A DNA stretch of 49,939 nt, taken from Candidatus Thorarchaeota archaeon. GTDB taxonomy: Archaea; Asgardarchaeota; Thorarchaeia; Thorarchaeales; Thorarchaeaceae. The notes under the pieces are model-generated. The model was not told the DNA's origin and made no database searches. It saw only the letters and a program-made list of their open reading frames with translations. The stretch's first letter is position 1. Every line of letters starts with the position of its first letter. Positions 1 to 49,939 of this stretch are shown piece by piece. The DNA lies in contig JAOUFI010000012.1 in the NCBI GenBank assembly GCA_029858305.1, positions 1 through 49,939 on the forward strand. The letters run 5' to 3'. Both the position numbers and the translations under genes were made by a program.

Positions 1-1
1 C

Positions 2-2565
<2,564 letters not shown>

Positions 2566-2662
2566 TAAGTCACATCAGAGAGACCACTGCGGAAGCATTA
2601 AAACCTAAATCCATTAGACGCAACCTATACGGGTCCCCGACAATTATAATGAGGTCCATACA

Positions 2663-2956
2663 ATGAGCCTGAATCAACCAATAGCAAGTGCTGTAAACAC
2701 AGGAAAATGTAGAATCGGTGTAAACTCCTCAATATCCTCAATCAAGAAGGGTGAAGCTAAACTGGTAGTTGTTGCTGCTAACTGCCCGAAAGAAGAATAT
2801 GAAGATATTGAAAGATATGCCCAACTAGCTCAAATCAAAGTTCAAAGATTTGATGGAACATCATGGGATCTAGGTGAGGTTGTTGGAAAACCATTCATGG
2901 TTTCCGCTATCGCTATAATTGAGCCTGGTGATTCCAAGATTCTGAAGATGGTTTGA
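2663..2956 (+). CDS. rpl30e: 50S ribosomal protein L30e
   Basis: L7Ae/L30e fold (AKLVVVAANCP, LGEVVGKPF, IIEPGDSKIL); conserved position after rpoA2. Confidence 0.96.
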   Translation: MSLNQPIASAVNTGKCRIGVNSSISSIKKGEAKLVVVAANCPKEEYEDIERYAQLAQIKVQRFDGTSWDLGEVVGKPFMVSAIAIIEPGDSKILKMV

Positions 2957-2966
2957 GGCGATTTTT

Positions 2967-3401
2967 TTGACCCGTGTAAAGCTCTCAATGGATGATATGG
3001 GCTTAATCGCTCGCTTTGAACAGATTACAGGAGTTTCTGCAGTCGACATTGTCCGGGATGATGATGGGGAGCGAATCATTGTTGTTGTTCGAGCAAAGCA
3101 GCTGGGAAAAGCAATAGGGAAAGGTGGTATCAACGTTAAAGCAGCATCTGATGCTTTTGGAAGAGCTATCGATGTAGTAGAAATGGCTGATACTGCAGAA
3201 GACTTCGTAAAAAGCGCTCTTGCACCTGCTCGAGTTGAGGCTGTGAAAATCATTGAACATAGAGATGGTACTAAGGTAGCATCCGTCACTGTGAAGAGTG
3301 ATGATCGTGGTATTGCCATTGGCCGTGATGGAAGAAATGTAGCTCGTGCTCGCATCCTGGTAAAGCGACATTTTGATTTGAACAATGTAGTAATTGCTTA
3401 G
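2967..3401 (+). CDS. nusA: Archaeal NusA (two KH domains)
   Basis: GKAIGKGGINV and GIAIGRDGRNV KH GxxG loops; canonical synteny rpl30e-nusA-rps12. Confidence 0.95.
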   Translation: MTRVKLSMDDMGLIARFEQITGVSAVDIVRDDDGERIIVVVRAKQLGKAIGKGGINVKAASDAFGRAIDVVEMADTAEDFVKSALAPARVEAVKIIEHRDGTKVASVTVKSDDRGIAIGRDGRNVARARILVKRHFDLNNVVIA

Positions 3402-3529
3402 AGAGATGCTCTTGACTCATTTTTTCAGATGCATTTGATAAGCCTTTTAAGGAAATATTAGCCCGAACCGGTGACCACCAAGGAGAGTGCACCATACATG
3501 GTGCCTCTGCCATTAAGAGGTTTAATAAT

Positions 3530-3973
3530 TTGACAGGTTCAAAGTCCCCAGTTGGCGAGTTCGCAGCGCGGCCTCTTGTAAGAAAGAGGAAGAAGTTCCG
3601 CTGGAAGAAGTCATCATACAAAAGCAAAGTCTTGAAGCTGAAGAGGAAGACCGATCCACTAGAGGGAGCTCCACAAGCTCGTGGAATTGTCCTTGAGAAG
3701 GTCGGAATCGAGTCAAAACAGCCCAACTCAGCCATTCGTAAAGCAGTGAGAATTCAACTATCAAGAAATGGAAAACAGGTCACAGCATTCATTCCTGGGG
3801 ACGGTGGTCTGAAGTACATTGACGAGCATGACACAGTTGTTGTGGAAGGAATTGGTGGTGCAATGGGTGGAGCAAAAGGTGACCTCCCCGGAGTCAGATG
3901 GAGAGTGACCCAAGTCAACGGTGTTTCACTAGACTCCCTCATCTACGGTAGAAAGGAGAAACCGATACGCTAG
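3530..3973 (+). CDS. rps12: 30S ribosomal protein S12 (uS12)
   Basis: [14 protein letters not shown] and GDLPGVRW motifs; TTG start. Confidence 0.98.
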
Positions 3974-3982
3974 GTGGTTATT

Positions 3983-4630
3983 ATGTCAGAAGATTCATCT
4001 GAACCAACAATTGCCGAGAGCCGGCCTCACACACCGCCGAGTCTTCTATTATTTGGCAAGTGGGATACTACGAATGTTCAAGTGAATGATGTTGGCCTTG
4101 TTAGATACATCTCCCTAAAACAAAGCCTCATTCCTCATACCTCGGGTCGGCATGCACACAAGAGATTCCACAAGTCCAATGTACCTATTGTAGAGCGTTT
4201 TGCAAATAAGCTGTTGAATGCTGGAAAACGTAAGGAAAAGAAGACACGAACTGGACGGAACGCAGGGAAGAAATTGAAGGCACTCAATATGCTCCGTAGA
4301 GTCTTTGAAATGATTGACTATAGAACCGGTCTCAATCCTGTTCAAGTCCTTGTCACAGCTATCGAGAACGCAGCCCCTGCTGAAGAAACAACAAGAATAT
4401 CATATGGTGGGATGGCCTACCCACGTTCTGTGGATGTCGCTCCACAACGAAGAATTGATCTCGCTTTGAGATACCTCTGTGTAAGTGCAGTACGTTCATC
4501 ACACAAGAATGCTAAATCCTTTGAAGAGTGTTTAGTAGATGAGTTACTTCTAGCTTACAAGAACGATCCTGGTAGTTTCGCAGTTGCTAGGAAAGAAGAA
4601 CGTGAGCGTGTAGCTCGTTCGGCAAGGTAG
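3983..4630 (+). CDS. rps7: 30S ribosomal protein S7 (uS7)
   Basis: NPVQVLVTAIENAAP, VDVAPQRRIDLALR, KEERERVARSAR; ATG 3983 preferred over GTG 3974. Confidence 0.97.
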   Translation: MSEDSSEPTIAESRPHTPPSLLLFGKWDTTNVQVNDVGLVRYISLKQSLIPHTSGRHAHKRFHKSNVPIVERFANKLLNAGKRKEKKTRTGRNAGKKLKALNMLRRVFEMIDYRTGLNPVQVLVTAIENAAPAEETTRISYGGMAYPRSVDVAPQRRIDLALRYLCVSAVRSSHKNAKSFEECLVDELLLAYKNDPGSFAVARKEERERVARSAR

Positions 4631-4643
4631 TCCCAACAAGTAT

Positions 4644-4668
4644 TTTGCACGGGAAACCCCCGTGCAAA
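4644..4668 (+). terminator. 10-bp stem hairpin after rps7
   Basis: TTTGCACGGG-AAACC-CCCGTGCAAA followed by T-rich sequence. Confidence 0.7.
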
Positions 4669-4731
4669 TTCTATAGTTCGGTTTTGTTTATCAGTTTTGA
4701 TAATTTCCAGACAACATGAGAGGAACAATAT

Positions 4732-5658
4732 ATGGTTAAGGTTTCTCTAGCATATCTAGCAATTATTGTCACTACAATATTATGGGCATCATCCTTAATC
4801 TTCGCAAAGCTAATCTTTGCTGAGGTTGGCCCAATCGTCTTTGTCGCATTACGTTATACCTTAGCAACTCCATTCCTCTTTGTCTTAGCATTTCATCGGA
4901 GAAAAAGACAAACACGTGGATCCTTGCGAGCTAACTGGAAAATTCTACTTGTGACGGGACTCAGCGGTCCGTTCATCTCTCAAGTTCTTCAATACATTGG
5001 TCTTGAAATGACGGTTGCCAGTGATGCACTTCTTTTACTGAATTTGACACCAATCTTTGCAGTTATTCTTGCTGCCCCTCTACTAGATGAGAGAATTACC
5101 CTCGATAAAATTGTTGGTCTTATTCTTGCCACACTTGGAGCTACGCTAGTAGTCATGAATGCTTCTCCCGATTTTACCACCATCACTGTAGAACGAGTAC
5201 TCGGTAACATAATTGTAATAGTTTCTACTCTCTTCTTTGCGATAAATGGTATTGCCGGTAAAGTGGCTGTTAAATCTACAAACACTGTTTCAACCACATT
5301 TTACAGCACACTCTTCTCAGTTCCTTTCATTTGGTTCACTGCAGCATTATTCGATGATGTGACTGTATTACTTACAATGAGCATTGAGGCATGGGCTATT
5401 GTGTCTTGGATTGCTGTTGTAAATACTGTAATTGCATTCATGCTCTACTATGAATCAATGAAGTATATTGAATCGTCTAGAGTCCAAATCATACTCAACC
5501 TAATTGGCGTGTGGGGAGTCATTATGTCAATCCTCGTTCTTAATGAAATAGTAACACTCTTGCAGATATTAGGGGGACTTCTTACAATTATAGGCGTAGT
5601 TATAGCACAGATTACACAGACACGTCACAAATCAGACAAAGTGGAACTTTATCAATAA
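4732..5658 (+). CDS. EamA/DMT-family transporter
   Basis: About 10 hydrophobic helices in two repeats; LWASS, ALRY, YIGL, LLDERI motifs. Confidence 0.92.
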   Translation: MVKVSLAYLAIIVTTILWASSLIFAKLIFAEVGPIVFVALRYTLATPFLFVLAFHRRKRQTRGSLRANWKILLVTGLSGPFISQVLQYIGLEMTVASDALLLLNLTPIFAVILAAPLLDERITLDKIVGLILATLGATLVVMNASPDFTTITVERVLGNIIVIVSTLFFAINGIAGKVAVKSTNTVSTTFYSTLFSVPFIWFTAALFDDVTVLLTMSIEAWAIVSWIAVVNTVIAFMLYYESMKYIESSRVQIILNLIGVWGVIMSILVLNEIVTLLQILGGLLTIIGVVIAQITQTRHKSDKVELYQ

Positions 5659-5980
5659 TAACCTTGAGAGTCTATCGAAGCAAAGAGTAGCACTCTTTGT
5701 GGTATGTGGCGATGCAGGCAATCCTGAGAGATGTAGCGAAGCTCAGTTGCTCTGTATAGACAATATGTTGGAAAAACATCCCGGGATTTTTCCTATTTCC
5801 ACTACACTCATTGGAGGAGTATTTGACTTCAATAAGTATAACTTTGCTGTACGCACGCTCGTGAAGAAGATCGTGAGCGCCTAATTGCCACCAGGCGAAG
5901 AACTTCCTGATAAGATAGACTTTCGCGATTGGAATAAAATCCGGGACTGGATACAGCAATTACTTCGCCAGATTGATTGA
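5648..5980 (+). pseudogene. Remnant of a flavodoxin (HemG/Flavodoxin_5-like) gene: C-terminal half with internal TAA
   Basis: One frame reads FINNNLESLSKQRVALFVVCG...IGGVFDFNKYNFAVRTLVKKIVSA*LPPGEELPDKIDFRDWNKIRDW; stop at 5882-5884; N-terminal FMN-binding loop absent. Confidence 0.7.
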
Positions 5981-5998
5981 TATCTATGAGCCCCACAG

Positions 5999-6502
5999 GT
6001 GGAAGAGGGATTTAAGATGATACGGAGTTACAAGGAAACCGATTGGCAACAGGTTGTCGAGATGATTGCATCCCTGAGAGTCTTTCTGTCTAAGCTAAGG
6101 TCCGAAAAGAGAAAACTAAATCTAGAAGCTGCAGCTGACGAACTACAATCGTATGTTGGGAAAAGCTATCCTGTGTTCGTTGCTGAATCACCAGATGGTC
6201 TTGCAGGTTATCTTGTATGTAAAATCGATGATGATGTAGTATGGGCTGAATCTATTTTTGTTCGACCAGAATATCGCCGGAAGGGAATTGCCTCCTCACT
6301 CTATCTTGAGGCTGAGCGACTGGCTCAGGAACTTGGAGGTGATACGGTCTTCAACTGGGTCCATCCAAACAACAATGTGAGTATATCATTTCTGAAGAAA
6401 CGTGGCTATACTGTTCTAAACCTCATAGAAGTACGTAGACCTTGGAAAGGAGAAAAACCATCTACATCGATTAAGGTTGGAGAGAATGAGTTTGACTACT
6501 GA
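5999..6502 (+). CDS. GNAT-family N-acetyltransferase
   Basis: Motif A IFVRPEYRRKGIASSL and NxxSISFLKKRGY; start may be ATG 6017. Confidence 0.9.
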   Translation: MEEGFKMIRSYKETDWQQVVEMIASLRVFLSKLRSEKRKLNLEAAADELQSYVGKSYPVFVAESPDGLAGYLVCKIDDDVVWAESIFVRPEYRRKGIASSLYLEAERLAQELGGDTVFNWVHPNNNVSISFLKKRGYTVLNLIEVRRPWKGEKPSTSIKVGENEFDY

Positions 6503-6671
6503 ATTGTAGTAACAATACAAAAGCAAGACCACTATTCGCTAGTATAGGTATAAGGCTCTCTATCCCCATGGTTAAGAGAACCTGTCGAAAGCGTTAAAAG
6601 CATCCCGCGAAGGAGCATCAAAAGTCTGTCCCGAATCAGTGGACAGGCCATAAACAACGTGGTGAATAAGA

Positions 6672-7973
6672 TTGAGCAAAAAAGACAAAGAGCACCTCAA
6701 TCTCGTCGTCATAGGGCACGTAGACCACGGTAAAAGCACTATGACGGGCAGATTGCTATACGAGACCGGTGCAGTAGATGAGAGAACATTCCAAGCTCAC
6801 AAGGCTGAGGCCGAGCGACTCGGTCGTCCATCCTGGGCTTGGGCTTTTGCACTTGATAGACTCAAGGAAGAGCGAGAACGAGGCCTTACAATTGATATCG
6901 CCTTCTTCAAGTTCCTTACTGACAAATATTACTACACCATTATCGACGCTCCAGGTCACAAGGACTTCATCAAGAACATGATCACTGGTGCCTCACAGGC
7001 TGATGTTGGTCTTCTTGTTGTGTCTGCAAAGCGAGGAGAGTTCGAGGCTGGGATTGGAACTGGCGGTCAGACCAAGGAACATGCATACCTTGCAATGACT
7101 CTCGGAGTACCAAGTCTTATCGTTTGTGTGAACAAAATGGATGATGAGAGTGTAAAGTACAGCGTGGACAGGTACAAAGAGATTAAGGAAGAGGTCGAAG
7201 GATTTCTAGCCAGCATCGGCTACAAGAAGGGATCTATTCCATTCATTCCAACATCAGCGCTTGACGCTGCTAACCTGAAGATTAGAACCCCCAAACTCAC
7301 ACCATGGTATGATGGGCCATGCCTGCTGGAAGCTCTTGATTTAGTTCAGCTCCCACCAAAGCCTACTGACAAACCCTTACGTGTACCTATCAACGATGTA
7401 TATTCAATCAAGGGTGTTGGTACAGTACCAGTTGGTCGTGTTGAAACTGGTATCATGACAACAGGAATGAAGATTACCTTCATGCCCCCGAACAAGACCG
7501 GTGAGGTCAAGTCCATTGAGATGCACCATGAGATACTGCCCCAAGCAGAGCCTGGCGACAACATCGGCTTCAATGTCCGTGGTGTTGAACGTAAGGATCT
7601 AGGTCGTGGGGACGTTGCTGGCCCTGCTGACAAGCCACCTACGGTTGCTGCCGATTATACCGGTCAGGTAATGGTCATTCAGCATCCAAGTGCTATCACA
7701 GTTGGATACACTCCAGTCATTCATGCACACACTGCTCAAGTAGCGTGCAGATTTGATCAGATTCTGCAGAAGCTGGACCAGCGCAGTGGACAGGTCATCC
7801 AAGAGAATCCAGACTTTGTCAAGAAAGGCGAGTCTATGATTGCCAAGCTGGTGCCTCTAAAACCAATGGTCATTGAATCCTACAAGGAGTTCCCACAACT
7901 CGGCAGGTTTGCTGTCCGTGACATGGGTATGACTGTAGCTGTTGGCATCGTTACCAAGGTCACAGCAAGGTAA
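6672..7973 (+). CDS. tuf: Translation elongation factor EF-1alpha
   Basis: GHVDHGKST, ERERGLTID, DAPGH, NKMD, LGRFAVRDMG. Confidence 0.99.
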   Translation: MSKKDKEHLNLVVIGHVDHGKSTMTGRLLYETGAVDERTFQAHKAEAERLGRPSWAWAFALDRLKEERERGLTIDIAFFKFLTDKYYYTIIDAPGHKDFIKNMITGASQADVGLLVVSAKRGEFEAGIGTGGQTKEHAYLAMTLGVPSLIVCVNKMDDESVKYSVDRYKEIKEEVEGFLASIGYKKGSIPFIPTSALDAANLKIRTPKLTPWYDGPCLLEALDLVQLPPKPTDKPLRVPINDVYSIKGVGTVPVGRVETGIMTTGMKITFMPPNKTGEVKSIEMHHEILPQAEPGDNIGFNVRGVERKDLGRGDVAGPADKPPTVAADYTGQVMVIQHPSAITVGYTPVIHAHTAQVACRFDQILQKLDQRSGQVIQENPDFVKKGESMIAKLVPLKPMVIESYKEFPQLGRFAVRDMGMTVAVGIVTKVTAR

Positions 7974-7990
7974 GTGATTTGAATTGTATA

Positions 7991-8028
7991 GAACCGGGCC
8001 TGCAAGGCCCGTGTTCCCTCTTTCTTTT
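7991..8028 (+). terminator. Hairpin plus U-tract terminator after tuf
   Basis: GAAC-CGGGCC-TGCAA-GGCCCG-TGTTC then CCTCTTTCTTTT. Confidence 0.75.
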
Positions 8029-8103
8029 CGATTTTGTGCATTATGTCAAGATGGAAGATATTAGAAGGTTTGATGCATCAGGGAGTGGTGAAGTGGTTTT
8101 CTC

Positions 8104-8523
8104 ATGATGAATGATGATTCTTACGACCCCTACCAACAAGAATCGTTTCAGAATAGAGGAAGATGGATTGTCTTTGTAGCAGCCCTTATCTTGGGTGTTC
8201 TAGGCATCTATGGTATTATCATCAGCACACCTCTTGATATGATCTTTCTCTATACGTTTCTCTATGTTCCCATAGTAATATTCCTGCTTTATGCGACATT
8301 TAGATGGGCACAGGGTCGGTCAATTGCTCCCACTGATATTTCAGAGGATGATAGAATATTGGCTTCAATGAAGAAACATGCACTTCCAGTTGAGAGTGAT
8401 TCTCTAAGTGGCATGATTGGGTGTGACAACTGTGGAATGGATTTTGACATAAGTAATGCAACACCTGTCGAAAAGGATGTCTATCTTTGCCCATATTGCA
8501 AGACACGGCTTCATATAGAATAG
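8104..8523 (+). CDS. Hypothetical 2-TM membrane protein with C-terminal zinc ribbon
   Basis: Two hydrophobic helices, then CDNC...CPYC. Confidence 0.8.
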   Translation: MMNDDSYDPYQQESFQNRGRWIVFVAALILGVLGIYGIIISTPLDMIFLYTFLYVPIVIFLLYATFRWAQGRSIAPTDISEDDRILASMKKHALPVESDSLSGMIGCDNCGMDFDISNATPVEKDVYLCPYCKTRLHIE

Positions 8524-8610
8524 TCCCAGATGCATTCTCTTGCTCTTGTACCAATATCTAGGTAGTCACGTCTTGTGACTTCATCTTGTGTCCCTCAGAA
8601 GTGGCTTCGC

Positions 8611-8618
8611 TATATATA
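8611..8618 (+). promoter_or_regulatory. Putative TATA box of the small-peptide operon
   Basis: TATATATA starting 40 nt before ATG 8651; inverted repeat AGTCAC-N5-GTGACT at 8564-8580 further upstream. Confidence 0.6.
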
Positions 8619-8650
8619 CTAATTCTGAGCAGTATTTCTTGTGAACTATT

Positions 8651-8752
8651 ATGGCTCTGACAACTAACAACCGAACTGAACGCGTGCACAAGCACAATCG
8701 CAATCCCCTCTCCACCGAGGCTGTAGCATACGCATATCTCTACAGGAGGTAA
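8651..8752 (+). CDS. Small peptide 1 (33 aa) MALTTNNRTERVHKHNRNPLSTEAVAYAYLYRR
   Basis: ATG..TAA; paralogous to the next two ORFs; below the ORF-track size cutoff. Confidence 0.85.
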   Translation: MALTTNNRTERVHKHNRNPLSTEAVAYAYLYRR

Positions 8753-8759
8753 TTCAAGC

Positions 8760-8849
8760 ATGGCGCTCGCTAAGACTATTAAAATCAAGACACCCAAGGC
8801 GCTGGTTTCAACTGATGCTCTAACCTATGCTTACTTGTATCGGAGGTAA
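8760..8849 (+). CDS. Small peptide 2 (29 aa) MALAKTIKIKTPKALVSTDALTYAYLYRR
   Basis: ATG..TAA; SD GGAGGT formed by the preceding Arg-Arg-stop codons; synonymous divergence from paralogues. Confidence 0.87.
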   Translation: MALAKTIKIKTPKALVSTDALTYAYLYRR

Positions 8850-8855
8850 AACATT

Positions 8856-8945
8856 ATGGCTCTTACAAAGAATATCCAGAGAAAAGATTCAAGCAAGCTC
8901 ATCTCGACTGACGCACTAATCTACGCTTATTCCTACAGGCGGTGA
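8856..8945 (+). CDS. Small peptide 3 (29 aa) MALTKNIQRKDSSKLISTDALIYAYSYRR
   Basis: ATG..TGA; SD GGAGGT from the end of peptide 2; same conserved termini. Confidence 0.87.
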   Translation: MALTKNIQRKDSSKLISTDALIYAYSYRR

Positions 8946-8990
8946 GGTAGAAGGCTACCTCTCGTCTTCTAGTTTTGTATACTTCTTTCG
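8944..8990 (+). terminator. Hairpin plus T-rich tract ending the peptide operon
   Basis: GAGGTAG-AAGG-CTACCTC (8944-8961) followed by TCTTCTAGTTTTG..TTCTTT. Confidence 0.65.
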
Positions 8991-9028
8991 TCATATCAAC
9001 CTATCATGGCTAGTTTGCAATGAGAAGA

Positions 9029-9144
<116 letters not shown>

Positions 9145-9330
9145 ATGAGTGATTTTCTCGAAGACTGTGATTCTCTCATAAACATTGTGACAAAGATATT
9201 TTCTCAGATGGTGGAAAGTATAAGGAGTGAAATTTTTCCCTCTGCTATTGCCATATCATCACACTTTTAGTTACGCGCAATGTGCAATTTTGTATATAGA
9301 GTAGAAATAAGGAGTAAAGGAGCTAATAAT

Positions 9331-9876
9331 ATGGTACTACCAGTTGGTCCACTCATGATTGAACATCGGCTGATTGAACGTATGATATCAATCATGGGGA
9401 AAGAGATTAAGCGGATACAGAAGAATAGAGATGTAGACCCCAAATTTATCGATACTGCAGTAAACTTCATTCGAACCTATGCTGATCAGTGCCACCACGG
9501 AAAGGAAGAGAAGATTCTGTTTCGTGACCTGCAGAAAAAGAAACTCAAGCCAGACGATAAACAAATCATGGACGAACTGATTCATGAACACATACTGGGT
9601 AGAACACTCACTGGTCAACTTGTCGAAGCTAAGAGCAAGTTCATAACTGGAGAGAAAACAGCTCTTGCAACTATAATAAACCTCATGCAACAACTCGTGG
9701 ACTTCTATCCAAAGCATATTGAGAAAGAGGATAAGATCTTCTTCAAGTCAGCAATGAAATATTTCACAACTGCAGAGAAAGATGCGATGTTAGACGAAGA
9801 GTACGAGTTTGACAAGAAATTCATTCATGTGATTTACAGAAACGTCGTAGCAGAGGCTGAACAGGCGTTCAGCTAA
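9331..9876 (+). CDS. Hemerythrin HHE cation-binding domain protein
   Basis: EHRLI, CHHGKEE, HEH, HIEKED metal-ligand pattern; ATG 9331 has GGAG upstream. Confidence 0.9.
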   Translation: MVLPVGPLMIEHRLIERMISIMGKEIKRIQKNRDVDPKFIDTAVNFIRTYADQCHHGKEEKILFRDLQKKKLKPDDKQIMDELIHEHILGRTLTGQLVEAKSKFITGEKTALATIINLMQQLVDFYPKHIEKEDKIFFKSAMKYFTTAEKDAMLDEEYEFDKKFIHVIYRNVVAEAEQAFS

Positions 9877-9887
9877 ATCAGAAGAGG

Positions 9888-10203
9888 TGCGACGGCTCCT
9901 TGATTTCGAATGTCGGTAGTCGGAAGGCAAATCAGTGCATTTCTCAATGCGGCAACCTCCTGGGCTCCATCACTCTTCCTTAGGGCTGTTCCCGCCAGGG
10001 CCTGACCCAGTTCGAAAGTTTATGACAATCACAACAAACCTACGAATGCTGCTATGTCCGTGACAGACTCAAGAGACCGCACGTCAACGTCCTGCGACTG
10101 GACCTACCGATGTTCCGGTTCATCCTTAATGTTGGTTACTAGCTCCGGCTATTGCCATTACCGGTGACAGGTCGCGGCAAACGACCCAGCCCTACCCGTC
10201 GCA
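9888..10203 (-). ncRNA. ffs: Archaeal SRP (7S) RNA
   Basis: Terminal helix TGCGACGG/CCGTCGCA; Alu domain with two hairpins, complementary loops TTGCC/GGCAA and a UGU motif; helix 8 GGGTCAGGCCC-TGGC-GGGAACAGCCC; about 316 nt. Confidence 0.93.
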
Positions 10204-10252
10204 ATTGGACGCTTCGAGAGTTACCCTAAAAACATTGCCGATGCTGACAGAA

Positions 10253-12034
10253 CTATATCAAAGACCCAGCAGATCGTTTGATTGTGGTAAGTTCCCCGAG
10301 TACTATCTTCTCTGCTGGGGAGAGGTCATCGACGAACTTCTTCCTTATAGCAAGTATTTGTTTGTCAGGAATATCGATATACAAAATCTCATCATCCTTT
10401 ACCTGTCTTCCTATCGTTGGACCGCGGATTGAAACTGCAACCTCCATTCCATCCGTGGCTTCTTCTATTGATACGCTACGGTCTTGTATCTGAAGAATGG
10501 TTCCAACCCTTTTGCCTAGCTCATTGATTAGTCCGGTTTTAGGTTTGATAATACCATGAACCTTGACACCAACCACTGCCGGATTATTGTGTCTAAAGAC
10601 ATAGTCTGGCATCAGTTCAATTTTACCTGGCCTGATTATCGAACTTAATGACTCTGCTTTTGCTTGTTCTCGCTTTACAATAAGCCATGCATAGTATTCA
10701 TCATATAATCGATAGATGACTTCATTCATGAATATCTCTACACCCATCTCAGCCGCAAAATCTTCTATCTCTGGTGAGATTTTTACATTGAATCCTAATA
10801 CGACCGCATTGAGTGGATCACTATCACCCGAGGCATGTCCTTCAATAATATCCCTCTTCACGATAGGGCCTACATCTGCAGCACGTACTGGTATATGTCG
10901 TTCCTGCAGGAACTGTGTCACCGCCTCAAGAGACCCTAGTGTGTCAGCTTTCAATACGATACCTGATTTGTCAGTTTTGATTCTAATTGACTTTAGCTCG
11001 TCCTTTACTTTTTGTTTTATTTCTTCAAGTTTCTCAGAATCAGTCACAGCATACACTGGTGCACCCGCTACCGCGCCTTCAATATCTGGAGCAACAATCT
11101 TGACACCAGCAGCTGCATAGACTACATCAACTTGTGAGAATTTCTCTCTTGGATCTCGAATTTCATCTAATGGTTTGGGGAGTAACAGCGCTCTAATTTT
11201 CGCTACTATTACGCCAGATAGACCGCCAATGACCACAGTATCTGTTTTTCTCAAGACACCATCATAGATGATTGTATCTAGAGTGAGACCGAGACCGGTT
11301 TCTTCTCTCACTTCAAGAATAGCGCCCTTTGCAGGACCTTTTGATATCTTGAGCCTCTCTTTCATATATTGTTGAGTGAGACCTGAGAGAACCATTAACA
11401 GTTCTGGAATTCCAGTGCCTGTTTTGGCACTTGTAGGCACTATTGCTACAGTCTTCGTGAAATCCTTTACACGATCAAACCGTTCGGACTGAATACCATT
11501 TGCAGAGAGTGCTCCCACAATCTCGTAAATTCTTCTATCAACTTCAGTCTGCACCGACATACTCTGTGCCTTGATAGATTGAGAGAGCGATAGTCCTTCT
11601 TTGTCCTTCCATCCAGGAACTTTATCCAGTTTATTCGCTGCAATGAGAAACGGTGTCTTACCAGACATAAGAATCTTCAAAGATTCATATGATTGAGTAA
11701 GAGGGCCTTCGTTTATATCAACGACAAGTATGGCAATATCCGCGATAGCTCCTCCTCGTCGTCTTAGATTCAGATATGCCTCATGTCCGGGTGTGTCGAT
11801 GAATAAAAGCCCATCAATCGTTAATTGGGTTTTAACGGTGCTGAGAAGATCTCCACAAATCGATAGAATTGTCTCGGTCGGAAAGAATGATGCTCCGATG
11901 TGTTGTGTAATTCCTGCAACCTCTCTTGCTTGAACGCCAGTTCCTCGCATCTTGTCAAGGAGAGATGTCTTCCCGTGATCGATGTGGCCAAGAACTGTTA
12001 CAATTGGTGAACGTAGTTTTTCACTATCTGTCAT
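10253..12034 (-). CDS. infB: Translation initiation factor IF-2 / aIF5B
   Basis: LRSPIVTVLGHIDHGKTSLLD, GITQHIGA, DTPGHE, NKLD, KADTLGSLEA. Confidence 0.98.
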   Translation of the reverse strand: MTDSEKLRSPIVTVLGHIDHGKTSLLDKMRGTGVQAREVAGITQHIGASFFPTETILSICGDLLSTVKTQLTIDGLLFIDTPGHEAYLNLRRRGGAIADIAILVVDINEGPLTQSYESLKILMSGKTPFLIAANKLDKVPGWKDKEGLSLSQSIKAQSMSVQTEVDRRIYEIVGALSANGIQSERFDRVKDFTKTVAIVPTSAKTGTGIPELLMVLSGLTQQYMKERLKISKGPAKGAILEVREETGLGLTLDTIIYDGVLRKTDTVVIGGLSGVIVAKIRALLLPKPLDEIRDPREKFSQVDVVYAAAGVKIVAPDIEGAVAGAPVYAVTDSEKLEEIKQKVKDELKSIRIKTDKSGIVLKADTLGSLEAVTQFLQERHIPVRAADVGPIVKRDIIEGHASGDSDPLNAVVLGFNVKISPEIEDFAAEMGVEIFMNEVIYRLYDEYYAWLIVKREQAKAESLSSIIRPGKIELMPDYVFRHNNPAVVGVKVHGIIKPKTGLINELGKRVGTILQIQDRSVSIEEATDGMEVAVSIRGPTIGRQVKDDEILYIDIPDKQILAIRKKFVDDLSPAEKIVLGELTTIKRSAGSLI

Positions 12035-12220
12035 CGATACACCTCACAGAAGAATTGTCTGTGGGCACGGTATATCCGTTATGAAAGTGTCGTTTTACAC
12101 ATTCATTTCCCGAGTTATTTTCGTCATTCTAATTGTTGCTGAATGAAATGGATTATATTCGATAATTGTTTGGCGGAATCTGTGGATACAGTTATCATGT
12201 ATCTAAAAAGGTGATATGAT

Positions 12221-12886
12221 TTGGAACAGTCCCTTGTGATTATCAAACCTGATGGTACAGCAAGAAGACGAGTGAGCTCTTTGGTGTTGCAAGCACTGCT
12301 TGACCGAGGATACAAGATTGTAGCTTTCCAAGAGATGATGGTATCTGAGTCGCTTGCCAAACTGCATTATGCGGTTCATAGCGAAAAACCATTTTTCCCT
12401 TGGCTTGTTGAGTTTATATCCTCTGCTCCCGTATTAGCCATGATTTTTGAATCTAATGGTGTCATCCAAGGTGTACGAGATGCCTTGGGCGCCACCTTTG
12501 TCCAAAAGGCTTCACCAGACTCCTTGAGAGGAAAATATGGCATCTGGGCTGGAATTAACATTGCGCACGCCTCTGATGCGCCTGAAACTGCTATCTCCGA
12601 GATTGCATTATGGACCTCCGAAGGCGGTCTTGTCGAATCACCAGAAGCTGAAACCTCTGCTCGTGCCTATATTCTGAAGTACATTAATGGTGATGCAGAT
12701 TATACAATGGCACTCCGTGAAGTCGTAAAGAACGCAATAGAAAGTCATGATAAATCTGTTAAGATTTTGAAATCACTAAAGGACCTGTTCAGTAAAGATG
12801 CGGCGGGCATCAGCAAGGATAGAACTGACAATCTTGCGAAAGTAGTGTTTGATTTCATTAAAGAAGAACTAGAAAAGGCAAAGTAG
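12221..12886 (+). CDS. ndk: Nucleoside diphosphate kinase with C-terminal helical extension
   Basis: EQSLVIIKPDG, HSEKPFF, PDSLRG, catalytic NIAHASD. Confidence 0.93.
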   Translation: MEQSLVIIKPDGTARRRVSSLVLQALLDRGYKIVAFQEMMVSESLAKLHYAVHSEKPFFPWLVEFISSAPVLAMIFESNGVIQGVRDALGATFVQKASPDSLRGKYGIWAGINIAHASDAPETAISEIALWTSEGGLVESPEAETSARAYILKYINGDADYTMALREVVKNAIESHDKSVKILKSLKDLFSKDAAGISKDRTDNLAKVVFDFIKEELEKAK

Positions 12887-12892
12887 AACCAA

Positions 12893-12910
12893 AGGTGGTA
12901 TATACCACCT
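12893..12910. terminator. Perfect 18-bp palindrome between convergent ndk and rpl24e
   Basis: AGGTGGTATATACCACCT followed by a T-tract on +. Confidence 0.65.
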
Positions 12911-12932
12911 CTGTTTCTTTTTAGAATCTCAT

Positions 12933-13133
12933 TTATCGAGATACTTTACCACCTTTCTCATATCCAGCAGTCCACTTAGTATCTCTGGGCTTCATACGCC
13001 GCGCAATTCTATTGACCTTGCATTTATTGGAGCAGAACCATGAAACAGACCCGTCCTTTGTCTGCACGAACGCAACTCCTGTTCCTGGTTCAATATCCTT
13101 TCCACAAAAGCTACATCGTTGTGTGCCGACCAT
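12933..13133 (-). CDS. rpl24e: 50S ribosomal protein L24e
   Basis: CSFCGKDIEPGTG...FCSNKC...PRDTKWT. Confidence 0.96.
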   Translation of the reverse strand: MVGTQRCSFCGKDIEPGTGVAFVQTKDGSVSWFCSNKCKVNRIARRMKPRDTKWTAGYEKGGKVSR

Positions 13134-13134
13134 C

Positions 13135-13359
13135 TCAACGCCTCCTCATCTTCCGGGCTTCACGTTCTGTTTCCCTTAAAATGAGAATGTCTCCCTCTCT
13201 CACAGGTCCCTTGACATTTCGAGTTAGGACTCGTCCTTTGTCCCGGCCATCCAAAATCTTGACACGAACTTGGGTAATCTCTCCTGTTACACCTGTTCGT
13301 CCAAGGAGTTGGATAATTTCTGCAGGAATTGACTGAGTCACTTCTTCATCTTTACTCAT
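13135..13359 (-). CDS. rps28e: 30S ribosomal protein S28e
   Basis: [14 protein letters not shown]...[20 protein letters not shown]. Confidence 0.98.
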
Positions 13360-13378
13360 CGAAAGCCATCACCTGAAT

Positions 13379-13756
13379 CTACTTTCGGAGGCCGTTAATC
13401 TTCTCGACAATATCGTCTACTAGAGCCTTTGCTTTACCATCTACGACGATTGCGATAGCAGCAGTGGGTCTTTCGATTCCAGCTGCTTTGCCTAGGTCCA
13501 CCTTGTTCTTTACAAAGATATAGGGGGCCTTCTTATCATCACAGAGACCGGGTAGATACATGATAATCTCTTGGGGCTCAACATCTTCTGCAATGACCAC
13601 CAATCGGGCAATACCTCGCTCGATGCTCTTTGTGGCTTCGTTAATCCCCTTCTTGATTCTACCTGTGTCCTTAGCTATTTCAAGAGCCTCAAGAGCTTTC
13701 TTTTGAAGTTCTTCAGTGGGCTCCCATTCAACAAAACTTGGTTTAGGCATTACCAT
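13379..13756 (-). CDS. rpl7ae: 50S ribosomal protein L7Ae
   Basis: IKKGINEATKSIERG, LVVIAEDVEP, LGKAAGI. Confidence 0.98.
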   Translation of the reverse strand: MVMPKPSFVEWEPTEELQKKALEALEIAKDTGRIKKGINEATKSIERGIARLVVIAEDVEPQEIIMYLPGLCDDKKAPYIFVKNKVDLGKAAGIERPTAAIAIVVDGKAKALVDDIVEKINGLRK

Positions 13757-13757
13757 T

Positions 13758-13783
13758 TACCTCAGTTTATCTCTTCATCGGTA
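13758..13783 (-). promoter_or_regulatory. Kink-turn in rpl7ae 5' UTR overlapping the SD (autoregulatory L7Ae site)
   Basis: Minus strand TACC-GAT-GA-AG-AGATAAA-CT-GA-GGTA: box C/D-type K-turn; upstream hairpin at 13790-13811 and TTTTAAAA box at 13836-13843. Confidence 0.85.
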
Positions 13784-13861
13784 TTTTGCGCCTGATCTTA
13801 CAGAATCAGGCTCTGCTGCGTGTCGTGTTGACTTCTTTTAAAACTGTCGAACTGTCAACAG

Positions 13862-14881
13862 TCAATAACCCAATTCTTGGCAAGCACTCAAAAGATTCGA
13901 GTCATCAACATTAAGGTGTTCTAGTACTGAGTACCGACCTCTCTTTTTCATAATCTTGACTGCATGATGAACATCATCCAAAAAAGTGGTTGGTGCATTT
14001 CCAATTTCATTGAATGATGCCGGCATCTGTCGAGATCTCATAAAGTCAAGAATCTCTCCATATCCATGTTCCGCAAAACCCGTTTCTTGGAGATAGTAGA
14101 GGCATATTGGGGTGGCGAAAGCAACCTGAAGGCCATGGAGTTCCTTAGACGTTCGGTCCATAGCATGTGATATTGCATGCTCTGTACCAGAACATGGACG
14201 TGAACTCCCAAAAATGCTCATGGCTTTGCCAGCGTCAATTTCTGCTTGGATTAAAGTCTCAATACTATCATCTCTAAGTACATTATCTAGCGCGTTCTCT
14301 ACAATTGAATAGACTTGCTTGTCGAATGCTTCATTCTTTTCTTCATACGCTAGTTTCCATTCAGCAAGACTAGCTGTCTTGCAAATGATGTCTCCTAAAC
14401 CAGCTAGTTTCAATCTTGGCGGTGCCTTCGATATTATTGAAATATCAGCTATGACAGCGAGAGGTCCCTTGCACTTCTGTGAATATTTGTAACCGTCATG
14501 GCTCACAGAAGCAACCTCACTTGCAATACCATCGTGAGAGGCAGCAGTAGGTACTGATATCCAATTCAGACCAGTCTTCCCAGCAATTAGCTTAGCAACA
14601 TCAAGACTTGCGCCGCCTCCAAATCCAATAATGACATCAATACCATCGAAATTCTGGATGGCGCTATGCGTATAGGCGTTCACCATTATCCATCTACATG
14701 TTTGTCCTATGATATCCTCAAGGTGTGAAGAATATTCAGAATGTATTAGTTCATCTGTAATGCAAAGTGGATTCGAATAATTTCTCATTATCTTTTCAAG
14801 TTCCACTAAGGCTCCTTCAGCAATTGCGACAGTAGTGGGCCCTTCACAGGACATTCGATCAGCTCTAGCCTTGCGAAGCAT
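13862..14881 (-). CDS. egsA: sn-glycerol-1-phosphate dehydrogenase
   Basis: GFGGGASLDVAK, VPTAASHDGIAS, SSRPCSGTEHAISHAMD, HGLQV; start may be ATG 14854. Confidence 0.95.
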   Translation of the reverse strand: MLRKARADRMSCEGPTTVAIAEGALVELEKIMRNYSNPLCITDELIHSEYSSHLEDIIGQTCRWIMVNAYTHSAIQNFDGIDVIIGFGGGASLDVAKLIAGKTGLNWISVPTAASHDGIASEVASVSHDGYKYSQKCKGPLAVIADISIISKAPPRLKLAGLGDIICKTASLAEWKLAYEEKNEAFDKQVYSIVENALDNVLRDDSIETLIQAEIDAGKAMSIFGSSRPCSGTEHAISHAMDRTSKELHGLQVAFATPICLYYLQETGFAEHGYGEILDFMRSRQMPASFNEIGNAPTTFLDDVHHAVKIMKKRGRYSVLEHLNVDDSNLLSACQELGY

Positions 14882-15039
14882 GTTTTCTTGTTAAGGGCTT
14901 CTATCGCGCCAAACAGCAGTCTATTGCACTATTCTTAAGTAGAGATTATAGAAAGCGGCAATCCAGTTAGTGAGTGTTACCTACGAAATACTCTAACCTA
15001 TACGTCATCCAGACCTTTGAATCTCGGAGTTCAACTCTC

Positions 15040-15537
15040 ATGACTGAATATGTTAAGGTTGCACTGATGGGATCCGGCTATGCAGGCAAGTCAACCATAA
15101 TCAAGCTACTCACTGACAAAGCACCCAAGCTTGAATGCAACTACCAACCAACTCCAGGTATGAACTGCGGAACCCTCACAATCGACGCAAATACGAAAGT
15201 TTCTCTTATTGAAATGGGCGGTCAGGCACACTTTGAATTTCTTTGGCCTGATTTTATGAAGGGGAGTACGATGGTCGTTGTTGTAACTGAGAGTAACCCA
15301 AAAGCTGTTCTTAAAACTCGTCAACTTCTTGAAAAGTACAAAGATCAGCTTTCAGGAACAAAGGTCATTGCAGTTGCAAATAAGCAAGACCTACCGGGCT
15401 CTATGAGACCTGAATCGGTTCAAGACCTGCTCGGTGTTCCGACATATGGCATGGTTGCAGTAGATCCAAGAGAGCGATTGAACGGATACAAACTAATTGT
15501 CAATGGACTCAGAGAAATGGTTCAAGTTGCCGCATGA
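15040..15537 (+). CDS. Small Ras-superfamily (Arf/Rab-like) GTPase
   Basis: G1 GSGYAGKST, G2 YQPT, G3 EMGGQ, G4 NKQD; ATG 15040 most likely start. Confidence 0.9.
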   Translation: MTEYVKVALMGSGYAGKSTIIKLLTDKAPKLECNYQPTPGMNCGTLTIDANTKVSLIEMGGQAHFEFLWPDFMKGSTMVVVVTESNPKAVLKTRQLLEKYKDQLSGTKVIAVANKQDLPGSMRPESVQDLLGVPTYGMVAVDPRERLNGYKLIVNGLREMVQVAA

Positions 15538-15632
15538 AGCTACATACCTGTGTGCGTGTTCACCTATTCTTTGTTCTATCTATATTAGCGTCCTAGGACA
15601 AGCCTTTTATGTACAGAGCCAGCAGACGAACC

Positions 15633-15722
15633 CGCCCAAGGCATGGGCGAATGAGCTATCTGGTTGATTCCAACCAATTAGCGAGTCCATCCGGGAAGAA
15701 CATGTCTTTTGGGTATTGGATA
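15633..15722 (+). promoter_or_regulatory. Structured 5' leader of the rpoD operon with K-turn-like motif
   Basis: ATGGGC-GAAT-GA-GCTA..TGGTTG-ATTC-CAACCA..TAGC-GA-GTCCAT (15643-15690); alternative hairpin CGCCCA/TGGGCG; TTTTATGT box at about 15605. Confidence 0.5.
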
Positions 15723-15745
15723 AACCTCCGCGGTAAGGTGAGTTA

Positions 15746-16546
15746 ATGGAAATCACAATAATTCGCAAGCAGGATAACATCATTCACTTTCTAGCTGAAG
15801 GTATTGATGTTGCCTTCGCAAATGCACTCCGGAGAACCATGCTTACTAGATTGCCTGCAATGGCGATTGATGAAGTACTAGTTCTAGAAAACACCAGTGT
15901 CATGTATGATGAAATGCTGGCTCATAGAATGGGACTTCTCCCTCTAGTGACAGATCTTGATAGCTATAACCTCCCAGAGGACTGTGACTGTGAAGGGAAA
16001 GGTTGCAGTCTCTGTCAGTGCACACTTACTCTTGAGAAACAAGCAGGAGATGAAGTAGAGGTCGTTTATTCGCGTGATTTGACATCACAAGACCCGAAAG
16101 TTGTTCCCGCATCTGGTGATATTCCCCTAGTGAAGCTTGCTCCCCACCAACACCTAATCATTGAAGCATATGCACGTCTAGGAAAGGGTGTTGAAAATGC
16201 AAAGTTCCAACCAGTTTCAACGGTTTCATACAAGTATGTACCCATTGTCGAAGTGAATAAGGAAGAATGCAACAAATGTGGGGATTGTGTCGCTGTATGT
16301 CCCAAAAACATCCTACTTGTTGAGGGCGATACAATAGCAACACAAAACACTCTCGACTGCAGCCTTTGTGAGGCCTGTGTCGAAGTCTGCGAACCCGGAG
16401 CAATTACAATTGATTCAAAGAAGGACAGTTTTCTGTTCAAGGTCGAATCCACAGGAGCACTGACTCCTGAAAAGATTGTTGAGAAGGCAGCTGAGATTCT
16501 GAAAGAGCGAATCAGGCTGGCTTTAGATTATGCAAATTCACTATGA
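15746..16546 (+). CDS. rpoD: RNA polymerase subunit D (Rpo3) with 2x[4Fe-4S] ferredoxin-like domain
   Basis: FANALRRTML, NTSVMYDEMLAHRMGLLPL; CNKCGDCVAVCP and CSLCEACVEVC. Confidence 0.97.
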   Translation: MEITIIRKQDNIIHFLAEGIDVAFANALRRTMLTRLPAMAIDEVLVLENTSVMYDEMLAHRMGLLPLVTDLDSYNLPEDCDCEGKGCSLCQCTLTLEKQAGDEVEVVYSRDLTSQDPKVVPASGDIPLVKLAPHQHLIIEAYARLGKGVENAKFQPVSTVSYKYVPIVEVNKEECNKCGDCVAVCPKNILLVEGDTIATQNTLDCSLCEACVEVCEPGAITIDSKKDSFLFKVESTGALTPEKIVEKAAEILKERIRLALDYANSL

Positions 16547-16557
16547 GGTATGAGAGT

Positions 16558-16929
16558 ATGGAGAGATCTGTGAGAAGCGGCCCATCCGACCCTAATACAC
16601 GTGCGCTGATTAATGCGCTCAGAAAGACATCAAAGAAACACGATGTCAGGATTTGGAAGCGAGTAGCTGAGATGATTGCCCAACCTGCAAGGCAGCGTCC
16701 TGCAGTTAATATTGGCAAGATTGAACGTCATACAAGTGCTGGTGATGTTGTTGTAGTACCAGGAAAAATCTTGGGTTCTGGCATTATTACACACAAAGTA
16801 ACAGTCGCAGCATTGAATGCATCTTCGACAGCAAGATCTGCCATCGTTGAGGCTGGTGGTTCAGTTATGTCAATTGACGAATTACTTACTCAAGCCCCGA
16901 AAGGTAGAGGTATTATGATTATTGTATAG
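16558..16929 (+). CDS. rpl18e: 50S ribosomal protein L18e
   Basis: IWKRVAE..ARQRPAVNIGKI, VVVPGKILGSG; synteny. Confidence 0.95.
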   Translation: MERSVRSGPSDPNTRALINALRKTSKKHDVRIWKRVAEMIAQPARQRPAVNIGKIERHTSAGDVVVVPGKILGSGIITHKVTVAALNASSTARSAIVEAGGSVMSIDELLTQAPKGRGIMIIV

Positions 16930-16938
16930 GTGATTCTA

Positions 16939-17391
16939 ATGAGTACAGAAAATGTCAAAGTTTATGATGCTGAGAAAATGGTTGTTGGTCGACTTGGAAC
17001 TAAAGTTGCAAAGGATGCATTAATGGGTAACAATGTGGTCATTGTGAATGCGGAGAAAGCCATTATAACGGGTAATCGCAGGTCGGTGATTGAGGCATTC
17101 AAAACAAAGCGTGATATTCGGACATCATCCAATCATACTCGAGGTCCATTTCATGAACGTAGACCCGACATGATAGTTCGAAGAATGCTCCGCGGAATGC
17201 TTCCTTGGCCTAGACCAAGAGGAAAGGCTGCTTACAAACGAATTAAGGTCTATATGGGAATCCCAGAAAAATACCTGAATACTGAGAGAATAGTACTTGA
17301 TAAATCGCGTTACAGAAGCATGAAGAACAAGTTCATTCAGGTAAGTGAATTGAGCCAAGAACTTGGTTGGAGAACATCGGAGGTGGCATGA
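16939..17391 (+). CDS. rpl13: 50S ribosomal protein L13
   Basis: VVGRL...VNAEKAIITG...GPFHERRPDMIVRRMLRGMLP. Confidence 0.96.
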   Translation: MSTENVKVYDAEKMVVGRLGTKVAKDALMGNNVVIVNAEKAIITGNRRSVIEAFKTKRDIRTSSNHTRGPFHERRPDMIVRRMLRGMLPWPRPRGKAAYKRIKVYMGIPEKYLNTERIVLDKSRYRSMKNKFIQVSELSQELGWRTSEVA

Positions 17392-17392
17392 G

Positions 17393-17791
17393 GTGAGAGT
17401 AGTAGTAAGTACTGGCAAGAGAAAGACAAGTCTTGCAAAGGCCACATTGAGGGATGGTGCTGGCCGGATGAGAATTAATGGAACACCTCTGGAAGTCCAT
17501 CAACCAGAGCTTGCAAGAATGCGAATCATGGAACCCTTGATACTTTTTGGTGAAGGCTGGAAACGTTATGACATTAAAGTGAGGGTTCGAGGAGGCGGTT
17601 TTATGAGTCAAGCAGATGCAGTTAGAATGGCTGTTGCGACCGGATTGATTCGTATGAGTCAAGACTTTGAGGCACGTTCAAAGATGATAGAACATGACAG
17701 AACAATGCTTGTTGGTGACCCGAGACGTACAGAACCCAAGAAATTCGGTGGACCATCAGCACGTTCACGATATCAAAAATCTTACAGGTGA
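17393..17791 (+). CDS. rps9: 30S ribosomal protein S9
   Basis: [44 protein letters not shown]; GTG 17393 probable start. Confidence 0.97.
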
Positions 17792-17801
17792 GGCGAATAC
17801 A

Positions 17802-18017
17802 ATGATAATACCAGTACGATGTTTCACTTGCGGAAAAGTAGTAGCCGACAAATACGAACAGTTCAAGCGAGAGGTCAGACAAGGTGAAGACCCCGCTGTT
17901 GTTTTGGACAATCTTGGATTGAATAGGTTCTGCTGCCGAAGAATGCTACTTGCTCAAATTGACATTATTGATAGCTTCATGGCATTTTCCACAGTCAGCC
18001 CCGCGGAGGTAAAATAA
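17802..18017 (+). CDS. rpoN: RNA polymerase subunit N (Rpo10)
   Basis: [14 protein letters not shown]...RFCCRRMLL. Confidence 0.97.
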
Positions 18018-18018
18018 T

Positions 18019-18654
18019 ATGAGTGATATAGAAGTCACTGACTCAGATCTCTTGACACCAATGGACAAATACCTGGCTGCAGGATGTCACATTGGAACAC
18101 AAGTCAAGACACAAGACATGGAACCCTTTGTCTATAGACAGCGTCCAATTGGCCTTTACGTTCTTGATGTTCGAAAGACGGATGAGCGGATTAGACAAGT
18201 TGGCAAATTTCTCGCTCGTTTCGATCCTTCAAAGATTGTTGTTGTATCTGGTCGAGTCTATGGTAAGCGCCCTGTTGAAACCTTCGCCTATTATATTGGA
18301 GCAAATGCGTTCACAGAGCGATTTGTTCCTGGAACCTTAACAAATCCTAATATTGCAGGTCCAAGGCAATACATAGAACCTGATGTCGTTATACTAACAG
18401 ACCCTCGCACAGATCAGCAAGCGCTCAACGAAGCAGCAAAGATTGGCGTGCCAGTTATCGCTCTTTGTGATACTGACAATGCAACTACAAATGTGGACCT
18501 TGTGATACCAACAAACAACCGTGGCCGAAAGTCACTTGCTTTGGTATACTATCTTGTAACCACTCAAGTACTCAAAGAAAGAGGCGATATGCCCGAAGAC
18601 AGTGAACCAGCTTTCACTCCAGAGGATTTCGAGCCTCAAGTCCAACGCTTCTGA
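18019..18654 (+). CDS. rps2: 30S ribosomal protein S2
   Basis: [33 protein letters not shown]. Confidence 0.97.
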
Positions 18655-18657
18655 TTT

Positions 18658-19044
18658 TTACACGATTAGAGTTACGACGCCGTTATCGGCGTCAACCTCT
18701 ATTTTTTGTCCAGTTGTAATCCTTTCAATTTCAATCTGGTCTACAGCTGGTATCTCTGATATAATACAGCCTACTGCAACTACAGGATCCATTATCTTAT
18801 TGACAATGGCTAAGGGTGCCTTTTCTGCTTTCTTTAAGGCATAAAGAACATACGAACCTACTGTAGATCCCTTTCCTGAGGGAAAAACAAGAATCTTTCC
18901 TGCTATTGATTTACCCTCTAAATGATGTCCTTTCTCTACAATCTCGCCGGTTTCAGGATCACAACCACCATAGAACGATATATCCTCTCCGGTGACGAGG
19001 GCTTCCCCAACTACCTTTCCCTTGAAGATTTTTCGACCTTGCAT
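18658..19044 (-). CDS. Phosphomevalonate dehydratase small subunit (AcnX swivel domain, DUF126)
   Basis: ISFYGGCDPETG, FPSGKGSTVGSYVLY; ATG 19044 overlaps the upstream TAA. Confidence 0.9.
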   Translation of the reverse strand: MQGRKIFKGKVVGEALVTGEDISFYGGCDPETGEIVEKGHHLEGKSIAGKILVFPSGKGSTVGSYVLYALKKAEKAPLAIVNKIMDPVVAVGCIISEIPAVDQIEIERITTGQKIEVDADNGVVTLIV

Positions 19045-20240
19045 TATGAAACCGCCTCCTTGATACATTCTTCCACAGTTCGTATCTCTGTCTTGAACTT
19101 ATTTTTCCCACGTGCATAGTAACAGGCTTTTGCAGAATCTGTCATCAATCCTGTGAATCTACCCTTCAATGGTGCTACTGCACAACAGGCATCAGCAACA
19201 AGATATGCTCCCGCTTTCTCAATTTGGTCATAATATCCCATCTTGATAGCAAGGTCTTTCGTGGGTTTTGCTGTAGTAATCCAAACAGTCTTTCCTTCAG
19301 TTACCTTCTTCCCCTTGAGCATGTCTACAATTTTTGCGATTTCCTTGATACTGGCATGAGGACAGCCTACACTGATGAAATCTATATTGGCTTCTTTATC
19401 ATCAAGCTCGGCTCGAGCTTTGTTCAAATCCTCCTCAGTGACAATCTCGGTTTTCTCAGGAATGGGTGTCCTGTTAGGTGTTACTTTCTCCATATGGAAG
19501 ATGGCAATTCCTCCGTATGTCGCCACAGATGCGCAGAATGATTTCAATTCGTCAGTAGTAGCGTTCCCTATTCCTGTGATATAGGGGATTTGTTTGCCAG
19601 TTCTGTTTCCAATGATTTGTCCTAAAAGTCCAAATTCATCGGTGCTCATCAGGTCTGCAAGAACATCATATTTGACCTGAGCAACTCTGTTCTCATCGAG
19701 ATGGAATCCGTACTCAGCAGTCACTCCAGTGAGTGCAGCGGCAAGAGCACTAGGTCCACCTTCTCTATTAGTATATGCGCCAATGACAGAATTGGCGAAA
19801 CACACTGCAGAGGACTCAGCCCACGCAATGTGTTCGCCATAATGAGGTAAATTGCCCATGAGGTAGGGTGTACAAGTGCAGGTTGTCACCACACCCATCT
19901 TTTCAAATGCATCAACAACTCTTTGTTGATTTTCCGCAAAGTCCTCGCTTATTCCATGTTTCTTCCATTCAACCATATCCATACCAGCAGGATTTAGCGT
20001 GGTAAGTACACGAGTCTGACCGTCCTCAGCCATCTCATTGAGATACTCCAGACCTGCCTCACCAAGATTATCGTAGGAAACTCCTGCAATCTGAACGCTT
20101 GACACAGGGATCAATCGCTTGGCTCCATAAATTTCGCCAAGGGCCACAACAATCTCCATGGCTTTGCGAGTTGCCTTTCCCTGTTTACCCTTAAGCATCT
20201 TTTTCTCTTCGATTGTTAGTTCTAGGACCATCTTACTCAC
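19044..20240 (-). CDS. Phosphomevalonate dehydratase large subunit (AcnX, DUF521)
   Basis: QIAGVSYDNLG, CTCTPY, WAESSA, NREGGPSAL, GCPH, TDSAKACYY. Confidence 0.92.
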   Translation of the reverse strand: MSKMVLELTIEEKKMLKGKQGKATRKAMEIVVALGEIYGAKRLIPVSSVQIAGVSYDNLGEAGLEYLNEMAEDGQTRVLTTLNPAGMDMVEWKKHGISEDFAENQQRVVDAFEKMGVVTTCTCTPYLMGNLPHYGEHIAWAESSAVCFANSVIGAYTNREGGPSALAAALTGVTAEYGFHLDENRVAQVKYDVLADLMSTDEFGLLGQIIGNRTGKQIPYITGIGNATTDELKSFCASVATYGGIAIFHMEKVTPNRTPIPEKTEIVTEEDLNKARAELDDKEANIDFISVGCPHASIKEIAKIVDMLKGKKVTEGKTVWITTAKPTKDLAIKMGYYDQIEKAGAYLVADACCAVAPLKGRFTGLMTDSAKACYYARGKNKFKTEIRTVEECIKEAVS

Positions 20241-21540
20241 CCATGAACTTCTTCAAATCGACTTCTGGGAACTTTGCCTTGTCAAAGCTTTTACCCTTAC
20301 TCTCTAACTTCTTTGTACAGTCAAATCCGCACTTAGTGGTTAGGTTTGTTCCAGGCTCTGCGCTCGGGTCCAAGGAACTACCTGTTTCCTTGTCTTTGAT
20401 TAATAAATCCACATCCGCTTGAAAACGTGTGGCCATAGCCCATTCTCGTTCCTCATCCGAGTATATATCGATATCATCATCATAGACCCAGATGTGCTTC
20501 GCGCTCCTATGACCAGAAAAAGCTGCTTCCAATGTTTGAAGGCCATCGTCCTCATTCTTCTTTCTAATCTTAACAGCCACGTGTAACCAACTAGCCCCGC
20601 CAGGAGTGATATGCACATCAAGAACGTCAATCCCCTTGTCCTTCACTTTCCTGAATACAGTTGGTTCTCTGGGCATTCCCATCAGAATCTTGTGCTCTGA
20701 CCTTCCGGGTAGTAAGGCTTGCCAGATTGCAGTCTTCCTGTGAGTAATTTTCTTCACTTCGAAAACTGGTTCTTGCCTAACAACATCTACAGTTTCAGTA
20801 AGGTCGATGAAAGGGCCCTCACTATGCTTATCTTCAAGAGTAATCCTCCCCTCTAGCACAAACTCAGAGTCTGCAGGAATCATCAGATCAACAGTTTTGG
20901 CTTTTACTATCGAAATTTTCTGAAGTGCATTAGCAATTTCTAGCTCATCAACACCAGTTTCCACTGATGTGGCTGCTGCTACGAGAATCTCAGGTGTGTT
21001 TCCAATACAGAACGCAACATCAACTTCTCCGTTCTTCTCCAGATATTTGTGGAAATCTCTTCCTCTCACCACTCTCGCTACCATTCTGTCCTTTCCTATC
21101 TGCATGGCTCTATGAAAGTCAAGATTCTGACCATATTCAGGATCTGCAGCAACTACAACGCCAGAAGAGATGTACGGCCCTCCGTCCACCTTATTATGCA
21201 GAAGGATTGGCAGCATGTCAAGATCAACTGAGTTCTCAATAATCTCTTGGCATGGTGCCTTTTTGACTTGTTCAGGGGGGCTTCTGTTCTCTATTGCCTT
21301 GGCTAATACAGGAATAATTTGTTCTGCCTGAATTCCAAAATAGTCAGCAATTTGCATCTTGTTACAGAATAGGTTTCCAGCAACTCGAAATACACTCTCT
21401 TTCACATGCTCAAACAAGACGGGTTTTGGTTCGAGGCTTTTCAGAACACCAGCAATTTCGAGGTTTTTCGAGATTTCTTTCTTAATTGTAGAGATTTCCC
21501 CTTCTTTCTGCAGTTTTTTGATATAATTCTCAAGTATCAT
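20233..21540 (-). CDS. UbiD-family prFMN decarboxylase, probable anhydromevalonate phosphate decarboxylase
   Basis: DGGPYISSG, EGPFID, WAMATRFQ, GSSLDPS; operon with mvk and AcnX. Confidence 0.88.
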   Translation of the reverse strand: MILENYIKKLQKEGEISTIKKEISKNLEIAGVLKSLEPKPVLFEHVKESVFRVAGNLFCNKMQIADYFGIQAEQIIPVLAKAIENRSPPEQVKKAPCQEIIENSVDLDMLPILLHNKVDGGPYISSGVVVAADPEYGQNLDFHRAMQIGKDRMVARVVRGRDFHKYLEKNGEVDVAFCIGNTPEILVAAATSVETGVDELEIANALQKISIVKAKTVDLMIPADSEFVLEGRITLEDKHSEGPFIDLTETVDVVRQEPVFEVKKITHRKTAIWQALLPGRSEHKILMGMPREPTVFRKVKDKGIDVLDVHITPGGASWLHVAVKIRKKNEDDGLQTLEAAFSGHRSAKHIWVYDDDIDIYSDEEREWAMATRFQADVDLLIKDKETGSSLDPSAEPGTNLTTKCGFDCTKKLESKGKSFDKAKFPEVDLKKFMGE

Positions 21541-21552
21541 TATCTTATTACC

Positions 21553-22494
21553 TCACAATCCAAATGTAGTTGTCCAGACACCTGCAGCCTTTGCACGCTC
21601 AAGGGCTTGCGCAATTTTCTTCATTGTTAACTTATCAGGTGCAAGAGCAATCATATTTCCGCCCCGACCTGTTCCAGTCATTTTGGCACCAAGTGCTCCA
21701 TTTCTTCTGGCTATCTCAACCAGATCGTCCAGCTCCGTACAGGACACTGTCATCTCCTGTAGCAGTTCGTGGTTTCTATTCATTAGATCGCCTACTCTCT
21801 GAAGATCATCATGAAGGAGCGCATCTCTTCCATCATGGACAAGTTGTTTGTATTCACTAGACAGTTTTTCAAACCAAGCAGAATTTTCGTCTCTCTTCTT
21901 CCTTACGTCTCCAACTACCTCCTTGGTACTTGCAGTAATACCAGTAGATGCAATCACCAAGTGTACCGGCTTTCTAAGTTTGAGTGTTTCAAACTTGGGT
22001 GGTCCACCATCTAGGTCTCTTGTAAACCATACGAGTCCTCCGTATGTTGAGGCTGTATTATCAATCCCAGATGGTGTTCCATGATACCCTTTCTCTCCTT
22101 CATATGCTGCTTGATTGATCTGTTCATCATCAAAACCCAGTGAATATTCATCGTTCAGAGCTCGGGCGATTGCAACAGAGCTTGCCGCACTCGCTCCTAT
22201 ACCAGAAGCGCAGACCAAGTCTCCACCCAGTTCAATTTGAAATCCCAATTCTTTCGTGTCGATATTGCAATACTTGAGTATGTTTTGAATGGAAACATTC
22301 TGCTCTCCGCTTTTCTCTTTCTTGTACCCGGGTACAGCTGGCCTTTTGTCCTTGAGCACCCATCCTGCAGTTTGTTTCCTTGTTACTTTTGCTACTGTTT
22401 CTGATGAGATTCCTGCAGCAAGTGCAGGCAATCCATAGACAACAAAATGCTCGCCAAAAAGAATTGTCTTTCCTTTGCCTGAACCGATTCCCAT
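21553..22494 (-). CDS. mvk: Mevalonate kinase
   Basis: GKTILFGEHFVVYG, GIGASAA, HGTPSGID, GAKMTGTGRGG. Confidence 0.93.
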   Translation of the reverse strand: MGIGSGKGKTILFGEHFVVYGLPALAAGISSETVAKVTRKQTAGWVLKDKRPAVPGYKKEKSGEQNVSIQNILKYCNIDTKELGFQIELGGDLVCASGIGASAASSVAIARALNDEYSLGFDDEQINQAAYEGEKGYHGTPSGIDNTASTYGGLVWFTRDLDGGPPKFETLKLRKPVHLVIASTGITASTKEVVGDVRKKRDENSAWFEKLSSEYKQLVHDGRDALLHDDLQRVGDLMNRNHELLQEMTVSCTELDDLVEIARRNGALGAKMTGTGRGGNMIALAPDKLTMKKIAQALERAKAAGVWTTTFGL

Positions 22495-22591
22495 TCTCTC
22501 TCACCGTTCTGGCTTGTGAACGAGCCGTAGTCTTTCGGTGCTTTTGAACCCTTCCTTCGACAATAGTGTATTCTGAAATTAAAAGAAGAAA

Positions 22592-22668
22592 TGGTGGGCC
22601 GGAGGCGATTTGAACGCCCGATCCCTTGGATCCGAACCAAGAATCATACCAAACTAGACCACCGACCC
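22592..22668 (-). tRNA. tRNA-Pro(CGG), CCA encoded
   Basis: GGGTCGG/CCGGCCC acceptor, A73, anticodon arm CTTGG-TTCGGAT-CCAAG, T arm GGGCG-TTCAAAT-CGCCT. Confidence 0.95.
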
Positions 22669-23529
22669 ATGGTTCGAATCAGTCCCTCTTGGATTGGATT
22701 TAATCATTTCGTTAAAACGTTCTCTTAACCACCCAATACTGCCAAGAAAGAGTCCATCTATACTAAATGCCTCAGACTCGATGAGGTTTACACATGAATT
22801 ATCGAAGAACGGACCTGGTAGTTTTGAATTGGGCGAATTGATGGCAATCCCTGTCACAATCTTGTTGAAACTCGGCAAAGTGACAAGTTTTGCATACTTA
22901 TCATTAGGAATTTCTAACACCCCTAAATTCTGCCTGACGCAGTTCTTGTTCAATTTTGAGTGAAGGATGACGGGCAGAGATCCGGCATATCTCCTTCTAT
23001 TATCCCGTCCGATGTTTGAGCTTGATACAGTATGAAACCTACTCACCGAAGGATGACTATGTCCCATAACAAACAGCGAAGCATCAAGTAAATCTGGCGT
23101 GGGCCAAGCATGTCCATGAATTAGGCTCACTTTTTCTTCCTCCTTTCCAATCAAAACACCACGAACATCAGCTAATTCCACGTTTCGTGGAAGCAATGCT
23201 TCAAGATCTCCATCATGATTTCCAGGTATCACTACAGTTCTCACAACAGCCGATAAATCAGACATGAAATCGGGGATAATGTCCCAATTATATGGAATAT
23301 CTGTCATGATTGTATGTTTTACATCTCCGATAACATACAACATTTGCACATCGTGCTTTTCGACTAAAGTTTCAATTCGCTCAAGAATACTAACATGTTG
23401 TAGTGGAAAGTGAACACCTTTTTCTTCTGAAATCTCCTCCTCAAAACCTAGATGAAGGTCTGAAATTAGTAGGACTGACGCATTATCCCTACGGACTACC
23501 ATGCCTCTATCTTCAAATATTAGTTCCAT
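22654..23529 (-). CDS. Calcineurin-like metallophosphoesterase (Lhr-associated ICC-like type)
   Basis: SDLHLG, GDVKH, PGNHD, HGH, GHSHP, LPSFN. Confidence 0.9.
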   Translation of the reverse strand: MELIFEDRGMVVRRDNASVLLISDLHLGFEEEISEEKGVHFPLQHVSILERIETLVEKHDVQMLYVIGDVKHTIMTDIPYNWDIIPDFMSDLSAVVRTVVIPGNHDGDLEALLPRNVELADVRGVLIGKEEEKVSLIHGHAWPTPDLLDASLFVMGHSHPSVSRFHTVSSSNIGRDNRRRYAGSLPVILHSKLNKNCVRQNLGVLEIPNDKYAKLVTLPSFNKIVTGIAINSPNSKLPGPFFDNSCVNLIESEAFSIDGLFLGSIGWLRERFNEMIKSNPRGTDSNHGSVV

Positions 23530-23583
23530 CGTTGGTTACAGTTCAATGATACAACATTTTAACCTCGTTGTATTAGACAAAGA

Positions 23584-23979
23584 ATGAATGTCATGGCTCT
23601 ATCATTAATTGAAGTGAGGAAACTCTCAGGAGAGAGCCTCACTCAAAGCGACATCGAGTATTTTCGAAACAAGTATGGAAAAAGGTTTGTCAGAGCACTT
23701 CAGGTTGTTGAGGAGAATAAGGTAACGAAGTATCTGTTTCAACCAAGCAACACCGCAACATGGATAGTAAAAGGTCGGACTCGACAGTACATGGTTATCC
23801 CCAAGATTTATTGTACCTGCAGAAGTTTCTATCAAGATGTCGTAATTTCCCGAGAAATCAGTATGTGTTATCACCTTCTGGCACAACAGATTGCGGAAAT
23901 TCGAGATTTATATCATACTATCAACTCCACAGATGTGGAACGTCGGAAGATGTATGTTGAATGGCGGCGAACAGACTGA
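23584..23979 (+). CDS. SWIM zinc-finger protein
   Basis: YCTC...MCYHLLA (CxC-xn-CxH). Confidence 0.85.
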   Translation: MNVMALSLIEVRKLSGESLTQSDIEYFRNKYGKRFVRALQVVEENKVTKYLFQPSNTATWIVKGRTRQYMVIPKIYCTCRSFYQDVVISREISMCYHLLAQQIAEIRDLYHTINSTDVERRKMYVEWRRTD

Positions 23980-24073
23980 AAGGCTAACGATTCAATATTC
24001 GTACTGAAGATAACTTTAAAACACGCCCTCAAGTTTGGCATTTTGACTGCGCAAAGAGGTCGGATACATCAAG

Positions 24074-25159
24074 ATGAATCAGCTCAGAACGATTCCTAGA
24101 ATACTTGCATTAGCCTTAACAGTGATACTACTGTTATCGAGCTTTCAAATGACTGTTCAAGCCCAAACTGACCTTGATCCAATCGTTGTTGTTTTTGACG
24201 CTAGTCATTCTCCACAATTTGCTGCTGATAATCCACTGGGCTTAAAGTTGGTACTAGATCTTGTTAATGAATCCACGAGATACATAGTTCGTATCAATGA
24301 AGCTCCGCTTACCGACGAGGTTCTCAATGATACTGACATCTTGATAATTGCTGCTCCTGATGTAGTTTCGCCTTTCACAACCTCAGAGTTTAATGGAATC
24401 AGTGAGATGCTGGCAAATGGTAGTTCATTATTCCTTCTTGGAGACCCAGCAATTGGTCAGCAATCAACATACTGGAGCGAATCCCAGATGCAGGATCTTG
24501 GGGAGAACATTGCCATAAACAGACTGCTTGATGGTATCAATATGACTGGAGTCCGATTCAGTAACAATGAAACCCTGACTCATGATTGGTCTGATACAAT
24601 GTTTGACTATGACCATGCGCTAAATGAAAGTGTTCCTTGGCTCTTAAAACTTGATCCAACGACTTGGTCTTACAATCATCCGATTTTCAGAAACATCAAT
24701 GAGCTGTATACAATAACTGCAACTCTCAAACCTATCGGGCTAGTCAGTGGCATTGGACATGGGTATGAGAGTTCCTTTGCTCAGTACCAGATAAGCGTTA
24801 ATGGATGGGCCAATTATTCTCAACCAAATATAACAATAGACGAATATGCGTTGAGGCCACTTTCCTACTCAGCAATCAATGGGACTTTTCCAGCATGGAT
24901 ATCCGCCCTCGAATACGGTTCAAGTAGAATCGTTATCTCAGGATCTACAATAATGTTCACTGGGAAAACATTGGACCTTCAGGACTCTGAGTTGCAGTAT
25001 TTCTATGTAGGAGACAATGCAAGGCTTTTCATGAATATCATTGGCTGGTTGTCCGAGGATTTTGTGGAAACGCCGAGTGCAATTATACCGATGTTAATCA
25101 TATCCTCTGTGATTATGATTATTGGTGTAGCATTCTATCTGTTGAAGAAGATTAGGTGA
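24074..25159 (+). CDS. Type I membrane glycoprotein with probable GIFT (GldG/IFT52/DUF4350-like) domain
   Basis: Signal peptide ending VQA; VVFDASH, LNDTDILIIAAP, NGSSLFLLGD, GSSRIVISGS, NARLFMNIIGWL; C-terminal TM then KKIR. Confidence 0.75.
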   Translation: MNQLRTIPRILALALTVILLLSSFQMTVQAQTDLDPIVVVFDASHSPQFAADNPLGLKLVLDLVNESTRYIVRINEAPLTDEVLNDTDILIIAAPDVVSPFTTSEFNGISEMLANGSSLFLLGDPAIGQQSTYWSESQMQDLGENIAINRLLDGINMTGVRFSNNETLTHDWSDTMFDYDHALNESVPWLLKLDPTTWSYNHPIFRNINELYTITATLKPIGLVSGIGHGYESSFAQYQISVNGWANYSQPNITIDEYALRPLSYSAINGTFPAWISALEYGSSRIVISGSTIMFTGKTLDLQDSELQYFYVGDNARLFMNIIGWLSEDFVETPSAIIPMLIISSVIMIIGVAFYLLKKIR

Positions 25160-25778
25160 GTGCCCACATTGGGGGTTCTAGACCTTCCTCCTTGAGAATT
25201 TCATCAATAAGGTCTCTCAAAAGTGACACTCCTTTCTTCCTCAGGGCATCAGTCATTATAACAGTAGGTTGCCTATCAATCACTGAATCTCTTAGCATCT
25301 GAACAAGAAAATCCAACTCACTCTCAACACGACTAGCCTTTAATTTATCCGCCTTATTTGCAACCACCACCACGCGGGGTGATATCTCACACAAGAACGA
25401 ATAAAATTCAACATCTATAGGTATTTCACCCCGAGAGGACCATCTGTCATGAAGTTCCCTGAACAGAGATAGATCAATGATGAGAACTGACAGTAGGATT
25501 CGGTCACTCCACTTCTCAAGCGATTGAATGATATGCTTCTTAGTTTCTTCAATTTTGGCTTTACTTTGTCCTGCCATAAAACCAAAACCCGGTATATCCA
25601 CAACTGTGAATGATCCCATCTCTATCATTTGTTCCCATCGGGTACTTCCGGGTCGCTTTCCAATTATTACCTTCTTTCCAGTCAGTGCACGAATGATACT
25701 ACTCTTTCCCACGTTGCTTCTACCTACAAATACAATCAATGATGTTGTTTCTTCACCAGTAGGGACGTGTTCTTTCAT
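25152..25778 (-). CDS. engB: GTP-binding protein EngB/YihA family
   Basis: GRSNVGKSS, GKRPGST, DIPGFGFM, NKADK; start uncertain. Confidence 0.9.
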   Translation of the reverse strand: MKEHVPTGEETTSLIVFVGRSNVGKSSIIRALTGKKVIIGKRPGSTRWEQMIEMGSFTVVDIPGFGFMAGQSKAKIEETKKHIIQSLEKWSDRILLSVLIIDLSLFRELHDRWSSRGEIPIDVEFYSFLCEISPRVVVVANKADKLKASRVESELDFLVQMLRDSVIDRQPTVIMTDALRKKGVSLLRDLIDEILKEEGLEPPMWALT

Positions 25779-28593
25779 ACTGTAGCTCTCCTTTGGCAAT
25801 TGCTCTTAGGATATCAAGTCTTTCTGTTAGTCCGGGCTCAAGAATTCGTGATGCAGTGGTTGCACCAATACCACGCCCCGCCAATACTAGGAGCGCATTT
25901 TTTCCATACCTTGAAACAAGTTCTGCTGTAAGCACCGCTGCTTTGTACCTCTTCTCTTCACTCCTTGTAAGGGATTCTCCTCTAACACGTTTAGCAATCA
26001 ACTTTGTGAAGTCCTTTTCCGAAATTGAGAGCACCGCTATCATTTTCGAACCGCAAATAGGGCATTCAACTGTTTCCTCGAAGGTTGATATGGTTCTGAC
26101 AGAATCCCAGTGACCTTGAGCCATGCAGACCATCCTAAACTGCTTAGTTAGAAGACGTTCCTCCATCATCCGTAGTACTTCGTTCTCTTCAGTTATCTCT
26201 CCTATTACCTCAAAACGCGTCTTCTCTTCTATGATGAGTCGTGCAAGAGGTGAAGGCTTTGCAGTTTTGACCACATGGATTTTTAATTCGCCTTTAGAGA
26301 ATCTAGTAAAGACCTCTAGGGCTCGTTTCTGATCCATTTTTTCTTCGAGGACTTCACGCATAGCCTCATCGAACACTGGTGTTCCTTCGAATGATTTAAT
26401 GAGATATTTCACTGGAATTTCTTTGGATTTTGCTTCTTTTCGAATAACGTCCATCTTTCTTGCTACATGCACAAATCTTGAGGCAAAATTCTGTGTATGC
26501 TTTACTGCTAATTCTAGAATATGTGATGCCTGATTGGCCGAATACTCTCGCAACACATCAAGTAAGTGCTCCGGATTAATCTCTTCACTCGAGGTGAATA
26601 AGATTCGATATGGATCTCTTTCAACGGCCACACCAATACCAAGCCGTGTTGTTAGAAGTGAAGCGATTACAATTCCTAGGGTTTCATTAGCCCTAGTTCC
26701 AAGTGGTGCATGAAGAATGATACCCGTTCCACATATTTCGAGAATGAATTTGTCTGCAGAAGGAAGGTCACCCAAAACATCCATGGTTTCATTGATAGTT
26801 TCAATAATGTGGTTCTGAGCGTGCCCAGACACTCCATACTCATGATTAAGCCACCTCCTAAATTCTCTATCCTCTTTGGTCATAACTAAATTCCATACTT
26901 TCGCTACTTCTGTAGCCACTTCATATGGAACAGGAATCATCTCTCCCACCCACCGAGGTGCATCAATATCAATACTTGTTACTGGTGAACACATCACCTC
27001 TCCACTACTCTCATCCACACTTACAACAGTCCAAGGTCTACCTCGAATAACAAACACTGAGCCCGCCTCAACATTTGCAGTAACATAGTCCTCGTCCAGG
27101 ACTCCTATAGAGGTCCTAGTGGTAATATCCACCGCGTTGACCTGTTTAATATCAGGAATCGTACTTAATCGTTCATAATAGAACATGCGTGTTCTTGAAC
27201 TCTTAGAAATTCTTGAACCATTTATTTCCAAAAGTCTTCGTCCCGCCATGAACTGGAGAAGCGTGTCCATCTCAGAATTGGATATATCCGAAAAGGGATA
27301 CGCATTTCTCACTAATTCCTGAAGCTCAGGCCTCTCAATTTCACCAACATCCAATAAAAATCCTGAAATCTGATGTCCAAGAACGTCCCACGCTTTCATT
27401 GGGATTCTTGCGTCTTCGACCTTATTCTGCCGAGCTCTTCTGATTATCACACCTGATTCAACTATATCATCAAGATTAATTGTTGAAATTACAATCCCTT
27501 TTGAGGTGCGGCCCACTCCATGACCCGACCTTCCAACACGCTGTACTAGTCTTGAAACTTCTCTAGGGGATGAATATTGAATTACTAGATCTGCTTGCCC
27601 AATATCAATACCAAGCTCCAGACTTGATGTAGCGATTATTGCTTTTGAGCTTCCATTCTTCAGGCGATCTTCTGCAGTCAGTCGAGCATTCTTTGATAAT
27701 GACCCATGATGAACATCAAACTCAAGAGATGGTTTTAATGCTCGCATCTTAACACCAAGGACCTCTGCAAAAGACCTCGTATTGGTGAATACTAGTACTG
27801 AGTTATGAGTTTCAATCAATTGAATTATCTCTTCGAGTCTTGCAACAGAGGGCCCTGGATAGGATATCTTTCTACCAAGTGTCTTATCCCGGTCGGTTGG
27901 CAAAGGCATATCCACTTTTAGGTCCAATTTTTGATTATCATAACCCGCCCATAGCGTCTTGATGGGTTCTGCTCCACTAAGGAGTTTAGCGACCTCGTCT
28001 GGATTTCCCACTGTTGCTGAGAGCCCAATTCGTTGGATTTTCGTACTCACCAGTCGCTGCAACCGCTCAAGACCCAAACTGAGTTGCACTCCTCTTTTAC
28101 TACCAGCTAAATCATGAACTTCATCGACTACTACTGCAAAAACAGTCTTCAGATGGTACTGCAGTCTTTTTCCAGGAAGAATCGCTTGTAAAGACTCTGG
28201 CGTAGTAATTAACAGATTGGGAGGCTTGATTGCTTGTTTTCTTCTAGCATATTGTGTTGTATCACCATGTCTAACATCTACGGTGAGCCCCAAGTGCATG
28301 CATAGTTCTTCAATCCTCTTGAACACATCGCGGTTTAAAGCTCTGAGAGGAGTAATATATATGATATAGAATCCGAATAGTTCTCCTCTCTTTGACATTT
28401 GTTGTAGTTTACTAAGTAGTGGGATGATTGCTGCTTCAGTCTTCCCAGTACCAGTAGGTGCTAGAAGGAGACTGTTCATACTATCATTGAGTATGAAAGG
28501 TATTGCCTTCTCCTGAATCGGTGTAGGTTTAACTATACCCTTCGATTTGAGAAAGGCTACAATATCCTTGCTCAGTGGAGTTGGGACGCTCAT
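25753..28593 (-). CDS. lhr: Lhr-family SF2 helicase with C-terminal zinc-binding region
   Basis: APTGTGKT, YITPLRALNRD, DEVH, HHGSLS, SSLELGIDIG, QRVGRSGH; CPICGS. Confidence 0.93.
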   Translation of the reverse strand: MSVPTPLSKDIVAFLKSKGIVKPTPIQEKAIPFILNDSMNSLLLAPTGTGKTEAAIIPLLSKLQQMSKRGELFGFYIIYITPLRALNRDVFKRIEELCMHLGLTVDVRHGDTTQYARRKQAIKPPNLLITTPESLQAILPGKRLQYHLKTVFAVVVDEVHDLAGSKRGVQLSLGLERLQRLVSTKIQRIGLSATVGNPDEVAKLLSGAEPIKTLWAGYDNQKLDLKVDMPLPTDRDKTLGRKISYPGPSVARLEEIIQLIETHNSVLVFTNTRSFAEVLGVKMRALKPSLEFDVHHGSLSKNARLTAEDRLKNGSSKAIIATSSLELGIDIGQADLVIQYSSPREVSRLVQRVGRSGHGVGRTSKGIVISTINLDDIVESGVIIRRARQNKVEDARIPMKAWDVLGHQISGFLLDVGEIERPELQELVRNAYPFSDISNSEMDTLLQFMAGRRLLEINGSRISKSSRTRMFYYERLSTIPDIKQVNAVDITTRTSIGVLDEDYVTANVEAGSVFVIRGRPWTVVSVDESSGEVMCSPVTSIDIDAPRWVGEMIPVPYEVATEVAKVWNLVMTKEDREFRRWLNHEYGVSGHAQNHIIETINETMDVLGDLPSADKFILEICGTGIILHAPLGTRANETLGIVIASLLTTRLGIGVAVERDPYRILFTSSEEINPEHLLDVLREYSANQASHILELAVKHTQNFASRFVHVARKMDVIRKEAKSKEIPVKYLIKSFEGTPVFDEAMREVLEEKMDQKRALEVFTRFSKGELKIHVVKTAKPSPLARLIIEEKTRFEVIGEITEENEVLRMMEERLLTKQFRMVCMAQGHWDSVRTISTFEETVECPICGSKMIAVLSISEKDFTKLIAKRVRGESLTRSEEKRYKAAVLTAELVSRYGKNALLVLAGRGIGATTASRILEPGLTERLDILRAIAKGELQYERTRPYW

Positions 28594-28820
28594 CAGTTAG
28601 TCATCTTTCTCATTAGATGGAGGCATTCATTGATTAAGATACGGATATCGGTTCTGAGAGTGACCTCTGCTTCCTCTGATCTTCTCTCCAACATGCTAAT
28701 AATGTGGTCAATCGATTCGTTTTGATTGTCGAGGTCTTCTATTAGCTCTCTTACACTATCCAAGTTGGAAACATGTGTGGCTATGTTTTCAAAAGCAGTT
28801 TTTAGAATGGAATCAGTCAT
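28593..28820 (-). CDS. Hypothetical helical protein (about 75 aa)
   Basis: ATG 28820; TGA overlaps lhr ATG (translational coupling). Confidence 0.7.
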   Translation of the reverse strand: MTDSILKTAFENIATHVSNLDSVRELIEDLDNQNESIDHIISMLERRSEEAEVTLRTDIRILINECLHLMRKMTN

Positions 28821-28839
28821 GGGGACAACTTCCCGTGAA

Positions 28840-28956
28840 CTATTCTTCCTCCTCGCCACCGTATACCATGTAGCCCATCGTTAGCAGAATCGCAAGTATC
28901 CCCATTGCCGCTAATAGGATGAACAGAATTGCAATGAAATTCTCGATGGTCTGCAT
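28840..28956 (-). CDS. Small single-pass membrane protein (38 aa) MQTIENFIAILFILLAAMGILAILLTMGYMVYGGEEEE
   Basis: ATG..TAG; one long hydrophobic helix, acidic tail; TTATAAG box about 30 nt upstream; not in ORF track. Confidence 0.7.
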   Translation of the reverse strand: MQTIENFIAILFILLAAMGILAILLTMGYMVYGGEEEE

Positions 28957-29023
28957 TGGAATCTTGTGCTCTCGGAGTTGGTCCACTTATAACCATTGCT
29001 GAATATTGAGGATTGTATCACTC

Positions 29024-29275
29024 TCAAGTTTCAGCAGTACGTTCCTCATAGAACTTGTCTATGAAGGTCCCATAGATGTCAACGGGTTCGGTCAAGGGAT
29101 TGACTTCATCAATTGTCATTTCTATGCTGCAAGACCCGCATTTCACAGTCGCAATCAAATTATCTCGATAGAGCTCGATTTTGATGGCGGTGTTTCCGCA
29201 GGCAGGACATGGATATACATCTGGAATTCGTTTCTGTGGTCTTCGACGCACTTTCTGCCTTCGTCTTCTTCCCAT
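29024..29275 (-). CDS. elf1: Transcription elongation factor Elf1
   Basis: MGRRRR basic N-terminus, CPAC...CGSC, EPVDIYGTFID. Confidence 0.92.
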   Translation of the reverse strand: MGRRRRQKVRRRPQKRIPDVYPCPACGNTAIKIELYRDNLIATVKCGSCSIEMTIDEVNPLTEPVDIYGTFIDKFYEERTAET

Positions 29276-29436
29276 GATAGCTCACCCTATGCCTATTTCA
29301 CACATACCAGAGCAAATGCCCCGACAGAAATAGAGCAAACTCACCCGCTCTGATGTTGATTTAAGCGTTTTGTTAAGTGTCTAAGTATTGTTATACGAAG
29401 CTTTCTTATTGGTGTATGTTTCGCCCCCGAATAGCA

Positions 29437-29670
29437 ATGCCCGACCTCTCAGAAAATGCTCGGTGTGTGCTTAAGATTCTTGAAGCAGGTGATTCCCTCA
29501 CAACCACCGAGATACTTGAATTAGCTCGTACAGAGAAGTATAGTGGTATATGCACAGACTGTGCAGGTGGCGATGCATTTGTTGCAGCCGCAAATCAGCT
29601 CGTAGAACTGAAACTGATCACAAAGAAGTTTGGCAAAGGCGGATATAGCTGGCAGCTTGCGAAGGATTGA
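29437..29670 (+). CDS. Small winged-HTH-like protein with CxxC
   Basis: LSENARCVLKIL..LTTTEI..CTDC..LVELKLI..GGYSWQL; adjacent to sufS start. Confidence 0.7.
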   Translation: MPDLSENARCVLKILEAGDSLTTTEILELARTEKYSGICTDCAGGDAFVAAANQLVELKLITKKFGKGGYSWQLAKD

Positions 29671-29675
29671 GCATC

Positions 29676-30917
29676 ATGGTCGACTGGACAAAAATCAGAA
29701 GTGACTTTCCTGCACTTCAACGTAAAATCAATAATCGATCCGTAGTGTATCTTGATAGCGCCTGTATGGCTCTAAAGCCTAAACAAGTCATAGAGGCTAT
29801 GAATGAATACTACGAGAAGTACCCTGCTTGCGCTGGACGAAGCATCCACAAATTTGGTGAAGAAGCATCTAATGCCTATTTAGCTGCTCGAAAAAAATTT
29901 GCTAAATTCTTGAATGCAAGCCACCCAGAAGAGTGTATATGGACCCGCAATGCGACAGAATCTTTGAACATTGTAGCAAGCTCGGTCAGATTGCCTAAAG
30001 GATCGAAAATTGTTACAACCTCTCTTGAGCACCATAGTGGCTCACTACCTTTTATAGAACGGGCAAAAAGAGACGGTTTATCAGTTGAAGTAATCAAAGC
30101 CCGGACGGATGGCACCTTTGATATTGAGGACTGGAAACGAACGGTTGACAACAACACAAGTTTAGTATCTGTCGTACACTCTTCTAATGTCACAGGTACC
30201 GTAGCTCCCCTGAAGGAAATCATTGAGATTGCTCATGATCGTGGTGCACTTGTTATGAGTGACGACGCTCAATATGCTCCACATCACCCTCTCGATGTAC
30301 AAGCGCTTGATGTTGATTTCTCAGCTATTTCGGCCCATAAGATGTGTGGCCCTACTGGTATGGGTGTATTATACGGTAAGCTAGAACATCTAAAATCCAT
30401 GAACATGTTCTTGTATGGTGGCGATACTGTTCGTGATGTCCATTTTGAGAACGGAAAAATCATTCCCGAATATCTCCCACCTCCTGAAAAGTTCGAGGCG
30501 GGTTTACAGAATTATGCTGGTGCAATCGGAGCTGGAGCAGCAGCTGAATATCTCTTGTCGATTGGGATGGAAGAGATTGAGAAACACGAACGCACACTCC
30601 TTGAGATTGTTGTTAAAAGGCTACTCGAAATGAATCATGTACACATTCTTGGAACTGATGACATTACTATCAAGACGGGATTAGTTACTTTCCGTGTAGA
30701 TACTATTCCATCAGCACATGATGTTGCCACTTTCCTAAATGATGAATTCAATGTAATGGTAAGATCTGGCTGGCACTGTGCTGGACCTTTTCATTATCAA
30801 ATGGGCATTGACCCTAAGAAGGGAACTGTACGTGCTAGCTTCTATCTTTACAATAATATGGAAGATGTCAATGCTTTCCTTGAGGGTCTTACAAAACTTA
30901 TTGAAATTAGCTCTTAG
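29676..30917 (+). CDS. sufS: Cysteine desulfurase, SufS/CsdA type
   Basis: YLDSA, EHHS, SAHKMCGPTGMG (PLP Lys), RSGWHCA (catalytic Cys), RASFYLYN. Confidence 0.9.
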   Translation: MVDWTKIRSDFPALQRKINNRSVVYLDSACMALKPKQVIEAMNEYYEKYPACAGRSIHKFGEEASNAYLAARKKFAKFLNASHPEECIWTRNATESLNIVASSVRLPKGSKIVTTSLEHHSGSLPFIERAKRDGLSVEVIKARTDGTFDIEDWKRTVDNNTSLVSVVHSSNVTGTVAPLKEIIEIAHDRGALVMSDDAQYAPHHPLDVQALDVDFSAISAHKMCGPTGMGVLYGKLEHLKSMNMFLYGGDTVRDVHFENGKIIPEYLPPPEKFEAGLQNYAGAIGAGAAAEYLLSIGMEEIEKHERTLLEIVVKRLLEMNHVHILGTDDITIKTGLVTFRVDTIPSAHDVATFLNDEFNVMVRSGWHCAGPFHYQMGIDPKKGTVRASFYLYNNMEDVNAFLEGLTKLIEISS

Positions 30918-30954
30918 AAAAACCGGTACCAGAAATGGTACAGGCTCATCATCT

Positions 30955-32757
30955 TCAACTTATTTCCTTCTGAATTGCTCCCTTTAGCCGCTTGATTTCT
31001 TGAACCGGATCTGCGAACTCAAATCCATTGATTGAAATATCTAACGAATCTCTGAATTCCTTAACAAGGCCATACATTGCAACATATCTGCCAAGTATTT
31101 TATCAGAGGTCAGTCTGAGTGGTTCATCTTCCTTGCCCGATTTGGTGATTATTTTGTGAGCTTCCTCAGCTGTCATTCCTAGTAGTTTTTCACCAATATT
31201 CCCAAAAAGTGTGGCTTTTATCGAACCCGAACCATCATCTACTGTGATTTTATAGAGCATTCTGGGTTCAGGGTTTTTAACAGGTCCACAAGACTTACAG
31301 TTATACCCGTCTTCTGTAGTTTCGAGTTTCTTATTACAGGTTGGGCATGCTTGATAGATCACTCCTGTCTGCCCGATTCCTACTATGATGCCACAGATCT
31401 CAACATTTTTCCCTACCGTGCCATTATCAATATCTCCTATGAGCACTCTTGATGCTTGAGTTTGCACAGACTCAAAGGATACCTGAGAGAGGTCAAGCTG
31501 TTTCAATTGAGAGTCCTTAGGATTCAGTACGAGTTCAGCTTTTCGACCAACTGTAAACTCTAGCCCTCCCCTGAATCCCTCTTTCGTGTATCCATGAAGG
31601 ATTCTAATCACGTCTCCCTCTTTGACTTTAGCTATCTTATCTACATCATCTTCCCAAAAGGTCACACGAATCTTACTGGTCTGGTCTGCAATAACTACAT
31701 TCCGTACCTGTCCCTCACTACCATCTTTTTTCGTGAAGTTTCTTACATCATAGATTGTTACCGCTTTACCCTCGATATCGACATCCCACATGTTCGTTGT
31801 GAGATCTCCAATATTTTTCATACCTAGAGGAACTGAGCTGCTTGATGACCCAACTGGTGTTTCCACTGTCCTCATTTGATCCTTGAGTTTTCTTTCTATC
31901 TTTGCATTATTGCCTGCATGAATCTCAATCTCGTTTCCTTCCCGATTAGATTTAGTATATGCTCCTGTAACTCTGATTATCTCATCTGGTTGAGCATCCT
32001 CCATCTCTTCCGCTCTGTCATCCCAAAATACGAGCCTTGCTTTTCCGGTATCATCTGCAACAATCATAGACAATACTTTGCCCTCACTATTATCCTTCTT
32101 TCTTGTGAAAGTTGTTAGATTGAATACTCTCTGTACTTTGACTTTCATAGTGACATCGAAGAGTCTATCCTGAAGACCACTGATTTTCAACTCCTCTGAT
32201 ACAGGTCGTGCATCAAAATCAATGCCCATCTCTTCCGCCTCATCATCTTCTAGAGGTTGTATTGTTCCCATGCGTCCAATATTAAGCTCGATAGCATCAC
32301 CAAGCCCCATCTTGACATAAGCTCCTCTGACTTGTACAATACTACCTAGTGTGAGAATATCTTCTGAAATAGCTCGGGTCATGTCATCCCAGAGAACTAC
32401 TCTGATACTACCAGTTTCATCTCGGAGGAAGACACTTGCAACTTTTCCCTCTGTTCCGTCTGATTTCTGGAACGTTCGCACAGCACTGATGTTATCAATA
32501 ATACCTACCAGTGCGTTAACATTCTTTGTAGATTCTGTAATGTCTTCTATTCTTTGACGTGCACTTGGTGCCACTTTATGCAGGTCCACACCAAGTTCTC
32601 TGGCCACGATCATTGCGGCAGACTCATCATTAATGACTTCTGGGCCAAGTTCTTGACGCTTCTCCTGAATCATTGTCAGGATATCATTGCGTTCAAAGTC
32701 AGACCTATGCTTTAGAATTAGTTCAATCGTTTCTTCAAGCGTTAACAAACAAGTCAC
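30955..32757 (-). CDS. rpa: Replication protein A (multi-OB fold with zinc finger)
   Basis: Repeated DETGSIRVVLWDD / DDTGKARLVFWDD / DQTSKIRVTFWED OB motifs; CPTC...CKSC; DDGSGSI. Confidence 0.92.
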   Translation of the reverse strand: MTCLLTLEETIELILKHRSDFERNDILTMIQEKRQELGPEVINDESAAMIVARELGVDLHKVAPSARQRIEDITESTKNVNALVGIIDNISAVRTFQKSDGTEGKVASVFLRDETGSIRVVLWDDMTRAISEDILTLGSIVQVRGAYVKMGLGDAIELNIGRMGTIQPLEDDEAEEMGIDFDARPVSEELKISGLQDRLFDVTMKVKVQRVFNLTTFTRKKDNSEGKVLSMIVADDTGKARLVFWDDRAEEMEDAQPDEIIRVTGAYTKSNREGNEIEIHAGNNAKIERKLKDQMRTVETPVGSSSSSVPLGMKNIGDLTTNMWDVDIEGKAVTIYDVRNFTKKDGSEGQVRNVVIADQTSKIRVTFWEDDVDKIAKVKEGDVIRILHGYTKEGFRGGLEFTVGRKAELVLNPKDSQLKQLDLSQVSFESVQTQASRVLIGDIDNGTVGKNVEICGIIVGIGQTGVIYQACPTCNKKLETTEDGYNCKSCGPVKNPEPRMLYKITVDDGSGSIKATLFGNIGEKLLGMTAEEAHKIITKSGKEDEPLRLTSDKILGRYVAMYGLVKEFRDSLDISINGFEFADPVQEIKRLKGAIQKEIS

Positions 32758-32908
32758 CTTCCACTATATGTTTGGTGGCGTCTTATTATGTACTAGTCTT
32801 GTCCCGTTCCTTTAAAGTAATCTACTCTTTTACAACGAGCTTGGAGATTTTTAGGTTGCTGAAGCGAAACATAGAATACGGAACATGATAGTTCCAATGT
32901 GACGAATT

Positions 32909-35900
32909 GTGATAGAACTCGAACATGACCTTCCAGCTCATAGTATCAGCTACAAGCAGTACTTCGATTCCTTGAATCAAGAAGTCACGAGAATATATGC
33001 TATAGCAGAGGAGGCGCGGTCAAAGGGGTTTGATCCAACCCTGCGGGTCGAGATACCTCCCGCACATGATGTTGCAGCCCGTGTTGAGGCCACATTGGAA
33101 GGTCCATTTGGTGTGGCAAAAAGAATTCGGGAATTGCAGAAGGGCAAGTCCCGAGAAGAGGTTGCATTTGCTGTTGCAAAAGAGATAGCTGAGGGAACAC
33201 TTGGCAATATCACTGAATCTGAAAAAGCTGCTGAGAAAGCGGTACGAGTTGCCTTGGCCATTCTAACAGAGAGTATCACCGCGGCCCCAATTGAGGGTAT
33301 TGCAAATGTGAAAATACGTGGCTCTGAAAAAGAAGGAAATCAGTATCTTGCGCTCTATCTTGCTGGTCCAATTCGGGCAGCTGGGGGAACCGAGGCTGCA
33401 ATGACTGTTCTTGTGGCTGATTATGTTCGACAAGTACTGAAACTTCCACCATACAAGTCGACTCCTGAAGAAACAGAACGAGCAATTGAAGAAGTAGAGC
33501 TTTATGCACGGAATGTACATCTTCAATACCCAGTTCACCCAGACCTTATCCGGTTTGCAGCAGAAAGACTTCCAATCATGCTAACTGGAGAGCCCACAGA
33601 AGAGTTTGAGGTATCAGGTAGCAGAGATTTGGACCGTATTGAAACAAATCGCGTACGCGGGGGATCTGTCCTTGTCTTGAGTGATGGAGTTGTAGGAAGG
33701 GCTACGAAGTTAGCAAAAATCGTTCACGACGCGAACATTAAGGGTTGGGAATGGTTGGATGAACTTGCTGCAAAAATGTCCAAGGCTAAAGCCCTAGAAG
33801 ATGAAGATAGTGCGGATAAGAAACTTGAACCCAAGTATGACTACTTGTCAGATGTGATTGGTGGAAGACCTGTTTTCTCTCATCCGTCCCGACCTGGTGG
33901 CTTCCGACTGAGGTATGGTCGGTCCCGAAATACAGGCTTGGCAGGAGTGGGAATTCATCCAGCTACCATGTATATCCTTGAAGAATTCCTAGCGACTGGA
34001 ACTCATATTCGTACTGAACGCCCTGGAAAGGGATCGATTGTTGCTCCCGTTGATTCCATTGAAGGTCCAATCGTACTCTTTAAGGATGGTTCTGTCACTC
34101 GATTCTCGCGTCTAGATGATGCCCGTGGTCTTGAAGGTAAAGTAAAGAAGATTCTCTTTTTGGGTGACATTCTTGTGGCATTGGGTGAGTTTCTAGAAAA
34201 TAATCACCCGCTCGTTCCCTCAGGTTATTGTGAGGAATGGTGGTCTCATGATCTCGAAAACGCAATCTCCTCAATTACAAAGATGCAGCTGACAAAAAAA
34301 CTGACCAAGTCTGGTCTTACTGCGGACGATATTAACAAGTTCATTGAATCTCCTCTTGCTCACATACCCTCTCCCACTCAAGCTTTTCATCTATCTAAGA
34401 AACTAAAGGTGCCATTGCATCCATTTTACCTCTATAGGTGGACTGTCCTCTCTGTCAATGAGCTACAAGACCTTCGTGATTGGCTGCTTGGTACAAATAT
34501 GACTGAAACAACAACCGAAGGAGAACGGATAGTCCTCCCTTCCGATAAATCTCATAAATCTCTGCTTGAAAAAGTAGGTATTCCACATAGACTTACGAAA
34601 GATAAGAAAAGAATAGTTCTGACAGATGAACCAATCGCCGTTTTAGCACAAATTGGAAACACGTCAAAGCAGCCAAAAGGGGAAACGGCTTTAGATTATC
34701 TTAACTCAGTTTCACAAGTGCAACTCAGGGACAAAAATGGTTTTTCGATTGGTGCTAGGATGGGGCGACCTGAGAAAGCTGAGGCACGGAAGATGAAACC
34801 TCCAGTTCAAGTTTTATTCCCTGTTGGTCGCTCCAAAGGTACAGAGAGAAGAATGGAAGAGGTTGCCAAAAATGTTCAGTACATCTCCACGCTAGATGCC
34901 TTCGATGAAGCTAATTACAACGGTGAGATATCACCTGAAGTTTCTGGCGTGGAAGTTGAGCTTGTAACTCGAGCCTGCCCTAATTGCGGTTTCAAAACCT
35001 ACGAGTCAAGATGCTTCAAATGCGGCAATCATACAGAAATAGAAGCACGGTGCGCGGAGGAAGGATGCGGTCGTATTATTGATTCTACAACAAATAGGTG
35101 CCCAATAAGTACACATCTTAATCCGAAGCATATGACGACAAGAACGCTCTCAGTAGATTTGAAAGCAGAACTCGACCGAGCTAAGGTCGAGGTTGGAGAG
35201 TTTGAAACACATGGACTCAGGGGAGTCCTTGGCCTCACGAATAGTAACAAAATCCCCGAGTATTTAGGAAAAGGCATTCTTCGTGCGAAACATGATGTGT
35301 ATTGTTACAGGGATGGGACAGCTCGTTTTGATGCTACAGACGCTCCACTAACACATTTTACACCGAAGGAGATTAGCGTCCCAGTCAGTCGTCTTAGAGA
35401 TTTGGGGTATGTTACAGACTATGATGGAGCACCCCTTAACTCAGAAAATCAGATTTTGGAAATCAAAGTACAGGATATCATTGTATCGGAAAAATGTGGA
35501 GACTATCTTTTACGTGTTGGAAGATTTATTGATGATTGTTTAGAAAAAATCTATGGTCTAGAAAGGCACTATAATTTCAATTCTCAAGACGATATTATAG
35601 GGCAGCTAGTTATTGGTCTCGCTCCACATACATCTGCTGGAATAATTGGTAGAATAATCGGATTCACATCTTCAAGTGTCTGCTACGCCCATCCGTATTG
35701 GCATGCTGCAAAACGAAGGAATTGTGATGGTGATGAAGATGCTTTAATCTTGGTTCTTGATGCACTCTTGAACTTCTCTAAACACTATCTACCTGCAGGT
35801 CGTGGCGGTCTAATGGATGCTCCTCTAGTTCTCTCAGTCATTTTGAATCCCAAAGAGGTTGATGACGAGAGCCATAACATGGAGGTGTGTAGACGATATC

Positions 35901-36481
35901 CCGCAAGATTCTATGATTTAGTTGCTCACGCACAACATCCTAAAGCGGTCAAAAAACTGGTTGATATTGTTGCTACCCGCCTCAATACACCAGCGCAATA
36001 TGAAGGATTCGGGTTTACACACAGCACGACCACGTTTGATATTGGACCAAGAAACTCCCGTTACAAGTTACTAAATACAATGGATGATAAGCTCGAAGCT
36101 CAACTAAGGCTTGCCACTTTGATCGATGCTGTTGACTCACACGATGTTGCTCAGAGAGTACTGTCTACTCATTTCTTCAGAGATATTCGAGGGAATCTCC
36201 GAGCCTATTCTACACAGAAATTTCGGTGCATGAAATGTAATCGAATCTACCGACGATTACCACTCTCTGGGAAATGCCTTTGTGGTGAAGCTAAATTGTC
36301 TCTTACCGTCAGACAACGGAATATCTCCAAGTATTTAGCGGTAACAGAGAAAATCATACATGACCATGGACTAGACCAGTACATGCAAGAGCGGTTGAAG
36401 CTCATTAATACTTCAATGGACTCGCTCTTTGTTTCTGAACAGACTTCCCTCACCGATTTCTTTGAAGATCACTCTGACTGA
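32909..36481 (+). CDS. polC: DNA polymerase D large subunit DP2
   Basis: AGPIRAAGGT, LRYGRSRNTG, catalytic AAKRRNCDGDED, C-terminal Zn finger; no intein. Confidence 0.98.
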   Translation: MIELEHDLPAHSISYKQYFDSLNQEVTRIYAIAEEARSKGFDPTLRVEIPPAHDVAARVEATLEGPFGVAKRIRELQKGKSREEVAFAVAKEIAEGTLGNITESEKAAEKAVRVALAILTESITAAPIEGIANVKIRGSEKEGNQYLALYLAGPIRAAGGTEAAMTVLVADYVRQVLKLPPYKSTPEETERAIEEVELYARNVHLQYPVHPDLIRFAAERLPIMLTGEPTEEFEVSGSRDLDRIETNRVRGGSVLVLSDGVVGRATKLAKIVHDANIKGWEWLDELAAKMSKAKALEDEDSADKKLEPKYDYLSDVIGGRPVFSHPSRPGGFRLRYGRSRNTGLAGVGIHPATMYILEEFLATGTHIRTERPGKGSIVAPVDSIEGPIVLFKDGSVTRFSRLDDARGLEGKVKKILFLGDILVALGEFLENNHPLVPSGYCEEWWSHDLENAISSITKMQLTKKLTKSGLTADDINKFIESPLAHIPSPTQAFHLSKKLKVPLHPFYLYRWTVLSVNELQDLRDWLLGTNMTETTTEGERIVLPSDKSHKSLLEKVGIPHRLTKDKKRIVLTDEPIAVLAQIGNTSKQPKGETALDYLNSVSQVQLRDKNGFSIGARMGRPEKAEARKMKPPVQVLFPVGRSKGTERRMEEVAKNVQYISTLDAFDEANYNGEISPEVSGVEVELVTRACPNCGFKTYESRCFKCGNHTEIEARCAEEGCGRIIDSTTNRCPISTHLNPKHMTTRTLSVDLKAELDRAKVEVGEFETHGLRGVLGLTNSNKIPEYLGKGILRAKHDVYCYRDGTARFDATDAPLTHFTPKEISVPVSRLRDLGYVTDYDGAPLNSENQILEIKVQDIIVSEKCGDYLLRVGRFIDDCLEKIYGLERHYNFNSQDDIIGQLVIGLAPHTSAGIIGRIIGFTSSSVCYAHPYWHAAKRRNCDGDEDALILVLDALLNFSKHYLPAGRGGLMDAPLVLSVILNPKEVDDESHNMEVCRRYPARFYDLVAHAQHPKAVKKLVDIVATRLNTPAQYEGFGFTHSTTTFDIGPRNSRYKLLNTMDDKLEAQLRLATLIDAVDSHDVAQRVLSTHFFRDIRGNLRAYSTQKFRCMKCNRIYRRLPLSGKCLCGEAKLSLTVRQRNISKYLAVTEKIIHDHGLDQYMQERLKLINTSMDSLFVSEQTSLTDFFEDHSD

Positions 36482-37326
36482 GCATCAAGTGCAAGTTTCA
36501 AGAGGTCTTTGTCCTCTATCATTCCCGTCAGATTTCCAGCAATGTTCAGAACGGGGGCCTGATCAATCTGTTCGTTACGGAATGTTCTGACAAGTTCGGA
36601 AATCGTCGATATCTCGCTTATACTGATGATGTTCTTCGTCATAACCTCAGATACTGGAACGTTTGGTAGCTTGAGCAGTTTCTTGGTAACAACTAGGAAG
36701 TCCTTTGAGGTCCAGCCCCATTCAACAGTGTTATCCTGCCCACTGAATGTTTTCGATATATTATCTTCAACAGTGACCTCCGAAAGACGAATATAATCAC
36801 TAACAGTAATCATCCCCGATACGCCACCGCTCTCATTAATTAGAACAATAGAATTCTTTCCAGCCATATCCATTATCATATATGTAAGGGGTAGTGGTGT
36901 CTGGTCCCAGACTGCAGTTATCTCTTTCGAGATAAACTCTGAAATCTCTTTTGATCCAATTTCGTCATCATTCTCAAGAACTGCTCCCAAGATATCTGGT
37001 ATGGAAATTAATCCAACAAGTTCGTCCTTTTCAACAACAGGAAGTCTTCTATAGCCCTTATCAATCATAATTTTCGTTGCTGTCTTCAAATCCGTTCTGG
37101 GACTTACGGTAATAGGGTTTCTAACCATCAGCATTACTAACTGGTTCTCATCAGCCTTTCTCAGAAGATCTGTCCTTGTCACAATCCCAACCAAGCTCTT
37201 GGTTCCTTTCTTCACAACGGGAACTCCGTTTACTTGTTTCTCTGCCATCAGCTGGAGAACATCGTCTCGAGTGCCTGGCACAGAAACGTAAATCACGTCC
37301 GATTGCATACAGTCTTTGACCATCAT
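36469..37326 (-). CDS. Four-CBS-domain protein
   Basis: GVPVV..LVGIVTRTDLL, RRLPVV..LVGLISIPDI and two more CBS repeats. Confidence 0.9.
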   Translation of the reverse strand: MMVKDCMQSDVIYVSVPGTRDDVLQLMAEKQVNGVPVVKKGTKSLVGIVTRTDLLRKADENQLVMLMVRNPITVSPRTDLKTATKIMIDKGYRRLPVVEKDELVGLISIPDILGAVLENDDEIGSKEISEFISKEITAVWDQTPLPLTYMIMDMAGKNSIVLINESGGVSGMITVSDYIRLSEVTVEDNISKTFSGQDNTVEWGWTSKDFLVVTKKLLKLPNVPVSEVMTKNIISISEISTISELVRTFRNEQIDQAPVLNIAGNLTGMIEDKDLLKLALDAQSE

Positions 37327-37477
37327 TGTTGTGATGACTCCGGTTTTGATAGAAGCTCCAAAAGATTAACAGTCCACGTAAACCTGAGGGTCTAAACCGT
37401 GATTCTGTTGGCAATATCTTATTTCTTTAGTCACCTTTTATGTCTATCCTTAGACAGTTTTTAGGTTGATACCTATT

Positions 37478-38053
37478 TTACCATGGATGTTTCTTCACTC
37501 CAAGAACATATCCTATTGCATTGCTCAACCAATGAATGAAGAAAGTTGCAGTTATTAGAATCGCAACGAATATTGGTCCTGGTTCAAAGATGGGGGCAAC
37601 AAAGATTAGAGCCATGATGATGAATCCCAATTGGTCCATGACCGGTGATGGATCTCCACTCTCAACACCTACTCTTCTTTTTATGAATGACCCTACGACA
37701 TCTCCTGTCAATGCTCCAAAAGACATCAGGATTGCCACTGGAATTTGCATGAAGAGCACATAGTCCATTTCAGGTGTCACTGTAACATACAATGCTAGAA
37801 GTGGTCGAAGATATGGTGCTATGAGGAATTGTCCCACTCCAGTCAGAGTGCCAAAAATAATTCCAACAATAAAGCCTCGTATGGTCTTTCCATTTCCCAG
37901 CAATCTACGACCGTCTCGAAAATAACGTCCTCCATCAATAGGACGCCCTCCACCTCCAAGAACCGGTGTCGCATTGGCTATCCATGCAGGAAGCCCGATC
38001 CATATTGCCAACTCAAAGAGAGCTAGTTCTTCATACATTAAACAGCACTCCAT
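37478..38053 (-). CDS. carS: CDP-archaeol synthase
   Basis: PAWIANATP, PIDGG, DGRRLLGNGKT, GDVVGSFIKRR, DQL, KKHPW. Confidence 0.95.
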   Translation of the reverse strand: MECCLMYEELALFELAIWIGLPAWIANATPVLGGGGRPIDGGRYFRDGRRLLGNGKTIRGFIVGIIFGTLTGVGQFLIAPYLRPLLALYVTVTPEMDYVLFMQIPVAILMSFGALTGDVVGSFIKRRVGVESGDPSPVMDQLGFIIMALIFVAPIFEPGPIFVAILITATFFIHWLSNAIGYVLGVKKHPW

Positions 38054-38076
38054 ATCAGCGGTTTATAATATGAATT

Positions 38077-38766
38077 TCACTCTTTCTCATTGGAAGGGTT
38101 CATCGAAAACCCGTCGTTTGTCAGATACAGTTGTCCCTCCACATTTTTCCCTTCAGGCACGAGCCGTTCCAATATCCGCGCCCCTTGTGTTCTTCCAATT
38201 TTCATCTTAATCACATAATCCGACCAATAATCCATGATGTTGCCTGCAACAGGTTCGAAATCATTAATTCCATGCATTCGTGCAGTAACCTGATTCAAGA
38301 TTAGGACTGCGATGTCGTGACTCTGAGACAGCCCCTTTAAGAGTCCTGTCTGCCGATTAAGTTCGCGATGATTTGAGTAGTTAGTCTTCTTATCCTCAAG
38401 AGCGAGACGATAATACTTAGTCAGGGTATCAACGACGATTAACTTTGTGTTGTTTCGGATGTATAACTCAAGATCCTCTAACAAAACTCCCTGTTCGCTG
38501 AATCCCTTTGGTGCTAGTATCTTGACAAGTAACTCAAGCTTCTCAAATGTCTTGCCAGTAATTTGTTGAAGTCTCTCAACAGGAGATGTGTTTTCAGAAT
38601 TGATGTAGATTGTTCCGTATTTCTGTTTGAAGAGTTCTCCAACGAATTTTAATGCAAGAGTTGTTTTTCCCGCTGCAGCCTCGCCATATATATGAGTAAT
38701 AATTCCGGTGCCGAGACCGCCATTCAATATACGGTCAAGAAGAGAAAGCCCTGACGGAAGAATCAA
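38077..38766 (-). CDS. radB: RadB (RecA/Rad51 paralogue)
   Basis: LDRILNGG, YGEAAAGKT, LIVVDT, ILNQV; lacks RadA N-terminal domain. Confidence 0.85.
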   Translation of the reverse strand: MILPSGLSLLDRILNGGLGTGIITHIYGEAAAGKTTLALKFVGELFKQKYGTIYINSENTSPVERLQQITGKTFEKLELLVKILAPKGFSEQGVLLEDLELYIRNNTKLIVVDTLTKYYRLALEDKKTNYSNHRELNRQTGLLKGLSQSHDIAVLILNQVTARMHGINDFEPVAGNIMDYWSDYVIKMKIGRTQGARILERLVPEGKNVEGQLYLTNDGFSMNPSNEKE

Positions 38767-38830
38767 AAACGTCTCACTACAAGACTGTCATCATCTTACA
38801 GTGATAAGCGTATCTAGAAGGATTGAATTA

Positions 38831-39601
38831 ATGAGAAGATGGGAAGCTGCCGTTGCCACCGAAAACCCTCGGATTCTCTATCAAGCGGTCCAGCTTCTCA
38901 AGAGATTAGACATTGATTTCATAATTTGTTACCCGACAGACAATCGATGTAATCAATCTCAGGTAATCATCACTGATGTTCCGGATTATTTTCAGCATCA
39001 TGAAGGGCTAGTGCTTGTTCAAGAGAACTTCGACATGGATTTTGTAAGAATTACAATAATGGCAAGACTCAGAATGATTCAGACTCCATCAAAAGCAGTC
39101 ATTGGTATAGATCCTGGAATGACATCAGGAGTCGCCCTCGTTGTTGATGGCATTGTGTTATACCAAATCTCCCTTGCTATTCCTAGTGCTGTTGTAGAAC
39201 TCTCTTGTCGTTTGATAGGTTATATCCACACGCTATTTCCCTCATGTCAAAGTATAATCAAAGTGGGAACCGGGTCAAAGCTCTACTCTACTTTACTCCT
39301 ACGCGCAATTTTTCATAAAACCCAAGAATTGGAGATAGAGCTCGTGAATGAGAAAAATACGACACTATCCGGTGGAGCCGGGTCCGATGAGTCTTCTGCA
39401 ATAATAATCGCTGGAAGAAGTGGAAGGAAAGTGATATCTTCAGACATGTTATTGGAAGTAAAGGTCGGGTACATTCGTTCTCTCAAGCAATTTGTTATTC
39501 GTTTGACAAGGGGAAAAAGAGCTCTCACTTCAAACGAGGCACGAGCTATTCTTCTTGATGAGCTAACGTTTGATGAAATAGTCGTCCAACCTATGTCATA
39601 A
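38831..39601 (+). CDS. Hypothetical protein with RNase H-fold (YqgF/RuvC-like) domain
   Basis: VIGIDPGMTSGVALV, LVNEKNTT, DESSAIII give a D-E-D triad; ATG 38831 probable start. Confidence 0.7.
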   Translation: MRRWEAAVATENPRILYQAVQLLKRLDIDFIICYPTDNRCNQSQVIITDVPDYFQHHEGLVLVQENFDMDFVRITIMARLRMIQTPSKAVIGIDPGMTSGVALVVDGIVLYQISLAIPSAVVELSCRLIGYIHTLFPSCQSIIKVGTGSKLYSTLLLRAIFHKTQELEIELVNEKNTTLSGGAGSDESSAIIIAGRSGRKVISSDMLLEVKVGYIRSLKQFVIRLTRGKRALTSNEARAILLDELTFDEIVVQPMS

Positions 39602-41549
39602 AGAAGCTTTCAACCCGATGAGCAACAACCTCCGAATTATCCGGTACAACTTGGAGTGTTTCTTTAAGCCATGAAGGAATGAATCTTGATAGATAAGGTG
39701 TCGCGAACCTTTGGTCAAGCAACACAATTGCCCCCCTATCATCAAGTCGTCGTACTGGTCTACCTGCTGCCTGAATAGATCTCGTCATTGCTGGTAAAAC
39801 GTAGGCATAATCTCTCCCTTTTTGATTGAACGCTTTGTCGTAATAATTTATGAGTGCCTCCATTCTAGGAGTGGGCTTTGCATATGGTACTCCAACTACC
39901 ACAACACTCTCCATTGTAGGTCCTGGAAAGTCTCCCCCTTCAGAGTTACGTCCTCCTTGGACACCCAATAATACTGCACCTCCCCTTTCACCGCGGCTCC
40001 TGAAATCCTCAATCATTCTATCATTCTCTGTTCCTTTCATGCCTGGTCTTTCAATGAAGAGTTTTCTCTTCAAACGTTTCTCTAGTCCAGTATCAATGAG
40101 AGACCTAGCTATTGAATAGCTCGAAGTGAATATTCCTGTATTCCCAGGTGTAGAATCCGCAACTGCTAAACAATGGTCTACAATCCTATCATACATTGAG
40201 CTGTTTCTGCTCTGGAATGATGTATCTAAACCATGGACAATCAATCCTAATCTATTCTTCATAGCAAATGGACTTTGGAATGTAGTCTTGATTGTTTCAG
40301 GACCTAGACCCAACATCTCAGAGTACGCATCTAATGGTGACAATGTACCAGATACCGCCACTGAACTATGAATCATCCCTAGGATTGGCTTTGTTACAGA
40401 GGTTGGATTCAATGCAACGCGATCGAGAGACACTCGTTTTCCCCCACCACTCTCTGTTGAATTCACTAGTAGAAAAGCAAAGTCTTCTCTTTGCGCACAT
40501 CTTATCCACTCTAGAAGAAAATCTCCCACTCTATGAATAGAAGAACGAGGAAACTTACCTGCTTTAAGTAGACTTTTCTTAATCTCAGCACCGTGTTCTT
40601 TCATATGATGAAGTACTCTATCCGCTGAATCTAATCGACCAATTGAAACAACTGATTCAATAATCTCCTGAGGATTGACTATCTTCTCCTCATTTTCCCT
40701 CATAGTTGCCGTGAGTTCAAGCAATCTCCGTGTAAGAGCCCGGCAGAACTCAAAGGAGGTCAAATCCTTGTATGGTCCATCTCCAACCTCCCTTGTTGCC
40801 TGTCTTACCACTCTTATGGTCAGTGAGTCGCTTGCGGAATCTAAAGCCGTTGCAGGAACATTATGTGCCTCATCCTGAACAAGTATCATCTTTGATGGTG
40901 GTGTTCCTAGTTCGGGAATAAACACTTCAAGTATCCAAGGATCGAACACATACAAGTATGAGAGTGCCACAACATCTACAACTTTTGCCAAACGCTTTGC
41001 CATCTCATATGGGCACATTGACTTGCTTTCTGCTATTTTTACAATCTCGGGAGCTGTCAGAACCTTCCTTGGTAGATTCTCTAACAAATCCTCAGGCTCG
41101 CCTGCTTTCTTCAGTTTCTCGTAGTATGAACATCTTCCAGTTGCTTTCAGCTGCCCACAGACTTCACTAATGGGTGCGACGAGGTCAGCGTTTTCCAGTA
41201 CAAATGCATTCAAACACATATGACGTCTTCCGCGGAACGAAACACCTGATACATCCTGATTCCTTGAGATTTCTAGCATCTCTTCCATGACACGATCCAG
41301 TTGCCTATGTGTTCTTGCACAATAGAGCACCTTTCCTGAATTCTCTTTGACCCAAGGAAGGATGGCGCTCAATGTCACACACGTCTTTCCGAATCCATTT
41401 GGTGCCTCTGCGCATATATTGACTCCAGTGTAGACTGCAGATTCAATCTTCGTCATCATCTCACTTTGTCCTTGTCTGGGCAGAGGATATGGGAAGTACT
41501 CGGTATATCTAGAAGCATTATCAGTCATGGGATGCCAGAGGTTATTCAA
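39591..41549 (-). CDS. xpd: XPD/Rad3-family Fe-S DNA helicase
   Basis: EAPNGFGKT, ARTHRQ, four Cys incl. CPYE, DEAHN, SGTLSP, SEGGDF, QAAGRPVR. Confidence 0.93.
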   Translation of the reverse strand: MNNLWHPMTDNASRYTEYFPYPLPRQGQSEMMTKIESAVYTGVNICAEAPNGFGKTCVTLSAILPWVKENSGKVLYCARTHRQLDRVMEEMLEISRNQDVSGVSFRGRRHMCLNAFVLENADLVAPISEVCGQLKATGRCSYYEKLKKAGEPEDLLENLPRKVLTAPEIVKIAESKSMCPYEMAKRLAKVVDVVALSYLYVFDPWILEVFIPELGTPPSKMILVQDEAHNVPATALDSASDSLTIRVVRQATREVGDGPYKDLTSFEFCRALTRRLLELTATMRENEEKIVNPQEIIESVVSIGRLDSADRVLHHMKEHGAEIKKSLLKAGKFPRSSIHRVGDFLLEWIRCAQREDFAFLLVNSTESGGGKRVSLDRVALNPTSVTKPILGMIHSSVAVSGTLSPLDAYSEMLGLGPETIKTTFQSPFAMKNRLGLIVHGLDTSFQSRNSSMYDRIVDHCLAVADSTPGNTGIFTSSYSIARSLIDTGLEKRLKRKLFIERPGMKGTENDRMIEDFRSRGERGGAVLLGVQGGRNSEGGDFPGPTMESVVVVGVPYAKPTPRMEALINYYDKAFNQKGRDYAYVLPAMTRSIQAAGRPVRRLDDRGAIVLLDQRFATPYLSRFIPSWLKETLQVVPDNSEVVAHRVESFFMT

Positions 41550-41630
41550 TCGTTGACCTTGATAACCATGTTGTTTCGGATTTCGGTATTGATTTAACCA
41601 AGTGACCCACTGCAGAATTTGTGACCTATC

Positions 41631-41975
41631 ATGGGACTCGATGACATATCCGAATTCTCATCAGAAACCAGTATTGGTACGATTCGTGTACGAATCCTAG
41701 ACCTTGAGAACGGGCTCCTGATTTTGATATCAGACAAAGAGCGGTTCAGGCTAGGTCTCTCTGCTGTGGCAATTCCTTCAGGTCAAGGAAGCTCAGATCC
41801 CACCTCAACAGGACTGTTCTCAATGGGTCTTGACAACGCTCTCGTACGCACTGTGACTGAGCGAGTTGCATCTTGGACCAATCGCACATGCATAATAATT
41901 ACGGGTCTCAATCAGATGAATCGTGAAATTATGCTTGAGATAGTGTCTCTTCTCAGGGACCATTTTGTGACATAA
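41631..41975 (+). CDS. Proteasome assembly chaperone 4 (PAC4/PSMG4)-like protein
   Basis: Pattern LENGLLILIS..LGLSAVAIP..PTSTGLF..ERVASWTNRTCII matches my recollection of PSMG4; no search run. Confidence 0.6.
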   Translation: MGLDDISEFSSETSIGTIRVRILDLENGLLILISDKERFRLGLSAVAIPSGQGSSDPTSTGLFSMGLDNALVRTVTERVASWTNRTCIIITGLNQMNREIMLEIVSLLRDHFVT

Positions 41976-42174
41976 TATTCTCAATTATTTCTTTGACCCA
42001 TTGACCAGTTTCCTCCAGTTCGTACACCTGTCTGATATATTCCTCCCAAGTCACCCCTCTATTCGCATTAACCCAAATTTCGAAGACACTCTTGAGATTA
42101 ATATGAGCTGCCTGATGGTACTCACAGAACTCTTCATCGACACTCTTGCGACCGCAGATACAGCACTCTTTCAT
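41953..42174 (-). CDS. Small zinc-finger protein downstream of topA
   Basis: CCICGR...FCEYH motif; co-oriented 5 nt after topA stop. Confidence 0.75.
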   Translation of the reverse strand: MKECCICGRKSVDEEFCEYHQAAHINLKSVFEIWVNANRGVTWEEYIRQVYELEETGQWVKEIIENIMSQNGP

Positions 42175-42179
42175 GATTC

Positions 42180-44285
42180 CTAGCCTCCGATATCATCACT
42201 CTTCTTCTTACTTCTTCTATCATCTAAGGCTTTGAGATCATCCTGTCTTCCTGGGCATTTTGACCAATTGATGCAAGTTGTCCATACTCTCTTCCCAGAA
42301 GTAACTGTTATCATCCTGTATTCACAATACGGGCACGTACTATCCATGGGAGATAAAGTGCCTTTTTGGGGAAGTGGGAATGTTTGGTCACACTTTCCTC
42401 CCTTATAGTTTGAACATCCCACAAATCGTTTTCCAGACTTTGGAGACTTCACAATTCTAAGTATTCCATCATTACACTTTGGACAAGGTCCTAGTTCTTC
42501 GGTGTCTTTCCAATATCTCTGAAGTCCCTCGACTAAGGTTTCACCTATCTGATCCTCTTTGCTCTTAAACTCCGCAAGCTGCTTGAGGAGACTAGTCTTG
42601 GCTCCCCTGATGACATTCTCTCTTTTCTCCGTGCCCTCCTGAATTTTTTCCATCTCTATTTCTAGCTGTCTTGTCATTTCCGGGGAGAGCACATCCGGGA
42701 TAAACTGGCTTAATGTTTCAAATACTGCAAAACCAAGATTAGAGAGTTCGAACTTTTCACCTTGTGTATATCCTCTCGACTTCACTGAATCTACAATACT
42801 CGATCTTGTAGCTTTTGTCCCAAGATTCTCTTTCTCGAGAAGCTTGAGGAGGCTAGCAGGATTGAATCTTGCTGGACCTTGTGTATACTTATTCTCTGAA
42901 TTCACGGATGCAAGTCGGACAATATCTCCTTGGTCAATATTGGGGAGCACCTTTTCGCCAGCTTTGAAATATGGGCCATAGAACTCCGACCACCCCTGTT
43001 TCACGATTTGGAGTCCTCTTACGTATAATCTGTAACTGCCACATATGATATCAGCTCTTTGATGATTCTTAATCAATGGTTCTCCAAAGAGTGAGAGAAA
43101 CCTCCGTACAATGAGATCATAGACCTTCTTATCACTCGGAGAGAGATGTTTCGTAGGTTTCTCTCCGGTGGGATGTATTGAAGGATGCGCAGGGTCTGTC
43201 TTCTTTCCTTGAATTGGTACGAGATTCCCTTTCAGGATAGTTTTAGCCATATAGGCATAGTCTTTCATACCTCCCAATCCGGTGAGAATTCCTTTGATAT
43301 CCAAAGTGGATGGGAGCATTTCACTATTCGTTCTTGGGTATGAGATAAGAGCATCAAGATAGAGACTTTGTGCTATAGCAAGTGTTCGGCTGGGTTTGAA
43401 TCCAAAATGCCTATACGCTTCTGCTTGAAGTGAGCTTAGATTGAAGGGCGGGTGTGGTGGTTGTGTGACAGTTCGTTGATTGATAACGTCCACTACTGCG
43501 TCTTGTCCAATTAAATCATCCACTATTCGATTAGCATCTTGTTTTGATGACAATTGCTTCTTAAAATACTCCAATTCCATTTCGTTCCCTTTATGATCCC
43601 CAATAACATGAATTGTCCAGTATGGTGTCGGAACAAAGAGATTGATTTCCTTCTCTCTTTGAGCTATGAATGACAATGTTGGTCCTTGAACTCGTCCCGT
43701 TGAAATTACTTTGAACCATCCAGCTACGTTCTTGATAGCTAGTGTTAAAGCTCTGGTCATATTGATACCGTATAACCAATCTACTTCATGGCGAACATGA
43801 CCGGCTTCAATTAATGGAAAATCCAATCCGCCTCTGGTTTCATAGGCTTTTTCCAGGTCTGCATCTGTTAAAGATGAGAATAGCATTCGATGTGCTTTCA
43901 TCGGGTCAGCTTTGCATGCATATTTTAGAGTGAGATATCCAATCAGACTGCCTTCAATATCATAGTCTGTAGCAATTATGAATCCATCAACATCCTTGGA
44001 GAGTTTTTGAATTAAATTAATTATTGGCTTGATGTTGATTGCTTTTTTATCCACTTCGTACTTGGGAACCCATTTACTCTCCAGACGCGGGTAGGTCCAG
44101 CCCTTCTCAGTCTGCTGAAGCTCAAACAGATGCCCTATGGCATATACAACAACAAGTTCATCATTTTCCTTCTTACATTCATAATACACTACTTTCCCTC
44201 TCTTAATCTCCTTGGGTGACTGTGTATTATCTAGTGCTGCAGCTATTTTCTTTGCTGCTGATGGTTTTTCCGTGAGTACCATCAA
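42180..44285 (-). CDS. topA: Type IA DNA topoisomerase
   Basis: TEKPSAA, ATDYDIEG, STGRVQGPTL, catalytic ISYPRT, LGTKATR, C-terminal Zn ribbons. Confidence 0.97.
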   Translation of the reverse strand: MMVLTEKPSAAKKIAAALDNTQSPKEIKRGKVVYYECKKENDELVVVYAIGHLFELQQTEKGWTYPRLESKWVPKYEVDKKAINIKPIINLIQKLSKDVDGFIIATDYDIEGSLIGYLTLKYACKADPMKAHRMLFSSLTDADLEKAYETRGGLDFPLIEAGHVRHEVDWLYGINMTRALTLAIKNVAGWFKVISTGRVQGPTLSFIAQREKEINLFVPTPYWTIHVIGDHKGNEMELEYFKKQLSSKQDANRIVDDLIGQDAVVDVINQRTVTQPPHPPFNLSSLQAEAYRHFGFKPSRTLAIAQSLYLDALISYPRTNSEMLPSTLDIKGILTGLGGMKDYAYMAKTILKGNLVPIQGKKTDPAHPSIHPTGEKPTKHLSPSDKKVYDLIVRRFLSLFGEPLIKNHQRADIICGSYRLYVRGLQIVKQGWSEFYGPYFKAGEKVLPNIDQGDIVRLASVNSENKYTQGPARFNPASLLKLLEKENLGTKATRSSIVDSVKSRGYTQGEKFELSNLGFAVFETLSQFIPDVLSPEMTRQLEIEMEKIQEGTEKRENVIRGAKTSLLKQLAEFKSKEDQIGETLVEGLQRYWKDTEELGPCPKCNDGILRIVKSPKSGKRFVGCSNYKGGKCDQTFPLPQKGTLSPMDSTCPYCEYRMITVTSGKRVWTTCINWSKCPGRQDDLKALDDRRSKKKSDDIGG

Positions 44286-44465
44286 TCGAGACAGTTATTT
44301 TCACCTCTCTCCGGTATCTTTTGTGACATAAACTTCAGAGTTTTAAATACACATTGTAATCCACTAGAACGCTGCTTTCTTTTTTCAATATTTCATTAGT
44401 ACGATGGCTGATTTCTCGATACGCTTAAAAGCAGACACAAATTCGAAACCGCTCGAGGTAAGATT

Positions 44466-44888
44466 ATGCAACCTTGGTGGCCGAGGATTATTATACGCCC
44501 TAAAGTTAGACTTACAAGGCCTAGGTTTAGAATGCCAACTAGACCTCCCGATACAGTCATTTTTGGTATCATGTTCATTGCAGTTCTGTTTGTCCTCGGA
44601 GGCAATGTTTACACTCTAGTAAGAACTCCTCCCGCGATTGCAGGTGGCTCTGGTGGAGTACCCATTCTTGTCGCTCCAAGTCTTGACTCACAGCTTGGAA
44701 TGGAAGGCGTTGTTGCGTCTGTAGTAGTCTTTGTTGGTGTAATGGGACTTGGTCTTATCTACTATGGGTCAAAATACGTATTCCAACCCGGTTATGCTAC
44801 TCGACTAATGGTTCTTGGTATCATACTGTCCGGTGTATCCTTCCTCATCTTCAGTTATCTGTGGACAATAAAGACGGGTGGACTCTAA
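44466..44888 (+). CDS. OSTC/DC2-like (OST3/OST6 family TM region) oligosaccharyltransferase accessory subunit
   Basis: Three TM helices; LGGNVYTLVRTPPAI...SQLGMEGVVAS resembles recalled eukaryotic GGIIYD..EPPS...QYIMEG. Confidence 0.75.
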   Translation: MQPWWPRIIIRPKVRLTRPRFRMPTRPPDTVIFGIMFIAVLFVLGGNVYTLVRTPPAIAGGSGGVPILVAPSLDSQLGMEGVVASVVVFVGVMGLGLIYYGSKYVFQPGYATRLMVLGIILSGVSFLIFSYLWTIKTGGL

Positions 44889-44890
44889 AC

Positions 44891-45604
44891 TTATACACCG
44901 AGTATAGTGAAGGGTATGTCAGTGTGTTCCATAAGAGAATAAATAAGATTCCTAGCAATGTCAAGTTTGATTCTCTTTCGTTCATCTGCTGGAAAATGAA
45001 ACTCATGCATGGGTTTAGACCACTTACCTACAGTATCTCCAAAGTCCATCCCTGCAAGAATAACCCTGCGTGGTGAGTAAGCAGTCACTATATGACATGC
45101 CCTGTCGCCATCCGTGAAACCTCCCCAAAGAAAGGCTCGATCTGTTGGCTCTACTTGTGTACTTCCAAGTACTGCGCCTAAACTAGGAACTATCTCCATA
45201 ATCTTGTCCATATTATCTCCATGAGCATGTACTATTGTCAAAGAATCTCTTCTTGTTGCCTCTCTTATATCATCCAAATTACCATCGAGGTCTGTGACAA
45301 GCACACTGCAATCATAGCTTAGATTGAGAAGCGCGGATACTGCGCCATCAGCTGCAACATATATCGGCTTGAACAACTTTCCAACTCCCAAGGATTGAAG
45401 GTGCGTTTCAAGCGACGGACCTGCTCCACAAATTACAACAGTCTTACCCTTGATTCTTTGTTCCAAATCTTGTAACAAAGACTTTGGGTTGACTACTTTC
45501 AATAGCTCTGTGAGTAGCCTTGTTGCTTCTCGATCCGAGGATGGATCAAGACTCAATTTATCTACGATATCAAGATAGATTGGTTGCCAATCCGTCCATC
45601 TCAT
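44891..45604 (-). CDS. mptE: 6-hydroxymethyl-7,8-dihydropterin pyrophosphokinase (archaeal, DUF115)
   Basis: GAGPSL, AADGA, VTDLDG, HAHGDN, GGFTDGDRA, LAGMDF. Confidence 0.9.
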   Translation of the reverse strand: MRWTDWQPIYLDIVDKLSLDPSSDREATRLLTELLKVVNPKSLLQDLEQRIKGKTVVICGAGPSLETHLQSLGVGKLFKPIYVAADGAVSALLNLSYDCSVLVTDLDGNLDDIREATRRDSLTIVHAHGDNMDKIMEIVPSLGAVLGSTQVEPTDRAFLWGGFTDGDRACHIVTAYSPRRVILAGMDFGDTVGKWSKPMHEFHFPADERKRIKLDIARNLIYSLMEHTDIPFTILGV

Positions 45605-46470
45605 CCCAGATCACCTGACTGGATACCATGATCTGTTTGAATACTCTTACGAATTGCCTCTCCTACACGGACCGCTATTCTTGATTCTTTGACATCATGA
45701 GTTCGTATGATGTTGGCACCATTATAGACTGCCACTGAGGTTGCAGCAATTGACCCTGTTAACCGATCCGCAGGATCTGACTGGTCTAATAGACTTCCAA
45801 TGAAGGCCTTTCTAGACACTCCCACAAGGATTGGTTGACCAAGTACAGCGAAGGCACCTAAATTATGCAATATTTCATAGTCCACATTAGATGGTTTGCC
45901 AAAGCCTATTCCCGGGTCTACAAGTATCATACCTGTATCAATTCCAGCATCACGAGCTAATGAGAGGCTTTCTCTAAGTGATTCTAATGAAGATTGAATA
46001 CTGTCACAATACGGTCTACAGTTTGCCATAAGTATGACTGGAGCGTTTCTATCTGAAGCAAGGCCTGCCATTTTAGAATCTGCTTTTAATCCAGATACAT
46101 CGTTAATCACTGTAACTCCCATGTCGAGTGCCTTCTCAGCCACCTTTGATGACATAGTATCAATCGATAGCGGTAGTTTGGTCATAGATGTGATAATATC
46201 AATCGCGTTTGTAACACGCTTGAGTTCATCGCGAGCAGTTATCTCTCGAGTATGATAAATCTCTCTCGGAGCTGTTGAGGCACCGCCTATATCGATAATG
46301 TCTGCTCCTTCTCTCTCAAATCTGGCAATAATCCGTCGCACGTCTTCTTCTTTGGCAGCAACTGTACCTTTGTAGAAGGACTCTGGTGATAGATTAATGA
46401 CACCCATAATCCTAACAGGATACTCATTCCCTATCCGAAGACCTGCAACATCAACGTAGGGCTGTTCCAA
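45601..46470 (-). CDS. folP: Dihydropteroate synthase
   Basis: IMGVINLSPESFY, DIIDIGG, INDVSG, DPGIGFGK, GVSRKAFIG, IIRTHDV. Confidence 0.92.
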   Translation of the reverse strand: MEQPYVDVAGLRIGNEYPVRIMGVINLSPESFYKGTVAAKEEDVRRIIARFEREGADIIDIGGASTAPREIYHTREITARDELKRVTNAIDIITSMTKLPLSIDTMSSKVAEKALDMGVTVINDVSGLKADSKMAGLASDRNAPVILMANCRPYCDSIQSSLESLRESLSLARDAGIDTGMILVDPGIGFGKPSNVDYEILHNLGAFAVLGQPILVGVSRKAFIGSLLDQSDPADRLTGSIAATSVAVYNGANIIRTHDVKESRIAVRVGEAIRKSIQTDHGIQSGDLG

Positions 46471-46555
46471 TCGCTATCACCTCTACATGAAGTCTGTATG
46501 GAAGGAAATAAAATGTAGCTGATTTAGCCATGGACCCATCAATAATCGGGGTAAT

Positions 46556-47704
46556 TTGATGAGTGACAAGTTGGAAAGGACTCACCTCTACGATTGGCAT
46601 AAAATGCACGGTGATGTGATTCCATTTGCTGGCTGGGAGATGCCAGTAAGATATAGTGACATTAGAGATGAACATATGGCAGTTAGAGATGCAGTTGGCA
46701 TTTTTGACACTAGTCACATGTTCCGATTCTTTATCAAAGGCCCACAGGCCTCAGAATTCCTTCAAAGGATGACCACAAATAATGTGAGCAAGCTCGAAGT
46801 GAATGGTGGTCATTACACCACCTGTTTAAACGAAAATGGAGGCATTCGTGATGACCTGATGCTCTATCGGATAGATGCAGATGAATACATCTGGGTCACA
46901 AACGCAGCAAATGGACCAAAGATTAGAGAGCACTTGGTGAAACACTCCAAGTCTTTTGATGTGCAAGTTCAAGATCGGTCATCAGAGATTGCCATGATTG
47001 CAGTGCAGGGCCCAAAGGCGCTGCATCTTCTCAGTAAAATGGCAGGACGTGACCTGAATGAATATAGTCGATTCACATGCAATCCTGTCAAAATTGCAGG
47101 TTATGACACATACCTCTGTAGGACTGGGTATACAGGCGAAGATGGTGCTGAAGTGCTAATCCTAAATTGTCCCCTCACCAATGAGGGCAAGAAACGAGCA
47201 ATAGGATTCTGGGAGGCACTACTTTCACAAGGATCTGAGTTTGGTGCCACGCCATGTGGGCTTGGGGCAAGAGACTCCACTCGTCTTGAAGCAGGGCTTG
47301 TCCTATACGGTCACGAACTTGATGAGGATACTTCTCCTATTGAAGCAAGAATTCCGTATGCTGTCAAGTTCAAAGTTGAGCCGCATTACATTGGTTATGA
47401 TATCGTTAAGAGCCATAAAGAGGTGGGCGTCAAGAAAACACGCATAGGCTTTGTAATGACCGATCGTGGTATTCCACGAGAAAACTATCCTATCCTCTTG
47501 AATGGTCAAGTAATTGGTCAAACAACAAGTGGTGGCGTATCACCAATTTTGAATAATGGTATTGGCCTGGGATATGTTCCTCCAGATCTTGTCAATATAG
47601 GAGATGTGATTGAGATTGATATCAAGGGACGACATCGCAAGGCCAAGGTAACAGAGTGGCCCTTTTACGACCCTCAGAGGTATGGTGCGACTCGCACCGG
47701 ATAA
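46556..47704 (+). CDS. gcvT: Glycine cleavage system aminomethyltransferase T
   Basis: FAGWEMPVRY, FDTSHM, AVQGP, RTGYTGEDG, GLGARDSTRLEAG. Confidence 0.97.
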   Translation: MMSDKLERTHLYDWHKMHGDVIPFAGWEMPVRYSDIRDEHMAVRDAVGIFDTSHMFRFFIKGPQASEFLQRMTTNNVSKLEVNGGHYTTCLNENGGIRDDLMLYRIDADEYIWVTNAANGPKIREHLVKHSKSFDVQVQDRSSEIAMIAVQGPKALHLLSKMAGRDLNEYSRFTCNPVKIAGYDTYLCRTGYTGEDGAEVLILNCPLTNEGKKRAIGFWEALLSQGSEFGATPCGLGARDSTRLEAGLVLYGHELDEDTSPIEARIPYAVKFKVEPHYIGYDIVKSHKEVGVKKTRIGFVMTDRGIPRENYPILLNGQVIGQTTSGGVSPILNNGIGLGYVPPDLVNIGDVIEIDIKGRHRKAKVTEWPFYDPQRYGATRTG

Positions 47705-47757
47705 CATCCAAACTGATTTAAACAGAATATAATATTCCGATATTGTTGGTGGACTAT

Positions 47758-48153
47758 ATGGGCGGCACCGAAGTCAAAGATGGACTATACTACAGTAAAG
47801 AGCATGAGTATGCTAGAGTTGAAGGTGACATTGCTGTTATCGGGATAACCGATCACGCTCAAAACGCACTGCATGAAATCACATTTGTTGAAATTTCAGA
47901 TGTTGGCACAATCCTCAAAGCAGGCGACGAATGTGGACTTGTAGAGTCCATGAAGGCATCATCAGACATCTTCACTCCTGTTAGCGGTGAGATTATTGAG
48001 GTGAATGTTGAGCTAGAGAATGCACCTGAAATTGTCAATGAAGATTGCTATGGTAAAGGCTGGATGTTCAAAATCAAGCCATCAAATCTTGCTGCGGATC
48101 TTTCAAAGCTAATGGATGCAGAAGCATACAAATCATTCATCGAGTCTGAATAG
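47758..48153 (+). CDS. gcvH: Glycine cleavage system H protein
   Basis: YSKEHEY, IGITDHAQ, lipoyl-Lys motif VESMKASSD, NEDCYGKGW. Confidence 0.96.
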   Translation: MGGTEVKDGLYYSKEHEYARVEGDIAVIGITDHAQNALHEITFVEISDVGTILKAGDECGLVESMKASSDIFTPVSGEIIEVNVELENAPEIVNEDCYGKGWMFKIKPSNLAADLSKLMDAEAYKSFIESE

Positions 48154-48331
48154 AATCTGATTAGGGAAAACGCGGGGCGTTTCTGATAGCGTCCCACGGT
48201 CTTCTTTTCTCACTCTTGTCATAATATTATGCTTTTAGTCGTTAGGACAACTATATGATTAACAACAACCTTTTTAGCATATCACAAAATCGCTGCTGCA
48301 AGTTCGAAAGAGCACGGAGAGCGTACTCCAC

Positions 48332-49939
48332 ATGTCGTTTGGTAAAGTAAAAAGGTCCACTGGAAGATTTCTCAGACAAGTATTCCATAGACCGAAGTCG
48401 AAGATTTCACGTGGCTCAGTCATTATCATTGCAATCCTATTCATCATTTTCACAACTGCACTGTTGCTACGTTTAGAGCCTCTAATCAACTCTCAACCAA
48501 TCGTACGTGCCTTTGACCCATGGTTCCAGTTGCGGGTTACTGATTATGTGACTGAAAATGGGTTTGGTGCATTCTTCTCTTGGTATGATGACTCAACATG
48601 GGTTCCCTTTGGACGCGACATGGCTAAGACAAGCTATGTGGGAGTACCTTTCACAAGCGCATTCTTCTATTTTCTGCTTAACGGACTGGGCATCCAAGTA
48701 GATGTTCTTACAGTTTCACTAGTTCTTCCTGCATTTATGGGCGCTCTTACTGCTATTGTTGCGTTCTTTCTGGGTAGAGAGCTCTCAAATAACACAGTCG
48801 GATTGTTCACCGGCATCTTTACTGCATTCATTCCTGCCTATCTTCAGAGAACAGTTGCAGGCTTTTACGACAATGAATGTATTGGAGTATTTGCTATCGT
48901 TCTTACCACATTTTTCTTTATGAGGGGCCTAAAACGAGGTTCAATGACTGCATCTGTTGGTGCGGGACTCTCCCTCGGGTATCTGCTTGTATCTTGGGGT
49001 GCCGCAGAGTTCATGCTTGGATTACTAGCTCTCTACGCGTTCCTGATGCTTGCAATAGGCCATTATAGTAAGCGATTACTCTCAAGCTTTCTCATCACAA
49101 TCTCACTTGGACTCTTCATCGGAGGATTAATACCAAGGAATGGATTTACTGACCTGACATCCTTTACGACGCTTGCTCCTATCGGAGTTGCTGGACTCCT
49201 TGTGCTGTACGAGGTTTGGCTCCGAGTGGGACATTACCGTGAAGCCACAGCCAGTGTCATGGCTCCATATATGAAACCCATACTTCTTGGATTGGTAGCC
49301 CCTGCTGTTGGTGTTGTGTCCTACATGCTATATGTAGGAAGCAATGCTTTGACAATCACGCCATATACTTCAAACCCAATCCTTACAATTGGATCAAAGT
49401 TCCTTACTGTACTTAATCCATTTACAAGGTTAGATCAGAGAATTCTTGCCTCAGTTGCAGAACACCTTCCGAGCCCATGGGGTAGCTTCTATAACACGCT
49501 TCTGGTCTTGATCTTCTTCTTCCCACTCGGTATGTACTTCCTCTTCAAGCGAGGTCGTGATGAAGATTGGCTAATGGTTTTCTATGGTCTATTCTCTGTC
49601 TACTTTGCTGGAAGTATGATACGTCTAAGCCTGATTCTAGGTCCAGGTGTAGCAGTCTTAGCTGCTGTAGCAGCCTACAATATACTTGCACCTTACGCTA
49701 AGGTGGTAACACAACAGTCAGTGTTTGAGAGGCGTAGGTTTAGAATGAGTTCGTCGCTCACATCAGAGCACGCTCTTACTGCCTTTGCCTTCGTAGGTCT
49801 GTTACTCTCTGTCAATGTCATACTTGGTGTACAGTATGTTCAGGCACAAGTGGGTAATCCTGAGTTTGCACAGGCTCCCCTATCATCTGCAAGTCAGTCT
49901 ACAGATTGGCAGGTGGCAATGACTTATGTCAGGAATGTT
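48332..49939 (+). CDS. aglB: Oligosaccharyltransferase AglB/STT3, 3'-truncated by window edge (absent from ORF track)
   Basis: MSFGKVKR...VRAFDPWFQLR, AGFYDNECIG, LASVAEH motifs; many TM helices; frame appears open to the window end. Confidence 0.93.
   Translation, partial: MSFGKVKRSTGRFLRQVFHRPKSKISRGSVIIIAILFIIFTTALLLRLEPLINSQPIVRAFDPWFQLRVTDYVTENGFGAFFSWYDDSTWVPFGRDMAKTSYVGVPFTSAFFYFLLNGLGIQVDVLTVSLVLPAFMGALTAIVAFFLGRELSNNTVGLFTGIFTAFIPAYLQRTVAGFYDNECIGVFAIVLTTFFFMRGLKRGSMTASVGAGLSLGYLLVSWGAAEFMLGLLALYAFLMLAIGHYSKRLLSSFLITISLGLFIGGLIPRNGFTDLTSFTTLAPIGVAGLLVLYEVWLRVGHYREATASVMAPYMKPILLGLVAPAVGVVSYMLYVGSNALTITPYTSNPILTIGSKFLTVLNPFTRLDQRILASVAEHLPSPWGSFYNTLLVLIFFFPLGMYFLFKRGRDEDWLMVFYGLFSVYFAGSMIRLSLILGPGVAVLAAVAAYNILAPYAKVVTQQSVFERRRFRMSSSLTSEHALTAFAFVGLLLSVNVILGVQYVQAQVGNPEFAQAPLSSASQSTDWQVAMTYVRNV

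Follow-up and report, generated by a model that had tools for sequence, protein, structure and literature searches.

Three very short open reading frames lie in tandem on the forward strand of the 49,939-nt stretch of Candidatus Thorarchaeota DNA analysed here (hereafter, the window), and they raise the question whether such frames are genes at all and, if so, what their peptides do. They occupy positions 8651-8752 (cistron 1, encoding a 33-residue A-type peptide; profile E-value 2.4e-18), 8760-8849 (cistron 2, a 29-residue B-type peptide; E = 3.8e-18) and 8856-8945 (cistron 3, again a 29-residue B-type peptide; E = 1e-19), with gaps of 7 nt between the first and the second and of 6 nt between the second and the third. 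In all of this (three tandem frames, their lengths, gaps and translations), sequence and ORF list agree with a preliminary description of the locus, as they do for the synonymous codons recorded there: Ser as tcc/tca/tcg, Tyr as tac/tat, Arg-Arg as aggagg/cggagg/aggcgg, and the stops taa/taa/tga. The description took these codons as a sign of selection on the peptide rather than of a DNA repeat, and both codon variation and dN/dS lead to the same conclusion. The three frames are genuine, separately translated genes under selection.

A profile built from the three peptides, as the preliminary description had proposed, and iterated for one round over the 99,761 stop-to-stop segments of the host genome (3.04 Mb, 88.9% complete) yields 14 matches with E-values from 1.7e-16 to 6e-8, the next one being at E = 1.6. 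The genome thus holds 11 copies beyond those of the window, that is, 14 copies at six loci. The family is present in all 24 other genomes of the genus and in 56 of the 59 genomes of the GTDB family (Thorarchaeota MAGs), and none of 124 genomes from 26 other Asgard families carries it at E<=1e-4. Genomes hold about 4-14 copies in arrays of one to three genes, at least 16 genera are represented, and the frame is open, free of internal stops, in every copy listed from 16 genera. For each of four locus types, the neighbouring genes are conserved across 3-6 genomes. Within the genomes covered, this lineage-specific family is restricted to one GTDB family of Thorarchaeia.

That the peptides belong to an undescribed family, as first surmised, is borne out by database searches: for all 14 members, neither Pfam nor NCBIfam contains a family, nor the PDB a sequence, matching at E<=10. 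A protein atlas search gave no usable match, and the window's three peptides are absent from ~15 billion predicted proteins. Among 1.84 billion representative proteins there are 49 matches, 45 of which are peptide clusters of the family; the long matches P0001, P0008, P0045 and P0047 are tandem-repeat artefacts and were dropped. No relatives were confirmed among viral contigs with the patterns used, and a viral or mobile origin was rejected on that ground. Listings and abstracts of the literature on small proteins and RiPP precursors of Thorarchaeota and other Asgard archaea and on archaeal tandem small proteins likewise contain no description of the family; one article refers, in a general way, to RiPP clusters of the Asgard superphylum (PMC12144867).

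Constraint is found in two parts of the peptide only, the N-terminal 'MAL' and the C-terminal 13 residues. For 347 close pairs, in which orthologues are mixed with paralogues and which are not independent of each other, dN/dS amounts to 0.36 in the C-terminal part, 0.94 in the N-terminal part and middle taken together, and 0.63 overall. A ratio near 1, which the preliminary description had named as evidence against its interpretation, is thus found neither for the C-terminal part nor overall; at the same time, 0.36 over 13 codons represents only moderate constraint. The invariant Ala is encoded by GCT, GCA, GCC and GCG, Ser and Thr by four codons each, and differences at codon positions 1, 2 and 3 number 3083, 2550 and 4184, respectively. 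Since non-first cistrons, too, retain 'MAL' while its codons differ, it is the free peptide that appears to matter.

The C-terminal conservation noted earlier stands, with a reservation as to the Arg-Arg pair: its codons, mostly AGG AGG with TAA after them, double as the Shine-Dalgarno (SD) element of the next cistron, so that part of the conservation is a constraint at the nucleotide level. For cistron 2 this element is AGGAGGT (8744-8750), made of the Arg-Arg codons and the T of the stop codon and followed by a spacer of 10 nt, and for cistron 3 it is GGAGGT (8842-8847), as read from the sequence. An SD-like element within 20 nt upstream precedes 39 of the 42 non-first family genes versus 1 of 31 first genes. 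The latter are genes bearing TGTGAAC in their last 20 upstream nt, which we read as the first genes of A-type arrays and of which a single one has an SD-like tetramer there. In the window, this conserved element lies at 8640-8646, 5 nt 5' of the first start codon, and would coincide with the 5' end of a very short leader or lie close to it.

An own promoter and an own terminator, both claimed in the preliminary description, were recovered. The TATA box CTATATATAC (8610-8619), 32-41 nt 5' of the first ATG, is kept across species, and from what is generally known of archaeal promoters we take transcription to start ~25 nt 3' of it, about 10 nt ahead of that ATG. Further upstream, an inverted repeat AGTCAC-N5-GTGACT (8564-8580) constitutes a putative operator, which takes the form 7-3-7 at paralogous loci; in an alignment of 28 promoters representing many species, its spacing to the TATA box is constant, and a transcription factor would be expected to bind there. 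Between operator and TATA box, the promoter alignment reveals a third half-site, TGTG(A/T)C (8586-8594), kept as TGTGACCC or TGTGTCCC. Four loci of the genome, those of A-type, share this conserved promoter with its palindromic operator and are matched by a promoter profile, which also matches, more weakly, the region 5' of another membrane protein that we take to be MFS-like (without a Pfam check). The 80 nt 5' of the ATG are identical on contigs C50 and C119 and differ at a single position (79/80) on C205, and cistron 1 has a near-identical paralogue, 1 residue different, on C119. Such near-identity of upstream region and first cistron across contigs suggests gene conversion, and it counts in favour of a repeated DNA or RNA element rather than genes; Rfam has nothing at the locus, and an unknown RNA could escape that search.

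At the 3' end, a hairpin (stem 8944-8950/8955-8961, 7 bp with a 4-nt loop) begins inside the TGA stop of cistron 3, and 3' of it comes a tract rich in pyrimidines that includes TTTT (8973-8976); the whole element, 8944-8976, is a putative terminator or 3' stabiliser. The 50 nt from 8936 to 8985 fold with -17.5 kcal/mol (z = -2.87; 2 of 200 shuffles fold as well), and a hairpin of 7-11 bp with differing stem sequences occupies the same place in 8/8 orthologous loci. Convergent to the array lies a tRNA-like gene (9029-9144), which is called neither by ARAGORN, with or without the intron option, nor by Rfam at the gathering score; at an E-value threshold, Rfam reports a partial match only (20.3 bits).

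Cover by metatranscriptome reads, proposed earlier as a check, was obtained in part: one run (X2) contains a single 195-nt contig on 8687-8881 with three differences, which are either synonymous or fall on variable residues. This is weak evidence for transcription, being of low depth and from a library that may contain DNA. The three other runs (X1, X3 and X4) show no cover on 8584-8955, an absence that proves nothing, and the flanking genes at 8104-8523, which encodes a 139-residue membrane zinc-ribbon protein, and at 9280-9876 have almost no RNA cover in any run.

The peptides comprise 26-35 residues with a net charge of +3 to +8; Asn, Thr, Lys and Arg abound in the middle, and only one Cys occurs in 74 peptides. 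The alignments show no hydrophobic N-terminal stretch, and there is no signal peptide. A type I toxin was discarded as a candidate, there being no hydrophobic segment in a polar and basic composition, and so was a general C-terminal '...EAT' signal, with which only 2 of 3208 long ORFs end. For the 33-residue peptide, AlphaFold2 (alignment of 49 sequences) predicts a helix at residues 22-31 (mean pLDDT 91 for 21-30); the N-terminal part is of low confidence, with a second helix at 8-15 (pLDDT ~60). The predicted C-terminal helix of 10-12 residues is amphipathic, has a Ser-Thr-Asp/Glu cap, and carries an invariant Ala-x3-Ala flanked by aromatics; by our reading of the sequences, the two variable motif positions are spaced i, i+4 and would fall on one helix face. 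The middle of the peptide is fast-evolving, disordered and basic. Because the identity of residues (Ala, Ala, Ser-Thr, aromatic) is kept, and not just amphipathicity, a specific partner is a more plausible target of the helix than lipid.

A transporter is linked to some of the arrays. At 9 of 39 distinct array ends, all nine after C-type peptides, an ORF of at least 339 residues begins 4-5 nt after the stop codon, and its translation therefore probably depends on termination-reinitiation; its assignment to the MFS is based on Pfam for the copy of the host genome, on homology for five clustered orthologues, and on N-terminal sequence for the rest. At the other 30 array ends, that of the window among them, no long ORF in the same direction follows within 37 nt. 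Two of the six own loci have an MFS gene in the operon, one of them of the MFS_3 'transmembrane secretion effector' type. A coupled MFS gene of the host genome is located at G000:C119:32893-34233. The window's locus contains neither a transporter nor a companion gene of the kind described below, and a link of its array to the MFS would rest on the paralogous loci. All-against-all BLAST of 16 neighbours from the six loci gave one related pair, both on contig C155, and no common Zn-ribbon partner; a common neighbour protein was rejected as a candidate.

Our preferred explanation, to which we assign a probability of roughly 0.4, is that the peptides are cationic microproteins that act in trans, using the C-terminal helix to dock on a single conserved partner. 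In the window, one short tricistronic transcript would be initiated at the TATA promoter with its upstream palindromic operator, the leader ahead of cistron 1 would be very short, translation of cistrons 2 and 3 would rely on the SD elements made of the preceding cistron's Arg-Arg codons and stop, and transcription would stop at the hairpin and T-tract. The C-terminal helix would then serve as a docking module for a partner common to all paralogues, and the peptides would work in trans as small proteins with a binding or regulatory role, inside the cell or at a membrane face, and would form part of an operator-controlled regulon that includes MFS transporters. Starting from the genes, selection, synteny, promoter, coupling and helix propensity documented above, we thus infer a partner (its existence as well as its identity), a site of action and a physiological role. 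The preliminary description had also considered signalling or inhibitory peptides binding one partner, and that suggestion fits the conservation pattern better than its RiPP reading. Small proteins of fewer than 50 residues that bind a larger partner include those of nitrogen regulation in Methanosarcina mazei and bacterial AcrZ, SgrT and MciZ; they resemble the present peptides in size, and some are co-regulated with transporters, but they are encoded by single-copy genes, and many are membrane helices. To our knowledge, no 14-member family with a common docking helix is on record.

A near-neutral or diversifying middle, tandem copies and positive charge are, however, equally characteristic of RiPP precursors and of secreted peptides with antimicrobial or signalling activity, and the conserved C-terminus might as well be what an exporter or a modifying enzyme recognises. 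We regard it as possible, though on balance somewhat unlikely, that the peptides are exported and bioactive, either as unmodified leaderless cationic peptides or as RiPP precursors in which the C-terminus is follower or core and the maturase is encoded elsewhere; in both cases the MFS protein would provide export or immunity, and the positive charge might be neutralised by an acidic companion peptide. Tandem paralogues that lack a signal peptide, carry a charge of +3 to +8 and have a middle with dN/dS of 0.94 are in line with export, as are the regulated promoter in common and the MFS gene in the operon at two own loci. On the other hand, we know of no MFS transporter that carries 30-residue peptides, the amphipathic helix is modelled for about one third of the peptide with the remainder polar, and the loci are core and syntenic over 16 genera rather than strain-variable.

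The phenol-soluble modulin (PSM) alpha operon of Staphylococcus aureus encodes tandem paralogous micropeptides of ~20-30 residues, long missed by annotation, which have no signal peptide, belong to the core genome, are under direct transcription-factor control, form an amphipathic helix and have a dedicated transporter. Tandem micropeptides missed by annotation and without signal peptide, core loci, a regulated promoter and an amphipathic helix are shared with the present family; there is no sequence relation, however, and the archaeal peptides have their helix in the last third only, the rest being polar and basic. The transporter of PSM alpha is of ABC type, whereas here an MFS protein, at two of six loci, is a putative exporter. 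Likewise, aureocin A70 and garvicin KS are produced from operons of 3-4 related cationic leaderless peptides of ~30 residues, but these are hydrophobic or amphipathic over the whole length and are encoded, together with ABC transporters and immunity genes, in clusters that vary between strains, in contrast to the syntenic core loci between housekeeping genes found here. Measured against leaderless bacteriocins and PSMs, the peptides are small, cationic, leaderless and in tandem, but do not have a helix over most of their length.

As for RiPPs, the preliminary description had proposed aromatic cross-linking by radical-SAM or P450 enzymes, a proposal that gained no support from any test run. It was correct in stating that a maturase, if there is one, must act in trans: the 29 flanking ORFs of the six own loci include no maturase (radical SAM, P450, YcaO), peptidase or ABC exporter, and P450 and YcaO have no match in the host genome, at its completeness of 88.9%. 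A single PqqD(RRE)-Radical_SAM-SPASM protein of 487 residues (G000:C163:5063-6526(-)), an orphan below every NCBIfam cut-off, is the one candidate that favours this variant, but its gene is unlinked to the peptides and has no adjacent precursor gene, and in three relatives no small ORF of families 1, 2 or 3 occurs within ~7 kb of it. Among 27 genomes of the family, peptide and enzyme occur together in 18, the peptide alone in 4, the enzyme alone in 3 and neither in 2; the 4 of 22 peptide-positive genomes without a match to the enzyme include the rather complete G048 (97%) and G058 (92%), and homologues of the enzyme with 31-45% identity exist in five other Asgard families without a match to the peptides. 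A complex prediction for enzyme and peptide gave a score of 0.00 against a mark of 0.32 and, having been run without controls, carries no weight either way. One Cys in 74 peptides excludes the thioether and azoline classes. The many scattered, often tandem, short paralogous precursor-like genes with a conserved and a variable part, with aromatics in the conserved part and an RRE-radical SAM-SPASM protein in the genome, do recall prochlorosins, streptide, triceptides and PqqA. Here, however, there is neither linkage nor convincing co-distribution with the enzyme, the conserved part is C-terminal without a recognisable cleavage motif, and modification is putative.

The acidic companion mentioned above belongs to a family of small ORFs found after some arrays, and natural 70-residue fusions of a family peptide with such a companion occur. 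In 11 of 12 loci the companion stands in the same frame behind a single TAG codon, with spacings of 0, 3 or 6 nt. An AlphaFold2 model of the 70-residue fusion P0023 (12 alignment rows, 10 of them read-through translations with TAG taken as Q) has helices at 19-42 and 61-69, with a mean pLDDT of 68 and a pTM of 0.31, and allows no confident statement on helix packing. Pyrrolysine decoding of the in-frame TAG was rejected, PylS and PylD giving only sub-threshold matches, and so was general recoding, since more long ORFs end in TAG (635 of 1764) than in any other stop; local read-through of TAG may still occur. It is tempting to speculate that Thorarchaeia possess a two-component system of cationic helix-tailed and acidic companion microproteins, in which termination at TAG would release the free cationic peptide and occasional read-through a fused, self-neutralised form, the whole making up, with three MFS transporters, one operator-controlled regulon for peptide signalling, defence or transporter control. 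We consider this distinctly unlikely; if true, it would be of a kind not described in archaea.

It is still less probable, and in our view very unlikely, that the frames are cis-acting leader, arrest or coupling ORFs, whose C-terminus would act as nascent chain in the ribosome tunnel and control a downstream gene. A concentration of conservation in the last 13 codons, the MFS ORF 4-5 nt after the stop at nine array ends, and an SD element inside the preceding Arg-Arg codons would all be expected of such ORFs, and the C-type members resemble the leaders of erm and mef/mel in being short, placed directly 5' of an MFS-type pump and coupled to it in translation. Most members, including the three of the window, have no downstream gene, however: the window's array ends in a conserved hairpin, facing the convergent tRNA-like gene, and like 30 of the 39 array ends in total it lacks a co-directional long ORF within 37 nt. 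Furthermore, an arrest peptide does not need the N-terminal 'MAL' that is kept here at the amino-acid level, nor does a leader role suit two to three adjacent paralogues and a total of 14 copies in one genome.

Finally, the notion that the frames are non-functional, i.e., decaying remnants or else chance ORFs within repeated DNA or RNA such as a small RNA or a promoter cassette that gene conversion has spread, is close to refuted in spite of the near-identical upstream regions, as every listed copy is open across 16 genera, codons at conserved residues vary four-fold with third positions differing most, SD elements precede 39 of 42 internal cistrons, and the DNA of the paralogues diverges 3' of the promoter while the peptide motif is kept.

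In archaea, and above all in Asgard archaea, hardly any work has addressed conserved microproteins, which gene callers skip. The present family offers a tractable entry point, with a synthesisable, putative docking helix of 13 residues, a defined operator for a regulator search and a clear gene layout for heterologous tests. Even if the peptides turn out to be merely lineage-specific accessory peptides, they would still be a good example of what annotation pipelines miss; if their partner is a transporter, a regulator or a modifying enzyme, they would add a new layer, of regulation or of secondary metabolism, to the prokaryotes most closely related to eukaryotes.

The array at 8651-8945 is a tricistronic unit that encodes three cationic microproteins, namely the A-type cistron 1 (8651-8752, + strand, 33 aa) and the B-type cistrons 2 (8760-8849, +, 29 aa) and 3 (8856-8945, +, 29 aa), all read from the sequence as ORFs and separated by 7 and 6 nt. 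The three units share 67% DNA identity by column, and their codons differ at the conserved C-terminal residues. A TATA-like decamer lies at 8610-8619, and a hairpin with a 7-bp stem (8944-8961) begins within the last stop codon, with a pyrimidine-rich stretch containing TTTT behind it. All that the preliminary description had stated of the ORFs, their spacing, translations and varied codons, the TATA box and the hairpin is borne out by the sequence. The 50-nt stretch containing the hairpin (8936-8985) folds at -17.5 kcal/mol (z = -2.87), a value matched by 2 of 200 shuffles, and the hairpin is kept in 8/8 orthologous loci with differing stem sequences. A tRNA-like gene at 9029-9144 (-) converges on the array. 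By our own reading, it has an acceptor stem, a long variable arm and an anticodon loop with GCT, encodes its CCA, and carries ~30 nt inserted around the D-arm. ARAGORN and Rfam at gathering score miss it (Rfam partial match, 20.3 bits); it is probably a tRNA-Ser(GCU) with an intron. The archaeal SRP (7S) RNA, which Rfam places at 9890-10201 (-) (95.0 bits, just below the gathering score of 96.5, E = 7.9e-22), accounts for the very high RNA depth at 9887-10149 (~2000-3000 in the contigs of run X1).

A profile built from the three peptides, as had been proposed, found more copies in their own genome (G000; 3.04 Mb in 205 contigs, completeness 88.9%): one iteration over 99,761 stop-to-stop segments yielded 14 members (E 1.7e-16 to 6e-8; next match E = 1.6), and three rounds still yielded 14. 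They occupy six loci, with three genes each on the window's contig (C50), C119 and C62, two each on C205 and C155, and one on C32. At E<=0.01 the 14-member profile matched 24/24 other genomes of the genus (4-13 matches per genome) and 0/16 genomes from 13 other families. In an order sample its matches comprised 56 of the 59 genomes from the same GTDB family, spread over 15 further genera; completeness is 92, 77 and 73% in the three family genomes that lacked one, and the sister family's only genome was not matched. In a phylum sample at E<=1e-4, 21/26 family genomes and 0/124 genomes from 26 other families were matched. Scanning 1.84 billion representative proteins gave 49 matches at E<=1e-3, 45 of them peptides of 28-103 aa with the shared motif; the other four were rejected as tandem-repeat artefacts. 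The few recorded relatives are unnamed or ‘hypothetical protein’, the window's three exact peptides are absent from ~15 billion predicted proteins, and family members have zero matches at E<=10 in Pfam, NCBIfam and PDB, in line with the earlier remark that the family was not recognized. The array peptides constitute a lineage-specific, multi-copy and syntenic family of cationic microproteins, for which the searches made reveal no sequence or profile relative beyond its own clade. The metagenome protein P0036 (103 aa) ends in an A-type peptide of 35 residues, and its first ~68 residues resemble the N-terminus of the ATC-hydrolase-domain protein encoded next to the array at the third of the syntenic loci described below; a rearrangement may have produced it, or a chimera of gene calling or assembly.

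Judged from the alignments, the constrained parts of the peptides are clearly ‘MAL’ and the motif [ST]-T-[DEQ]-A-[LIV]-x-[YHW]-A-[YF]-x-Y-R-R; the middle drifts yet remains basic (net charge +3 to +8, median +5; 1 Cys among 74 peptides). AlphaFold2, run with a 49-sequence alignment, places a helix at residues 22-31 (mean pLDDT 91 over residues 21-30) and models the N-terminal two thirds with low confidence. As read from the alignments, (i) the two freely varying motif positions are spaced i, i+4 on a single helix face, (ii) the invariant Ala-x3-Ala forms the centre of the conserved face, and (iii) Ser-Thr-Asp/Glu looks like an N-cap. The constrained C-terminus is thus predicted to be helical, and this pattern of positions is what marks a short docking helix with stereospecific recognition. 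We favor, with a probability of about 0.4, the reading that this helix docks on a single conserved partner and that the peptides would work in trans, as small proteins that bind or regulate.

That the peptides are instead exported or modified in trans is a serious, somewhat less probable alternative. In layout the array is alike to the phenol-soluble-modulin alpha operon and to leaderless multi-peptide bacteriocins, and the scatter of the family genes resembles that of RiPP precursor families served in trans, yet for none of these systems, nor for the leader peptides of efflux genes, does the array unit show the defining features in full. Pfam detected no radical SAM, P450, YcaO, peptidase or ABC exporter among the 29 ORFs scanned around the six own loci, so that the lack of a maturase, peptidase or ABC exporter reported for the window now extends to all of these. 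The genome has exactly one PqqD(RRE) match, in a protein of 487 aa that also carries Radical_SAM and SPASM domains (RRE-rSAM; L061:5063-6526 (-), contig C163) and scores under every NCBIfam equivalog cut-off (best AhbD, 148.6 bits vs a cut-off of 500). Neither a conserved small ORF upstream nor an adjacent precursor gene was found, and in three relatives no array peptide or companion small ORF (families 1, 2 and 3) lies within ~7 kb of its gene. Close orthologues (68-86% identity) occur in 20/26 family genomes, and homologues (31-45%) in five other Asgard families where the peptides were not found; among 27 family genomes, 18 have both peptide and enzyme, 4 the peptide only, 3 the enzyme only and 2 neither. 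YcaO and P450 gave no match in the 88.9% complete genome. Since no maturase is linked at the own loci, RRE-rSAM has no peptide genes nearby, co-occurrence is imperfect, and YcaO and P450 were not found, the initial idea of RiPP precursors cross-linked by radical-SAM or P450 enzymes is unsupported, if still conceivable.

Every locus is syntenic across species. The window's own order (4 genomes) is EF-1alpha, a 139-aa membrane zinc-ribbon protein, the array, a hemerythrin-domain gene, aIF5B and NDK; at a second locus (6 genomes) the array precedes an MFS gene between, by reading, SMC/ScpA-like and ScpB-like genes; a third (3 genomes) comprises an ATC-hydrolase-domain gene, the array and MFS; and a fourth (3 genomes) desulfoferrodoxin, the array, a 200-aa gene and a GNAT gene. 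Among the 29 flanking ORFs, Pfam recognizes two MFS transporters, one as MFS_3. In 9 cases out of 39 distinct array ends, a reading frame of 339 aa or more begins 4-5 nt past the stop, always behind a C-type member with the distinct ending A-[YF]-[FL]-R-R; its MFS identity is Pfam-confirmed for the own-genome copy, five clustered orthologues are homologues of that copy, and the rest were assigned by N-terminal sequence. This spacing argues for termination-reinitiation coupling from C-type peptide to MFS gene. Cis-acting leader or coupling ORFs would account for such an arrangement, but both this fit and the likeness to leader peptides of efflux genes are limited to C-type members; as an explanation of the family it is improbable.

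Selection on the peptides was assessed in a convenience sample of 74 distinct genes from the collected loci, from which a script had dropped rows running off the locus or lacking a start codon near the expected place. The sole invariant residue, an Ala, is written GCT 38, GCA 20, GCC 7 and GCG 9 times, a second Ala (72/74) likewise uses four codons, and the cap Ser and cap Thr use four apiece, bearing out the proposed selection on the peptide. Over 347 pairs (pS 0.05-0.5), differences at codon positions 1/2/3 number 3083/2550/4184, and dN/dS is 0.63 overall; orthologues and paralogues are mixed among these pairs, which also lack independence, and the figures are therefore descriptive. A dN/dS near 1 had been named among the results that would speak against the peptides; the C-terminal 13-15 alignment columns gave 0.36, the N-terminal part plus middle 0.94. 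That the ORFs are non-functional is scarcely credible. One 195-nt metatranscriptome contig from a single sediment run, mapping to 8687-8881 with three differences (by codon reading, one synonymous and two at variable residues), weakly supports transcription of the array.

Behind several arrays, though not the window's, which ends in its hairpin, lies an acidic small ORF (family 2) of 34-40 aa with a conserved C-terminal motif. The own genome has exactly two copies, each immediately behind an array (L014:6299-6412 = C205:97198-97311; L012:6472-6594 = C155:21971-22093), and further ones occur at L017, L019, L020, L025, L027, L035, L036, L039 and L059. In 11/12 loci it shares the frame of the preceding basic peptide, separated by a single TAG plus 0, 1 or 2 codons, an arrangement that may reflect a split gene or else local read-through; no Pyl genes score above cut-off, and the stop used most often is TAG. 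Two 70-aa metagenome proteins, P0023 and P0042, are natural fusions of basic and acidic peptide. Together these observations suggest that the two cooperate physically, possibly with local TAG read-through. A third small ORF (family 3; 38-39 aa, two Cys) lies between peptide array and MFS gene in 3 genomes (L015:6622-6738 = C62:11021-11137; degenerate copy at C119:34342-34458(-)), and its promoter has an 8-1-8 palindrome shared with the region before the C155 array. Right before the single D-type peptide of C32, ~130 nt upstream of the gene at 28351, is a conserved ORF of ~35 aa (~L013:6221-6330); third-position variation across 7 genomes suggests that it is coding, and, its C-terminus having a similar Glu-x-Leu-x-Tyr-x-Tyr pattern, it may be a distant family member undetected by the family profile.

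A conserved promoter-operator and SD coupling are evident as predicted signals of the array. The C-terminal Arg-Arg is chiefly AGG AGG (34 and 41 uses), whereas an internal Arg column has CGA in 23/33, and the Arg-Arg codons together with the stop codon create GGAGGTAA, 6-10 nt ahead of the next ATG. An SD-like tetramer lies <=20 nt upstream of 39/42 non-first genes vs 1/31 genes with a promoter-proximal TGTGAA element, which are read as first genes of A-type arrays; cistrons 2 and 3 thus each have a ribosome-binding site, and the leader of cistron 1 is very short. Over the 80 nt before the first ATG, C50 and C119 do not differ, C205 agrees with them at 79/80, and C62 has a diverged version. 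Window positions 8571-8752, these 80 nt plus the entire first cistron, equal C119:34713-34894 save one base, and the downstream cistrons differ, which suggests recent gene conversion of a promoter and first-gene cassette. Among 28 promoters script-selected from 40 distinct upstream regions, the recurrent order across species is the palindrome TAGTCACA-N3-TGTGACT, a third TGTGAC half-site, a G/C-rich element, CTATATATAC, and TGTGAA right before the ATG. Applied to the own genome, a promoter profile recovered the four A-type loci and, more weakly, sites before a membrane protein and two other genes (C58:6503-6591, C101:38910-38943 and C193:5837-5885), the products being, by reading, an MFS-like membrane protein, a protein rich in repeats and a winged-helix protein that has membrane segments. 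The matches outside arrays suggest a regulon, and these three genes may belong to that of the A-type arrays. On the favored reading, in which these tandem microproteins act in trans through a docking helix, the array peptides would form part of a regulon that also takes in MFS transporters.
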